DNA from: Octopus vulgaris
Lineage: Eukaryota
Reading direction: 5' to 3'
NCBI GenBank assembly: GCA_951406725.2
Contig: OX597818.1
Coordinates: 23,684,001 to 23,748,000, forward strand
Length of the DNA stretch: 64,000 nt
A program made the position numbers and the translations under genes. This document shows, piece by piece, positions 1 to 64,000 of this stretch. Below the pieces are notes generated by a model. The model searched no databases, was not told the DNA's origin, and saw only the letters and a program-made list of their open reading frames with translations. Within the stretch, counting starts at the first letter, position 1; every line of letters begins with the position of its first letter.

Positions 1-440
1 TTGTTAAATCTGATCAGATATCTAATCACCTCTTGTCTTTTCCAGTTGTTCTTCATCACCTCAACAGCATCTCTTATGTTCTATTTCCTTACTGTCAACA
101 TTATTGGTAACTCTGTAGTACAAGCAATTGTACTCAGAGAAATATTCACGGGTACATCATAAGGCAGCTGGAAGTTGATACTAGAAACCACTTCACTTGT
201 CTAATAGCACTAAACAACCCACTTTTCAAAATGTGTAGCAGGAGATTAAGCTACTTTTATAATATAATTTTTTATTCATTCTACTCTTGTTAATGGAATC
301 TTATGTATACAGTTGGCCATAAGAGCCTCAGATGAAGGATGTATTGATAACACATCTTGAACTTTTCTACAGAATTACTGTTGCCATCTTTCTTTCATCT
401 TGGCCTTTATCTCAACGTTCCTCTTGACATCATTTAAAGC
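1..440 (-). mobile_element. Possible highly degraded LINE fragment
   Basis: Minus strand reads ...KERWQQ*FC..., resembling the region upstream of RT in RTE-type LINEs; heavily decayed. Confidence 0.25.
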
Positions 441-1229
441 TAATATATGGGCCTAGTGAATGAATTTGTAGGTAGTTCTGTCAAATGTATATACATGTAT
501 ATATGTGTGTGTGTGTGTGTGTGAAAGTGCTTGTGCCTCCTTTGACAGATAGGGTGGGGAAGCATAGATGTGACTAAGACATTTAATAAGCTGTCTCTTG
601 ATTGGTTGATTTTTTTTTTAACTTCCAATTTCAAATTTAAATTTCATACTCTACTCCTGTATACTGTAACTTTCATTGCCTGTAGAATGGAATCAGCATT
701 GCTTGACTAGCTTACCAAACTATGCTTGGAGAGATTTTAATTCTGTTTTTTCCCCATTAGTGTTCTTAGTACATATTCCCCTTGTACACACACATGACAG
801 ACTTGTTTCAATTTCCATCAACCAAATCAGCTCAAGGCTGATGACAGTTAACCAAGGTACCATGTAGTGAGATTGAACCTGAACTATGTGAATGGGAAGC
901 CAACTTCTTACCACACAGCCATGCCTATGTATAATATAGCATCATCAGTTAATGTCCATCTTCTATGTTGGTGTTTGTGTGTCTGTGTTTGTCCCCCCAA
1001 CATCACTTGACAACCGATGTTTGCATGTTTATGTCCCCCGTAACTTAGCAGTTTGGCAAAAGAGACCAATAAAATAAGTACTAGGCTTACAAAGAATAGT
1101 CCTGAGGTTGATTTGCTCAACTAAAGTTGGTGTCCCAGCATGGCTGCAGTCAAATGAGTGAAATAAGTAAAACAATAAAAGAATATATATATATGATCCC
1201 TCTGTCTGGCACTAGTCACCATGATAGAT

Positions 1230-1535
<306 letters not shown>

Positions 1536-1689
1536 GAGGGATTTCTTTTATCTTTTACTTGTTTCAGTCATTAGACTGCTGCCATACTGGAGCACTGCTT
1601 TTAAGAACTTTTAGTTGAATTAATCAACCCTAGTACTTACTTTAAGCTTTAAGTACTTACTTTAGTCTCATTTGTCAAACTACTAACTT

Positions 1690-2400
1690 AGTCTGCAATT
1701 TTTGTCATGAACAGTAAGTTGGAACAAAGAGCCAATGTGAAATTTTGCATTAAACTTGAGTAGTCTGTTACAGAGACATTGAGCATGCTTCAGCAAGCTT
1801 ATAGAAATGAGACAATGGGCCATACACAATGTTTTGAGTGGTACAGGCACTTCAAAAGCAGAAGAACATCCCTGGAAGACAATGGGTGATCTGAAAGATC
1901 TGTCACAAGAATCATCCCTGGAAATGTGGTATTGTGCATTGAGAATTCATCCCCCAGGGTCAGACCATCAATCAAGAGTTCTACAGTGAAATTTTGAAGT
2001 GTCTGAGGGAGGGCATTTGGCGAAAGCAACTGGATCTGTGGAGCCTGATGAACTGGATTCTTCATGATGACAATGCACCCTGTCACTGAGCTCTCCTCAC
2101 TGCTGAGTTTCTCATCAAAAACATCATATCACTTCTACACCCACCCTATTCACCAGACTTAGTGCCTGTAGACTTCCATCTCTTCCCCAAGATGATGCAA
2201 CTCAAAGGTTGCTGTTTTAACACTATTATTGCGATCCAGAGGGAATCACAGAAGGTCTTCAGCTCACTTACAGAAAATGACTTCCAGGACAGATCCCAAA
2301 AGCGGCAGGAATGCTGGAACTGGAGTATTGCTACACAAGATGACTATTTCAAAGAAGATGATGTTAAAACTTAGGTAAATAAGTTATTAAACATAACTAG
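1690..2400 (+). mobile_element. Internally deleted mariner transposon remnant
   Basis: EQRANVKFCIKL..ETLSMLQQAY..CFEWYRHFK (N-terminal HTH region), HDDNAPCH and PPYSPDLVPVDFHLFPK motifs, with stops and frameshifts. Confidence 0.85.
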
Positions 2401-2421
2401 TCCTGAAGTGGCTGTGCGGTA

Positions 2422-2850
2422 AGGCGCAGGCGTGGCTGTGTGGTAAGTAGCTTGCTTACCAACCACATGGTTCCGGGTTCAGTCCCATTGAATGGCACCT
2501 TGGGCAAATGTTTAAATGTTTTCTACTATAGCCTCGGGTCGACCAAAGCCTTGTGAGTGGATTTGGTAGATGGAAACTGAAAGAAGCCCTTCGCATATAT
2601 ATATATGTATGTATGTATGTATGCATGTATGTATGTGTGTGTGTATGTTTGCGTGCCTGTGTTTGTACCCCCAACATCGCTTGACAACCGATGCTGGTGT
2701 GTTTACATCCCCGTAACTTAGTGGTTTGGCCTAAGAGACTGATAGAATAAATACTAGGCTTACAAAGAATAAGTCCTGGGTTCGATTTCTTCAACTAAAA
2801 GGCAGTGCTCCAGCATGGCCACAGTCAAATTACTGAAACAAGTCAAAGAG
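2422..2850 (+). mobile_element. tRNA-related SINE family A (internal microsatellite, GAGTAAA-like tail)
   Basis: GGCGCAGGCGTGGCTGTGTGGTAAG head, GGTTCAGTCCC B-box-like motif, internal microsatellite, ...ACTGAAACAAGTAAAAGAG-type tail; many copies in the window. Confidence 0.85.
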
Positions 2851-3146
2851 TATATCACCTCATAAGCACCAGAATTTTAAAAAAAAAAAAATTACACTGG
2901 AGCTGATTTGTTCAACTAAACCCTTCAAGGCAGTGCCCTAGCACGTCTGCCATCCAATGAGTGAAACAGGTAAAAGATGAAAAATAACCCTAAATCACAA
3001 TAAAACAGTACAGCATCCACGACTTTCAGGAGCATTTTTGCATGCACAGAATTGTTGAAGCATGAAATAAACTATCCACATCATATGTTAGCTGTCAGGA
3101 CACAGTATCCTTTTAAAATCCATGCTCCCAGAAAGTTCCCAACACC

Positions 3147-3361
3147 ACTCTTTACTCTTAACTCTTTTACTTGTTTCAGTCATTTGACTGCAGCCATGCT
3201 GGAGCACCGCCTTTAATCGAGCAACTCGACCCCGGGACTTATTCTTTGTAAGCCCAGTACTTATTCTATCGGTCTCTTTGCCAAACCGCTAAGTGACGGG
3301 GACATAAACACACCAGCATTGGCTGTCAAGCAATGCTAGGGGGACAAACACAGACATACAA

Positions 3362-3403
<42 letters not shown>

Positions 3404-3565
3404 GACGGGCTTCTTTCAGTTTCCGTCTACCAAATCCACTCACAAGGCTTTGGTCGGCCCGAGGCTATAGTAGAAGACACTTGCCCAAGGTGCCATGCAG
3501 TGGGACTGAACCTGGAACCATGTGGTTGGTAAGCAAGCTACTTACCACACAGCCACTCCTGCGCC
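3147..3565 (-). mobile_element. SINE family A
   Basis: Reverse complement of 2422-2850, with repeated tail (ACTCTTT)n. Confidence 0.85.
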
Positions 3566-4999
3566 TCCATGACAAAGTTATGCAGCTTTTCCTTTTTATG
3601 GCACTTTTGCTGATTGCTTTCCTGTCATTTTGTGTTTTATTCAGTGTACAATACATGTACTTTTAGCTTTTATTGCTGTCGTTCTTTATTTAATTTATTG
3701 CTGCTTTTCTGCCCTCTTTTACCCTTTCCTGACAAGTAGTAGTACATCTCAGCAATATATACAATGAGCTCATTATATGATTGATATATCTGTGCTGGTG
3801 TCTCAGTAAATAGAAACATTATGATACAACCTCGCTATTGTTTTCTTTTTTTTTTATAGAAGTAAAGGTTTGAATCCAACTTCAGAGGAATATACATATT
3901 CAGAAATAAGAAATAAGACTCTTAATTGAAACTGAATGAATATGAATATACACTAATGATGAGGTAAATAGTTTGGAAAACTATTCTCTGAATAATGTTG
4001 CTTTCTCTTAACAAAAATTTATTAACAAACAGTAGCAAAGTGAAGAAGTTCATAGACAGCTATGTATAATTTATAAAGGATTTTGTGTTCAAATTTAATA
4101 GAATACTTAAATCATTTTAATACACACACATATGCACACACACATACATGCACATGTATGTATTTGTATGTGTGTGTGTGCGCGCACGTGTGTATCTGTG
4201 TCTGTGTATGTATGTATGAATGATTGTATGTATGTATGTATGTATGTATGTATGTATGTATGTATGTATGTATGTATGTATGTATGTATGTATAATGAAT
4301 GCCAAATTTTGAACAATATAGATAAGGGTGGATATATATATATTCAATGAGATAAAAATCTTTTGGCTCATGATGAATTATTAAACATTTTGATAGAGAA
4401 AGTTAAATATCACACCCAGAAATTACTGTTTCTGTAACATAAACATAAGCTGTAAATTCTTTTTTAAATAATTGTGTCCTCATAATATGAATTATAATTA
4501 TAGCTATTATTATAGAATAATAATTATAGTTATTACCATACCAGTTATGTATTTAGTCACACCTATTTACATTTTCAGTTCAAATTCTGTTGTAGTTCAT
4601 TTTGCCTGTTATCTTTCTGGAATCAACAAAATAAGCACCAATGAAGTACTGTAATTGATTAAATTAATTAAAGCCAAGCCCAAAAGTCTCTGACCTTGTG
4701 CATCCATAAGAAACCATAATTATAAATGGAATGGTCCAGGGCAAGGTCAGCTTAGAGGAAGGTTACTTGCTCAAAAAACCTCAAGTTATAAGATGTAGAG
4801 ATTTTAGCCATCAGGATTTCATCAGATGTGGCTGGCACTCATCTCCAGCTAGGGGTGGGTGGCCAAAGGGGGCATCTACCCTAGATAATGCTTTTATGGA
4901 GGTGGCACATTTGAGTCTGATGTAGAAGCCTATATGGGCTTAAGGTCCCAGGGTGGTGATATACCCAAGGATTTCTGTAGGCAGCACACACTCTAACTC

Positions 5000-7880
5000 C
5001 ACTCCACCACTGTCTTCAATAACTCAAAAATTCATTAGACTACATGCTAAGTTGAATGGATTGTTTGGGTAAATTATAGTCATTGAAAGGTAAACTTTAT
5101 TACTGGTGTTCCCCCACTTCACATATAAGGATAAAAAAGACTAATGCACCAATTTTTTTCTTTTGCTGTAGTCAGACATTTCAAACATGACACTGTGGAG
5201 TGGCACTACTTTACTAGAAAGAATTAGGTTTAGAAGTAGAGACTATCTTTCTGGATTCAGGAGGTAAGTCAGTGGTATGGGATGTAAATGACAGTAAAGG
5301 CAGTGCCTCCAGCACTAGTAGCTACCTATGCACCCATTGGAGTAGGACATCTAAAGATTTCCCTGGGAATATCCTGCTCTTTCTAACGAGTGCAGTATTG
5401 GAATTGTATTTTAGATGCACAATGAAATTGTATCAGGCAAACCATAGAAGAAGAAGATGGAGCAGAAACCTCTAAAACCTGCTTACACATTTCCAACAGT
5501 CTGAGAGATATGGGTGGATTTCCTGAATATGCCAATGTGAACTTGGAACAAACACAGTGGGTTATTCAGATCATACTTCAAATATTCATTAGGCTAGCTG
5601 ATAGTGAAAGTATAAGGTACCCACAATTTAAACTAACTGGCTACACAGACCACTAATTTGTGATGTTGACCTAAGATTTATAAATAGGAAACTGGCTACT
5701 GGAAGTTGGATGCATCTTTCGCAGTGCATGAAGACTACAGAGACTGGATCAGTGAGATAGTCAATTAGCATTTGATGGAGGCAACAGCCAACAATAGGAG
5801 GCATGATACTCTGAAGAGGGCAATTAAATCTGAATTGATAGCATTTAGGAAAGAGCTAGTGAAAGACATAAGTAGATCAGAAGGATAGCTAGTTATTAAA
5901 TGAGAAGTAATTAGAAATGGCATCATGACCAATGTGATAGTAGTATGAATGTCCCTCAACCATTTCTTCAGTGCAAAACACAAAGGCTGGGTTGTCATCT
6001 CCAATAGTCTCATCTATGACAACGTTCATTTCATGTGACACATCACAGAGGGAACAGATGATAAATCTGGCAGTGATGGGGCCCTGATCAATTTGGATCA
6101 GGCAAAGGCTTTTGGGTAGGTGGCCATTGCTACTTGGTAGCAGTCTGAAAAGAAACCAGTTTCATACCTGTTTCTAGAGGCTAGATTGCAGCAAGGCACA
6201 ATGGCACTTACTTAGTGGTCAAGTGAATGACCACCTATCAGGACCATTTTATATCATGTACTCAGTCCATCAGGATTGTTCTCTCTTATCTCTTCTATAC
6301 ACACTAGCCCACAAGCCATTGCTGCAGAAACTAGAACTCTTAAAGAGCATCCCTTTCATGCTGGGATGCTGGAGAGCTGTGTCAGTGTATGCAGATGACA
6401 TCACCATAATGGTTGTGGACACCATAGAATTGCAAGTAATCAATTCAATTCTAAAGGTATATGAACCAATAGCAGGAGCAAAGATAAATCAGAACAAGTT
6501 AGTGGGTGTGCAGCTTGGTAGCTGGAAAGACAAGTTTATACTGTTGAACAGTATAGTATTAGGTTGTCAAGAAAGTTCTTGCAGTTTTTAACCTTTAAAT
6601 TCAGATGCACATATCTCGGCTCAAACAAAACTTTATTAATCGAAATAAACACTATCAGAATCAACACACTTTTGCCAATGTGAAACAAGTTTATTCATGC
6701 CAGTAGCATAAAAATCCTGTGTTCTGGTGACAATGAAGTTGTTGAAGGTGTGTTTGGCATCGTCTTGGTTTTTGAAGCATTTCTCATGCAGAAAATTGTT
6801 GAGATGCTTGAAAAAGTGGTAGTCAGTAGGTGAGAGGTCTGGTGAGTATGGCAGATGAGGCAGAGTTTTGTAGCCCAATTCATTCAACTTCTGCAGGATC
6901 AGTTGTGCGATGTGCGGCCAAGCATTGTTGTGGAGAAGAATTGGTCCTTTTCTATTGACCAATGCTGGCTGTTATTGTTGGAGTTTTTTATGCATTTCAT
7001 CCATTTACTGACAGTACTTCTCCACTGTAATGGTTTCACCTGGAACTAAAAAGCTGTGATGGATAAGACCAGCCGCAGACCACCAAACAGTCACCATGGC
7101 CTCCTTTTGGTGTAACTTTGGCTTTGGGAAGTGCCGTGGAACTTCGTCGGTGTCCAACCACTGAGCTGAGTGTTGCCAGTTGTCATAAAGAATCCACTTT
7201 TCATCACAAGTCACAATCTGGTCAAGAAATGGGTCATTCTTGTTGCATAAAAGAAGGGAAGACGACACTTCAAAACGGTGTTTTTTTTGGGTATTTTTTA
7301 TTTTTCCAATCTCTTTCAAGTGGTTGAAAATTGTTGTATATGTTACGTCTAATTCAGAAGCAAGCTCTCAAACAGTTGTGCATGGATTGGCTTCCACTAA
7401 GGCTCTTAGTTGATCATTGTCAACATCTTATGGCAGACCACTACGCTTATCATCTTCAAGACTCTTGTCACCGCTACGAAATTTCTTGAACCACCATTGT
7501 GCTGTATATTCATTAGTGGTTCCTGAGCCAAATGCATCATTGATATCGCAAGCTGTTTCAGCAGCTTTTTGGCCTAGCTTGAACTGGAATAAGAAAATTG
7601 TGCAAATTTGCTTTTTGTCCATGTTGTATTCAACATTCCAGAAAAAAATGGCTTAATAATTCAAAAAGAAAAAAAGTAACACGATTAGATAGAGCGAAGA
7701 ACAGGCTTTAAAATGATATATAAAGTCAAAGTAATTTAATGAGAATTAATTTGGAAATACATCATTTAAAACCAAAATTTAAAATTCCACAAGAATTTTC
7801 TTGACAACCTAATAGATTGTTGGGTAGATGATCTGGTTAAATTATTTTAGATATGGTTTAATACAGACTTATAACTGGAA
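5000..7880 (+). mobile_element. Degraded L1/Tx1-like LINE ORF2, interrupted by a mariner
   Basis: LINLDQAKAF, HQDCSLLSLLYTLA (QG motif decayed), YADDITI and GAKINQNK; similarity continues past the mariner (WVDDLVKL). Left boundary approximate. Confidence 0.75.
6559..7812 (-). mobile_element. Mariner transposon (Hsmar1/cecropia-like), defective
   Basis: TIRs TTAGGTTGTCAAGAAA...TTTCTTGACAACCTAA with TA on both sides; transposase pieces MDKKQICTIFLFQFKLG, VTCDEKWILYDN, LHNNAWPH and YSPDLSPTDYHFF, with stops and a deletion. Confidence 0.95.
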
Positions 7881-8399
7881 TGGCTAGTATACTCATAATA
7901 TCATTTTTAAGATTTGAATTAAGCTCTTAATTTAATCTGAATTGTGTGTACTTTTTGCCTTCTATTTCTATGTGACCTAACTTATCAGTTTCATCTATTT
8001 CTAAATACCTAGTCATACAGGTAGTTCTGTAAAAATCCTCTGGCTTCAGATGCTTAAATCTAACTTAATGTTTCAAGCATTAATTAATCCTCCCCTTCTT
8101 AGGCTAACCTAATCTCATAAAATATATATAATCCCATACTTATTTTCATATCCCTGATAAATCCATGTACAATTTTTAATAAATTCTCTACTTGATTATT
8201 GTCTTTTGTACACAGTTTTAAACTATCAAAATACAAACTATCAAAATGCTTTGTCCAAAGCTTTTAAAGTTTGATTCAACAAATCTTTTTAATGAAACCA
8301 AAGCTACATAGAAAACAGGTTTGGGATAAACTGGTCTGAAAAAAAAATTGCTTTTTTTACAAGAATAGGATTAGGGTTTTTTTGTTTTACTATCTTTTA

Positions 8400-9070
8400 A
8401 TGTTATTGAAATCTTCTGGTTTGACTTGGCATGTTTGGCATACTCTCTTAGTATTGGACTAAGATGTTTATATAGAGTGTATCTAATATCCAAGAATGTG
8501 GATGCTGACAAAGGCTTTTAAGTAATCAATCCCTAATATGCTTAAATTTTGTTTCTCCTCGCCTTTCTCTCACTTTGTGTGTGTATGTGTATGTTTCTCT
8601 CATTTGTCTCTCTCTCTCTCTCTTTCTTTCTATCTTTCTCTTTCTCTGTCTCCCTCTCTCTCACCCCTCTTCTGTCTTCAATCATTGCTTCTTTTACAAT
8701 ATCTTTCTGTTCTCCAGGCAAGATGTCGTTATTTTCCAGATGAGTAGCCATCTTGTTGGTGAGTATAGATATCAATCTTTTGTATATTGTTAGTGATATT
8801 GGAGCCCATTACAGGGCACATAGGATATTTGTGTATGGAAATTAATATCATATGTTCTTCTAGTAACCAGCTGGGTGTTTAGTAAGGTCTTTGTAGGAAT
8901 TCATATGTGCTTGTTAAATATTTTAACCTGAAACTGAAGGCTTTTCCAATTCTGAGAAGCTTCTTGTCGCTAGCCATATAGTGACTGTATTTATAGAGTC
9001 TCAAGTAGTTATACAAGGTCATGTGAATAGTGCTACTTTGGTTTCTTCTTCCTGCATTTTTCTAATCCTT
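8400..9070 (-). mobile_element. R4/NeSL-like LINE RT fragment
   Basis: HLENNDILPGEQK ... EAMIED [GA/CA microsatellite] ... GIDYLKAF matches the PxEQKG...WIDYxKAFDS pattern of RLE-type LINEs. Confidence 0.65.
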
Positions 9071-9169
9071 ACTATGCTGTATATTTTACTTATATATGTT
9101 CTCCAAATGTGTTAGTATTTCTCTTGTTGTTGGTGTGTTTTCTCATGCTTCTTTACTGCCCCAGTAAAA

Positions 9170-9378
9170 CATTTTACCTTTTATTTCCGTCATTAGATCG
9201 TGGCCATGCTGGGGCACTGCCTGGAGGAATTTTAGTTGAAATAATTGACTTTAGTACTTATTTTGTTCTTAAGGCTGGTACTTATTTTCTTGGTCTCTTT
9301 CCAAACTGCTAAGTTACGAAGGCATAAACACACCAACACTGGTTGTCGACCGGTGGCAGGGGACAAACACAGGCACAC

Positions 9379-9427
<49 letters not shown>

Positions 9428-9585
9428 CAGGCTTCTTTCAGTTTCTGTCTATCAAATCCACTCACAAGGCTTTGGTTAGCCCGAAGCTATAGTAGAAGAC
9501 ACTTGCCCAAGATGTCATGAAGAGGGACTGAGCCTAGAACCATGTGATTGGGAAGCAAGCTTCTTACTACCCAGCCATGCCTGCA
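9170..9585 (-). mobile_element. SINE family A
   Basis: Aligns with 3147-3565; (CA)n interior. Confidence 0.8.
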
Positions 9586-11029
9586 GGTTCTTGTTGAAGA
9601 AGCTCCAACATTTTACAAAATGATCTTATCTGTTTTTCGCCTTTGTTAAGATCAAGAGCTTAATTCTTTCTTTTGCCTTTAAGCTCTTTAACTTCTTGAT
9701 GCTGTATCTCTCAATATTAATTGTTTTTCTTATTTTTGTTTTATTTTTCCATAGGCTCCTTTTTTTTATATTTCCTTGATCAAGTTTGACCTGGGATTAA
9801 ACAGCAACAACTGGTCTGAGTATATTAAGTAAGAGATGGGTACCCTGTCATATATCATGAATTTTCAAAATTAAAAATTTTCAGAATGCCATGACCAGTA
9901 TATGAATATATTTATTACAAAAAATATACTTTTGGAAAATTATGTAAAATTCTTATATGCAAACAATTTCAGTTGGTAGATATACAGATATGCATAGCAG
10001 TGAAACTGTAAATTACAGTAAAGGTGGTCAAAAATTTAGACATGTTCAACCAACAACATCTACAAAGATCCCCAAAATCACAAGACAGAATTACAACTCA
10101 GGAAATCTTTAAAGTAAATCCCAGCCACAGCAAAACATAGGATACTGAGTTAGTTTCACCTTGAATGTAAAGTCTGTGACAACCAGCTATTCAGCATACA
10201 TTGACTGCAAAAATGTGGTCACTGGAGAAAGAACTATCCCCAAAACACCTGGCACTGGATATTCCTGTATGACCCATAATACACAAGGACTAGTTGTACA
10301 GGAGAGAAGAAAACTGAGCCCAATTATGGAGAGACAATCTATGTCTAAGTAAGGCATAAGTACCAGCCTTATAATAGCGTCAGAGGAAACTGATGAGGGT
10401 CTGGCATTGACAAAACTTTTTTAGTGAAGTAGATGAGTTAAGTTTGTATGTTGTGGGAGAAGAGGAAAATAATGTTTTAGGTAACCCTTAACCTAAGAGA
10501 AAAGTTAAAGAAGTCTCTTCCCTTCAGGTAAAGTCCAAATCCTAAAACATTAGATTCCTCTTCTTCTCTTGGCATACCAACAAACTTATCCAGATTGATG
10601 AATTTACTGTATGCATATCATTTTACCAATGTCCCATTTTAGACAAACCAAAGCTTAGATTCCTAAAATCTGAAGCTAACTTTAATAACACACATTCACA
10701 CTACTTCAGTTCTTGCTTGAGTGATGGTCAATAAATGAAAATGATCTTAGTGTATTAATGGTACTTGTTTTATTAACTCCAGAGAGATGAAATGATGCAA
10801 AATTACGTCCAGCAAGGTTTGTACTCAGAAAATAGAAGAGTTAATTGAAATACTATAAGCTTTCAGTCCAGATTGAGGGAAGGAAGTCCACTATTTTTGC
10901 CAAATTCCCAACTCTAAAAGTATCAGCAGAAGCAACAGTATTAACAACAAGCAACAAGTGGGCACACTAACATATTACTACTAAATAATAATTCAATTAA
11001 ATTATACCTGTATAAAATTATCCTTTCAA

Positions 11030-11225
11030 CTATAGACACAAAGCCTGAAATTTGGGAGGAGTGGGTCTAGTTGATTGCATTAACTCAATTGGTTCATATT
11101 TTATCAACCCTGTAAGAATGAAAGGCAAAGTCAACCTCAATGAAATTTGAACTCAGACTGTTAGGACAGATGAAATACTGCTAGCATTTTGTCCTGCAGG
11201 CTAACGATTCTGCCAGCTCACCACT
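11030..11225 (-). mobile_element. SINE family B (Nin/Deu-like core), CpG-decayed
   Basis: Reverse complement of the GCCTTTCATCCTTTCGGGGTCGATAAA-containing SINE seen intact at 52797; another copy lies at 11640-11838. Confidence 0.75.
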
Positions 11226-12548
11226 TTACCTATATCAAATAATATTATTTAAATTAGCGGGAGAGTATCTGCTATGCAGGCCACTGAGAGCTAAGTCAAT
11301 TGACTTAGAGGAATATGAATGCAATTAAAAAAATGAAGTTTTATCATTAACACAGAGCCAAGAAATTTTATTTTGGAGGACCAAAGAAAATGAGAAGTTA
11401 TGACATTCATATCTTTCTCAACTTCATTAATAACATAAAATGTGAGGACTACAATTAGTAATCCAAACCAAGGGCTTGGTTTACTGAGAAGAAAAATAAA
11501 ACAATAATGATCTCTTACATTGAACATGGCCATAAATTTGCATTGAAATTTGCAATTGAATTAATCCCAATTTTTAGCTGGTTCTGTTGAATGAAAGACA
11601 AAGTATGTCTTGAAATGAAAGGGATATAACTACTTAATGTTTTTCAAATTTTGGCACAAAACCAGCAGTTTTTGAGTAGGGGTAAACTCAATTACATCAA
11701 CATCAATACTTGACTGGCATTTATTTTATCAACCCTGAAAGATGAAAGGCAAAGTTGACCTCAGCAGAATTTGAACTCAGAACAGACAAAATGCTCCTAA
11801 GCATTTTGTCTAGTGTACTAATAGTTCTGCCAGCTCAAATAATAAAATCCGTTTAATCAAGCACACTACCTTTTATTCTCTCCACTACTTGATGAAAACA
11901 ATATAAGTATGTTAGTTAATTCTTTTCCATATAAAACACACTAAGAGTAAAATCCCAGTGTTGCTTGAGTTATAGGAATCTTGGCCAAAATATGTTGCTT
12001 AACTTAGTGTATATATAAAGCACACAAAATATCTCATATTGCTTGAGTTGATAAGAGGAATCTCAATGAAAATTTATTGCACAGAATAGACTACATTGTT
12101 CTCACCCAGTTCCTGGATAAACAAACTAAGATGTATCATGATATCTGATGTAGTGTTTGTCACAATTTATTATCAAAAATATGGCTGACGGGGAAAATAT
12201 CACAGGGGAGCAATCTTTGCATTAAATACAACTATGATAGTGTTTCACATATGTAACACAGTAAGTTGAAACACTTCTATCAACTTGGAATTACATATGC
12301 CATTGGTAGACAAAAATCTCTCTGGTATAATTATTTAAATCTCCAAAAAAAAAAAAAAACAGCAAGGAAGGGAGATAAATCCAATATGATCAGCTGACTG
12401 AAATTTTTGGATAATGTACACAATATAGACTGGATGGAGTGTATCTGATTGTTAAATCCAATTGGTAGAAGCAACAGACATGCTTCAGTATTATAAGACC
12501 TCTTCATTAAAGTATATTCTACTTAACTGGCAAGACTGAATGTTCAAC

Positions 12549-12579
<31 letters not shown>

Positions 12580-12601
12580 TGTATGTATGTATGTATGTAT
12601 G

Positions 12602-12660
<59 letters not shown>

Positions 12661-13105
12661 AATTAAATTCAATCTAAAATAATGGCTTTTGATGTAGGTA
12701 CAAAGCCAGAAATTTTGAGGTGGAAGTGTTTAAGTTAATACCATTTTGCTGGTACTAGAGTATAACTTCTGATCAGTGCTTATAAGAGGAGAAGGGTCAG
12801 TTGGTATATAAGTTTGGGGATCAGAGAGCCAAGAATTCCCACGAATATATTACAGTCTCTTCTCCACTACAAAAGAAAACAGCAACCTTAAATTTTAAGA
12901 AGTTTCCATCCTAAGGCAAGATGTGTTGAAAAACTTGCTCTGCCTTGCTTGTTAAATGTCTTAATGATAGATCACCAGCACATATGATCACTGCCAAGTA
13001 CAGTTGCAGTATATTAAAGCTTGTGACATCTTTTATTCCATCCTGTTAACTTCCTTTTTGATGAGCTCTGCTTTGATGTCAGAAAGAGTTTAATTTTATA
13101 AATAA

Positions 13106-13489
13106 CTAGCAGTATCACCCGGCGTTGCTCGGGTTTGTAAGGGAAATAACTATAAAGCATTTTTAGAGAGTTATAGCCAAAAAATAGCAAAAAAATGGGG
13201 AAAAAATGACGGTAAATTTTTTTTTGAGAGTTAAAAGGTCGAGTTGCGTCTCCTAGACAGTCTGTGGTTTGTGTTTCTGATTCTCGACCCCATGTCGAAT
13301 TTATCGATTTTTTTCAGAACTGGGGGAACTTTTCAAAATTTTCGCTGCGTTAGTTTTGAATTATGACATTGGGCTATGTGTGTGTCAAGTTTCATCAGAA
13401 TCAGTTGAAAGCCGTGGTCAGGGTGAAGGTACAACCTAACAGACACACAGACACGCAGACAGACAAACTGCCGTTTATATATATATAGA
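13106..13489 (-). mobile_element. Non-autonomous Helitron-like element
   Basis: Minus strand starts TC(TATATA) and ends with hairpin CCCGAGCAACGCCGGG about 8 nt before CTAG, between A and T; near-identical copy at 50581-50961. Confidence 0.8.
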
Positions 13490-13838
13490 TATAGATATTC
13501 ACCTGTTTGCCAATTAACATCAACTTTTCTTCAGTATATAGCAGAGTCAGCATATAACAAAGTGCTTTGCTTTACATTTAAACAGATTTACTGCAATATA
13601 AATTTTCAATTTATTGCAAGCCTGCAAAATTTATTTGTCTTACTTTGCACGATAATATCATCTAAATCTCTTTCATCACAGGAATTTTGGAATACTATGA
13701 AAATAAACAGCAGATATGAGAAAATATATGCATAAATGAGCAAATACATACACACACATGCACACACACACACACACTAATATACATATAAGTGTGCTAG
13801 CATATAAAAACATTTGTGCATGTGTGTGTGTGAGAGAG

Positions 13839-13870
<32 letters not shown>

Positions 13871-13871
13871 A

Positions 13872-13953
<82 letters not shown>

Positions 13954-14627
13954 ATACACACACAAAGGCATACCTAGTGCATATACCTAATGAGGGAGAG
14001 AAATAAAATGAAGAGAGAGAGAAAGAAAAAGAGAGTAATTCACTTAAACAAACTCAAAAATACAAGGCAAAAATATATGTGACAGATTATTTTGATAAAC
14101 AGACAATGAAAACAAAAATCTCTACAGAAAATTACATTTTTGTAGCCACCTAACACGTCTTTTTCCAAGTCAGTTTCTCAATAATTTCTCAGTACAAGTC
14201 TTGCTGACATATCAAAGTAACAAAACAGTAGCAGACACACAGCCAATAATGGAACTTTTACATGGACGCACAATGTGTTTATAATAACAGCCAAATCTCC
14301 CTCGTATAACACTTTATCAGCTTAGAAAAACAAAGGGAGGACAAATTGAATAGCATAGCTTTACATATTCTATGTTTGAAAAAAAGGCAGGTTGGTCATT
14401 ACTGTGACACCTTTCATCATAAACCTGCCTGATCAGAGTTGGTCTGGGGTTAAACAACAACTATTATCACTGCTATTCATAGATAAGGCTACCTTTTATC
14501 AAACAAGTTTACCCACTAGGCTGGAAACTGTGAGTTGGCCCTTTTGAAGACATATTTACACTTCTAATGAAATATGCTGCTGGTATGTTTCCATTTGGAA
14601 CAATCAAGTATTTGGAGATGTTTAGTC

Positions 14628-15035
14628 AGTGGCTGTGTGGTAAGTAGCTTGCTTACCAACCACGTGGTTCTGGGTTCAGTCCCACTGCGTGGCACCTTGG
14701 GCAAGTGTCTTCTCCTATAGCCTTGGGCCAACCAAAGCCTTGTGAGTGGATTTGATAGACGGAAACTGAAAGAAGCCCTTCATATATATGTATATATATG
14801 TATGTACATGTGTGTGTATGTTTGTGTGTCTGTGTTTGTTCCCCCCCACCACCACCACCATTGCTTGACAACTGATGCTGGTGTGTTTACGTCCCTGTAA
14901 CTTAGCGGTTTGGCAAAAGGGTCCGATAGAATACATACTAGGCTTACAAAGAATAAATCCTGGGGTCGATTTGCTCAACTAAAGGTGGTGCTCCAACATG
15001 GCCACAGTCAAATGACTGCAACAAGTAAAAGAGTA
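14628..15035 (+). mobile_element. SINE family A
   Basis: Full alignment to 2422-2850. Confidence 0.85.
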
Positions 15036-16899
15036 AAAAATATTACTAACTTTTACATTTATTTCTATATAAAACTGGTGTTTAGAATATATCTTCACAA
15101 AAAGTTCTTACATGAAATAATGATGAGAAATTTTAATTAAGGTATGAATCCTTTAAAATTGGGAAACTTTCAGGCAAGTCAGTATCAAAATGGTTAAACC
15201 TCTGGATTTGATGATGATTTAGAACAATATTAATTAGAGAGAGATAAAATTTAATCATTACACACAAATATACACACACAAAACTGTATTAGGAGATATG
15301 AAATGAAAGTTTGTAAGTTTACAGGCTTTTCCAGAAGCTAGAGTGATTATAATTTATACTGGAACTTGTAAGTGGATACAGACTTGGCTTTTAGAGAAAT
15401 AGAATAACAACTTTAGTTCTATTTACTACTTGCTTAAGCACAAAAGTAGGAGGAAGGGAGGAGGCAAAACAACAATACCACCACCACCACCACCACCACC
15501 AATAACAACAACAGCAACAACAACAACAACTGAAGTATTTTTCTGGAAGATGTGATACCTATTCTTGACATCTTGTTGAAGTGATTATTAAAAGATAAGT
15601 ACCTTCCCCCAAAACATTCAAAACATCTGGCTCAGATTCCAACTCACAATACATGAATTATTAGTAAAAAAAACATTATCCATAGGACTGTTTTATTCCT
15701 ACAACTCCATTTATGTAAAATACTTTATCTCATATATCATACTCTGATATAAATCCAACAACAACAACACAAATTTACTACAGAAAATTTATTGTTATTG
15801 AATGAAATTTTTAAAAAAAGCAAATATATTAACAAAATTTTTCAATATACTACTAATACAGTTTTCAAAAATTTTAGTTTTAATTTATGAAATTATCATC
15901 ATTATCATCGTTTTCCTGTTTCATGTTTACATGGATCAGACAAGCCTATTGAACAAGCAGCTGAAACCCTTAAACAGAGAACAGGAAATAATATTACAGG
16001 AATGAGCTTTTTATGTATAAAGATTGTACAACAGGATATTAAGTTTGTATGCATGTATGTATATATGCATGTATGTATATATTTATGTATGTTTATATGT
16101 ATGTATGTATATATGTATGTATGTATACTTTCATGTTGTCAAGTAGTATGTTCTTGGTCATGGCATATAAATGGGTGGAAAGTTACCATTGTTTTTGCAT
16201 CTACTATTGCGCTTGACAATATAAATAACTTATCAGATATACTGGCTGGAAGCACATAGCCTCTTTAATGTTGGAGATAAATATGTAGTGCTGGTGGCTT
16301 GGTAGCAAAAAAACCCAAAACAAAGAAAAAATCCCTTTTCTGACAGGGAAAGCAGAGTTGCTTCCTCTTTGTGTGATTCCAGCCTTGGCCGAAGGGACTA
16401 AGTTGTGTCTGTGTATTTTTTTTTTCCAAACTCTGGTCCACAAATGGGAAAGACCATGTTTCCAAAATGAGTTTTCTGTCATAAGGACAGCAGCTAAAAA
16501 TTTCACTTTTCGAGTTCAAGATGGCACCTGAATCAGGTACATATTGTTTTTAATTATTGTCCTCACAACTAGGTAAAGTTTGCACTGTTTGCTTCCATTA
16601 AAGTATTGCCCAAGTTCTTCATAGAGCTTCCAGTTAATTTTGTATGGCGTCCCTTTCTTTTCTAATCACCATATATAACTGGCTCATGTGGCAATCTTAT
16701 TCCTGACCTTACAATGGCACTATATTGCTCCAACATATTTCTGTGTATATGTTCATTTGTTTTATAAATATATATATAATCAGCAGAAGTTACAAAGTGA
16801 CTCAAGGATCAAGAGTTTTGTGTGTGAAACTTATTGAGTATGTATGTGTACCTGCATGCATGTATGTATGTATGTATGTATGTATGCATGTATGTTTAA

Positions 16900-17085
16900 G
16901 GAGGTATCGATATGTGACCCCCATCTCGCAGGCATAGAGAAGAGAAAGGAGCACACATGCCTTGTACACCTTTATCTTTGTCTTTCTGCATATGTCTCGC
17001 CGACTCCAGAGGCGCTTTTCTAGCCTTCCAAAAGCAAAACTTGCTTTCTTAATTCTATATGGAATTTCATCATCCACTTTGATCG
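16900..17085 (-). mobile_element. RTE/BovB-like LINE fragment
   Basis: DDEIPYRIKKASFAFGRLEKRLW..TKIKVYKACVLLSLLYACE, typical of the RTE post-RT region. Confidence 0.85.
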
Positions 17086-17099
17086 GTCAACTCTGTTCT

Positions 17100-17800
17100 T
17101 TTTTGAAGAACTCAAGCATTTCTAGGTTTCTATGCAGATCTGTTATTACATAGTCCAGTGCACTTTTGAGAATAGGAACAAATGAAAATTTATAATCGGC
17201 ATATAAGAGTTATAAGTTTTTCATTAGTTTTCCATACACGTTCTTGTTTTCCCCATTCAAATCTGCAATGGTACACACATTTTGCTTACCATCCCAAACA
17301 ACTATGTCTGGCTTGTTGTGCATACACAGGCCAGTTTTATCAGAAGGTTCCACCAGTATTTTTAAATAGATTATTTTTAAAGCTGTGGGTACTTTCTGGT
17401 TCTGGTGTACCTTTGGTATAACAGTCAGGATAATCCTTCTTGTGTAAAGCATTATATGCCATCTTAATAATAGTGCCGTGTCTCTTGGGCCAGAAATATC
17501 TTGCAGATATTTTTGAGAAGCTACTGAGGGTATGCATAATATCTTCCACATTGTTATGGCACAACTGACACATTTTATCACAAAGTGGAAGTTTATAGGC
17601 ATTCTTATTTCTTTTGTTAATCAGGTATTTCATGCCTATCTCCTGTTCTTCAACAGCAAAGGCATAGCCTCCTGGGTGAGAAGTGATGCAGTTATTGCAA
17701 GTCCAGGAGAGGTTACTGATCTTGTCAATGTGGGCATTTATATTTACATTGGTCTAAAAGCAAGTGTCTTTGTTTATATAATCTGTCTTCATGTGGGACC
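17100..17800 (-). mobile_element. R4/NeSL-like LINE C-terminus (zinc knuckle plus restriction-like endonuclease)
   Basis: CQLCHNNVEDIMH..., KRHG, HNKPDIVVWD and IAD motifs across a frameshift. Confidence 0.8.
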
Positions 17801-18834
17801 AACATGATCATCTAAAATTCTTGAAGATACTGTCCCAGCATGATCACAGTCAATGACTAAAGCCAGTAAAAGAAGCAAAGCATATGAATGAAATATATAT
17901 AAAATTCACATGAAATATACTTAAATATGTATGAGAAATAGTTGTAAAATGTATGCAAGAAAACAAGAAGAGTTAATGGCTAGCTAATTAAATATTAAGA
18001 CACTACTCTAAGAGTTACCCACTTTCTTTCTCAGTTACTAATGCAGGAAATTAGCCAAATGCTTGAATCATTTCAATGATGTTAAAAATACTTATATAGC
18101 TTATTGTCTGAGTGACCTATATTTCAATTACAAAATTCTATGGGAAAGTTACAAAGAATTACAGTAATATGTTTCTGACTGGCACCTTCAGTTTTCTTTT
18201 TCTTCTCAGTTTACGGATATTTTTTGGAAAAGTATTTTCAAAGCATATATTTACCAAAATGCCTTATTATTTTACGACAGTAAAACAAAACAAAAAAATT
18301 ATAAAGGGCAAATAGATAAGTGGTGTCAGTTCATTTCCCTAGCTTTGGTAATATGTTGTGATCTGGGTAAGGCATTAAAACTATTCCTACACAACTTACC
18401 TGGAGGAGAGGAAGCAAGGTAGAGATAGAACATAAAAGCTAATATGACATTTGAGTAGTTTGGTAGCTTACAATGTTCAGATTAAATCTTTTCACATGAA
18501 AAGACAATAATAAATGAAGGTCTGAATTTCTCTACTCAATTATACAACACAACCATATGGCATGTGTGTCTACATGTTATAAATAAATTTACATGCACAT
18601 GTTTAATAAACATACATTCAGCCTAGCGGTACATAGAGATCCTGCGGTTAAACCACAGGGATCTCTGCAGAAAGGCTGTAGGCTGCAAATACATTCCTTT
18701 GGTCTAACCATGATATGTATTTGCACAACACTAAATATATGTTTATTAGGTGTATGCATGTACAATTATTTATATCTTTACCATAAATAATAAGCTTCAG
18801 TACCTTACTATATATATATATAAATATATATATA

Positions 18835-19022
18835 TCTGTTTCTTTTTACTTGTTTCAGTCAGTACTTATTTTAAATCCTGGTACTTATTCTATTAGTTCC
18901 TTTTTACTAAACTGCAAAGTTACTGGACCATAAAAAAACAACACCAGTTATCAAGCAGTGGTGAGGGACAAACGCAAGCATACAAAGATATATACATTCT
19001 CTCTCACACACACACACACACT

Positions 19023-19103
<81 letters not shown>

Positions 19104-19200
19104 GCTTTGTACAGTTTACATCTACCAAATTCACTCACAAGACATTTGTTGACCTAAGGCTGAGGCTGGAGTAGAAAACACTTGCCTAAGGTGGTATGCT
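18835..19200 (-). mobile_element. SINE family A, decayed
   Basis: Tail TTTTACTTGTTTCAGTCA, (CA)n interior, and CACTTGCCTAAGGT near the head. Confidence 0.7.
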
Positions 19201-19706
19201 GTGGTTTTTGTTTTTATTTTTCCTTTCCTTATTGTTAAAGTAACAGGAAATCTCATTAACTACTTCTCTCAGCTCTACAGTCACTGATAACTACACATAT
19301 TGATAACTACTTTTTCAGGGTCAACATGACAGGTCATATTTATCATAAGTTGAACAAATAAATATTAGACAGAATTGTTGGTTGACACAAATTTATTTAG
19401 AACTGAATGCCTTTTATAAACAATCTACTTTAAAGTGAAAACGATTGTAATTGTCATTGTCTAACTCCAGAACAATCATTATTGAGATGTTATAACTGTA
19501 ACCATCTTGTTTTTTTTAAAGCTGCATAGGACTTTTATGATTTAATATATCCTTTCCTGAGTTAAATGATATTGTGTGTTTTGAGGAAGATATAGTTGTT
19601 ATTTCTAACAGATTCTGGGGTCGTGTAGTGGAACTTTTATTGGCTTGCAATTTATCTTCAGGACAAAGTAACTGACGTAATGGACCTTAACTATAAACAC
19701 AATATG

Positions 19707-20088
19707 TGGAGGCGCAATGGCCCAGTGGTTAGGGCAGTGGACTCGCGGTCATAGGATCGCGGTTTCGATTCCCAGACCGGGCGTTGTGAGTGTTTATTGA
19801 GCGAAAACACCTAAAGCTCCACGAGGCTCCGGCAGGGGATGGTAGTGATCCCTGCTGTATTCTTTCACCACAACTTTCTCTCACTCTTACTTCCTGTATC
19901 TGTTGTACCTATATTTCAAAGGGCCGGCCTTGTCACTCTCTGTGTCACGCTGAATATCCCCAAGAACTACATTAAGGGTACACGTGTCTGTGGAGTGCTC
20001 AGCCACTTACACGTTAATTTCACAAGCAGGCTGTTCCGTTGATCGGATCAACCGGAACCCTCGTCGTCGTAACCGATGGAGTGCTTCC
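19707..20088 (+). mobile_element. tRNA-derived SINE (family C, tail 1) with TSD
   Basis: A box TGGCCCAGTGG, B box GTTTCGATTCC; flanked by ATAA(A)ACACAATAT direct repeats (19693-19706 and 20089-20101). Confidence 0.9.
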
Positions 20089-20269
20089 ATAAACACAATA
20101 TAACAGTTATCGAAAAATTAGAAACTCTCACTATTAAGAGTTAATTCTTCAGAGTTTTAGGATGAGATTTATGAATAGGTAGTTGTGGGAAATTAATTAA
20201 TAGAGAAACTTGCTCAAGATTAAACATTGTATATAGTCTGAGTAGACATGGAAAATATGGATGTAATAT

Positions 20270-20485
20270 TAGTTTCAAATTTTGGCAGAAAGCCAGCAAT
20301 TTCAGGGGAGGGGCTAAATTGATTACACTGACCCCAGTGCTTAACTGTTACTTATTTTATTGACTCCAAAAGGATGAAAGGCAAAGTCAACCCTCAGTAG
20401 AATTTGAACCCAGAAGTAAAAACAAACGAAATACTGCTAAGCATTTTTGCCAGTGTGCAAACAATTCTGCCAGCTCACTGCCTTA
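20270..20485 (-). mobile_element. SINE family B
   Basis: Aligns with family B; further copies at 23045-23235 and 35100-35295. Confidence 0.75.
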
Positions 20486-22218
20486 AATATGGATGTTATA
20501 TTAATATATGGTAAGCACAGATTATAGCTTAAACTATTTTATTACATTTTTAGAGTAGCTTCAGCTAATAGGAAAGTTTATCCTGGCAGGATTTGAACTC
20601 AGAACAGAGAAATCCAAAACAAATACTACAATCCATTCTGTTACAACACTCTAGTGACTCCGTCTATAACTTATGGAATGGCAAAAATGACTAAAACTTT
20701 CTGTAAATCTAGCATTTGACAAAAATTTAGTTCTCACTAAAGAGTTTACATTGACCTTAACACAAGTGAAGCAAAACTACATGGGGTCGTTGAGAGGAAA
20801 ATTCATTTTAATATAGAATCTTTTATCCAGCTGCCACTTAAATGATGTGAAAAGGGAATTTTTTTTCATCTTTTAATTGCATGTGAAAATATTAAAATAT
20901 AAAATCTAACATATCAATTTCTTTGGGATTGTTTTTCTGTTCATTCTAACTTTATTCTGTGTTGATTTTTAGTAATTCATTCCAACATATCAATCTCTAG
21001 AGATATCTAGTCTTCTGTAAGCACAAAGCAATGATTGTATAAGAAGTGGACATATAAAAAGAAAACAAGACTTAGATTATAACTATGCCAGAGAAACTAA
21101 TTTATACTGAGAGGAGAACTGTTTTATTATTGTAGACAGATAATCATGACGGTTAAGTATCAAATTATAACAGAAGGCAAAACATACAACAGGATAATAG
21201 ACAGATTGTCCACTGCCAGGATGTTTCAAAAATTTCTTAAGAAAAGATGTTTATGTTTTTTATAAAAATGTTCTAATTTAAAAAACTGAAAAGTGGAAAA
21301 AATATTTCCTACATCTCTAAAATACTAAATTTCTAAGTGACCATATTTTGTAATAAAGCATTTCTTTTATACTGACTGAACAGTGTGGCAAAGCAGACTA
21401 GCTGTGATCATATTTTAAACATGTTTTTCACATTTTTATATCCATAGTTATTACTCACCATTCCAGAGTTATGTTTTGTTACTTTGTCTCTGTTGTAATT
21501 TGTTAGAAATAATGTTTTTCAACCACTAGTTATGTTTTGACTAGTTTAGAATAACTTGGGAATTTCCCCATTTTTTCTTCTCCCCAAAGAATGGCTTGAT
21601 AATTTCATTTATCATATAGGAACAAACAAGATCTTTGTTACTGCAAGATTCTTGTCTTTCCTCTTTCTGGCCTTCTATTCATTCATTCATCTTAGTGTTT
21701 CAACTAACACTGAGTCAGATCACGATATCAGTGGAGATGATGAGACAATAGTGTGTGATAATCCTATTCTTGTCTTTAAATTCCTTTAGCACAATGAATA
21801 CAACTCATTGTATTGTCTCATTAATGAAAGTGATGATATTCAAGTCTGCATAGCTGATATACAAAAAATCCACCCCTGTCCAAGCTGGGTAGTTAGGGTT
21901 AGGATTGTTTCACTAAGTCTAAAAAGATTAAATATATAGTTTATCTAAACAAGAACTGAACTCAAGACAGTCAGCTACCAAGCTATTTGAAAATACAAAT
22001 ATTAGTTTATCCTCATATATCAATGTGTGCATATATATATATATTTACATGCAGATAAATATATGTTTGGTCATAGAGTATTAAAACATAACTGGAATGG
22101 TGAGTAATAACTTTATGACCGGACATATATTTAATTGTATGTAAATACATTACTACTCTATCCTTCAGAGTATGCTTCTTTTTCAGATATATAATACAAA
22201 CACACACACACACACACA

Positions 22219-23040
22219 CAGGGTGTGGTGAATAAACTGATATCTCATTTTAACAGATATATTTACCAAAATTACGTTAAAATATCTTGAAATACTAAAG
22301 ATTAAATTTATTCAATAAAATTGCCATTGGCTTCAACTGCGGCCTCCAGACGCCTTTGGAATCACCTGCAACTCTTCTGGACGATCTCCATGTTTAAGTT
22401 GGTGAATGCGGCCATAATTTTTGCCTTCAGTTCATCTTTGGTGTTACAAGGAGTTTTGTTGGTCTCTCACTCAATTGTGCCCCACACATAATAATCAAGG
22501 AGATAGCAATCTGGGGAGTGAGGTGGCCAGATGTTAGGGGTGATGTGGCTACAGAAATTGTCTGACAGCTATGACTGTGTTCTCCAGCTTGTATGGTATG
22601 GTGCAGAGTCCTGTTGCCAGACATGGGGTCTTCCAGTAGTCACCCTCTTAACCCAGAGCAGTACTACCTCCTCCAGGCACTTGATGTTGACCTCCATGTT
22701 GAGTCTGAGGTCGTGTGGGAAGATGAATGGTGGCATAACATATGATCAATGGAGGCACACTAGTGATCACTCCAAACACCATGATGTTGACTGGATGTTT
22801 GATTTTTATCACTCTTAGTACATGCACTGTCCTCAGATTGTCACCCAAACATTCTGAAATGGTTGTATTGGAGCCTCTGGCATAAATTTCAAGGAAAACA
22901 GCATGTCATTTCCAAATTTCTGGCAGAGTGAATTGCGTCATGGTGCTGTTTTTCTCACAGACGATGCTCAACTGACCCTACTATACTGTGTAGTCAACAA
23001 AATCAAAAACAAACAATGTGCATGTGTGAAATTAAAAATA
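22219..23040 (-). mobile_element. maT/Tc1-like DNA transposon remnant
   Basis: CAGGGTG terminus; KHPVNIMVFGVITS, WQQDSAPYHTS and WPPHSPDCYLLDYYVWG motifs. Confidence 0.8.
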
Positions 23041-23629
23041 TAAGGCTAGCAATTTAGTGGGAGGGAGAAAGTCGATTATATTGACCCAAATGCTCAACTG
23101 GTACTTACTTTATTGACATCAAAAGGATAAAAGATAAGGTCGACCCTGGGGGTATTTGAAATTGAAATTTAAAGTCAGAAGAAATGTCACTAAGCATTTT
23201 TTCCAGTACAGTAACAATTCTGCCAGCTTGCTACCTTCTTGTGCACTAAATATTGGTTATGTATAAATAGCAACAGCCTCATTAACACCAAACAATATGC
23301 TGGATGTACATCTGGCTCTATATTGGGTTATTGCTGTTTAAACCCACATCATCTATGATTGAGCAAATCTATGGTCAATGCCATTCCAGCCATGAGCAAC
23401 TGCCTTTTTGTATCTCTAGGGTTACATTATTCAATTATATATTCATCTCAGCTTTTGTCTTTTTCAGTATATCCAGGCATGCATTATCCATGTTTATTCC
23501 CCACCATTTTTGTCAGAGGGGTGGATGTTATATGAGGGAGATTTGGCTGTTGTTTCCAGTAGATCAAATGACCTCATAAAGGCGTCCTCATTAGAATTTG
23601 TTTCAGTATTAGAAACAAATGGCAATTCA

Positions 23630-23810
23630 TCATCATCACCATTTAACATCTGCTTTCCATGCAGGCATGGGTTAGACGGCTTGACTGGAACTGGTAAGCC
23701 AGGAGCTGTACCAGGTTCCAATCTGATTTTGGCTTGGTTTCTACAACTGGATGCTTTTCATAACACCAACCACTCCGAGTGTAGTGAATGTCTTTTACAT
23801 GTCAGCAGTA
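23630..23810 (-). mobile_element. 3' fragment of the RTE LINE family (short copy)
   Basis: (CAT)n-TTTAACATCTGCTTTCCATGC matches the 3' end of the LINE at 32420; other copies at 24385-24520 and 28975-29178 (+). Confidence 0.75.
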
Positions 23811-25507
23811 CTGGCCACAACTACAATTTCACTTGACTCTAGCAGTTTTTTATCAACCAAGTTATCATAACACTGTATGATGGCTGCAACAGTTTCAGGG
23901 CTGATGTAAACACAATAAGTTCATATTCTGAGATTAAACCCAGCAGGTGTCACCTATGCCTTTCATCCTTCTGGGGTAGATAAAATAAAATACCGGACTA
24001 GGGCAGTGGATTGTCAAAATCATTAGAGCACCAGACAAAATGCCTTGTGGTATTTATTCCTGCTCTTTACATTCTGAGTTCAAATCCCACAGTGTCAACT
24101 TTTGTCTTTTATCATTCCAGAAGCAATAAGCCGATGTATCAGTCAAGTACTGGAGTTAATTCAATCAACTACCCATCTGAGTCAACATACAATGTGCTAG
24201 CATGGTACACTAGACTCTAAATTCCTGCCAACCATGGTGTTCCAACAACAGATAAAATTATACACAGATTGGAGTATACTGCCACCTCATTGATATTATT
24301 TGTCTGAAATACTACACATGCATACATACATACATACATACATACATACATACATACATACATACATACATACATACATTCTCATCATTATCATCAACAT
24401 TTAACTTCCATTTTCCATGCTGGGCATGGGTTGGACAGCTTGACAGGAACTGGCAAAGCCAAGGGATCACACCAGCTTCCATAGTCTGTTTTGACCTAGT
24501 TTCAATGGCTGGATGCCCATTTCACTTGAAAAAGAGAGAGAGAGAGAGACAGAGAGAGAGAGGGAGTAGGTCCTATTAAATTAATAAAGCAAAAGAAGGC
24601 CATTCTAAATAAAAATACCAGAAGGCTATTTTCAAAAAGTGTATTGAATCAACACCAACATATTTTCTGCAGACAAGTAATATTACTAAGGGCAACATTG
24701 ACAAGTTGGTAAGAATATAGAAAGACAGAATTAAATGGTGAAAGGCATTAATTTTGGTGCCCTACAAATTTTTGCCAATTCACCACTTTTTATCATGATA
24801 ATGAATATAGTCAGTACAATCCGAATTGAATGTAATTTGATAGACCTAGATAGGAGGCTGTGTCAGCAGTGGTAGAAATCCAGGGAAGAAGGTCTCAGGG
24901 AAGCAGACACATGAGGCAAAATATACATTATAGAGTATTCAGATTTCCTATGCAAAGAAAAAATGCACTCACTCTGTTTTTTACTTGCAGTAGAAAATTA
25001 AAATGTGTGTGTGTGTGAGTGTGTGTGTTGTGTGTGTGTGAGTGTGTGCGTGTGTATGTGTGTGTGTACATACATATGTATCTCATTTTTGAGATCTTTT
25101 CATCACACTTTAGGCATGGAATATTGATACACTGAAAATGAACTTGTAAATGAAAATAATAATTAACTTTGTGTTCCATAGATGAGATATATGACTCAAT
25201 GAAAACATCATTGAAAAAGGTTGTATGTTAGTTTCATACATTTGTTATTGTTTATTTTGTTCTGAAAATTTATGGTGATGTATATACCAAATTGCCAATT
25301 AGATAGATAAAGATGATATTTTTTACTCTGCATTAATTGCAAATAATTTTTCTTCCTTGTTTTAAGTATAATTTCAACCAACCTAGATTCAAAATCAGAA
25401 CTCTAATAAATAGTTAATGTCATAAGAACTGATAAACTTTCAAGAGACTATGGAATAATTCTTATTTGGAACAGTGGATCTTCAAACACATAAAGCTATA
25501 AATAATA

Positions 25508-25934
25508 GTTTCAAATTTTGGCAGAAGGCCATCAATTTTGGGGGAGGGATAAGTCAATTACTTTGACCCCAGTACTCAACTTGTACTTATTTTATCAACT
25601 CCAAAGGATGATAAGCAAGGTCGACCACGGTGGAATTTGAACTCAGAATGTAAAGATAAATGAAATGCTGCTTAGCATTTTGTCTGGCATGCTAACAATT
25701 CTTATTTCTTTATTGCCCACAAGGGGCTAAATATAGAGGGGACAAACAAGGACAGACAAAGGGATTAAGTCGATTACATCGACACCAGTGCATAACTGGT
25801 ACTTAATTTATTGACCCCGAAAGGATGAAAGGCAAAGTCAACCTTGGTGGAATTTGAACTCAGAACTTAACAGCAGACGAAATACTGCTAAGCATTTCGC
25901 CCGGATGCTAACATTTCTGCCAGCTCACCGCCTT
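25508..25934 (-). mobile_element. Two adjacent SINE family B copies
   Basis: Two consecutive family B bodies with different tails. Confidence 0.8.
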
Positions 25935-26284
25935 AAATAAAGCTAAAAATAATACCTAGTAAATATTGGGTTGAAAATTCCTTTTGGATAGAAACAGCTC
26001 AAAAGCAGCCTTTGGCCTTATCTATTCAAAAGGGTTTTTCAATCCAATATATACTAGCTGTTTTTATAGCTTTATGCACTTGAAGATCCACTGTTTCAAA
26101 AAACGAATTACTTCAATAAATAGTATTACAAATAAAAATATGACTATTTATTTCTTAATGGGAGAGATGACATAATACACTGTGTGATGTCTTTCCTTTT
26201 TCAAGGGCAATAACAGAAAACCAAGTAGATAGATTCAAGGAAAAGGAAACAGCATTGCTTCTTCATATAACTGCTATATATATG

Positions 26285-27682
<1,398 letters not shown>

Positions 27683-28399
27683 CACATATACATATATATA
27701 TACACACACACACACACATATATATATACACACACACATATATATATATATATATACATACATACATACATATATATGTGTGTGTGTGTGTGTGTGTGTA
27801 TACATATACACTCTAATTGACCTTCCAACAAAATAATCTTGGATTTCAAAATATAGAAAAGAAAAAAATGTACACATTATAAACAGTTTCAGTAAAACTC
27901 CATGGCGCCTCCTTCAAGAAATACATTAACTGCGAGCAGGCATGTCAAAACATAGTAACAGGTTTTCTTTCCGAAGTGGGACTAATCTAAGTCAATTCTT
28001 GTGTTAAATGCTGACAGTGGCATTTAAAGTATTCTGGTTGTTTTCATTTATTATTATCTTCTAGGGAGCTACTAATATCAGAAAATATTTAATGTGGTTT
28101 GGTCTAGGGTGTAATATTGTATGTTAGTTTTAAATTAAACTAATGGGAAAAATTCTTATCTGATACTATGCACATTAAAGTCACACTATCAGAAAAACAA
28201 AACTTTGGTAAGGAAATATTTCATAGATAACTATGAAATATTTCCTTATTGTTGTTATTCTTATTTTTCATATTGACATTATTGTCATTCATTGTTGTTG
28301 TTGTTATTGTTGTAATTTCTATCAAAAGTGAAAGGAACTAAATCAACAAATTCAGTTTGATTCAAATCAGTTTATTTCCCTTTCTTACCAAAGCCAAGA

Positions 28400-28930
28400 A
28401 AAACCCTTAGCTATCCTTATATTAGTAAAGAAAGTACTAGTACTACTATGTAGTGATTTTCTTTTGCTTTTTCTGACAAATTGACCTTTCCTCATCATAT
28501 AAGACTCATATTTGATGTCTTCATGGACAACATTTCTGACTGTTCCTTCTGACACATGGAGATCTTTTGCAATTGACCTCATGGACTTTATTATTCTAAT
28601 CAATGGTCTGTTGAACTTGCTTGATAAATTCTGGCGTTCTGATGACTTCGGAGTGTTTAGAATGGGTTTTTTTTATGCTTTGATACTGGTGACAGGTTTC
28701 CAACTTCAGTCTCTAGCTCCTTACAAACTTTGTAGACAAAAGATCAGGCATCTTTTAAAAATTGAGATATTTCTAAATCACTATGCTCAGCCTTTATAGC
28801 CACAACAACATCATGCCTCTTCATTTCTTGAGTAAGCTGAGGGTCAGCCATTATTGTTTTCTGAATCAAAGATTATACAGAGTTAGCATTAAATGCAGCA
28901 ATGACCCAAAAAAGGTATGTCCCCAAATAC
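28400..28930 (-). mobile_element. maT/Tc1-like transposase N-terminal fragment
   Basis: SMRSIAKDLHVSEGTVRNVVHEDIKYESY..RKGQF HTH region. Confidence 0.65.
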
Positions 28931-29282
28931 CTTATGCACTCTGTGTGTGTGTATGTATATATATATATATATGTGCCGGTGGCACGTAAAATCGGGCCGG
29001 TGGCACATAAAAAGCACCCACTACATTCATGGAGTGGTTGGCGTTAGGAAGGGCATCCAGCCGTAGAAACATTGCCAGATCAAACTGGGCCTGGTGCAGC
29101 CTTCTGGCTTCCCAGACCCCAGTTGAACCGTCCAACCCATGCTAGCATGGAAAGCGGACGCTAAACGATGATGATGATAAATAGTTAATCCAAACATGAA
29201 CAAAGAGAAAACACAACTATGCGAAGACATGGAAGAAGTATTGTGTTACTGGACACTCAGGAAAGGAAAGAAAGAAGGAGGA

Positions 29283-29316
29283 TTTAACGTTTCGAGCGGA
29301 GCTCTTCGTCAGAAAC
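29283..29316 (-). ncRNA. Minimal type I hammerhead ribozyme motif in a Penelope-like pseudo-LTR (about 29180-29410)
   Basis: Minus strand gttt-CTGACGA-A-GAGC-tcc-GCTC-GAAA-CG-TT-aaat: canonical core, palindromic AACGTT at stem III, short stem I. Confidence 0.7.
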
Positions 29317-29408
29317 ATGGAAAAAGGAAAGGTCCAAGGAAGGGAAGACAGAGAAAGAAAATCACCAACGATACACACACGGTCGCATATTGAAATGACC
29401 AGAAGGGA

Positions 29409-29460
<52 letters not shown>

Positions 29461-29649
29461 CACACACACATACACACGTATACATATATATATGTATTGA
29501 GTCATGTGGTTTTTTTCAATTGCATGAACTAAAAGTCGGAGGGGCATGGGATAAACTACCTGCATCAACTTGCTATAAAAGCAGGTAGTAATTTTACCTT
29601 GTCCTTATTCTTAGTGCAAGTTTTGAAGAGTGCAGTTCAATTTAACAGT

Positions 29650-29785
29650 TAGTTTTTCAAAGCTATAATGGAAATGACAAAGAAGTATATTTCACATATT
29701 TTGCATTATGAGTTCAATAAAGGCAACAACACAATGATAAGTGTGAGAAATATTAATGCAGTATATGGGGATCGGACAATAAGCA
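29650..29785 (+). mobile_element. Mariner 5' fragment
   Basis: MEMTKKYISHILHYEFNKGNN..RNINAVYGDRTIS. Confidence 0.7.
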
Positions 29786-32419
29786 TATAATATAGAAACT
29801 AAAACATTTCTCTTAAGGTTACAAAAATACAAATTTATACAAATTTCTGATATAAATCTGAAAATTACATCCTTCTAGAATTTGATATTTGTTGTGTTTT
29901 TGTGGGGAGGTGGTGAAGAAAACTAATAATCAAGTATTTCCAATTTTGTGATTCCTTAGAAATATAAACAATTGGGGAGTGCACACACGCTTGTATCATG
30001 GTGTGGGCTTCATAAGAGAAATAAGAGGAAATAAACTCAGGACAGTGCAAGTAAATGAAATATTCATGAATTATTTATTACTTCCACTGCTAACAGTTAT
30101 ACATTCAAATATATCTTTAGAAAATTAGCAGTTAAATGGCCAGATTCAATAGGAGCTAAATATCACAACAAAGTACAGTCTCTGTGATGGGATTCCAACA
30201 ATCCAATTTCAGACAAAAGTTCAATAATCTGTTGGAAATGGAAAAAAATGGCCAGCTGCTAAAGAAATATTTAGAGATGAATGACTGAGTGAATATTGTC
30301 AGCTTATATTTTGAGAAATATAAATGCCCAGTACACACAACAAAATGAACACACACACACACATACAACACACACACAAACACACACACAAACACACACA
30401 CACACACACACACACAAATAACTTAAAAACATTGAAGATGTGATCAACTTGGTTTTCCCCTTTGTCATGAGGTAAAAAGTAATTGGCTGTGTAAAATCAC
30501 TCAACCTGCTAGAAATATCAGCCAAGCTTCTCTCAAGAATCACCCCCACAGTCTTAAAAATGGATACATTTTGCTTAATGTAGCTCTGGTTAAATAAAGT
30601 CAGAAAAAAAGGCAGAATGGTTACAGTGGGAATATCTTTTGATCAGGGCTGAGCTGGGGCTAGGCAACAATTACAACATATTCATTTTGTGTACATTTTG
30701 ACTATGATTAATGTCTTTACTAAACTTATTGCTGCTTTCTGTCCCCTCTTTTACCCTTTTCAGACAAGTTGTAATGCACTTGAGCACTGTATACAGTAAG
30801 CTCATTATCATTGTACAAATAACACAGGAACATACATTTTTGCATGTTGTTGTTGCTGTTAGATGGCAAGTTAATAGAGCACCAAAAAATTACTTTCTGG
30901 CATTTAGTTATAATCATTCTGATTTCAAATGCTGCCAGATTCAGTTTTGCCTTTCATGTTTCTGGGGTTATGAAAACAAGTATTCCTCCACAGAAAATTT
31001 CAACTTTTATACATGCACAATGTAGCACACAAATAAAGAACAATAACAAACATTTCAATAATGCAATGAGAAAGAAATATTGAATATCAGCTTCAGGTTA
31101 AATTGCACTGCTTACCAAATTCCTAATGCTTATTTGCAGAGACAACAGAAATAGTGTGGATTCATGCAAAGCATTCACTTCATTGTCATTTTCATTATAT
31201 GAAATAATTTCAGATTCAGAGAAGCTAAGAACTAGATAGTCTAGATTCATTTTTTAAATCCTTTCTGTGATTCTCACTGTTAACAAAGTTGTTTTTGATA
31301 GTCTAGGAAGTTGTAAGGGTTACATATCACTTTTATCATTATCATCTTATTCTTCTTTATCTAAAAGATTTGGCACTGAATATATTGTTTCAAAAAACAC
31401 TCAGTGAATGGAGTATTGATGTAAAAGTCTGACCAGCACAAAAACCATCCTAGCATGTTTTTCTTTGTAATCAGTTTATCTGTTTGCTACACCCTGCATA
31501 TTTGATGCATTGATAATAAAACCATTTGCAATTGGCTTTTTCTTTCATGGCCATAAGGAGAATTAATGTACAGTTTGGATTTGGAGTACAAAGAAAAATA
31601 TGTAGGGGAATGAAAACTGTACAGTGTGTTCAGTTTTTCATCCTCAGAAGTCATACAAACATTGTAACAACAAAGAGTAAACATAGAAAGATAAAAACTA
31701 GGATTTTCAGTAATGAATGAAATAAAGAATGGAAAATAAAAATGAAGATAACTCAAAGAAATAAGGCATTGGGTTAATTCTTCTACTCCTGAGAAAAAAA
31801 TATAAGAAATTTAAAAGGACTGTTTATCAATATCAAGAATTAACCAGCATTAACTAGCAGTTAATTTGCCAACATTGTTAATTTCTTGATCCCTTTACTT
31901 GTTCTGTCTGATTTTTCTTTATTTTCTTTGCCCAAAGTTTCCTCACTGTTTTACCAAAATTTATAAGAGCATTATCACCCTAGCCCCATGACTCATCTGC
32001 ATATATATATATATCAAAGAGAGACAGAAGTGGAAAAAGTTTGATAAAAGGAAATAGGGGAAGAGTGATATTTTCAGTCATGAGGTAAAGAAGAATATTT
32101 TACTCAACTCAAAAATAATTCTAATCATTTAAGTGAGGTCATGTATCCAAGTTTTGAAATTTCTTAATCATGCCAAACACTTCCTTGAATTATACTGATA
32201 AGAACCACTTGAAAGTACTGAAATCTGCTACTAATAGTTACACTAAAATAACTAGAGACACTAAATACTTCACACAAAGTGTTTCTCTATTTTTCTCACA
32301 TTAAGAATAACAAACTTCCAGGAACCTTGAAATTTATTTACTATATATAAAATAATAAAAGTTCCAAAATATCTTCAGTTAAAAAAACACCATGATGATG
32401 ATGTTGATTATCTCTAAAT

Positions 32420-34990
32420 CCATCATCGTTTAACATCCGCTTTCCATGCTGGTATGGGTTGGACAGTTTGACTGAGAACTGGTGAGCCAGAGACTGCATC
32501 AGGCTCAATCTGACTTGGCAAAAATTCTACAGCTGGATGCAAATTCTGAGAGTGTAGTGGGTGCTTTTTATGTGCCACCAGCATGAGGGCCAGTCAGGCA
32601 GTTCTGGCAATGACCACACTCAAAAGGTGTATTTACATGCTACCTGCATGGGAGCCAGTCCAGTGGCACTGGCAACAACCACACTCAAATGTTGTTTTTC
32701 ACATGCCTCTGGCACATGTGCCAGTAAGGCAATGCTAGCAACGATCAGGCTTGAATGGTGCTTTTCACGTGTCACCGGTATGGGAGCCAATCCATGGCGC
32801 TGGCAACGATCATGCCCGGATGTGCTTTTAATGTTCCACTGGCACGAGTACCAATCAGGCGGTACTGTCATCGGCCACATCAGCAATTTTGATTTGTTTA
32901 CACTTGCCTCAATAGGTCTTCGTAAGCAAAGTGCATTGCCCAATGAATGAGGGGTACTCATAAATGGGCCGGTTACACCCCCACATTTGGATGTGCTTTT
33001 AACGTTCCACTGACATGAGTGCCAATCAGGCAGTTCTGTCATCGGCCACGTCAGCAACTTTGATTTTGATTTTGATTTCACTTGCCTCAATAGGTCTTCA
33101 CAAGCAAGGTTTATTGTACAATGAATGAGGGGTATTCATAAATGGGTTGGTTACACCCACTGGCATAGGCCATGGGCTATGGTCTCACTTGGCTTGTCAG
33201 GTCTTCTCAAGCACAGCATATCTCCAAAGGTCCCGGTTACCAGTCATTGCCATGGTAAGGCCCAATGTTTGAAGATCATGCTTCACCACCTCATCCCAGG
33301 TTTTCCTAGGTCTACCTCTTCCATAGGTTCCCTCAACTGCTAGGTTGTGACACTTTTTCACACAGCTGCCCTCATTCATTCACAACACATGACCATACCA
33401 GCGCAGTCATCTCTCTTGCACACCACATCTGATGCTTCTTAAATCCAACTTTTCACTCAGGGCGCTTACACTCTGTCGTGCATGCATACTGACATTACAT
33501 ATCCAGCGGAGCATACTGGCTTTATTCCTTGTGAGCTTACGCATATCCTCAGTAGTTATGGCTCATGTTTCACTGCCATGTAGCATGGCTGTTCGCACAC
33601 ATGCGTCATACAGTCTACCTTTTATTCTGAGTGAGAGGCCCTTTGTCACCAGCAGAGGTAGGAGCTCTCTGAACTTTGCCCAGACTATTCTTATTCTAGC
33701 AGCTACACTTTCAGAGCATCCACCCTGCTACTGACTTGGTCACCTAGGTAACGGAAGCTATCAACTACTTCTAGTTTTTCTCCCCGGAATGTGGAAGAAG
33801 CTGTTCTCTGCACATTTTCTGTGTTTATAGCACCTGAGCATTTTTCACATACAAAAACTATCTTCCCAGTTATTTGATATTGCTGTACCTCTTATGTGTC
33901 CATAGCTTACACTGGGTGCATCTTATTGAGTTTCTACCTATGCCTTTTCTACATATCGAGCAGGGCCATCAACCTGAAGGGATTTGTGGTTTGTCTTCCT
34001 TCCTACTAATTAGGACTTTGGCTTTTGCTAGGTTGACTCTAAGGCCCTTTGATTCTAATCCTTGCTTCCACACCTGAAAATTTTCCTCTAATTCTGATAG
34101 TGAATCAGCAATTAGAGCAAGGTTATCAGCATAGAGAAACTCTTAGGCGCATCCTGTCTTGAATTCTTCTGTTATTGCCTGGAGGACTATGATGAATAAG
34201 AGGGGGCTGAGGACTGATCCTTGGTGGACCCCTACCCCTACTCAGAATTCTTCACTGTACTCATTGCCAACTCTCACCTTACTGACATCATCCCTATACA
34301 TGGCTTGCACAGCTCTCACTAACCATTCATCTAACCTTAGTTTCCTCATTGACCACCAGATAAGAGACCGGGGGACCCTCTCAAAGGCTTTCTCCATGTC
34401 AACGAAAGCCAGATACAGAGGTTTATCTTTGGCTAGGTATTTCTCTTGCAGCTGTCTTACCAGAAATATAGCATCAGTGGTGCTTTTCCCTGGCGCAAAC
34501 CCAAACAGCATCTCATCTAGACTGACTCTCTCCTTAATTAGTTGGCCTATGACCTTCTCCGTGACCTTCATTACCTGATCCAACAACTTGATACCTCTGT
34601 AATTATTTGTATCTAAAGTGTCACCTTTACCTTTGTAGCAGTTGACTATGGTGCTGCTACACCAGTCATTGGGTATGACTCCTTTCATGTATCACCTGGT
34701 TAACTATACGGGTGACTAAGCTATAGCCAACACCGCCAGATATTTTGAGCATCTCTGCAGTGACTCCTGATGAGCCTAGGGCTTTCCCTTACTTCATATC
34801 CTTAATTGCTTTATCTACCAAGGTACTGTCAACTCAGATAGCAGGTCCCTTTGTTGTGTCGACATTCGGCAGACTTTCTTTCTCCCATTCATCCTCTTTA
34901 TTGAACAACCTTTCATAGTGGCACCTGCAAACCTCTCTCTTTGCAGCCTTGTTTAATGCAAGTGAACCATGATTCATGTGGACATATTTT
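32420..34990 (-). mobile_element. 5'-truncated RTE-clade LINE with repetitive 3' UTR and (GAT)n tail
   Basis: NYRGIKLL, FVDMEKAF, QGSVLSPLLF, LYADNL, FRYLG and GRGRPRKTW motifs with stops; tandem-duplicated 3' UTR at 32560-33160. Confidence 0.92.
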
Positions 34991-35394
34991 TTCCTATCAC
35001 CTCTTGTATCTGCCTGTAGGTTACAAGCAGATAAAAAGTGCCAGAACTTCCTTGCTAAAATGTACATAGTAGATATATGCATATATAATAATCTTTTCTA
35101 TTAAGGTGCAAGGCCAGAAGTTTTGAACAGAAGGATGTAAGTTGATTATATTGACATCAGTGCTTAACTGATACTTACCTCATCAACCTCAAAAGAATGA
35201 AAGGCAAAGCACCTCAGTGGAATTAAAACTCATAAGAAAGACAGAAAAAATGGCATTAAGCATTTCGTCCAACATGCACTAAAGATTCTGCCAGCCTTAT
35301 GTGTATATATAATAATATGCACATATTTAAGATAGATATATGCATATGTAACATGCACATATCTGTCATATAGATATGTGTACCTCTGTATATT

Positions 35395-35432
<38 letters not shown>

Positions 35433-35433
<1 letters not shown>

Positions 35434-35820
35434 GGAAAAAAAGTCAAGATAGAAAATGCTAAAATAATTTTATAAAAAACATTTCAGTACCGGTTTCAGT
35501 CATTGAGACTTTTTCAACTGTAAGTATGGAAAACAATTAAATTTTGGAAAAATTAAAAGAAAAGTTTTTTTAAAAGAATATTTGCATAGTGTTCAAATAC
35601 AAGAGTAAACAAGAGAGACAGAGACAGGCAGAAACAAGGAAAATACCACTTGTATTTGAACCCTATGCAAATATTCTTTTAAAAATACTTTTCTTTTAAT
35701 TTTTCCAAAATTTAATTGTTTTCCATAATCAAATTTGAATAAGTCTCAATGTCTGAAGCCGGTACTGAAATGTTTTTTATAAAATTATTTTAGCATTTTC
35801 TTTCTTGACGTTTTTTTCCA
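35433..35820. repeat. ~390-bp imperfect palindrome in (TA)n (inverted Penelope-like pseudo-LTR)
   Basis: Arms about 35433-35603 and 35649-35820 are reverse complements with scattered mismatches; decayed hammerhead on the minus strand at 35485-35520. Confidence 0.85.
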
Positions 35821-36307
35821 TATATATCAACTTGTATGTTCCTTTTCAACCTGCTACATATATATATATATTTATATTTATATATATATATGTATACTTG
35901 CATGGTAGAAGTCAACTTCCTAAACTCAGTAAGTCCATGCAAATGTTCTGAGAGTTCAAGAGGCTACTCTGTACTTGAATTTGTTTTGAATGGATAGTGA
36001 TGCACAGCACTGTATCTTCTTTTCAGTGCAATCAGTTATAACACCAGTGGCACAACAGAAGTTGAGACACTTCACTTTTTGACACAAGTTTACCTTCTCC
36101 TAGGATGAAAACTAAAGGCCCTTGACTCCCAGTGATTCTAACAGAGGCGAATACTCTGAAGCAAGATATACCTGAGAACTGTAGTGGCTAAGAGGTGGTT
36201 CCACACTCTGCAGAATCTACCAAGGTACTGTCAAATCGGATAGCAGGTCCCTACTGGAGGCAGTTTAAAATCATACATACGTACATACATACATAAAACA
36301 CACACAT

Positions 36308-36378
<71 letters not shown>

Positions 36379-36615
36379 TAATACCTTTTTAATGACACAG
36401 CTCCATGTCTCTCAAATCTTTTTCATTTGAAATTCATACAAATATGAAACCAGTTAAACATATTAAATATTAATATAAATAAATCTTCTTAAACATTCTC
36501 TGTGCTTTTTCAACTTATTTTATTTCCTTTATACAACTATTTGTCTGGATTAGTAACTATTTTATGCATGCACACACAAATGCACACACAAATGCACACA
36601 CACACACACACATCT

Positions 36616-37434
36616 CAGTGGTGACTCCAGCACCCGGGCTGTTTGGGCTTAGTCTGAGTATAAATTTAGTAAAATGAATGTGTCATTGCAAGCTGATTTA
36701 ATTTCTGCCAACACTAATATCAAGTATGTAATTGCAGCCAATAACTCGGGCTGCTTTTATTGAGCCTGGTCGCAGTTCATTTATTTTCGCTCAATGTCTG
36801 ACAGTTGTCTTAGAGGTGCCCTGTGTCAAAAAATATTATTCACAACTAACGTTCTCTCAACATCATTCACACGTACATGACTCAGGCTCAGAAGTCACAG
36901 CCTAAGTTGTTAGTTGTTATCTATAATCATAAAAATTAAAAGTAATTCAAATTCAATGTTTTCTTGAAACAATAAATTCCTATAGAGATTAGGATTTGAA
37001 TTTCAATCGATAAAAAGATTCCGTTCTACAATATTCTTAAGGAACAAAAAATTATCCAGCAACTCAGGCTAATATGAATGAGCCTGGTAGCTGTAAAAGA
37101 CTAACTGGCATCTCTTATCAAGAGTACAGGCGACAGTCAGATCGCCGATGTTTGTTGTGCACTCTGCTGTTGTTATTTGATTAGTGTTATTTTGTGCATC
37201 TGTGCATAAAGATCAGTTGTGTTTTGCAGGGTTGCTTTATTTTTACCCTTAACTTAGAAATGGAGAAAGACATAGTGCTTGATATGAAAAATAGGCCATT
37301 TGGGGCCAGAAATATTGTGGGAAAATGTGAAATTTTCAAGTAGACATATGTCTTATGTGTGAAATCTGTGATGAACCCAAGTGACAAAATCTGTGATAAG
37401 CCTGAGTGACACTGATGACCTGGCATCGCCTCTG
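36616..37434. mobile_element. Putative non-autonomous DNA transposon (hAT-like MITE)
   Basis: Imperfect TIRs CAGTGGTGACTCCAG / CTGGCATCGCCTCTG and repeated AGCCTG/CAGGCT internal motifs; TSD not clean. Confidence 0.4.
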
Positions 37435-37540
37435 ATATATATATATATATATATAGAAACGATTGTATATATATACTAGTCTTCCTTGTTTGTTTTGCAA
37501 TATCTAATAATATTTTATATATATATATATTATATATATA

Positions 37541-37907
37541 CTAGCAATATCACCGGGCATTGCTTTAGAATTGGAATTTTTGAATAGTAAAAATTTTGCA
37601 TTATGTAGCTTGTTATTCTCTTTAAGTGAACATTTTTCTGGTTGAAATACACCAAAAAATGACGACAGTAAAAAAATCGTAAAAAAATAGGGATTTTCAT
37701 AGAAAAAAAGCACCTTTTTGATGTAAATAATTTTTGGTGTTAACATGGTCCGATTTGAATTTTTTCTTCTACGGAAGGAAGAGCAAGCCTTCTTCTATCA
37801 TACTCTCAATTTTGGTCAACTTGTGCCACAGGGTCTCGAGGAGATAGTGTTAGGTGAAGGCTACCAAACCTGCCATATACAGACAACTTCAGCTTTATAT
37901 ATATAGA
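37541..37907 (-). mobile_element. Second non-autonomous Helitron-like family
   Basis: CTAG plus decayed hairpin at one end and TATATAGA at the other, as for 13106; a further Helitron-like 5' half may follow to about 38345. Confidence 0.6.
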
Positions 37908-38337
37908 TAATTGGTAGGTGTTCACAAAGTCCAAACCATTAATACGAAAAAACCCTCCAGGTTACATCCCGAAAATTAATTTCTTTGCCGAATTTCTACA
38001 ATGTTTACGGCGATTCGTTTTTATATCTTGATTTTTTATTTTTCATGCAATTTACGCATGCTTGCACGCATGGTGAACACAGTTCACGTCAAATAGCTGA
38101 CTGAGTAAAGTTCACTATTCAATGCATGGGATAAGGCCTAAACAAACACATTATCGATTTTTGCACTTGCGAGATGAATTTCGGAACAGAAATAGCACAG
38201 TTCAATTTTCATTCGCCTAAACTTTAATTGACCCATTTTTGGTGGTTCTACGATTTGTTGGCTAGGAGGAGATGTGCTGGGAAGTTAAACACAGAGACAC
38301 ACACACAGATACACACACAGACACACAAGTTGAGTTT

Positions 38338-38368
<31 letters not shown>

Positions 38369-39178
38369 ATATACACATATGTATAATAATATAAATAATA
38401 TATATATGCATACAGGATGTCACCAACAGTAAACAACATGAAATACAAAAACAAATATTGTTTACTGCTGGCGACGTCTTGTACCCATATATATATTATT
38501 TATATCATTATTTGATTGAATGTCACACATCCATTTCCAAGTAAGTTTATCTTAATCTTTTTGACACGACTCCACTCTATACTTTCATTTTCTTCATCGT
38601 TTCCCCTTTCATCCTTTTCCCTAATTCCCTTTTTCTCCCCTTCACTGTTTTCTATCTCTCACTCACTCTCTCTCTCCCTCTTTCTCCTTTTCTCTCTCTC
38701 ATTGCTCACACATGACCATCGTCCATCTTTCTTTTCCTCGTGTAATCATCTTTCTTTTCTTTCAGGACTGTCCTAAGGACCGGACGTATCCTATCTCTCT
38801 CTCTTCCATCTTTTCTCTTGTCCAAGAAAATATTTCTCCAGCGTTCGCTATTTTACCCTCATTCTTGAAAACAAACATGACCCTCCATGTTTGTTTTCGT
38901 TCGGTTTCCTTGTATATCTCCACTGTCCTGTTTTTGTTCCCAACTTTGGCCTTCCATAAATCCCAAATTTTACTTTGGCACTTATGGGAGCAACTGTCTT
39001 TGAAGATTCATATGGTCATTCAATGCTCCAAATGAGGAGTAGATAGACAGCCAACAACTGATGAATGGCCGTTCTTTGTGTTACTTGTCCTGTTTTCCAT
39101 TTGTTTCTCTCGTTGTTTGCATATTAAACTCATTTGTTTCCGTATTTTCTGTTGTTTACTGTTGGTGACGTCCTGTAC

Positions 39179-39244
<66 letters not shown>

Positions 39245-39599
39245 TATATTATTATTTGATAGAATGTTACGCATCCATTTCCAGGTAAGTTTATATATAG
39301 CGACTACACATTCTTTATTTTCTCTCCTTGTTTCTTTCTGTGTTCCTTTCTGTGGAAGAGCATAGGCTCGAAACATTAAAGACTTTTTCACTTCCCAAGC
39401 ATTAACTAATACATCTGTTTGTTGTCTACACCACCTGTCTTCGTCTTTTTTTTTTTGTGAATTCTCTCCTTGTATATATATGACTGCACCTCTCCTTCAC
39501 GGATCAAAGTGACTTTGTTATTGGTGTGAAATCCTTAAAATATACCACGACGTCTATACATTTTTAACATTGAACTTTCAACCTTGAACTTGTTCGTAT

Positions 39600-39985
39600 A
39601 AACTGTGCCTTTCGTTTTATTTTCTCATATATTATCTTTATTTATTTTTTTTACATTCATTTCATACTTTCCACAATTTCCTGTATTTTTTTGTCCTTTC
39701 TGTCGTTTCTTCCTTCTCTGGATGTCCATAGTCTGTTTTCTTTGCTTGCACCCGGTTTTTTTGCCTCCCTCTCTCTCTCTGCTTCCTCTCTTTCTTTTTT
39801 CTATTTGTCCCATCTTCTTCGCCTTTACTCTCCTTGTTTCTTTTCTGTGTATCTTTCTGTCGAAGAGCGTAGGCTCGAAACGTAAAAGACTTGTTTTATT
39901 TCTATTCCTGAGCGCCATACTAATACATTATTTGTTTGTACTCCACCTGCCTTCGTCTTTTGTTTATTTTCGTAAACCTTCCGTT
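39600..39985 (+). mobile_element. Penelope-like pseudo-LTR family H1
   Basis: tcttt-CTGTCGA-A-GAGC-gtag-GCTC-GAAA-CG-TA-aaaga at 39852-39889; sister copy at 39290-39470. Confidence 0.7.
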
Positions 39986-40198
39986 ATATATACATATATA
40001 CAGTTATGTATCTTTGGGTGGGTCATTATGTCAATAATAAACACACATTGATTCAATTTCACTTTTTTATTTTCATTATTGGTCAACCATTTAACCAATT
40101 AACTAATCAACTGTTTGATTAATTGTTTGGTCAGTCAATCAGTCTGCTAAGTTTGTTAAAATACTTTCGTTGCCAATCACAACTTTATCAATGTTCGC

Positions 40199-40418
40199 TA
40201 TACATTGAATATACATAAAGAGGGTAATGGCTACATTTTTCATCAAACGTATGCTCCGTCAGAGCTAAATGGCAACAACAACAGTAAACACAAAATCGCA
40301 GAACTAGCTGTAATTGGACAAGACTTCCAACCATCCTCCCCCACCCAAAAAAACCACCTTTCTTTTTACATTTTTTTTTTCGACTCAACCCCACCCATTT
40401 TCGGCTACGGGAAATATG
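40199..40418 (+). repeat. Direct ~215-bp duplication of 41295-41507
   Basis: Near-identical sequence, also visible as paired ORFs in the track. Confidence 0.95.
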
Positions 40419-40649
40419 CGCGTACTCGCGCATCCGCGCCAGCTAGTCAAGACTAGTCGATCCTTACTTTGTGTTTTTGTGTTATTTATTTTGTGTTTTT
40501 GTGTTTTATTTACTTTGTTTAACAAAAATTATTTAATTTGTGTAAAAAAATTATTTATTTTGTGCTTTATTTACTTTACTAGGTAGTCGTTGTAGGATCG
40601 ACTACTTACGACTAGCTAGCGCGGATGTTCGTGTGCGCTAGTAGTACCC
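40419..40649. mobile_element. MITE with GC-rich TIRs (MULE-like GGGTAC end), left end truncated
   Basis: CATCCGCGCCAGCTAGTC..TAGTCGATCCT pairs with AGGATCGACTA..GACTAGCTAGCGCGGATG; right end is ...GTAGTACCC. Confidence 0.6.
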
Positions 40650-41676
40650 AGAAAATGTATACTGCCATATTTGTAGTTACATACAATCATACAGTCAATA
40701 AGTAAATGTGTTCTTACACATCATACAATCGCATATCTGCTCACAAACGACACAGACCTATAACGAATACGATGTTGTTACTATTGTTGTTGTTGTTGTT
40801 GCTGCTGCTGTTGATGTTGTTTCATAGAAACTTAGAGACAACAGTTACATCTTGAATTACATCGAACAATTATTTTTCTATATTCCCGCGCCCATTCTTT
40901 TGCTCCTTGAAAAGAACGGATACACATAAAACCACTCAAAGACCGCCGATAGCTTTATTGTGCCAGTCATCTGACCCAGATATCTAAAGACAGAACGGTG
41001 GTTTTATTTTCAAGATGCAAACGTGATATGTTTGAGGGTCTTGAATTTTTAAGTTTCAGTCACAGTTATTCTCGTAATCGTCGTCGTTATATTGGGGGAA
41101 ATTTTTGTAAAATAAAAAAAAAAAAAAAAGAAAACTGAAGAGCCTTTAATTTTGCACATAGGACAAAATTCTCTTTCGCTTGCTAAATAGATTTTTGTCC
41201 ATGGGGAATTATTTGAACTTAACGTTGTTAAGGGAAAACACTCGTTAATTGTGATACTTATTAACAGCAGTGAACTTTGTGGTCTCTGTTACATTATACA
41301 TTGAATAAAGAGGGTAATGGCTACATTTTTCATCAAACGTATGCTCCGTCAGAGCTAAATGGCAACAACAACAATAAACACAAAATCGCAGAACTAGCTG
41401 TAATTGGACAAGACTTCCAACCATCCTCCCCCACCCAAAAAAACCACCTTTCTTTTTACATTTTTTTTTCGACTCAACCCCACCCATTTTCGGCTACGGG
41501 AAATATGAATCAGCAAAAAAATTGGCAAAAATCGGCATTTCTAAATTACAGTAGTTTGGTAACTACTGGACGTAGAGGATCCTTTTGTTGGTTTGACTTC
41601 ACAGATCCAACCCTCTCTTTAATACCATTCCCCTGTTCAGACATGAACTCACCATTTAACAACATAAGCCTGACGT

Positions 41677-41880
41677 AAGGTGGTGAGCTGGCAGAACTGT
41701 TAGCACACCAAGCAAACTGTTTAGCGGCATTTTGTTCGTCTTTATGTTTTGAGTTCAAATTTCGCCAAGGTCGACTTAGCATTTCATCTTTTCGGGGTCG
41801 ATAAATTAAGTACTAGTTGAGCACTTTCAATGTCATCGGCTTACCTCGAACCTGCTGGCTTTGTGCCAAAATTTAAAACC
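41677..41880 (+). mobile_element. SINE family B
   Basis: GGTGGTGAGCTGGCAGAA head and TTTCATCTTTTCGGGGTCGATAAA core. Confidence 0.8.
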
Positions 41881-41948
41881 AGTTTAAGCATGATGTAAGG
41901 TACCAAGAGAAGTTAGCACTAGGGGTCTTTTCATTGCATCGGATTTAC

Positions 41949-42152
41949 GGATCTTTTCATTTTGAAGGCCAGATTTTCCTAGTTAACTAAACAATTTGAA
42001 ACTTCGTATACTGGTACGTTTAAGTTACGAATAACAATTTTGTTTTCAATTTTGTTTACAATAATGTTTTCTTTTGACACATTCTACCAGTATACGAAGT
42101 TTCAAATTGTTTAGTTAACTAGGAAAATCTGGCCTTCAAAATGAAAAGATCC
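41949..42152. mobile_element. MITE with perfect 68-bp inverted arms
   Basis: 41949-42016 is the reverse complement of 42085-42152; no TSD identified. Confidence 0.75.
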
Positions 42153-42759
42153 CGATTCGCTAGAATATTACCAACGCCATTTAAAAATTTGACCATTCAA
42201 GACTTCTTAATGGAATGTAAGAACAATTTTATCTTTGGATCGCTTTTTCTGAGCAAGAGTACGACCTACATATTCAACGCATTTTAGTCACTACCGAAAG
42301 ATGATGGACGGCAGACATTAGACAGGACACATACGACAGCAGACAGTAGTACAACCGGCAGCTGACCAGAGTGCAGTTGCAGCACAAAAACGATGAACGG
42401 ACAACGACAGCAACACACAATCATCATCTAACATCAAGAAAGAAACTCGTGATAGTGACTACTATGAAACCTAGTCCAATAACAATAAGCTTCGAAGTAT
42501 CTCGTTTACGGTAACATTTTCTTGTTTACAATAAGAATAAATATTTTTTATAAAAAATCTCAGAGATTTCAGTGTTCTTTATCGTAACACCCTAATCTAA
42601 TGGCTCCTAAGCTTCTCTATGCACACATACACACACACACCTAATGTTTGATTAATTTTCATATTCCCGACGGAAAGGTCAATTTTCTAAAACTAATATA
42701 TTAATTTATTGTTTTAGATTAAACAACAAACAGTACTGTGGGTGAAGAAAGTGGACAAA

Positions 42760-44840
42760 AAAGGTAACTTTTTGCTCAGCACAAAATGAAAATGTAAACT
42801 GAGCATTTAGAAAAAAAAAACGGCAGACAGTGAAATCACGTCCTACTGCCATTGACGTAATTCTGTGCTTGTACTTCACTATTTTTCACTTGATGTTATA
42901 TAACCCATGGCGCTTTCTTTCAACGATCATATATGCCTCGCCAGGATTGTGACATTTCGCTTCTCCGAGATATTGAAGAACTTGTGATTATCAAATCTGA
43001 TACTGAAAGGGCTGTCTGTTGCATCCAAATATTTCTGTACGTCTATCTACTCGCTGGGATCCTTTAACAATTCTGGGTCATATACAACGGTTTCTGTGTT
43101 GCATTGGCCGATAAATGGACATGCAATATTGTATCTACATGAGAATTCTACTTGTTTCAGGTATGGGCCAGCCAAGATTTTCTTTATACTAGGTGGTACA
43201 GATAAAGAGGCTCTTAAGGCATGTCTATTAAATGTTTATCTGCATTAATGCGTTTGAAGAAAAGTTTCATCGACTAAACCAGAGATACTACCTACACAAG
43301 TTTTTACGTTCGGGAGAAGGTGTGAGCAACAAAACTTTTTAGGGGCGTTTTATGTCGGTGGGATTAGGGTCGGATGTGTAACTAATCTTATCCTTAAATA
43401 TGCTGGCGGTCAGGTCCTCTTGTAGTACGGAACCAGGGCGTCGAAAATCTCTTTACTCGAAGACAGATTGAATACTGGCGGACTGCACCGTGAATATAAA
43501 CGCTAAAGCTTCCACAGTTAGTACCTATTATCATCAAAGTCTGAGGGTACAGCACATCCAGCTTATCACATACAAACACACAGATACATGCATGCACGTA
43601 CATGTCCATACATGTTTTTAAGATTGATCATCTCCTTTCCTCTGCACGCACATCTACCGCATTCCGCCCTTACCCCAGCATCGACTTCACTGTGCAGGTA
43701 TTTACCCCTTATACAGTGGTGGCATTGTCTGATCCTTTCCAAGGAGTATTACTGATAAAATTACCCTTCTGAGCTTTAACCGCATGTTTTTTCGTTTCCG
43801 TTTTTTTTTTTTTTTTAATATCCTTTTTCTCCTGTTCTGGCTTCTCCCAACTCACATAAACCAGATATATTTCCAGACCACCGATAGTATAGAACCGATG
43901 CTATACTTTTTCTATTATCCTTTGTGTCGAATGCTGGGATTGGTTTCTTTTTTTCCCAAACTCACGTATACGAAACGGATTGATAGAATCGGCAGAAAAT
44001 GGCTCTATATATACAGTGCCTATTTGTGCTTCTGTGTGTGTGTGGAGGGGTGAAACATTAATTGATATGGGTAGTAAGACGAGAGGCGGATGTGAACGAA
44101 CTCCTGGGATCTCTGAGGGCATCATGAAACGCCCTCTGTAACCTTAGAGCTGTTTCGACAAACCTAACTAAGCAGAATTCTAAACATGAAATAAAATACT
44201 TCATATTTCAACAAGTCGTTATTTATGGCTATTCACAACGCAAATTGGTTAGTGATACCAACATTGATAAGACGTGTAATGTTTCTTCGACGAAAAACTA
44301 CTGTAACACTTCTCATCAACGAGGAAGCCTCTGTAGCGTCGCTCGGTGATATCCTCACTGTTTGAAAGAGATATTAGAAATAATGTCGTAGCAGATGACA
44401 GTTAACTTTTGGCCGCTATTTGGACCCTGTTGTGTCCACTGCTCCGATTGGTTGGCATTGGCGCAGTTTGTCTCTTGACTTATTTCGCGCCAATTTACCT
44501 TATTTTATAGTACTCATTTTGTCCCACCAAAATTTGTTTTTTGTACGATCAAAGAGAACGGAGATAATTTTCTGAGATAGTTGTAGTGTTTTTAAGACAT
44601 TTAAAGAAGGTCATTTGCTTAAATGATATAGTTTTTGCAAGGTAGTGAACACTTGTTAAACATATTCAACTGATCGCTTAGATGAAAACTTCTGGACTTC
44701 CAGGAACTGTGGTCACTCAAGTGGTGGCGGCGTCTGGGTGCCCTCCTTCCCGATGAACCAGTCAGAATACTTTTCGAAGTACCGCTAGTTACTGCTCTTA
44801 AAACTTTCGAGGAATTCCATGTTAGAAATACCATTTAAAT
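42760..44840 (-). pseudogene. Ancient Penelope-like retroelement ORF relic (RT plus GIY-YIG endonuclease)
   Basis: Hand translation across frameshifts, in the expected order: TRLIN, YYP.SI, WEKK...FD, NLSSSKEIFD..PYY, NVKTCVG, FNRHALRAS, CRYNIACPFIGQCNTETVVY, KYLDATDSPFSIRFDNHK, TILARHI*SLKE. Upstream boundary uncertain. Confidence 0.8.
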
Positions 44841-45549
44841 TTTCCTCATAATATGGTCTTATATGTACTACTTTAAAAAGACAAGAGGGTTATGAGTCTG
44901 CTCGTTCAGAGTTGGCCTGGGGCTAAACAACATCATAAGAATATCTCATTGATTCACTGTATTTGATATGGAGTCCATGGCCATCTCAAAAAGTATTCTC
45001 TGCGATATCAGATAGATATCAGAGAGTAGGAACTCCGCAATTGTAATTCGATAAATTCTTCATCATCCTTTTTGAACTGATTCTGTTTTAATTAACAATA
45101 TTCCAGAGAGACTTTTTGCACCGGTCTCTAATAAGGGATTTACTTTGATCATCAATTATTTTTTCAACTGACAGTTCCAAAGCACAAAAGACAACAAGTT
45201 CGAATTCTTAAAGTCCAAGCTGATTTCATTCACATCTGCTTGGATGAATATTATACAAAGACAGAGCAATTTAGCTTTCGCATTGAGAGAGAGAGAAACT
45301 GTTTAACCCACTTCCATCGCTAGGTAGATACATGCAGATATATTTTGTTTGGATTTGAAATTACTTCATTAACTTCAGTCAAATTTTCGGTTGGGTTGAA
45401 CATGTGTTACACCAAGTTCAAGTGAGTCTTTCAAATGACTACTGCCCCCACATCTAGGACAGTAGTGCATACAGACAACTTGGTTCCTATCAAAAAGAAA
45501 AATTTTAATAGACTGTTCATTTGATAGTTGTGGAATCATTCACCTACAC

Positions 45550-48488
45550 CCGTGTTTCCCAAACTTTTCGCGCCAAATTGTAATACCCACCTATTGGCCA
45601 AAAAATGCTCCATCACCTACCTGTGTAAAAAAAAAGACCCTGGCACCACCACCCGCCAACACAAAATCTCCTACCCCACCCTGTATCATTTGACACACTA
45701 TGTCGTAGACTCGTTTCCCGCTTAGTGCTGTTTGTACTAAATATGCGGTTGTTTACAAATCCCTTATTGTGGGTTTATTTTTTCCATTAATGTCAATAAA
45801 ATTCTAACGTTAACTATATCTTTTTCAGAAAAATTAACTTCTGGAAACTTGCGCTTTCTTTTACACTGATTTTCCTTTCCCCAAATGAACCATTGATCAG
45901 AACTACCGATGCAAAAATAATTAATGATTGTATTATAAAGGAAAAGAGTAAAACTTTTTAATGAGAACTATGTGTCTGGTGCAATGCAGCCAGTGCAGAT
46001 ACATTCTGTTTCAAACTTGCCAACTTTAGCCGCAAGTCTCCTTGTTGTGTCACATCCTGTCCAATTCTTTGATGAGAAAGTAAAGTTCCAACATGGTTAA
46101 AACCAGATTCAACCAGGTATGAGGTAGGGAAGGCAAGCAAAAGTAATTTCAGATGTTTCCACAGACTGGGGTAGGAATTCAATATACTTTGATGGTACCA
46201 CAAACCTTCTTTGCCATTACGGTGATATCGCATTGTGGCGTCATTGTCATTTTGTAATCCTATCAATTCCTCCTGAACGTCATCCTCGCAATCGATTGCA
46301 TCGACCTCAAACGGATTGCTGTACCAATTTGGAATATTCAGTACAATAACGTCTTGAAATCGCTTCACCATGTCATCGTGCAATGATTGTAAATAGTTGC
46401 AATATGTAGTTAAGTCCTCATCAACCAATCCATCTTTCTAAGAATCAAGTTGTGGAAATTGATGGAACTGATACTTTGAAATGTTAGTCTTATACAATAC
46501 CAATTTCGAAATGAAGGTAGTGATAAATAATTTACAATCAACGAGAGTTTTTCTGTTTTCTTGCAATGACTTATTCAAATCATTTAACTTTGTGAATATA
46601 CACAAAGAAAAAAAATATATCTTAGCCATCAATGAAGCGGATAGTGGAGTAACTTCAAAGAAAGATATGATTATATGAAGCAGTTCAACAAAGCGTAAAA
46701 CACAGTTTCCTTTTGACAGCCACCGCACTTCGGTAGGGTATAAGAGTTTAGTATAGTCCTCGTCATTTCTCAGAGTTGACGGAAAATTCGATCAGACAAG
46801 GGACCGGACTTCAATTTATTCACAGTCTTGAGAACTAACTGTAGCGCATCATTCAACCTACCGTTCATACTTTTGCCACTAAATGCTGCCGGTGTGCCAA
46901 GCAATGAACAATTAGTATCTGGTGGGAAATTTCACGCTTTAGGAGAGATGAAAAACCTCTGTATCTTCCTATCATCGAAGGGGCTCCACCAGACGCACAT
47001 GCAAGAATATTACTGAGTGTGATATTATGTTCAAAAAGGAAAAGACTTGAGAGTGTGAAAAATAGTTGCACCTCTTGAATCAAACGGCAATTTCTCTGTG
47101 AACAGCATTTCCTCACAAGGTTGAAGGTCTTCGCTGAAATACCGAACATATACCATCATCAAACATTGATTGTCCACCACAGTTAACTCATCTACTTGGG
47201 TAGAAAATTCAGAACACTGGAGAATATTAATGAGCTGACGTTTGACATCGTTGGCCATTTTATCGATGCTTCGAAAAATTGTGTTATTACTAAATGGGAT
47301 CTTCATAATGTTATCGGATTTTTCGTGCATAACGGTTGACAAAACCTCTTCGATAACAGGGCGAAGTAATGTTCTACAAATGTGTGAAACTTAGCAACAA
47401 GCAATATAATGTTGTACGATCAACCCATCATTCTCCAGTTTACAGTTTACTAGTAGCGTGTTGAATGTTTGTGTTTGCTTTTTGAAAGAGCAGCTCATTT
47501 GCAAAAAGTATGATAACGGCTTGTCCTCAGAATGCTTTGCATCAAAGTGATACTTCAAACGTGAAGGTTTCATTGCTTCATTGGTCAATGTTTGATGGCA
47601 AAGAAGGCTCATTGATAACTGACAGTTCTGAAGAGAGGGAATAAATCCAAACGATAAAAAATCACAAAGTGAAAATGTGAAAACGAATTTCTACAGATGG
47701 CGTCAGAAAGATAGTATGGTATTCCCAAAGAGAAGAAGTCAATAGAGCAGAGTCAGATGATACGTCTTTACTGGAGCAAATACAGATCTAGTTCGTGTGT
47801 CTGCCAGCATTTCAAAAATTAAAGTTTATCAAAAATTTTAAAATTTGGCACATTAATGTACCTTTCCAAGCTAAATTGCTGGAGCTACTAAACTTTTCCC
47901 AGAAAAATGTTTTAAAAAAGTTATAGAGGTTTAAAGTTCGATCATTTTCGCCTAGTCAAGAAACACGATTTCAAAGCCGTCGTTTTGTGCGTGACTGCAC
48001 ATTTTGTCAATATCCTGAAAATAGCACTTGTGTTTTGATATGAAACCACAGAATTACGCACGATATATAACCCCTCATAACTTTTTTCTTCGGATTTTCA
48101 GGAAATTTTGCAAATTTGAATTCTACACGCGGGACTTCATACGATTATGCCAAAAAAAAAACATTTGTGGTAGAATGTGATTTAAGGCCTAGGCCTATTT
48201 GGTTGCTATTTTTAGCACGCATGACAACCATCTCAATGATTGCGACAAAAATATTCGATCGATAAACAAGTCCACGTTTTTAATACAAAACGAGTAGTCA
48301 AATCGATAAAAGTGCATCCTTATTCTAGGCATGTCTAGATGTCAGTAAATGCAGACTTAATTTCTAAAAGTTCATTGTCACCCACAAAATGTTCATATTG
48401 CTCGCCAAAATCTCAAATCGCCCACCATTTTTTAGAAATTCGCCCATGCCCACTTGTAAGTTGAAATCGCCCACTGTGGGAAGCTATG
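45550..48488 (-). mobile_element. hAT transposon, Buster/Charlie type, defective
   Basis: TIRs CCGTGTTTCCCAAAC / GTGGGAAGCTATG; 8-bp TSD ACCTACAC / ATCTACAC (nnnTAnnn); TCGCCCA subterminal repeats; BED finger (CHQTL..MKPSRLKYH), QVDE, HCLAHRQHL, RWLSKG and FPTSYLVESGF across frameshifts (45958-47650). Confidence 0.92.
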
Positions 48489-48686
48489 ATCTACACACTC
48501 CAGTTTCTGCTCTGCAGATGAGCTGTTGCTTCGTTATGTCTATTCTACAACAGCTACAGTGACTTCTGTTTCTAGAAGCTGGATGAATTTGTACCCCTAA
48601 TCAGACCCACTCGACTTACTAGCCACCTATATCATATCTAACGACAACGACGGCGACGCTAATTCCACCACTACAACCACCAACGC

Positions 48687-49896
48687 CATGTCACAAGTCT
48701 TAAATATATGTCAAAAGTTTTAAATATATCTCAGAACATCGTGTTTGCATTTTCGCTGGAGGGAAATATACGTCTTTCAAGAGAAATATACGTCTTTAAT
48801 ATGTTAGAAAAATGTTGGTTTGTTTATCTTCCAGGAGAACTCTTTAGCTTACGATCAATGGCGTTCACGCTGTAATCATCCTGTCTTTTCTTTAGGCTCA
48901 GTGCACCAAGGTTCATATAATCTGATGCCGCCCATTCATGCCCATCGCTACAGAGGTTTATTGGACGGCACTGTTTAATGGTGCGCCCTCAGATTTACTC
49001 CACTTTAGCATTGTTACAAATTAGTGCCCACCCAGAATATTCTGAAGCACCCCCAGGTACCAAAGTTTGGCGATGGGCCTGTACCCATTTTTTTAAAGGT
49101 ATGATGTTTGTCGAAGATTTAACTGTTACTTCCAGCATGTCAAGCGATGATGTAGAAGCGTCCTCGTTGGTTCTACAAATGATAGGAGTGATTGTTTTGT
49201 TGTAGAACAGACCCATTGTCAAAGACACTCCAGTGGCAAACTCACTCCGACTTTGACCATTCAGTCGTTGGCTGAGACAGTGTATCTAAGACTATATTAT
49301 CCAATGTGTCCTTTTTTTTTAAATAAAGACTGTAAGATGTAGTTCGAGGAAATTTGACTACTATTTCTATTAAGTGAAGCAACTGTGTATAAAACTTTTT
49401 TCGTTGGCTTGAGGGGTTCGAGTAACGATGGTAGTAGTTGACAGTAGAGGTGATGGTGTTGCTACAGTCTAGGTAAACTCTCGTCGACCAGAATTATAAT
49501 CAAAGAGGTTCAAGTCACGATCGCGCTGCCTTCCTGTATATTGTCCAAATTGTCCAGTACATGTAGTTGTTTTTATTTAAGGTGCTAGAGTGTGATTTGA
49601 GTGAGATTTGGTAGTTATTTCTTGTAGATGACTCGATAGAAGCTTTCTTGTTTTTCCGTTTTTGTTTTTGTTGCTTTTTTAATCTTTTTTCATCTCTTAA
49701 TGGTACACTTAGAACAGTTATCCTCGTTGTGATCACCCCACATCATTGAAATTGAAGCCTAACAAAATCCGATATCAACAAAAATAAAACAGTAAGGTTT
49801 CTTTGACCAAAATAACATTCCCTCCAGCGAAAATGCAAACACGATGTTCTGAGATATATTTAAGACTTTTGACATATATTTAAGACTTGTGACATG
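48687..49896. repeat. 79-bp inverted repeat pair (48687-48765 / 49818-49896)
   Basis: One mismatch seen between the arms; each arm has an internal tandem TGTCAxAAGTCTTAAATATA. Confidence 0.9.
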
Positions 49897-50496
49897 CATC
49901 TTCATTTACAATGTTCATTTCTTGTAATGTTTCTCGCTATTTCTAGCTACCACATAATGTTTCATGGGAAGGTAGTATCTAGAGGACATTTTCTTACAGT
50001 TGACAATGATGTGCCTTATATATTTAGTTTTACTTTTGCATAACCTACTGTAGCGGCAATTCGAAACCTAACCGCTAGGTAACCGATCAAACACCACGAC
50101 CGGACCACAGTAGTTTCACGTGATCGGTCTATTAAGCAGCCAATCAGCGTAAAGCCGTCGCGTGATTCAATGTTCAAGAATCGCGTCTTTTGGTGCCCAC
50201 ATTTTTTGAAGAATGTTGAGGCAGCTGAGCAAACTGCATTTACATTCTTGCCATCAATTGGTTCCTGACATTTATATTTATATATATATATCATAATAAT
50301 AATAATAATATTAGGAAGTATGGCTCCAAACTTACAGGGAAAAATTAGATTTAGTATTAAATCAAATTTCACAGTATAAATATATAAAATATGAATTAGA
50401 GATAAAACCACTATTATATTAATCATATTTATATTATTTGTTAATTATGTATTGGTTTATGTCTATCACTGTTTGAGTTACCCCTAATTCATATTT

Positions 50497-50535
<39 letters not shown>

Positions 50536-50547
50536 GTATATATATAC

Positions 50548-50580
<33 letters not shown>

Positions 50581-50960
50581 CTAGCAGTATCGCCCGGCGT
50601 TGCTCAGGTTTGTAAGGAAATAACTATAAAGCATTTTTAGAGAGTTATAGCCAAAAAATAGCAAAAAAATGGAAAAAAAATGATGGTAAATTGTTTTTGA
50701 GAGTTAAAAAAGGTGGAGTTGCGTCCCCTAGACGGTCTGTGGTTTGGGTTTCTGATTCTCGACCCCATGTCGAATTTATCGATTTTTTTCAGAACTGGGG
50801 GAACTTTTCAAAATTTTCGCTGCGTTAGTTTTGAATTATGACATTGGGCTATGTGTGTGTCAAGTTTCATCAGAATTGGTTGAAAGCCGTGGTCAGAGTG
50901 AGGGTACGAGAAAACAGACACACAGAAAACGCACAGACAAACTGCCGTTTATATATAGAG

Positions 50961-50961
<1 letters not shown>
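50581..50961 (-). mobile_element. Non-autonomous Helitron-like element (copy of 13106-13489) in (TA)n
   Basis: Near-identical sequence with the same CTAG/hairpin and TC termini. Confidence 0.8.
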
Positions 50962-50998
<37 letters not shown>

Positions 50999-51001
50999 TT
51001 T

Positions 51002-51126
<125 letters not shown>

Positions 51127-51474
51127 AGTTATTGGTATCTAGAAGACCCAAAGAATGGCAGGTAATGCTAAGTAAGTGCTAAGGACAGACCATAGATAAA
51201 CTCTTGGTTCGATTGTGGATCATTCATACCACAAAACCCCTTCGAATGTGCAACACAGAATCCACAGTTTCATACTTGGAAATGACTAAACACGAACTAC
51301 TATCGAAACTTACATACCATGTACAGGAAACTTTTTTACCACTTCTGTACACCACTTTACTCGAATAATGGAACTGCAACTACAATATTTTATATGTTAT
51401 TTCCACTTTCATTCTCTTATTTCCCTCTGTTTTCACTATCTTCTCCTTTTCCACTTACTTGTCTCACATCATCC

Positions 51475-51514
51475 CTGATGAAGGGATATCCATAATATCC
51501 CAGAAACAGCTGTA
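51475..51514 (+). ncRNA. Hammerhead motif in a Penelope-like pseudo-LTR
   Basis: CTGATGA-a-GGGATAT-ccata-ATATCCC-a-GAAA-CAGCTG-TA; palindromic stem III; stem I poorly paired, so probably decayed. Confidence 0.65.
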
Positions 51515-51591
51515 AGACTGTAAGACTATATCGCTTTCCTTATAAATGTCCTAAAAACTCCTCACAACCTTGCCTTTGTTACCTATTTTTG

Positions 51592-51668
<77 letters not shown>

Positions 51669-52796
51669 CAGTAATAGAAAATAGGACTTGAAAAGAACCA
51701 GGTGAATATACAAACTAATATATAGTGACGAAACAGTTCAACTAGCTATCTGAAACGATCGTAACGTAGAAACAACATGAGCTTAATTTTTTGTTGCTCT
51801 CTCTCTGTCCTCTCTCCTTTCCCGCTCTCTCTCTTTCTCTCCCTCTCCCTCTATATATATTATTGATCCATCTTAGTGTTGCCAACTGAGCAGAATACGC
51901 TTCGCTGATGAAAACTTATAAGACCGAAACATATATGCTTATTTTCCACCAGTTGGATGCAAACACCAGATTCACTCTAATCTGCATTGTCTATATTATC
52001 CAAAATCTTTTATTAGCAGACCTTTTCTTCGGTGCTTATTGTTTTCAGATTTAAACACCTCTAAAAGGTCATTTTTGTCAACAATATGTCAGACAGACAG
52101 GGAGAGTATGGGAGGAGGGAGAAGAGAGTGTATGTGTGCGTGAGTGCGTGCGTGTGTCTGTGCGAGTGTGTGTGGACCTGCTCTACGAGACTCCGGGTTT
52201 ACGAGTTTTATTTTACAATAAATACAAAAAGGTTATTGTCTCTAGGGAGAGTCATTTTGCTTTAATGCCTTATTAATTAACACCCTTATCGGTTCGATTT
52301 CCACTCATTTTTTTTCTAACATTTTCGTTGTTTCTTGCACCCTCTTCTGATGCGTCTACGTAGCGACTGTGTAAAATGACGGCATAAAATTTCATTGCTA
52401 CTATAGGAAATTATTGCTCTGCTTTACGAGTTTTCGCTTTACGAGCGATCTCCGGGAATAAATTTACTCGTATATCGAGGCGTTACTGTGTGTGTATGTA
52501 TATACACACGCACGCACGCAGACACACACACACATACACACACACACACACGCTCAAGCAGTGGGCCTTTGTACTGTTTCCGTCTACCAAATTCCACTCG
52601 TAACAAAAATATTTGCTAAATATAGCAAATATATGTTAGCTATTTATTTACTTTTTCTTCCAGTTCACCACACAATCGACAAACGTATTATTATTAAAAC
52701 TTGTACAGTCGGAAATGTCTCAGTTTCGGCAAAAATTTCATGTTTTCCTATTTTGCAATGATGGCGGTGAGTGTCTTTCACATAGTAGAGCTTCCT

Positions 52797-53209
52797 TAGG
52801 GCGGCGAGCTGGCAGAAACGTTAGCACGCCGGGCGAAATGCTTAGCGGTATTTCGTCTGCCGTTACGTTCTGAGTTCAAATTCCGCCGAGGTCGACTTTG
52901 CCTTTCATCCTTTCGGGGTCGATTAAATAAGTACCAGTTACGCACTGGAGTCGATATAATCGACTTAATCCGTTTGTTTGTCCTTGTTTGTCCTTTCTGT
53001 GTTTAGCCCCTTGTGGGTAGTAAAGAAATAGGTATTTCGTCTGCCATTACGTTCTGAGTTCAAATTCCGCCGAGGTCGACTTTGCCTTTCATCCTTTCGG
53101 GGTCGATAAATTAAGTACCAGTTGCGTACTGGGGTCGATGTAATCGACAATCCGTTTGTCTGTCCTTGTTTGTCCTTTCTATGTTTAGCCTTGTGGGTAG
53201 TAAAGAAAT
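52797..53209 (+). mobile_element. SINE family B dimer inserted as one unit
   Basis: Full monomer plus a 5'-truncated monomer, flanked by 17-bp TSD ACATAGTAGAGCTTCCT (52780-52796, 53210-53226); CpGs intact. Confidence 0.9.
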
Positions 53210-54186
53210 ACATAGTAGAGCTTCCTAGGACAAAGGACATTGTAAAAACCCTTTCACATCCCAAACAGTGATAGGTTGGAATTGCAAGCCAGTTTTTCAT
53301 CCATCATCCCCTAGAAATTTAAGTTGAGCGTTTCTATACGCTTATTTGAACCACATCATTTTTCATCTTGACTGGGTTTGACCTTGGAGGAACTTTGAAA
53401 GTAAATTATTGCAACTTACTAAACATTACACGAAAAAATTACTTTTAGTAAACTAAAAAGATTTCTTTTTTTTATTTGCTTATTTTCTTTTTTGTCTTTA
53501 CTTGTCAAACATATATTTGTGTGTGTATGAGTTGGAATGTAAGTGAAAGACCCTTAGTCTTCGGGAACTCTGATGAAACAACCGAGGCTCCTTTTGCATC
53601 TAATGATATCGTCTGTGAGGCAAATGCATACGTTGTGTAGAGAGTGAGAACGATCATATGCAAGGCTTTTCCTCACTTCAACATCTCTATCATGCGTTGC
53701 ATATTGTGGTTGGCCATAGTCGAAAAATTACTTGAAATGAAGGCACGTGTCAGCATGGGTGATAACCTCTATAAACACTTGCTGTAAGAAGGGCTCATCG
53801 CTCCACATCTGTGCTGATTTAAGAAAACAATCAAGTGATGGCATTGCTCATATACATATATATATATAAGAGTGCGGTGTTGCTGGGTATCACCATAGAC
53901 TCTGCTACACCATTATTTGGAACCTCCTCTGATATGTGGCATTTGGTGAATGAGGGAGTTTGATGCTGCTGCCCTCATCTGTGTTTCTTGTCGTGAGATA
54001 GGCTCATCTGGAACACAACCTTTAGTCAAAAAAATCGACCACAGGACTTATTCTTTGTAAGCCTAGTACTTATTCTATCGGTCGCTTTTGCCAGGCCGCT
54101 AAGTTATGGGGGCGTAAACACACCAACATCGGTTGTCTAGCGATGGTGATGGGACAAACTCAGACACACACACGCACACATACACA

Positions 54187-54291
<105 letters not shown>

Positions 54292-54633
54292 ATACATACA
54301 TACATAATTTATAATATCAGGGTAATAAAGATTTTAGAAATTTTTACTACCAGTGGCCTAGCGTATAAAAAGTTAGTCAATAGACTATATATTATTCATA
54401 TAAAATACAGTGTACATTTAAACACATTAAAAGGCTTCCAACATAATCTTTTAATGTACAATGTATTTTATATATATATATTATAAAATAAATATAAGAG
54501 AGTGGTCACTATATGGCTCACTCTAGCACCAGTTAATCCAAAAGGTTTCAACCACTAAAAATACATGTTTCCCATGAAAGTCAGTACGATTGTTAGCTCA
54601 CACGGACAGGGCAAATAAAAAATAACAAAAATA

Positions 54634-54729
54634 CAGATTATTTTGGGACAATTGTTTCGCTATTAATGAATTAAATGTAATTTTACTTACAAAAAAATCC
54701 ACTTGTAGCTCGTCAGCCTAAACTATCTG
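54634..54729 (-). ncRNA. Type I hammerhead ribozyme, copy 1
   Basis: As 55678-55773, with one substitution in stem I (54719). Confidence 0.8.
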
Positions 54730-55169
54730 GATGAAATCCACTCAATCACACGCCAGATTTTACCATAACGATAAATACGCGTGTGGTTCAATTGATTACA
54801 TCCGACGTTATAATTCAAATGCCCCAACTAACAGCGCGCCAAACTTTCACGGAAAACAAATACAGCATTTAGAAATAAATGCAGCATAATTATAATTAAT
54901 TAATAAGGGTGAGAGAATTAGATACTAATTTAATAGTATATCCATTCAACACCAAGTGGCCTAGTGCTCCGAGAAACCTGGATTATTATAATATTTTATA
55001 ATATATTATAATATTTTTACAAAATAAATATAAGAGAGTGGTCACTATATGGCTCACTCTAGCACCAGTTAATCCAAAAGGTTTCAACCACTAAAAATAC
55101 ATGTTTCCCATGAAAGTCAGTACGATTGTTAGCTCACACGGACAGGGCAAATAAAAAATAACAAAAATA

Positions 55170-55265
55170 CAGATTATTTTGGGACAATTGTTTCGCTATT
55201 AATGAATTAAATGTAATTTTACTTACAAAAAAATCCACTTGTAGCTCGTCAGCCAAAACTATCTG
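55170..55265 (-). ncRNA. Type I hammerhead ribozyme, copy 2
   Basis: Reverse complement of 55678-55773. Confidence 0.85.
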
Positions 55266-55677
55266 GATGAAATCCACTCAATCACACGCCAGATTTTACC
55301 ATAACGATAAATACGCGTGTGGTTCAATTTTGGATTAACTGGTGCTAGAGTGAGCCATATAGTGACCACTCTCTTATATTTATTTTGTAAAAATATTATA
55401 ATATATTATAAAATATTATAATAATCCAGGTTTCTCGGAGCACTAGGCCACTTGGTGTTGAATGGATATACTATTAAATTAGTATCTAATTCTCTCACCC
55501 TTATTAATTAATTATAATTATGCTGCATTTATTTCTAAATGCTGTATTTGTTTTCCGTGAAAGTTTGGCGCGCTGTTAGTTGGGGCATTTGAATTATAAC
55601 GTCGGATGTAATCAATTGAACCACACGCGTATTTATCGTTATGGTAAAATCTGGCGTGTGATTGAGTGGATTTCATC

Positions 55678-55773
55678 CAGATAGTTTTGGCTGACGAGCT
55701 ACAAGTGGATTTTTTTGTAAGTAAAATTACATTTAATTCATTAATAGCGAAACAATTGTCCCAAAATAATCTG
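55678..55773 (+). ncRNA. Type I hammerhead ribozyme, copy 3
   Basis: CAGAT-ag-TTTTGG / CTGACGA / GCTA...TAGC (extended stem II) / GAAA / CAATTG / TC then CCAAAA-ta-ATCTG; all core nucleotides canonical, GUC cleavage predicted after 55760. Confidence 0.88.
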
Positions 55774-56291
55774 TATTTTTGTTATTTTTTATTTGCCCTG
55801 TCCGTGTGAGCTAACAATCGTACTGACTTTCATGGGAAACATGTATTTTTAGTGGTTGAAACCTTTTGGATTAACTGGTGCTAGAGTGAGCCATATAGTG
55901 ACCACTCTCTTATATTTATTTTGTAAAAATATTATAATATATTATAAAATATTATAATAATCCAGGTTTCTCGGAGCACTAGGCCACTTGGTGTTGAATG
56001 GATATACTATTAAATTAGTATCTAATTCTCTCACCCTTATTAATTAATTATATATATATTATATATATTATATCCCAACTGATATTCCTGTATGTTATAT
56101 TTTAATAATTACTGGTATCTATATATATTAATATATTTTATATGTAAAGCATAATATGTTATACATATATAGGTAATTCTTGTAATTGTCATTTTAGTAA
56201 ATAAGTAAATAAATAAATTGACATAATATAATGTCTAAAAGTTGATGAACCACCTATTGATCCCATCCATTTTCTTATTGCTTATATTATA

Positions 56292-56354
<63 letters not shown>

Positions 56355-56387
56355 TGTATGTGTGTGTGTACATGTGTGCGTGTGTAA

Positions 56388-56442
<55 letters not shown>

Positions 56443-56651
56443 ATACTAATACATCTATTTGTTGTCTACGCCACCTGTCGTCGTCTTTTGCTTTTTTGTG
56501 AATTCTCCCTATATATATATATATATATATATATATCGTAGTTATACTGTATATGTTTTTGTATGGGTGTAAGGATATAACTAGATAACAAACCCATCAA
56601 TCTGTGAGGATGAGGGAGAAAAGGTTGAAAATTACTGACATGAATGTTTAT

Positions 56652-56716
<65 letters not shown>

Positions 56717-56920
56717 TGTGTGTTTGTGTGTGTGCATGTGAACATTTCTTCCTTTTACTTTTATGGTGTGACTTTAGGTAGAAGAATAAATAAATGATAT
56801 TATTATTAGCTTTCTGTCAAAGTTTTGTTTTTTTTTTTATCTCTTTGTCTCTTTTTAACAGAATAGATAAGAAATTGTTTCTACTATTCAGCAGCACTTG
56901 TGCAAAGTATATAAGTTGTA

Positions 56921-58308
56921 GGTACTTGTCAATTGTCGTGGTCCCGGTTTTGCACACGCGAATTCGCGCGCGCGCGCGCCAGACGTAGGTACTCCATACT
57001 CGAGATCCTACGAGGTGACTTGCGCATGCGCAGTGCAGAATTCGCGCGTGCGCGTTAAACCCCCCCCCCTAAAAAAAAAGGTGTTGGATTTCACTAAAAA
57101 TATATATGTGTGTGTGTGTGTGTGTGTGTATATATAACATTTTCAATTTTACACAAAAAAATTACATAGTCGCTTTCCTCGCGGATTTACAGAGAAATGA
57201 ATTAATTACTATTTTACAGAATAAAATTAATGAATTAATTATATAAATTAAATAATTCTTGAAAATTAATTAATATTAATAATATTTTTTGAACAAAGTA
57301 AATAATTTATAAAACTTGGTTAATAATTTTTTTTACACAAACGCGAACGTATATAATTTGTGAAACTTTTTTTTTTTTTTTACAGACGTATATAATTTGG
57401 TAAACTTAATGAATTAATTTCTTCTCATCATCATCATCATTTAACGTCCGTTCTCCATGCCAGCATGGGTTGGACGGTTCGACCGGGGATCTGGGAAGCC
57501 AGAAGGCTGCACCAGACTCCAGTCTTATCTGGCAATGTTTCTACAGCTGGATGCCCTTCCTAACGCCAACCACTCCGAGAGTGTAGTGGGTGCTTTTTAC
57601 ATGCCACCCGCACAGGTGCCAGGCGAGGCTGGCAACGGCCACGGTCGGATTGGTGCCAGTCGAGGCGGCTCTGGCATCGGCCACGATTCGGATAGTGCTT
57701 TTTACGTACCACCAGTCCAGGGGTCCTGGCATTTGCCGGGTGCCACACTTGCCCCAACATGTCTTCGCAAGCAAAGGGGGTTGGCATGGGTGCCTGTCGT
57801 GGGATGAGGTTCGATATCAACTTCGCTTGCCTCAACAGGTCTTTGTGTATAAATGTATAAATTTTTCGCACTAAATTCTTTCCGTAGAATTTATCAAAAA
57901 ACGCGCAAAATTATTCCGTAGACTTTATCAAATTAAAAAACGCAAAATTAATATATTTTTTGAAATTGCAAATTATTTAGAATATAAAACAAATTAAGTT
58001 AAATTTTAAAAATAAATGTCATATACTTATACTCTGTAAGGTGCTGTGTTCACACTTCAATTTACTATTTTCTAGAAATGTTGCTTTTCTAATTGAAACA
58101 ATTTTTCTCAATCTCCATTTAAAAGTCCATAATGCCTCTTGAGCCATATCAAAATGAACAACTTTGAATTACCCGGTGGTGGTGGTGGTGGTGGTGTGAG
58201 GTTCTAATTTTTTTCTGATCTCTCTTTGCCCCCCCCCCCTAGATGGAGGTGTGGTGGGGAGACAGATGAAAGATGTTTCATTCTCTACTATATATGTATA
58301 TATATATA

Positions 58309-58347
<39 letters not shown>

Positions 58348-60063
58348 TATATAGAAGGAGCTTCTACAGGACTAGTACTGTTTCATTCAAGAGCTTCCTG
58401 AAGATTTCTCTTGAATGAAACAGTACTAGTCCTGTAGAAGCTCCTTCTATATAATAAATTAATTTTACTCTGCTATGTATTGAGTACCTTACTTACTGTG
58501 GTTAACCCCGAATCAACCCGGGACCTACATATATATATATATATATATATATTTCTTAAACCTACACGATATAGTCTATAAATTTGGGATGTTTTTGAAA
58601 GATAATATATTTTGTCATCAGAATATATATACTTTCTCACACTACAATTAAGATATATTTATTTTAAATCGTTCATCTTTTCCCGCGACAACAAAAATTG
58701 GGCGCGAAAATTTTTCTAAATATTAGCTGAATGAACAACTGAGATAAAGAGGGGGCAAAGAGAGATCAGAAAAAAAATTAGAACCTCACACCACCACCAC
58801 CACCACCACCGGGTAATTCAAAGTTGTTCATTTTGATATGGCTCAAGAGGCATTATGGACTTTTAAATGGAGATTGAGAAAAATTGTTTCAATTAGAAAA
58901 GCAACATTTCTAGAAAATAGTAAATTGAAGTGTGAACACAGCACCTTACAGAGTATAAGTATATGACATTTATTTTTAAAATTTAACTTAATTTGTTTTA
59001 TATTCTAAATAATTTGCAATTTCAAAAAATATATTAATTTTGCGTTTTTTAATTTGATAAAGTCTACGGAATAATTTTGCGCGTTTTTTGATAAATTCTA
59101 CGGAAAGAATTTAGTGCGAAAAATTTATACATTTATACACAAAGACCTGTTGAGGCAAGCGAAGTTGATATCGAACCTCATCCCACGACAGGCACCCATG
59201 CCAACCCCCTTTGCTTGCGAAGACATGTTGGGGCAAGTGTGGCACCCGGCAAATGCCAGGACCCCTGGACTGGTGGTACGTAAAAAGCACTATCCGAATC
59301 GTGGCCGATGCCAGAGCCGCCTCGACTGGCACCAATCCGACCGTGGCCGTTGCCAGCCTCGCCTGGCACCTGTGCGGGTGGCATGTAAAAAGCACCCACT
59401 ACACTCTCGGAGTGGTTGGCGTTAGGAAGGGCATCCAGCTGTAGAAACATTGCCAGATAAGACTGGAGTCTGGTGCAGCCTTCTGGCTTCCCAGATCCCC
59501 GGTCGAACCGTCCAACCCATGCTGGCATGGAGAACGGACGTTAAACGATGATGATGATGAGAAGAAATTAATTCATTAAGTTTACCAAATTATATACGTC
59601 TGTAAAAAAAAAAAAAGTTTCACAAATTATATACGTTCGCGTTTGTGTAAAAAAAATTATTAACCAAGTTTTATAAATTATTTACTTTGTTCAAAAAATA
59701 TTATTAATATTAATTAATTTTCAAGAATTATTTAATTTATATAATTAATTCATTAATTTTATTCTGTAAAATAGTAATTAATTCATTTCTCTGTAAATCC
59801 GCGAGGAAAGCGACTATGTAATTTTTTTGTGTAAAATTGAAAATGTTATATATACACACACACACACACACACACATATATATTTTTAGTGAAATCCAAC
59901 ACCTTTTTTTTTAGGGGGGGGGGGTTTAACGCGCACGCGCGAATTCTGCACTGCGCATGCGCAAGTCACCTCGTAGGATCTCGAGTATGGAGTACCTACG
60001 TCTGGCGCGCGCGTGCGCGAATTCGCGTGTGCAAAACCGGGACCACGACAATTGACAAGTACC
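56921..60063. mobile_element. Foldback/Mutator-like non-autonomous element with ~1.3-kb TIRs
   Basis: Arms 56921-58233 and 58751-60063 are near-perfect reverse complements; GGTAC...GTACC termini; 9-bp TSD TAAGTTGTA (56912-56920, 60064-60072). Confidence 0.9.
58391..58443 (+). ncRNA. Type I hammerhead ribozyme in a hairpin pseudo-LTR
   Basis: GAGCTTC / CTGAAGA / tTTC-tctt-GAAt / GAA-ACAG-tactagtc-CTGT-A / GAAGCTC: 7-bp stem I, GUA site; lies within a perfect 52-bp-arm hairpin at 58342-58459. Confidence 0.8.
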
Positions 60064-60855
60064 TAAGTTGTATTTGTTCCCTATCATCCTGTGTTGTATT
60101 ATATAGAGTAGTCTTTGTAATATACTTCAGAATTATTGCTATACTCTCTTATACAAATCATGAACATAGTACGGCACATTGTTCCGGGTTCAATCGGACA
60201 AAATGACTTCTTCACTTATCTCGAGCCGACCGAAGCCTTGTGAGTGGATTTGGTAAACGGTATGCGTGTGTGTGTGTGTATGTGTTGTTTCTCTATGTGT
60301 CTGTGTTTGTCCCCCACCACCGCTTGACAACCGGTGTTGGTGTGTTTATGTCCCCGTAAACTAGTGGTTCAGCAAAAAAAAAACATCGATAGAATAAGTA
60401 CCCGGCCTAAAAAAAGTAAGTCCTGGGGTCGATTTGTCCGACTAAAACCCTTAAGGCGGTGCTCCAGCATGGCCGCGACTAGATACATGCATACGTGATA
60501 TAGATACATGCATGCATGAACATACGCACTTACAAACACACACACGGGCGCGAACACGCACGCACGCGCAAACATACACACACATACGCGCGCGCGCATA
60601 GAATGGTGTATCGCAATGACAAGATTGATGTCAGATTTCCAGACGAAGAAGTTGACAGTTCGAGTCATACCTCGAGTATCCTGCAGTCACTGTAGTCAAT
60701 ACATTTAACCCTGATTCGATTCAGCTGTGCTTCCATGTATCACCAACAGGTACAACAATAGGAGCTGTTAATTACTAATGAACGAATGCTTTGTGAGCTG
60801 ATCAAGTCGAGGTCAAACCTGGCCGGTGGTTCGGACTTGGCAACGGAGAACCATT

Positions 60856-61189
60856 TTTTTTTTTTTTCTTTTTTGTTCCTTCTCGAGCCATGCGTGGCTC
60901 ATTAGGGCCGGTTTTCCGGTTTCTTGGCGTATAGGTTCCCCACCTTGACGGGACGCCGGTCCGTCGCAGGTGAGCTGCAAGATGCAGGAGGAAAGAGTGA
61001 GAGAAAGTTGTGACGAAAGAATCAGCAGAAGTTTCACCATTACCTTCTGCCGGAGCTGCGTGGAGCTTAGGTGTTTCGCTCATAAACACACACATCGCCG
61101 AGATTTGAACACACACATCGCCGAAATTTGAACCCGCGATCCCTCGACCGTGAGTCCGCTGCTCTAACCACTAGGCCATGTACCTCCAC
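60856..61189 (-). mobile_element. tRNA-derived SINE (family C, tail 2) with A-rich tail and TSD
   Basis: Minus-strand A box TGGCCTAGTGG and B box GGTTCAAATT; TSD AACGGAGAACCATT (60842-60855, 61190-61203). Confidence 0.9.
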
Positions 61190-61214
61190 AACGGAGAACC
61201 ATTACTGAAGTAGA

Positions 61215-61411
61215 TGCAGGCATGGTTGTGTGATTAAAAAACTCGCTTTGCAACCGCATGGCTTCAGGTCCAATGCCTGTATGCCGCACTTTGGGCAAGT
61301 GTCTTCTACTATAGCACTGGGCTGACCAATGCTTTCTGAGATTTAGTGAATGAAAACTGTGTAGCAGCCTATCGTGTATAAAGGTAGATAGATAGATAGA
61401 TAGATAGATAT

Positions 61412-61495
<84 letters not shown>

Positions 61496-61615
61496 GTAGA
61501 ATGTGTGTGTGTGTGTCTTTGCGTTGACCTCTACGCTACAGCTTGACAACGGTGTTGGTTTGTTTACGTCGCCATATCTAGTGTTTGAGCCAAACTGACC
61601 GGTAGAAAAAGTAAA
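61215..61615 (+). mobile_element. SINE family A, diverged, with (GATA)n interior
   Basis: Head and TTGGGCAAGTGTCTTCTACTATAGC core; another partial copy at 60220-60480. Confidence 0.7.
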
Positions 61616-61618
61616 GTA

Positions 61619-62334
61619 CAGTAAACCCTCACCATATCGCGGTTAACCTATTGCATACACAGTACATTGCAGTTCACTTATCGCGTACACAGTACATCGC
61701 GGATTTTTTTTCTGGCTAATACACATAAATTTAGGGCGGCGAGCTGACAGAATCGTTAGCGTGCCGGGCGAAATGCTTAGCGGTATTTCACTGCCAATAT
61801 GTTCTGAGTTCAAATTCCGCCGAGGTCGCCTTTGCCTTTCATCCTTTCGGGGTTGATTAAATAAATACCAGTTACGCACTGGGGTCAATGTAATCGACTT
61901 AATCCGTTTGTCTGTCCTTGTTTGTCCCCCCCCCCCCTGTGTTTAGCCCCTTGTGGGTAGTAAAGAAATATATATTTAAAGGCGAAGAGCTGGCAGAAAC
62001 GTTAGCACACTGGGCGAAATGCTTAGCGGTATTTCGTCTGCCGTTACGTTCTGAGTTCAAATTCCGCCGAGGTCGACTTTGCCTTTCATCCTTTCGGGGT
62101 CGATTAAATAAGTACCAGTTACGCACTGGGGTCGATGTAATCGACTTAATCACTTTGTCCTCTAGGTTTAGTTCCCTGTGGGCAATAAAGAAATAAATAT
62201 ATGTAAATTTATATCGCGGACTCTTCGGTATATCGCGGGTTTCTGCGGCTGATATGTATTTATATTTTTTAGATTTCAATTATTTCTGTGGGCGGTTTTG
62301 GAATGTAACACCCGCGATACGCGAGGGGTTACTG
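61619..62334. mobile_element. Pogo/Tigger-like MITE with two nested SINE B copies (about 61733-62200)
   Basis: TA-CAGTAAACCCTCACCATATCGCGG ... CCGCGATACGCGAGGGGTTACTG; repeated ATCGCG(G) internal motifs. Confidence 0.75.
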
Positions 62335-62534
62335 CTAGCTATATACCTTTCGAGGCGCTGTCCCAGTATAGCTGCAGTCTAATGACAAAAACAAGTGAAA
62401 GATAAAAAATAGAAATCAGCAAAACCCACTAGTAGTTTGTCCCGTCTCCTGGCGAGACCATCAACTTTGTAAAACACTAGAAGGCAACAGCGACAACATT
62501 ATATTTATCTTGGGGCATCACAAAAGCAAAAATA

Positions 62535-62771
62535 CAGGGCTGGCCAAAAGTCACCCGACAGTAAATCAAACTTCCATAAATTCTATCTGTAATTCTGTAT
62601 TGACTTGAATGGAAAAATGTGTCGCTCAAGAAGGACTTCAGTTTGAACAATTTTCATGATGTTTCATATTTAGATGCTTTTATTAAATTCGTTCAGTTGT
62701 TAAACATAAATAAATCTTGGAATTAAATGGTTTTGATTTACTACTGTCTGGTGACTTTTGGCCAATCTCTC
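62535..62771. mobile_element. Tc1/mariner-type MITE
   Basis: TA-CAGGGCTGGCCAAAAGTCACCCGACAGTAAATCAAA pairs with TTTGATTTAC..TGTCTGGTGACTTTTGGCCA..-TA. Confidence 0.75.
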
Positions 62772-63690
62772 TATATGAGTAAAGTATTCCGTGGAGGACT
62801 ATTTGTTCCGCTAATCGCAGCTTGTCCAGCATCCTTGTTCTTGCCCACCATCTTTGTTCTTGTCTACCAAGAATGTTAAAGAATATAATTATCTTTCGTC
62901 CGCGAAAGCGCTCATCTTCATAGAAAAGGTGAAAATATGATGTCGATGTGTATTTTTTTTTGTCTCCCAAACCCCTCAAAGGCATTAACAACTATCAAAA
63001 CTGAATTTCTTAAGCCGCTGCCAAGAATTTCCTCCTCACATTTCCACAGTGATTGACACGAGTAAAAACGACGGAAGCCTGTATGCAGCTACTCGACATG
63101 CTAGAAACACCAGCTAAATTTCCTTCATATCAAACCCTTCCGTCGTAAAAATAAAATAGGACTTATTGGATATCGTCCCAGATAGATCACGCCTGAAAAG
63201 GAGTAAAAAAAAAAAACAGACAGTATAGTCACGGCCTTACACCATAGATTTGCTTAATCCGAGCTAGTTTTCTGCAAAACAACAATAGTGATCGATATGC
63301 TAGACATCATATACTGCACACGTGATACCCTATAAGTTGGCAAGACTTCCGCCCGTCCCCCTGAAACACAAAAAAAAACACCCTTAAATTTTTTTTTTCG
63401 ACATAACCCCCCCCCCCCCTCCTTTTTCAGCTATGGGGACATACGAATCTGCAAAAAAATTGCCAGAAATCGACATTTCTAACTTACCCCCACCCCCATT
63501 TCCTTCACTTTCACTTTTTTCAGTTTTTTTTTTTTTTCAAAATATGCGGAAAAATACGGGAAATTATGATTCTGAAAAAAAATTTCCAAAAACTTTTGTA
63601 AAATTTTTTTTAAGAATTTTTTTTTTTTCTAAAGATGCAGGAAAATACGGACATTATGAGTCGGACAAAAATTTCGAAACATTTCTGTAC

Positions 63691-63816
63691 TTACGGTTAT
63701 GGTTAGGGTTTTAGGGTTAGGGTTGGGGTTAGGGTTTTAGGGTTAGGGTTGGGGTTAGGGTTTAGGGTTAGGGTTTAGGGTTTAGAGTTAGGGTTAGGGT
63801 TAGGGTTTTAAGGTTA
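63691..63816 (+). repeat. Degenerate (TTAGGG)n tract inside a dispersed repeat (about 63335-63913)
   Basis: TTAGGG, TTGGGG and TTTTAGGG variants; flanked by inverted sub-repeats at 63436-63475 and 63878-63913. Confidence 0.85.
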
Positions 63817-64000
63817 TTGTTGGGGAAAAAAGTCAAAATTGAAGAAGTTGGAGGGGAAAGGGAGAAATTTCACAATGCTGATTTTTGGCAATTTTCCAGA
63901 ACCTCCGTATCCGAAAACGAGTATTGAAACCGTAACTCTAAGGCGCTCGTCACTAAGTACTATAAACATGACGTCTTCAAACCAAACTAGTGAAGAGATC

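Follow-up and report, generated by a model that had tools for sequence, protein, structure and literature searches.

Introduction

Non-LTR retrozymes of metazoans are described as short tandem units of low GC content that lack open reading frames (ORFs), carry a type I hammerhead ribozyme, occur as dimers to multimers and are found together with Penelope-like elements (PLEs) (PMC7229834; Li, Clavereau and Pollet 2026, bioRxiv 10.64898/2026.07.22.740005). Cleavage and circularization of the RNA have been shown for other retrozymes (PMC7229834). Reverse transcription of a circular template by a PLE has been proposed as a hypothesis, and the mobilization route and the enzyme are stated as open (PMC7229834; Li 2026). 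A Penelope insertion is recognized by an inverted truncated copy and a tail at one end, and the origin of the tandem and inverted structures of PLEs is also stated as open (PMC8557442). A Penelope-type protein cuts and extends both strands in vitro from two internal reverse-transcriptase (RT) start sites, between which the tail lies (PMC11167929).

The window analysed here is the whole stretch of 64,000 nucleotides from Octopus vulgaris. It contains an insertion of a 536-nt family that is a young, ORF-less non-LTR retrozyme: there is a hammerhead in every unit, the units are short and tandem, from dimer to multimer, GC content is below 50% and nothing is coded. The geometry of this insertion was compared with that of its relatives across the genome and with that of candidate partner elements.

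Materials and methods

The family was counted with a 28-mer marker from the unit, which gave 1,083 exact matches genome-wide against none for the reversed control. On contig C1, 97 marker matches correspond to 40 loci; scaling from these gives about 450 loci genome-wide. A DNA search with the unit returned 912 candidates, 40 of which were scored, with 97–100% identity among the matches listed. All 40 C1 loci were taken, so that the sample is unbiased for length. Loci L072, L103 and L104 were dropped as DNA-level duplicates of L102, leaving 37 independent C1 loci. A wider set of 73 non-redundant loci comprised the C1 loci and the best-scoring loci elsewhere, 11 overlapping loci having been dropped before counting. 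Unit numbering starts at window position 55336; the hammerhead core begins at unit position 356 and cleavage is predicted after 425.

Older and more distant relatives were sought with a degenerate stem III motif (746 matches, compared with 52 for the control). Among 30 loci with this motif, nine are ORF-less older relatives of the unit (63–80% identity over aligned parts), and a further nine have a related hammerhead, located in several cases 3′-terminally in a longer element. One locus, L141, held an RT frame, which was used in a further search for candidate partner enzymes.

Results

The insertion in the window

The repeat at 54485–56052 has a period of 536 nt and a GC content of 0.32. A first-pass annotation of this DNA had described a 536-bp unit repeated 1.6 times on one strand and 1.35 times on the other, joined at a 2-nt TT overlap; the period, both arms and the junction were re-measured and agree. 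It had also noted one substitution among near-identical copies, at 54719, and this is the only internal difference among the window copies. The features of the insertion are listed in Table 1. Arm B contains an internal copy of site A at 55922. At other loci the junctions are overlaps of 0–3 nt or short inserts. A 14-nt AT-only string is found at both outer ends of the window insertion, which is compatible with a target duplication and equally with its absence.

Table 1 Features of the retrozyme insertion and its flanks, in window positions
Feature	Position	Strand	Details
Left (TA)n-like target flank	54469..54484	.	Sequence
Arm A	54485..55329	-	845 nt, 1.58 units; 3′ end in RNA sense at fixed site A (54485), 5′ end (55329) random
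Downstream hammerhead of arm A	54634..54729	-	One mismatch in stem I, at position 54719; cleavage predicted between 54647 and 54646
536-nt monomer RNA predicted from cleavage at both minus-strand sites	54647..55182	-	Inferred
Upstream hammerhead of arm A	55170..55265	-	Identical to plus copy; predicted cleavage between 55183 and 55182; mapped from unit
Head-to-head junction, 5′ ends of both arms	55328..55329	.	2-nt TT microhomology
Arm B	55328..56052	+	725 nt, 1.35 units; 3′ end in RNA sense at fixed site B (56052), 5′ end (55328) random
Type I hammerhead	55678..55773	+	Core 55691-55697 and 55749-55752; predicted cleavage after 55760; fold, stems, covariation
Structured domain around site A	55878..55979	+	Hairpin 55883-55908; a long-range helix showing compensatory changes
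130-nt tail between sites A and B	55923..56052	+	At one outer end only; GGTG/CACC-closed hairpin 55990-56035
Right (TA)n-like target flank	56053..56073	.	Sequence

Reading round the unit gave no frame longer than 87 aa (longest stop-to-stop frames of 47 aa in sense and 87 aa in antisense), in line with its earlier description as ORF-less. An ORF for RT and GIY-YIG endonuclease is absent from the window element, which is therefore not itself an autonomous PLE; it works like a passenger of PLEs. Its ends are internal sites joined to (TA)n, unlike the termini of LTRs. Elsewhere in the window, positions 56919–60065 hold a near-perfect 1.3-kb inverted repeat (98–100%) around a 556-nt spacer, with a further hairpin at 58355–58446; this is a foldback element or an assembly artefact.

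The hammerhead ribozyme

The three complete type I hammerheads claimed for the window are present, with core and stems. The plus-strand copy folds into the described stems I and II with an energy of −28.3 kcal/mol (z −5.0), which none of 200 shuffles equalled; stem III, consisting of 2 bp and an AATT palindrome, was read off the sequence and is absent from the computed fold. The Rfam models that had been proposed as a check gave no hammerhead family at E ≤ 1 in 50000–60000, the only matches being microsatellite-driven miRNA families. Both minus-strand ribozymes from which a monomer was to be released were seen, one of them with a stem I pair broken at 54719.

Across the older subfamilies all six inner stem I pairs have changed on both sides. 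Over the whole structure 14 of 31 pairs have done so, including the helix enclosing site A, a count equalled in none of 500 shuffles; the structure was drawn from the same sequences, which represent about four lineages only, so the shuffle count should not be read as a probability. The inherited variants of the young family, looked at also for an excess of A>G (12 A>G, 8 T>C), do not avoid the ribozyme (11/55 versus 27/121), and there is no selection signal. Core position U4 is changed in a haplotype that fills whole arrays (L081, L083), and G8 in five of the ten units of one L031 arm. Changes at U4 and G8 of the hammerhead core affect cleavage. The change G8C is treated in PMC11167929.

At the free core position N7 (unit position 360, window 55695) two changes have become established in successful lineages, at ten loci each. 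Further type I hammerheads with a long stem II and a palindromic stem III were seen in L044 (2156), L058 (45), L094 (5477), L098 (1991) and L078 (2423 and 3419), the pair in L078 belonging to a head-to-head insertion of the candidate partner family H1 described below. A long stem II is common in the Octopus genome studied.

Fixed outer ends and paired arms

When loci were compared genome-wide, inner ends varied and outer ends were fixed. In the 37 independent C1 loci, 56 of 56 arms have their outer end at unit position ~51 (site A) or ~181 (site B), which are 130 nt apart. The ends had been expected to be permuted in the unit; this holds for the inner ends, which are random, and fails for the outer ones. 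The older relatives end at the same A and B sites, and several have head-to-head arms.

Two arms are present at 19 of the 37 unbiased loci. All 19 pairs are head-to-head with one A end and one B end, which independent 50:50 choice would give about once in 500,000. The inversion is no incidental feature; it is the normal two-strand product. Of the 42 multi-piece loci in the non-redundant set of 73, 39 have one A and one B end, and A+A or B+B combinations are absent; the exceptions are L006 (site A, an internal fragment, then site B), L026 (a B arm with a fragment lying at a distance) and L044 (a chimera, see below). Arm lengths correlate within loci (rho 0.56, p 0.013, n = 19), as a single reaction would give. 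In C1, (TA)4 adjoins 54 of the 56 outer ends and 15 of the 18 inner ends of single arms, which identifies the (TA)n tract as the target and bears out the (TA)n targeting that had been suggested. An inverted 5′-truncated copy, a tail at one end only and a microsatellite target make up a Penelope-like insertion signature, which the family shows, and priming from two sites on two strands is very probable.

As a separate observation, L094 contains at ~2500–4500 another array, both tandem and inverted, whose period is close to 507 nt and which faintly resembles the unit; it adjoins a retrozyme arm.

Circle or multimer as template

The RT stop rate along C1 arms is flat (1.1–1.9 per kb in six length bins to 3.6 kb), and mutations near inner ends are in slight excess only (2.0 versus 1.3 per kb). 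Arms reach 10.2 units, arrays of 11–13 units occur, and two complete ribozymes lie within one arm at 11 of 37 C1 loci. The predicted cleavage bond was crossed 178 times without an indel at unit positions 415–431, and one inner end in 56 lies 3 nt or less from it. On cleaved linear monomers RT would halt at this bond, so the lack of a pile-up or indel there points to a continuous template, either a circle or an uncleaved multimer.

Variants within arrays help to separate the two. Twenty variants fill a whole array, each in one of the 73 loci. Two of them were followed genome-wide by exact match, which misses copies with a second change: the first has exactly four copies, all in both arms of L083, and the second (X) has six. 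Four of the six fill all four units of L099 (X-X-X plus X), and the other two are units 1 and 3 of the three units of L208 (X-Y-X). Linear read-through of L208 would yield X-Y-X, yet one L099 arm is X-X-X, which argues against a linear template. At two-armed loci, 30 variants are array-wide, a further 46 occur in a single unit and are missing from the unit of the opposite arm in the same register, and three of ten partial variants are common to both arms in register. A monomer re-read many times fits the array-wide variants best, and the predicted monomer circle is probably the main template. Copies of more than unit length had been attributed to reverse transcription round a circle; given the continuous template and the private array-wide variants, this stands as the best explanation. 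Of 22 listed sequencing runs under five organism labels, 19 contain half or more of the sequence words, the kind of run being guessed or unknown. Two observations on assembled contigs from four of these runs carry no weight as evidence: a 565-nt contig of X1 joins the end of the unit to its start, as a tandem DNA array also would, and A>G differences in contigs of X2 and X7 need matched DNA to be read as editing.

The strongest competitor keeps the enzyme and start sites and takes as template an uncleaved linear multimer transcribed from long source arrays, the ribozyme being incidental. Unprocessed RNA was the main in vitro substrate in PMC11167929, and the arrays of 11–13 units and the spread of core-mutant haplotypes are in keeping with such a template. 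So are the mosaic long arrays (L027, L031, L033, L097 and L208, two of which carry core mutations), in two of which, L033 and L097, a variant is common to both arms in register, as an oligomeric or linear template would give. A linear multimer needs, however, a parent uniform for each private haplotype; for the L083 variant none is found in the assembly, which is of one haplotype, so that absent parents may exist. The sole other carrier of the L099 variant is X-Y-X, not X-X-X, and the 46 unshared single-unit variants stand against three shared ones. As a general account this explanation is unlikely, although it likely applies to a minority of insertions; the mosaic arrays suggest that in some events the template was an oligomeric circle or an uncleaved multimer.

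An RT that jumped from the end of one cleaved linear monomer to the next, in place of reading a covalent circle, would also produce array-wide variants and mosaic arrays, and template switches do occur, as seen from short duplicated fragments at the junctions of L006, L037 and L049. The clean crossings of the cleavage bond and the absence of inner ends piled up there make this account improbable. Still less probable is that short insertions became multimeric later, by unequal crossing-over or slippage as in satellite growth. One insertion duplicated at the DNA level (L072, L102, L103 and L104, with a common junction and flank) has gained or lost whole units between its four copies, and L031 is mosaic in a way that conversion could produce; in many loci, however, both arms are multimeric with correlated lengths, the stop rate is flat across unit boundaries, and identities of 98–100% between copies leave little time for such growth.

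Relation to Penelope-like elements

In 76 loci, not one retrozyme arm passes into an ORF. A few of the loci have old PLE remnants nearby, separated from the retrozyme by (TA)n or other sequence. Copies always attached to a Penelope ORF, the finding that would have spoken for an ordinary pseudo-LTR, were thus not what was seen. The absence of an ORF and the A+B geometry typical of PLEs are consistent with the suggested mobilization in trans by a Penelope-type RT, and judged by its sequence the family is almost certainly a non-autonomous Penelope-type element. That the insertion is the pseudo-LTR of a 5′-truncated ORF-bearing element or an assembly artefact is largely excluded: the architecture does match Penelope-like insertions (PMC8557442) and the window inversion is known from the assembly alone, but besides the lack of ORFs, arms longer than the unit continue into the same unit and 39 loci share the geometry with different junctions.

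The search with the L141 RT frame found young families with open frames of 842 aa (H3), 981 aa (H1) and ~1,090 aa (H2). Intact Hydra-type ORFs of 842–1,091 aa are accompanied by the same kind of hammerhead and by two ends in (TA)n. The Hydra clade is defined by RWK, DKT and a CxCX5C linker together with the lack of CCHH. In a motif scan of one ORF per family, DKT and CxCX5C were present in all three, RWK in H1, RWA in H3 and neither in H2; CxxH and CCHH were not found in these ORFs. By eye, the RT motifs of H1–H3 read like the published Hydra rows, including YRDD. All three families have (TA)n insertion and a canonical hammerhead, and are 4.5–5.0 kb in length. Pfam and PDB sequence searches of the Hydra ORFs gave nothing useful.

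The candidate partner families share the insertion geometry of the retrozyme. Of 14 H3 loci picked by their B′ tail, eight have a second, opposed arm, and all eight second arms end at A′; one H1 pair has the same A′+B′ geometry. In L197, L199 and L206, H3 B′ arms have their inner ends at A′ (+35 to +49 from cleavage), as if a second polymerase had been blocked where the first started.

A direct link is given by L044, where a retrozyme A arm and a retrozyme fragment are followed by an H3 A′-to-B′ segment in place of the B arm. This segment is identical to young H3 copies at 74 of 75 nt (99%); the H3 copies with a demonstrably intact ORF are more distant, at 93% identity in that tail. The simplest reading of the sequence is one integration that used both RNAs; a retrozyme insertion beside a young H3 stub is possible. 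A Hydra-clade partner is considered probable, the link to it being this single chimera. The unit itself has no significant similarity to 19 intact Hydra loci (best E 0.12), and its 78% identity to the 3′ half of the L134 ribozyme over 50 nt arises partly from the construction of the search.

The first partner candidate was a young Neptune-like PLE family (L108–L110), likewise inserted in (TA)n. Many of its 781-aa frames are intact, a 359-aa frame lies upstream, and the pLTR measures 456 bp. It has no similarity to the unit, and the hammerhead core is absent from the L108 pLTR; it is a possible partner but was ranked below the Hydra families. A 34-nt likeness in L108 was dropped as chance (E 0.69). 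A CTCACC-type motif 16–17 nt before site B, common to the unit and H3, was set aside as weak, being folded differently in H3. In the TA tail of one Neptune-like copy (L109 ~6545–6990, the same place as L062) lies a different short hammerhead-bearing head-to-head element, one end of which falls in a site A-like tract ~160 nt beyond the predicted cleavage position.

Discussion

Family size, fixed ends, A+B pairing, head-to-head polarity, random inner ends, seamless multimers and array-wide variants are direct observations. Taking them together, we favour, with fair confidence, the reading that the window holds one insertion of a young protein-free retrozyme, made in trans by a Penelope-type RT-endonuclease, probably of the Hydra clade, and mostly from the predicted 536-nt circle. 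In such a cycle an arm with two ribozymes would be transcribed, cut twice and ligated into the circle. The enzyme, probably a dimer, would cut both strands of a (TA)n tract; site A would be primed from one DNA end and site B, 130 nt away, from the other. Both polymerases would run towards the 5′ side of the RNA, travel round the circle across the religated cleavage bond and end at random points. The two cDNA ends would then be joined head-to-head by microhomology, or one arm alone would be fixed. The dispensability of hammerhead cleavage in vitro and the lack of strand bias between start sites reported in PMC11167929 weigh against this cycle.

A stronger version is offered tentatively, at somewhat less than even chances: a Hydra-clade RT dimer on one ribozyme-made circle, a true rolling-circle template, would prime both (TA)n strands from two fixed sites with both polymerases circling. 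The same two-site cycle, which is seen in autonomous Hydra elements as well, would account for the tandem and inverted arrangement of PLEs generally and for their tail at one end. If true, this would be a natural circle-templated, two-strand integration reaction targeted to (TA)n. The insertion geometry turns two published hypotheses into sharp tests. A young, short and abundant family beside naturally intact candidate partners offers a substrate of 536 nt, start sites mapped at two positions and an enzyme class that can be named, with which both retrozyme mobilization and the structure of PLEs become directly testable in vitro. As yet the finding carries no implication for host function.

The retrozyme class is known; the mechanistic footprint of paired fixed ends was not found in the literature searched. 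Neither PMC7229834, from whose text, life-cycle supplement apart, the words 'inverted' and 'rolling' are absent, nor the main text of Li 2026 describes twin 3′ ends at fixed sites, A+B arms joined head-to-head or variants that fill an array. Subscription papers excepted, the literature searched reports no cephalopod retrozyme, no paired fixed retrozyme ends and no array-wide variants. Like the metazoan non-LTR retrozymes described, the window unit is ORF-less, low in GC and tandem with a type I hammerhead, forms dimers to multimers and co-occurs with PLEs (PMC7229834; Li 2026). At 536 nt it exceeds the 150–450 bp given in PMC7229834 and lies within the 51–972 bp of the Li 2026 preprint. Xenopus retrozyme families are homologous to the pLTR of their partner (Li 2026), whereas the Octopus unit has no clear pLTR homology beyond the 3′ half of the ribozyme.

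The candidate partners share with the Hydra-clade PLEs of Craig et al. 2021 (PMC8557442) the motifs DKT, CxCX5C and YRDD, the lack of CCHH, (TA)n insertion and canonical hammerheads, and by eye resemble the published Hydra-1_Obim (PMC8557442 File S1). They differ in length, the published elements being generally <3 kb and H1–H3 ~4.5–5 kb, and in having a hammerhead with a long stem II and a tail of 80–120 nt.

The closest mechanistic parallel is the Poseidon PLE of Anolis (PAc; Frangieh et al. 2024, PMC11167929), which likewise has two internal RT start sites 3′ of a hammerhead, AT-rich targets, cutting and extension of both strands and a tail separating the start sites. It differs in being autonomous and in having adjacent sites (the tails of PLEs are 30–40 bp), whereas the window element is non-coding with a tail of 130 nt. 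PAc was studied on linear RNA, where sites and strands were not paired; in the retrozyme the pairing is strict.
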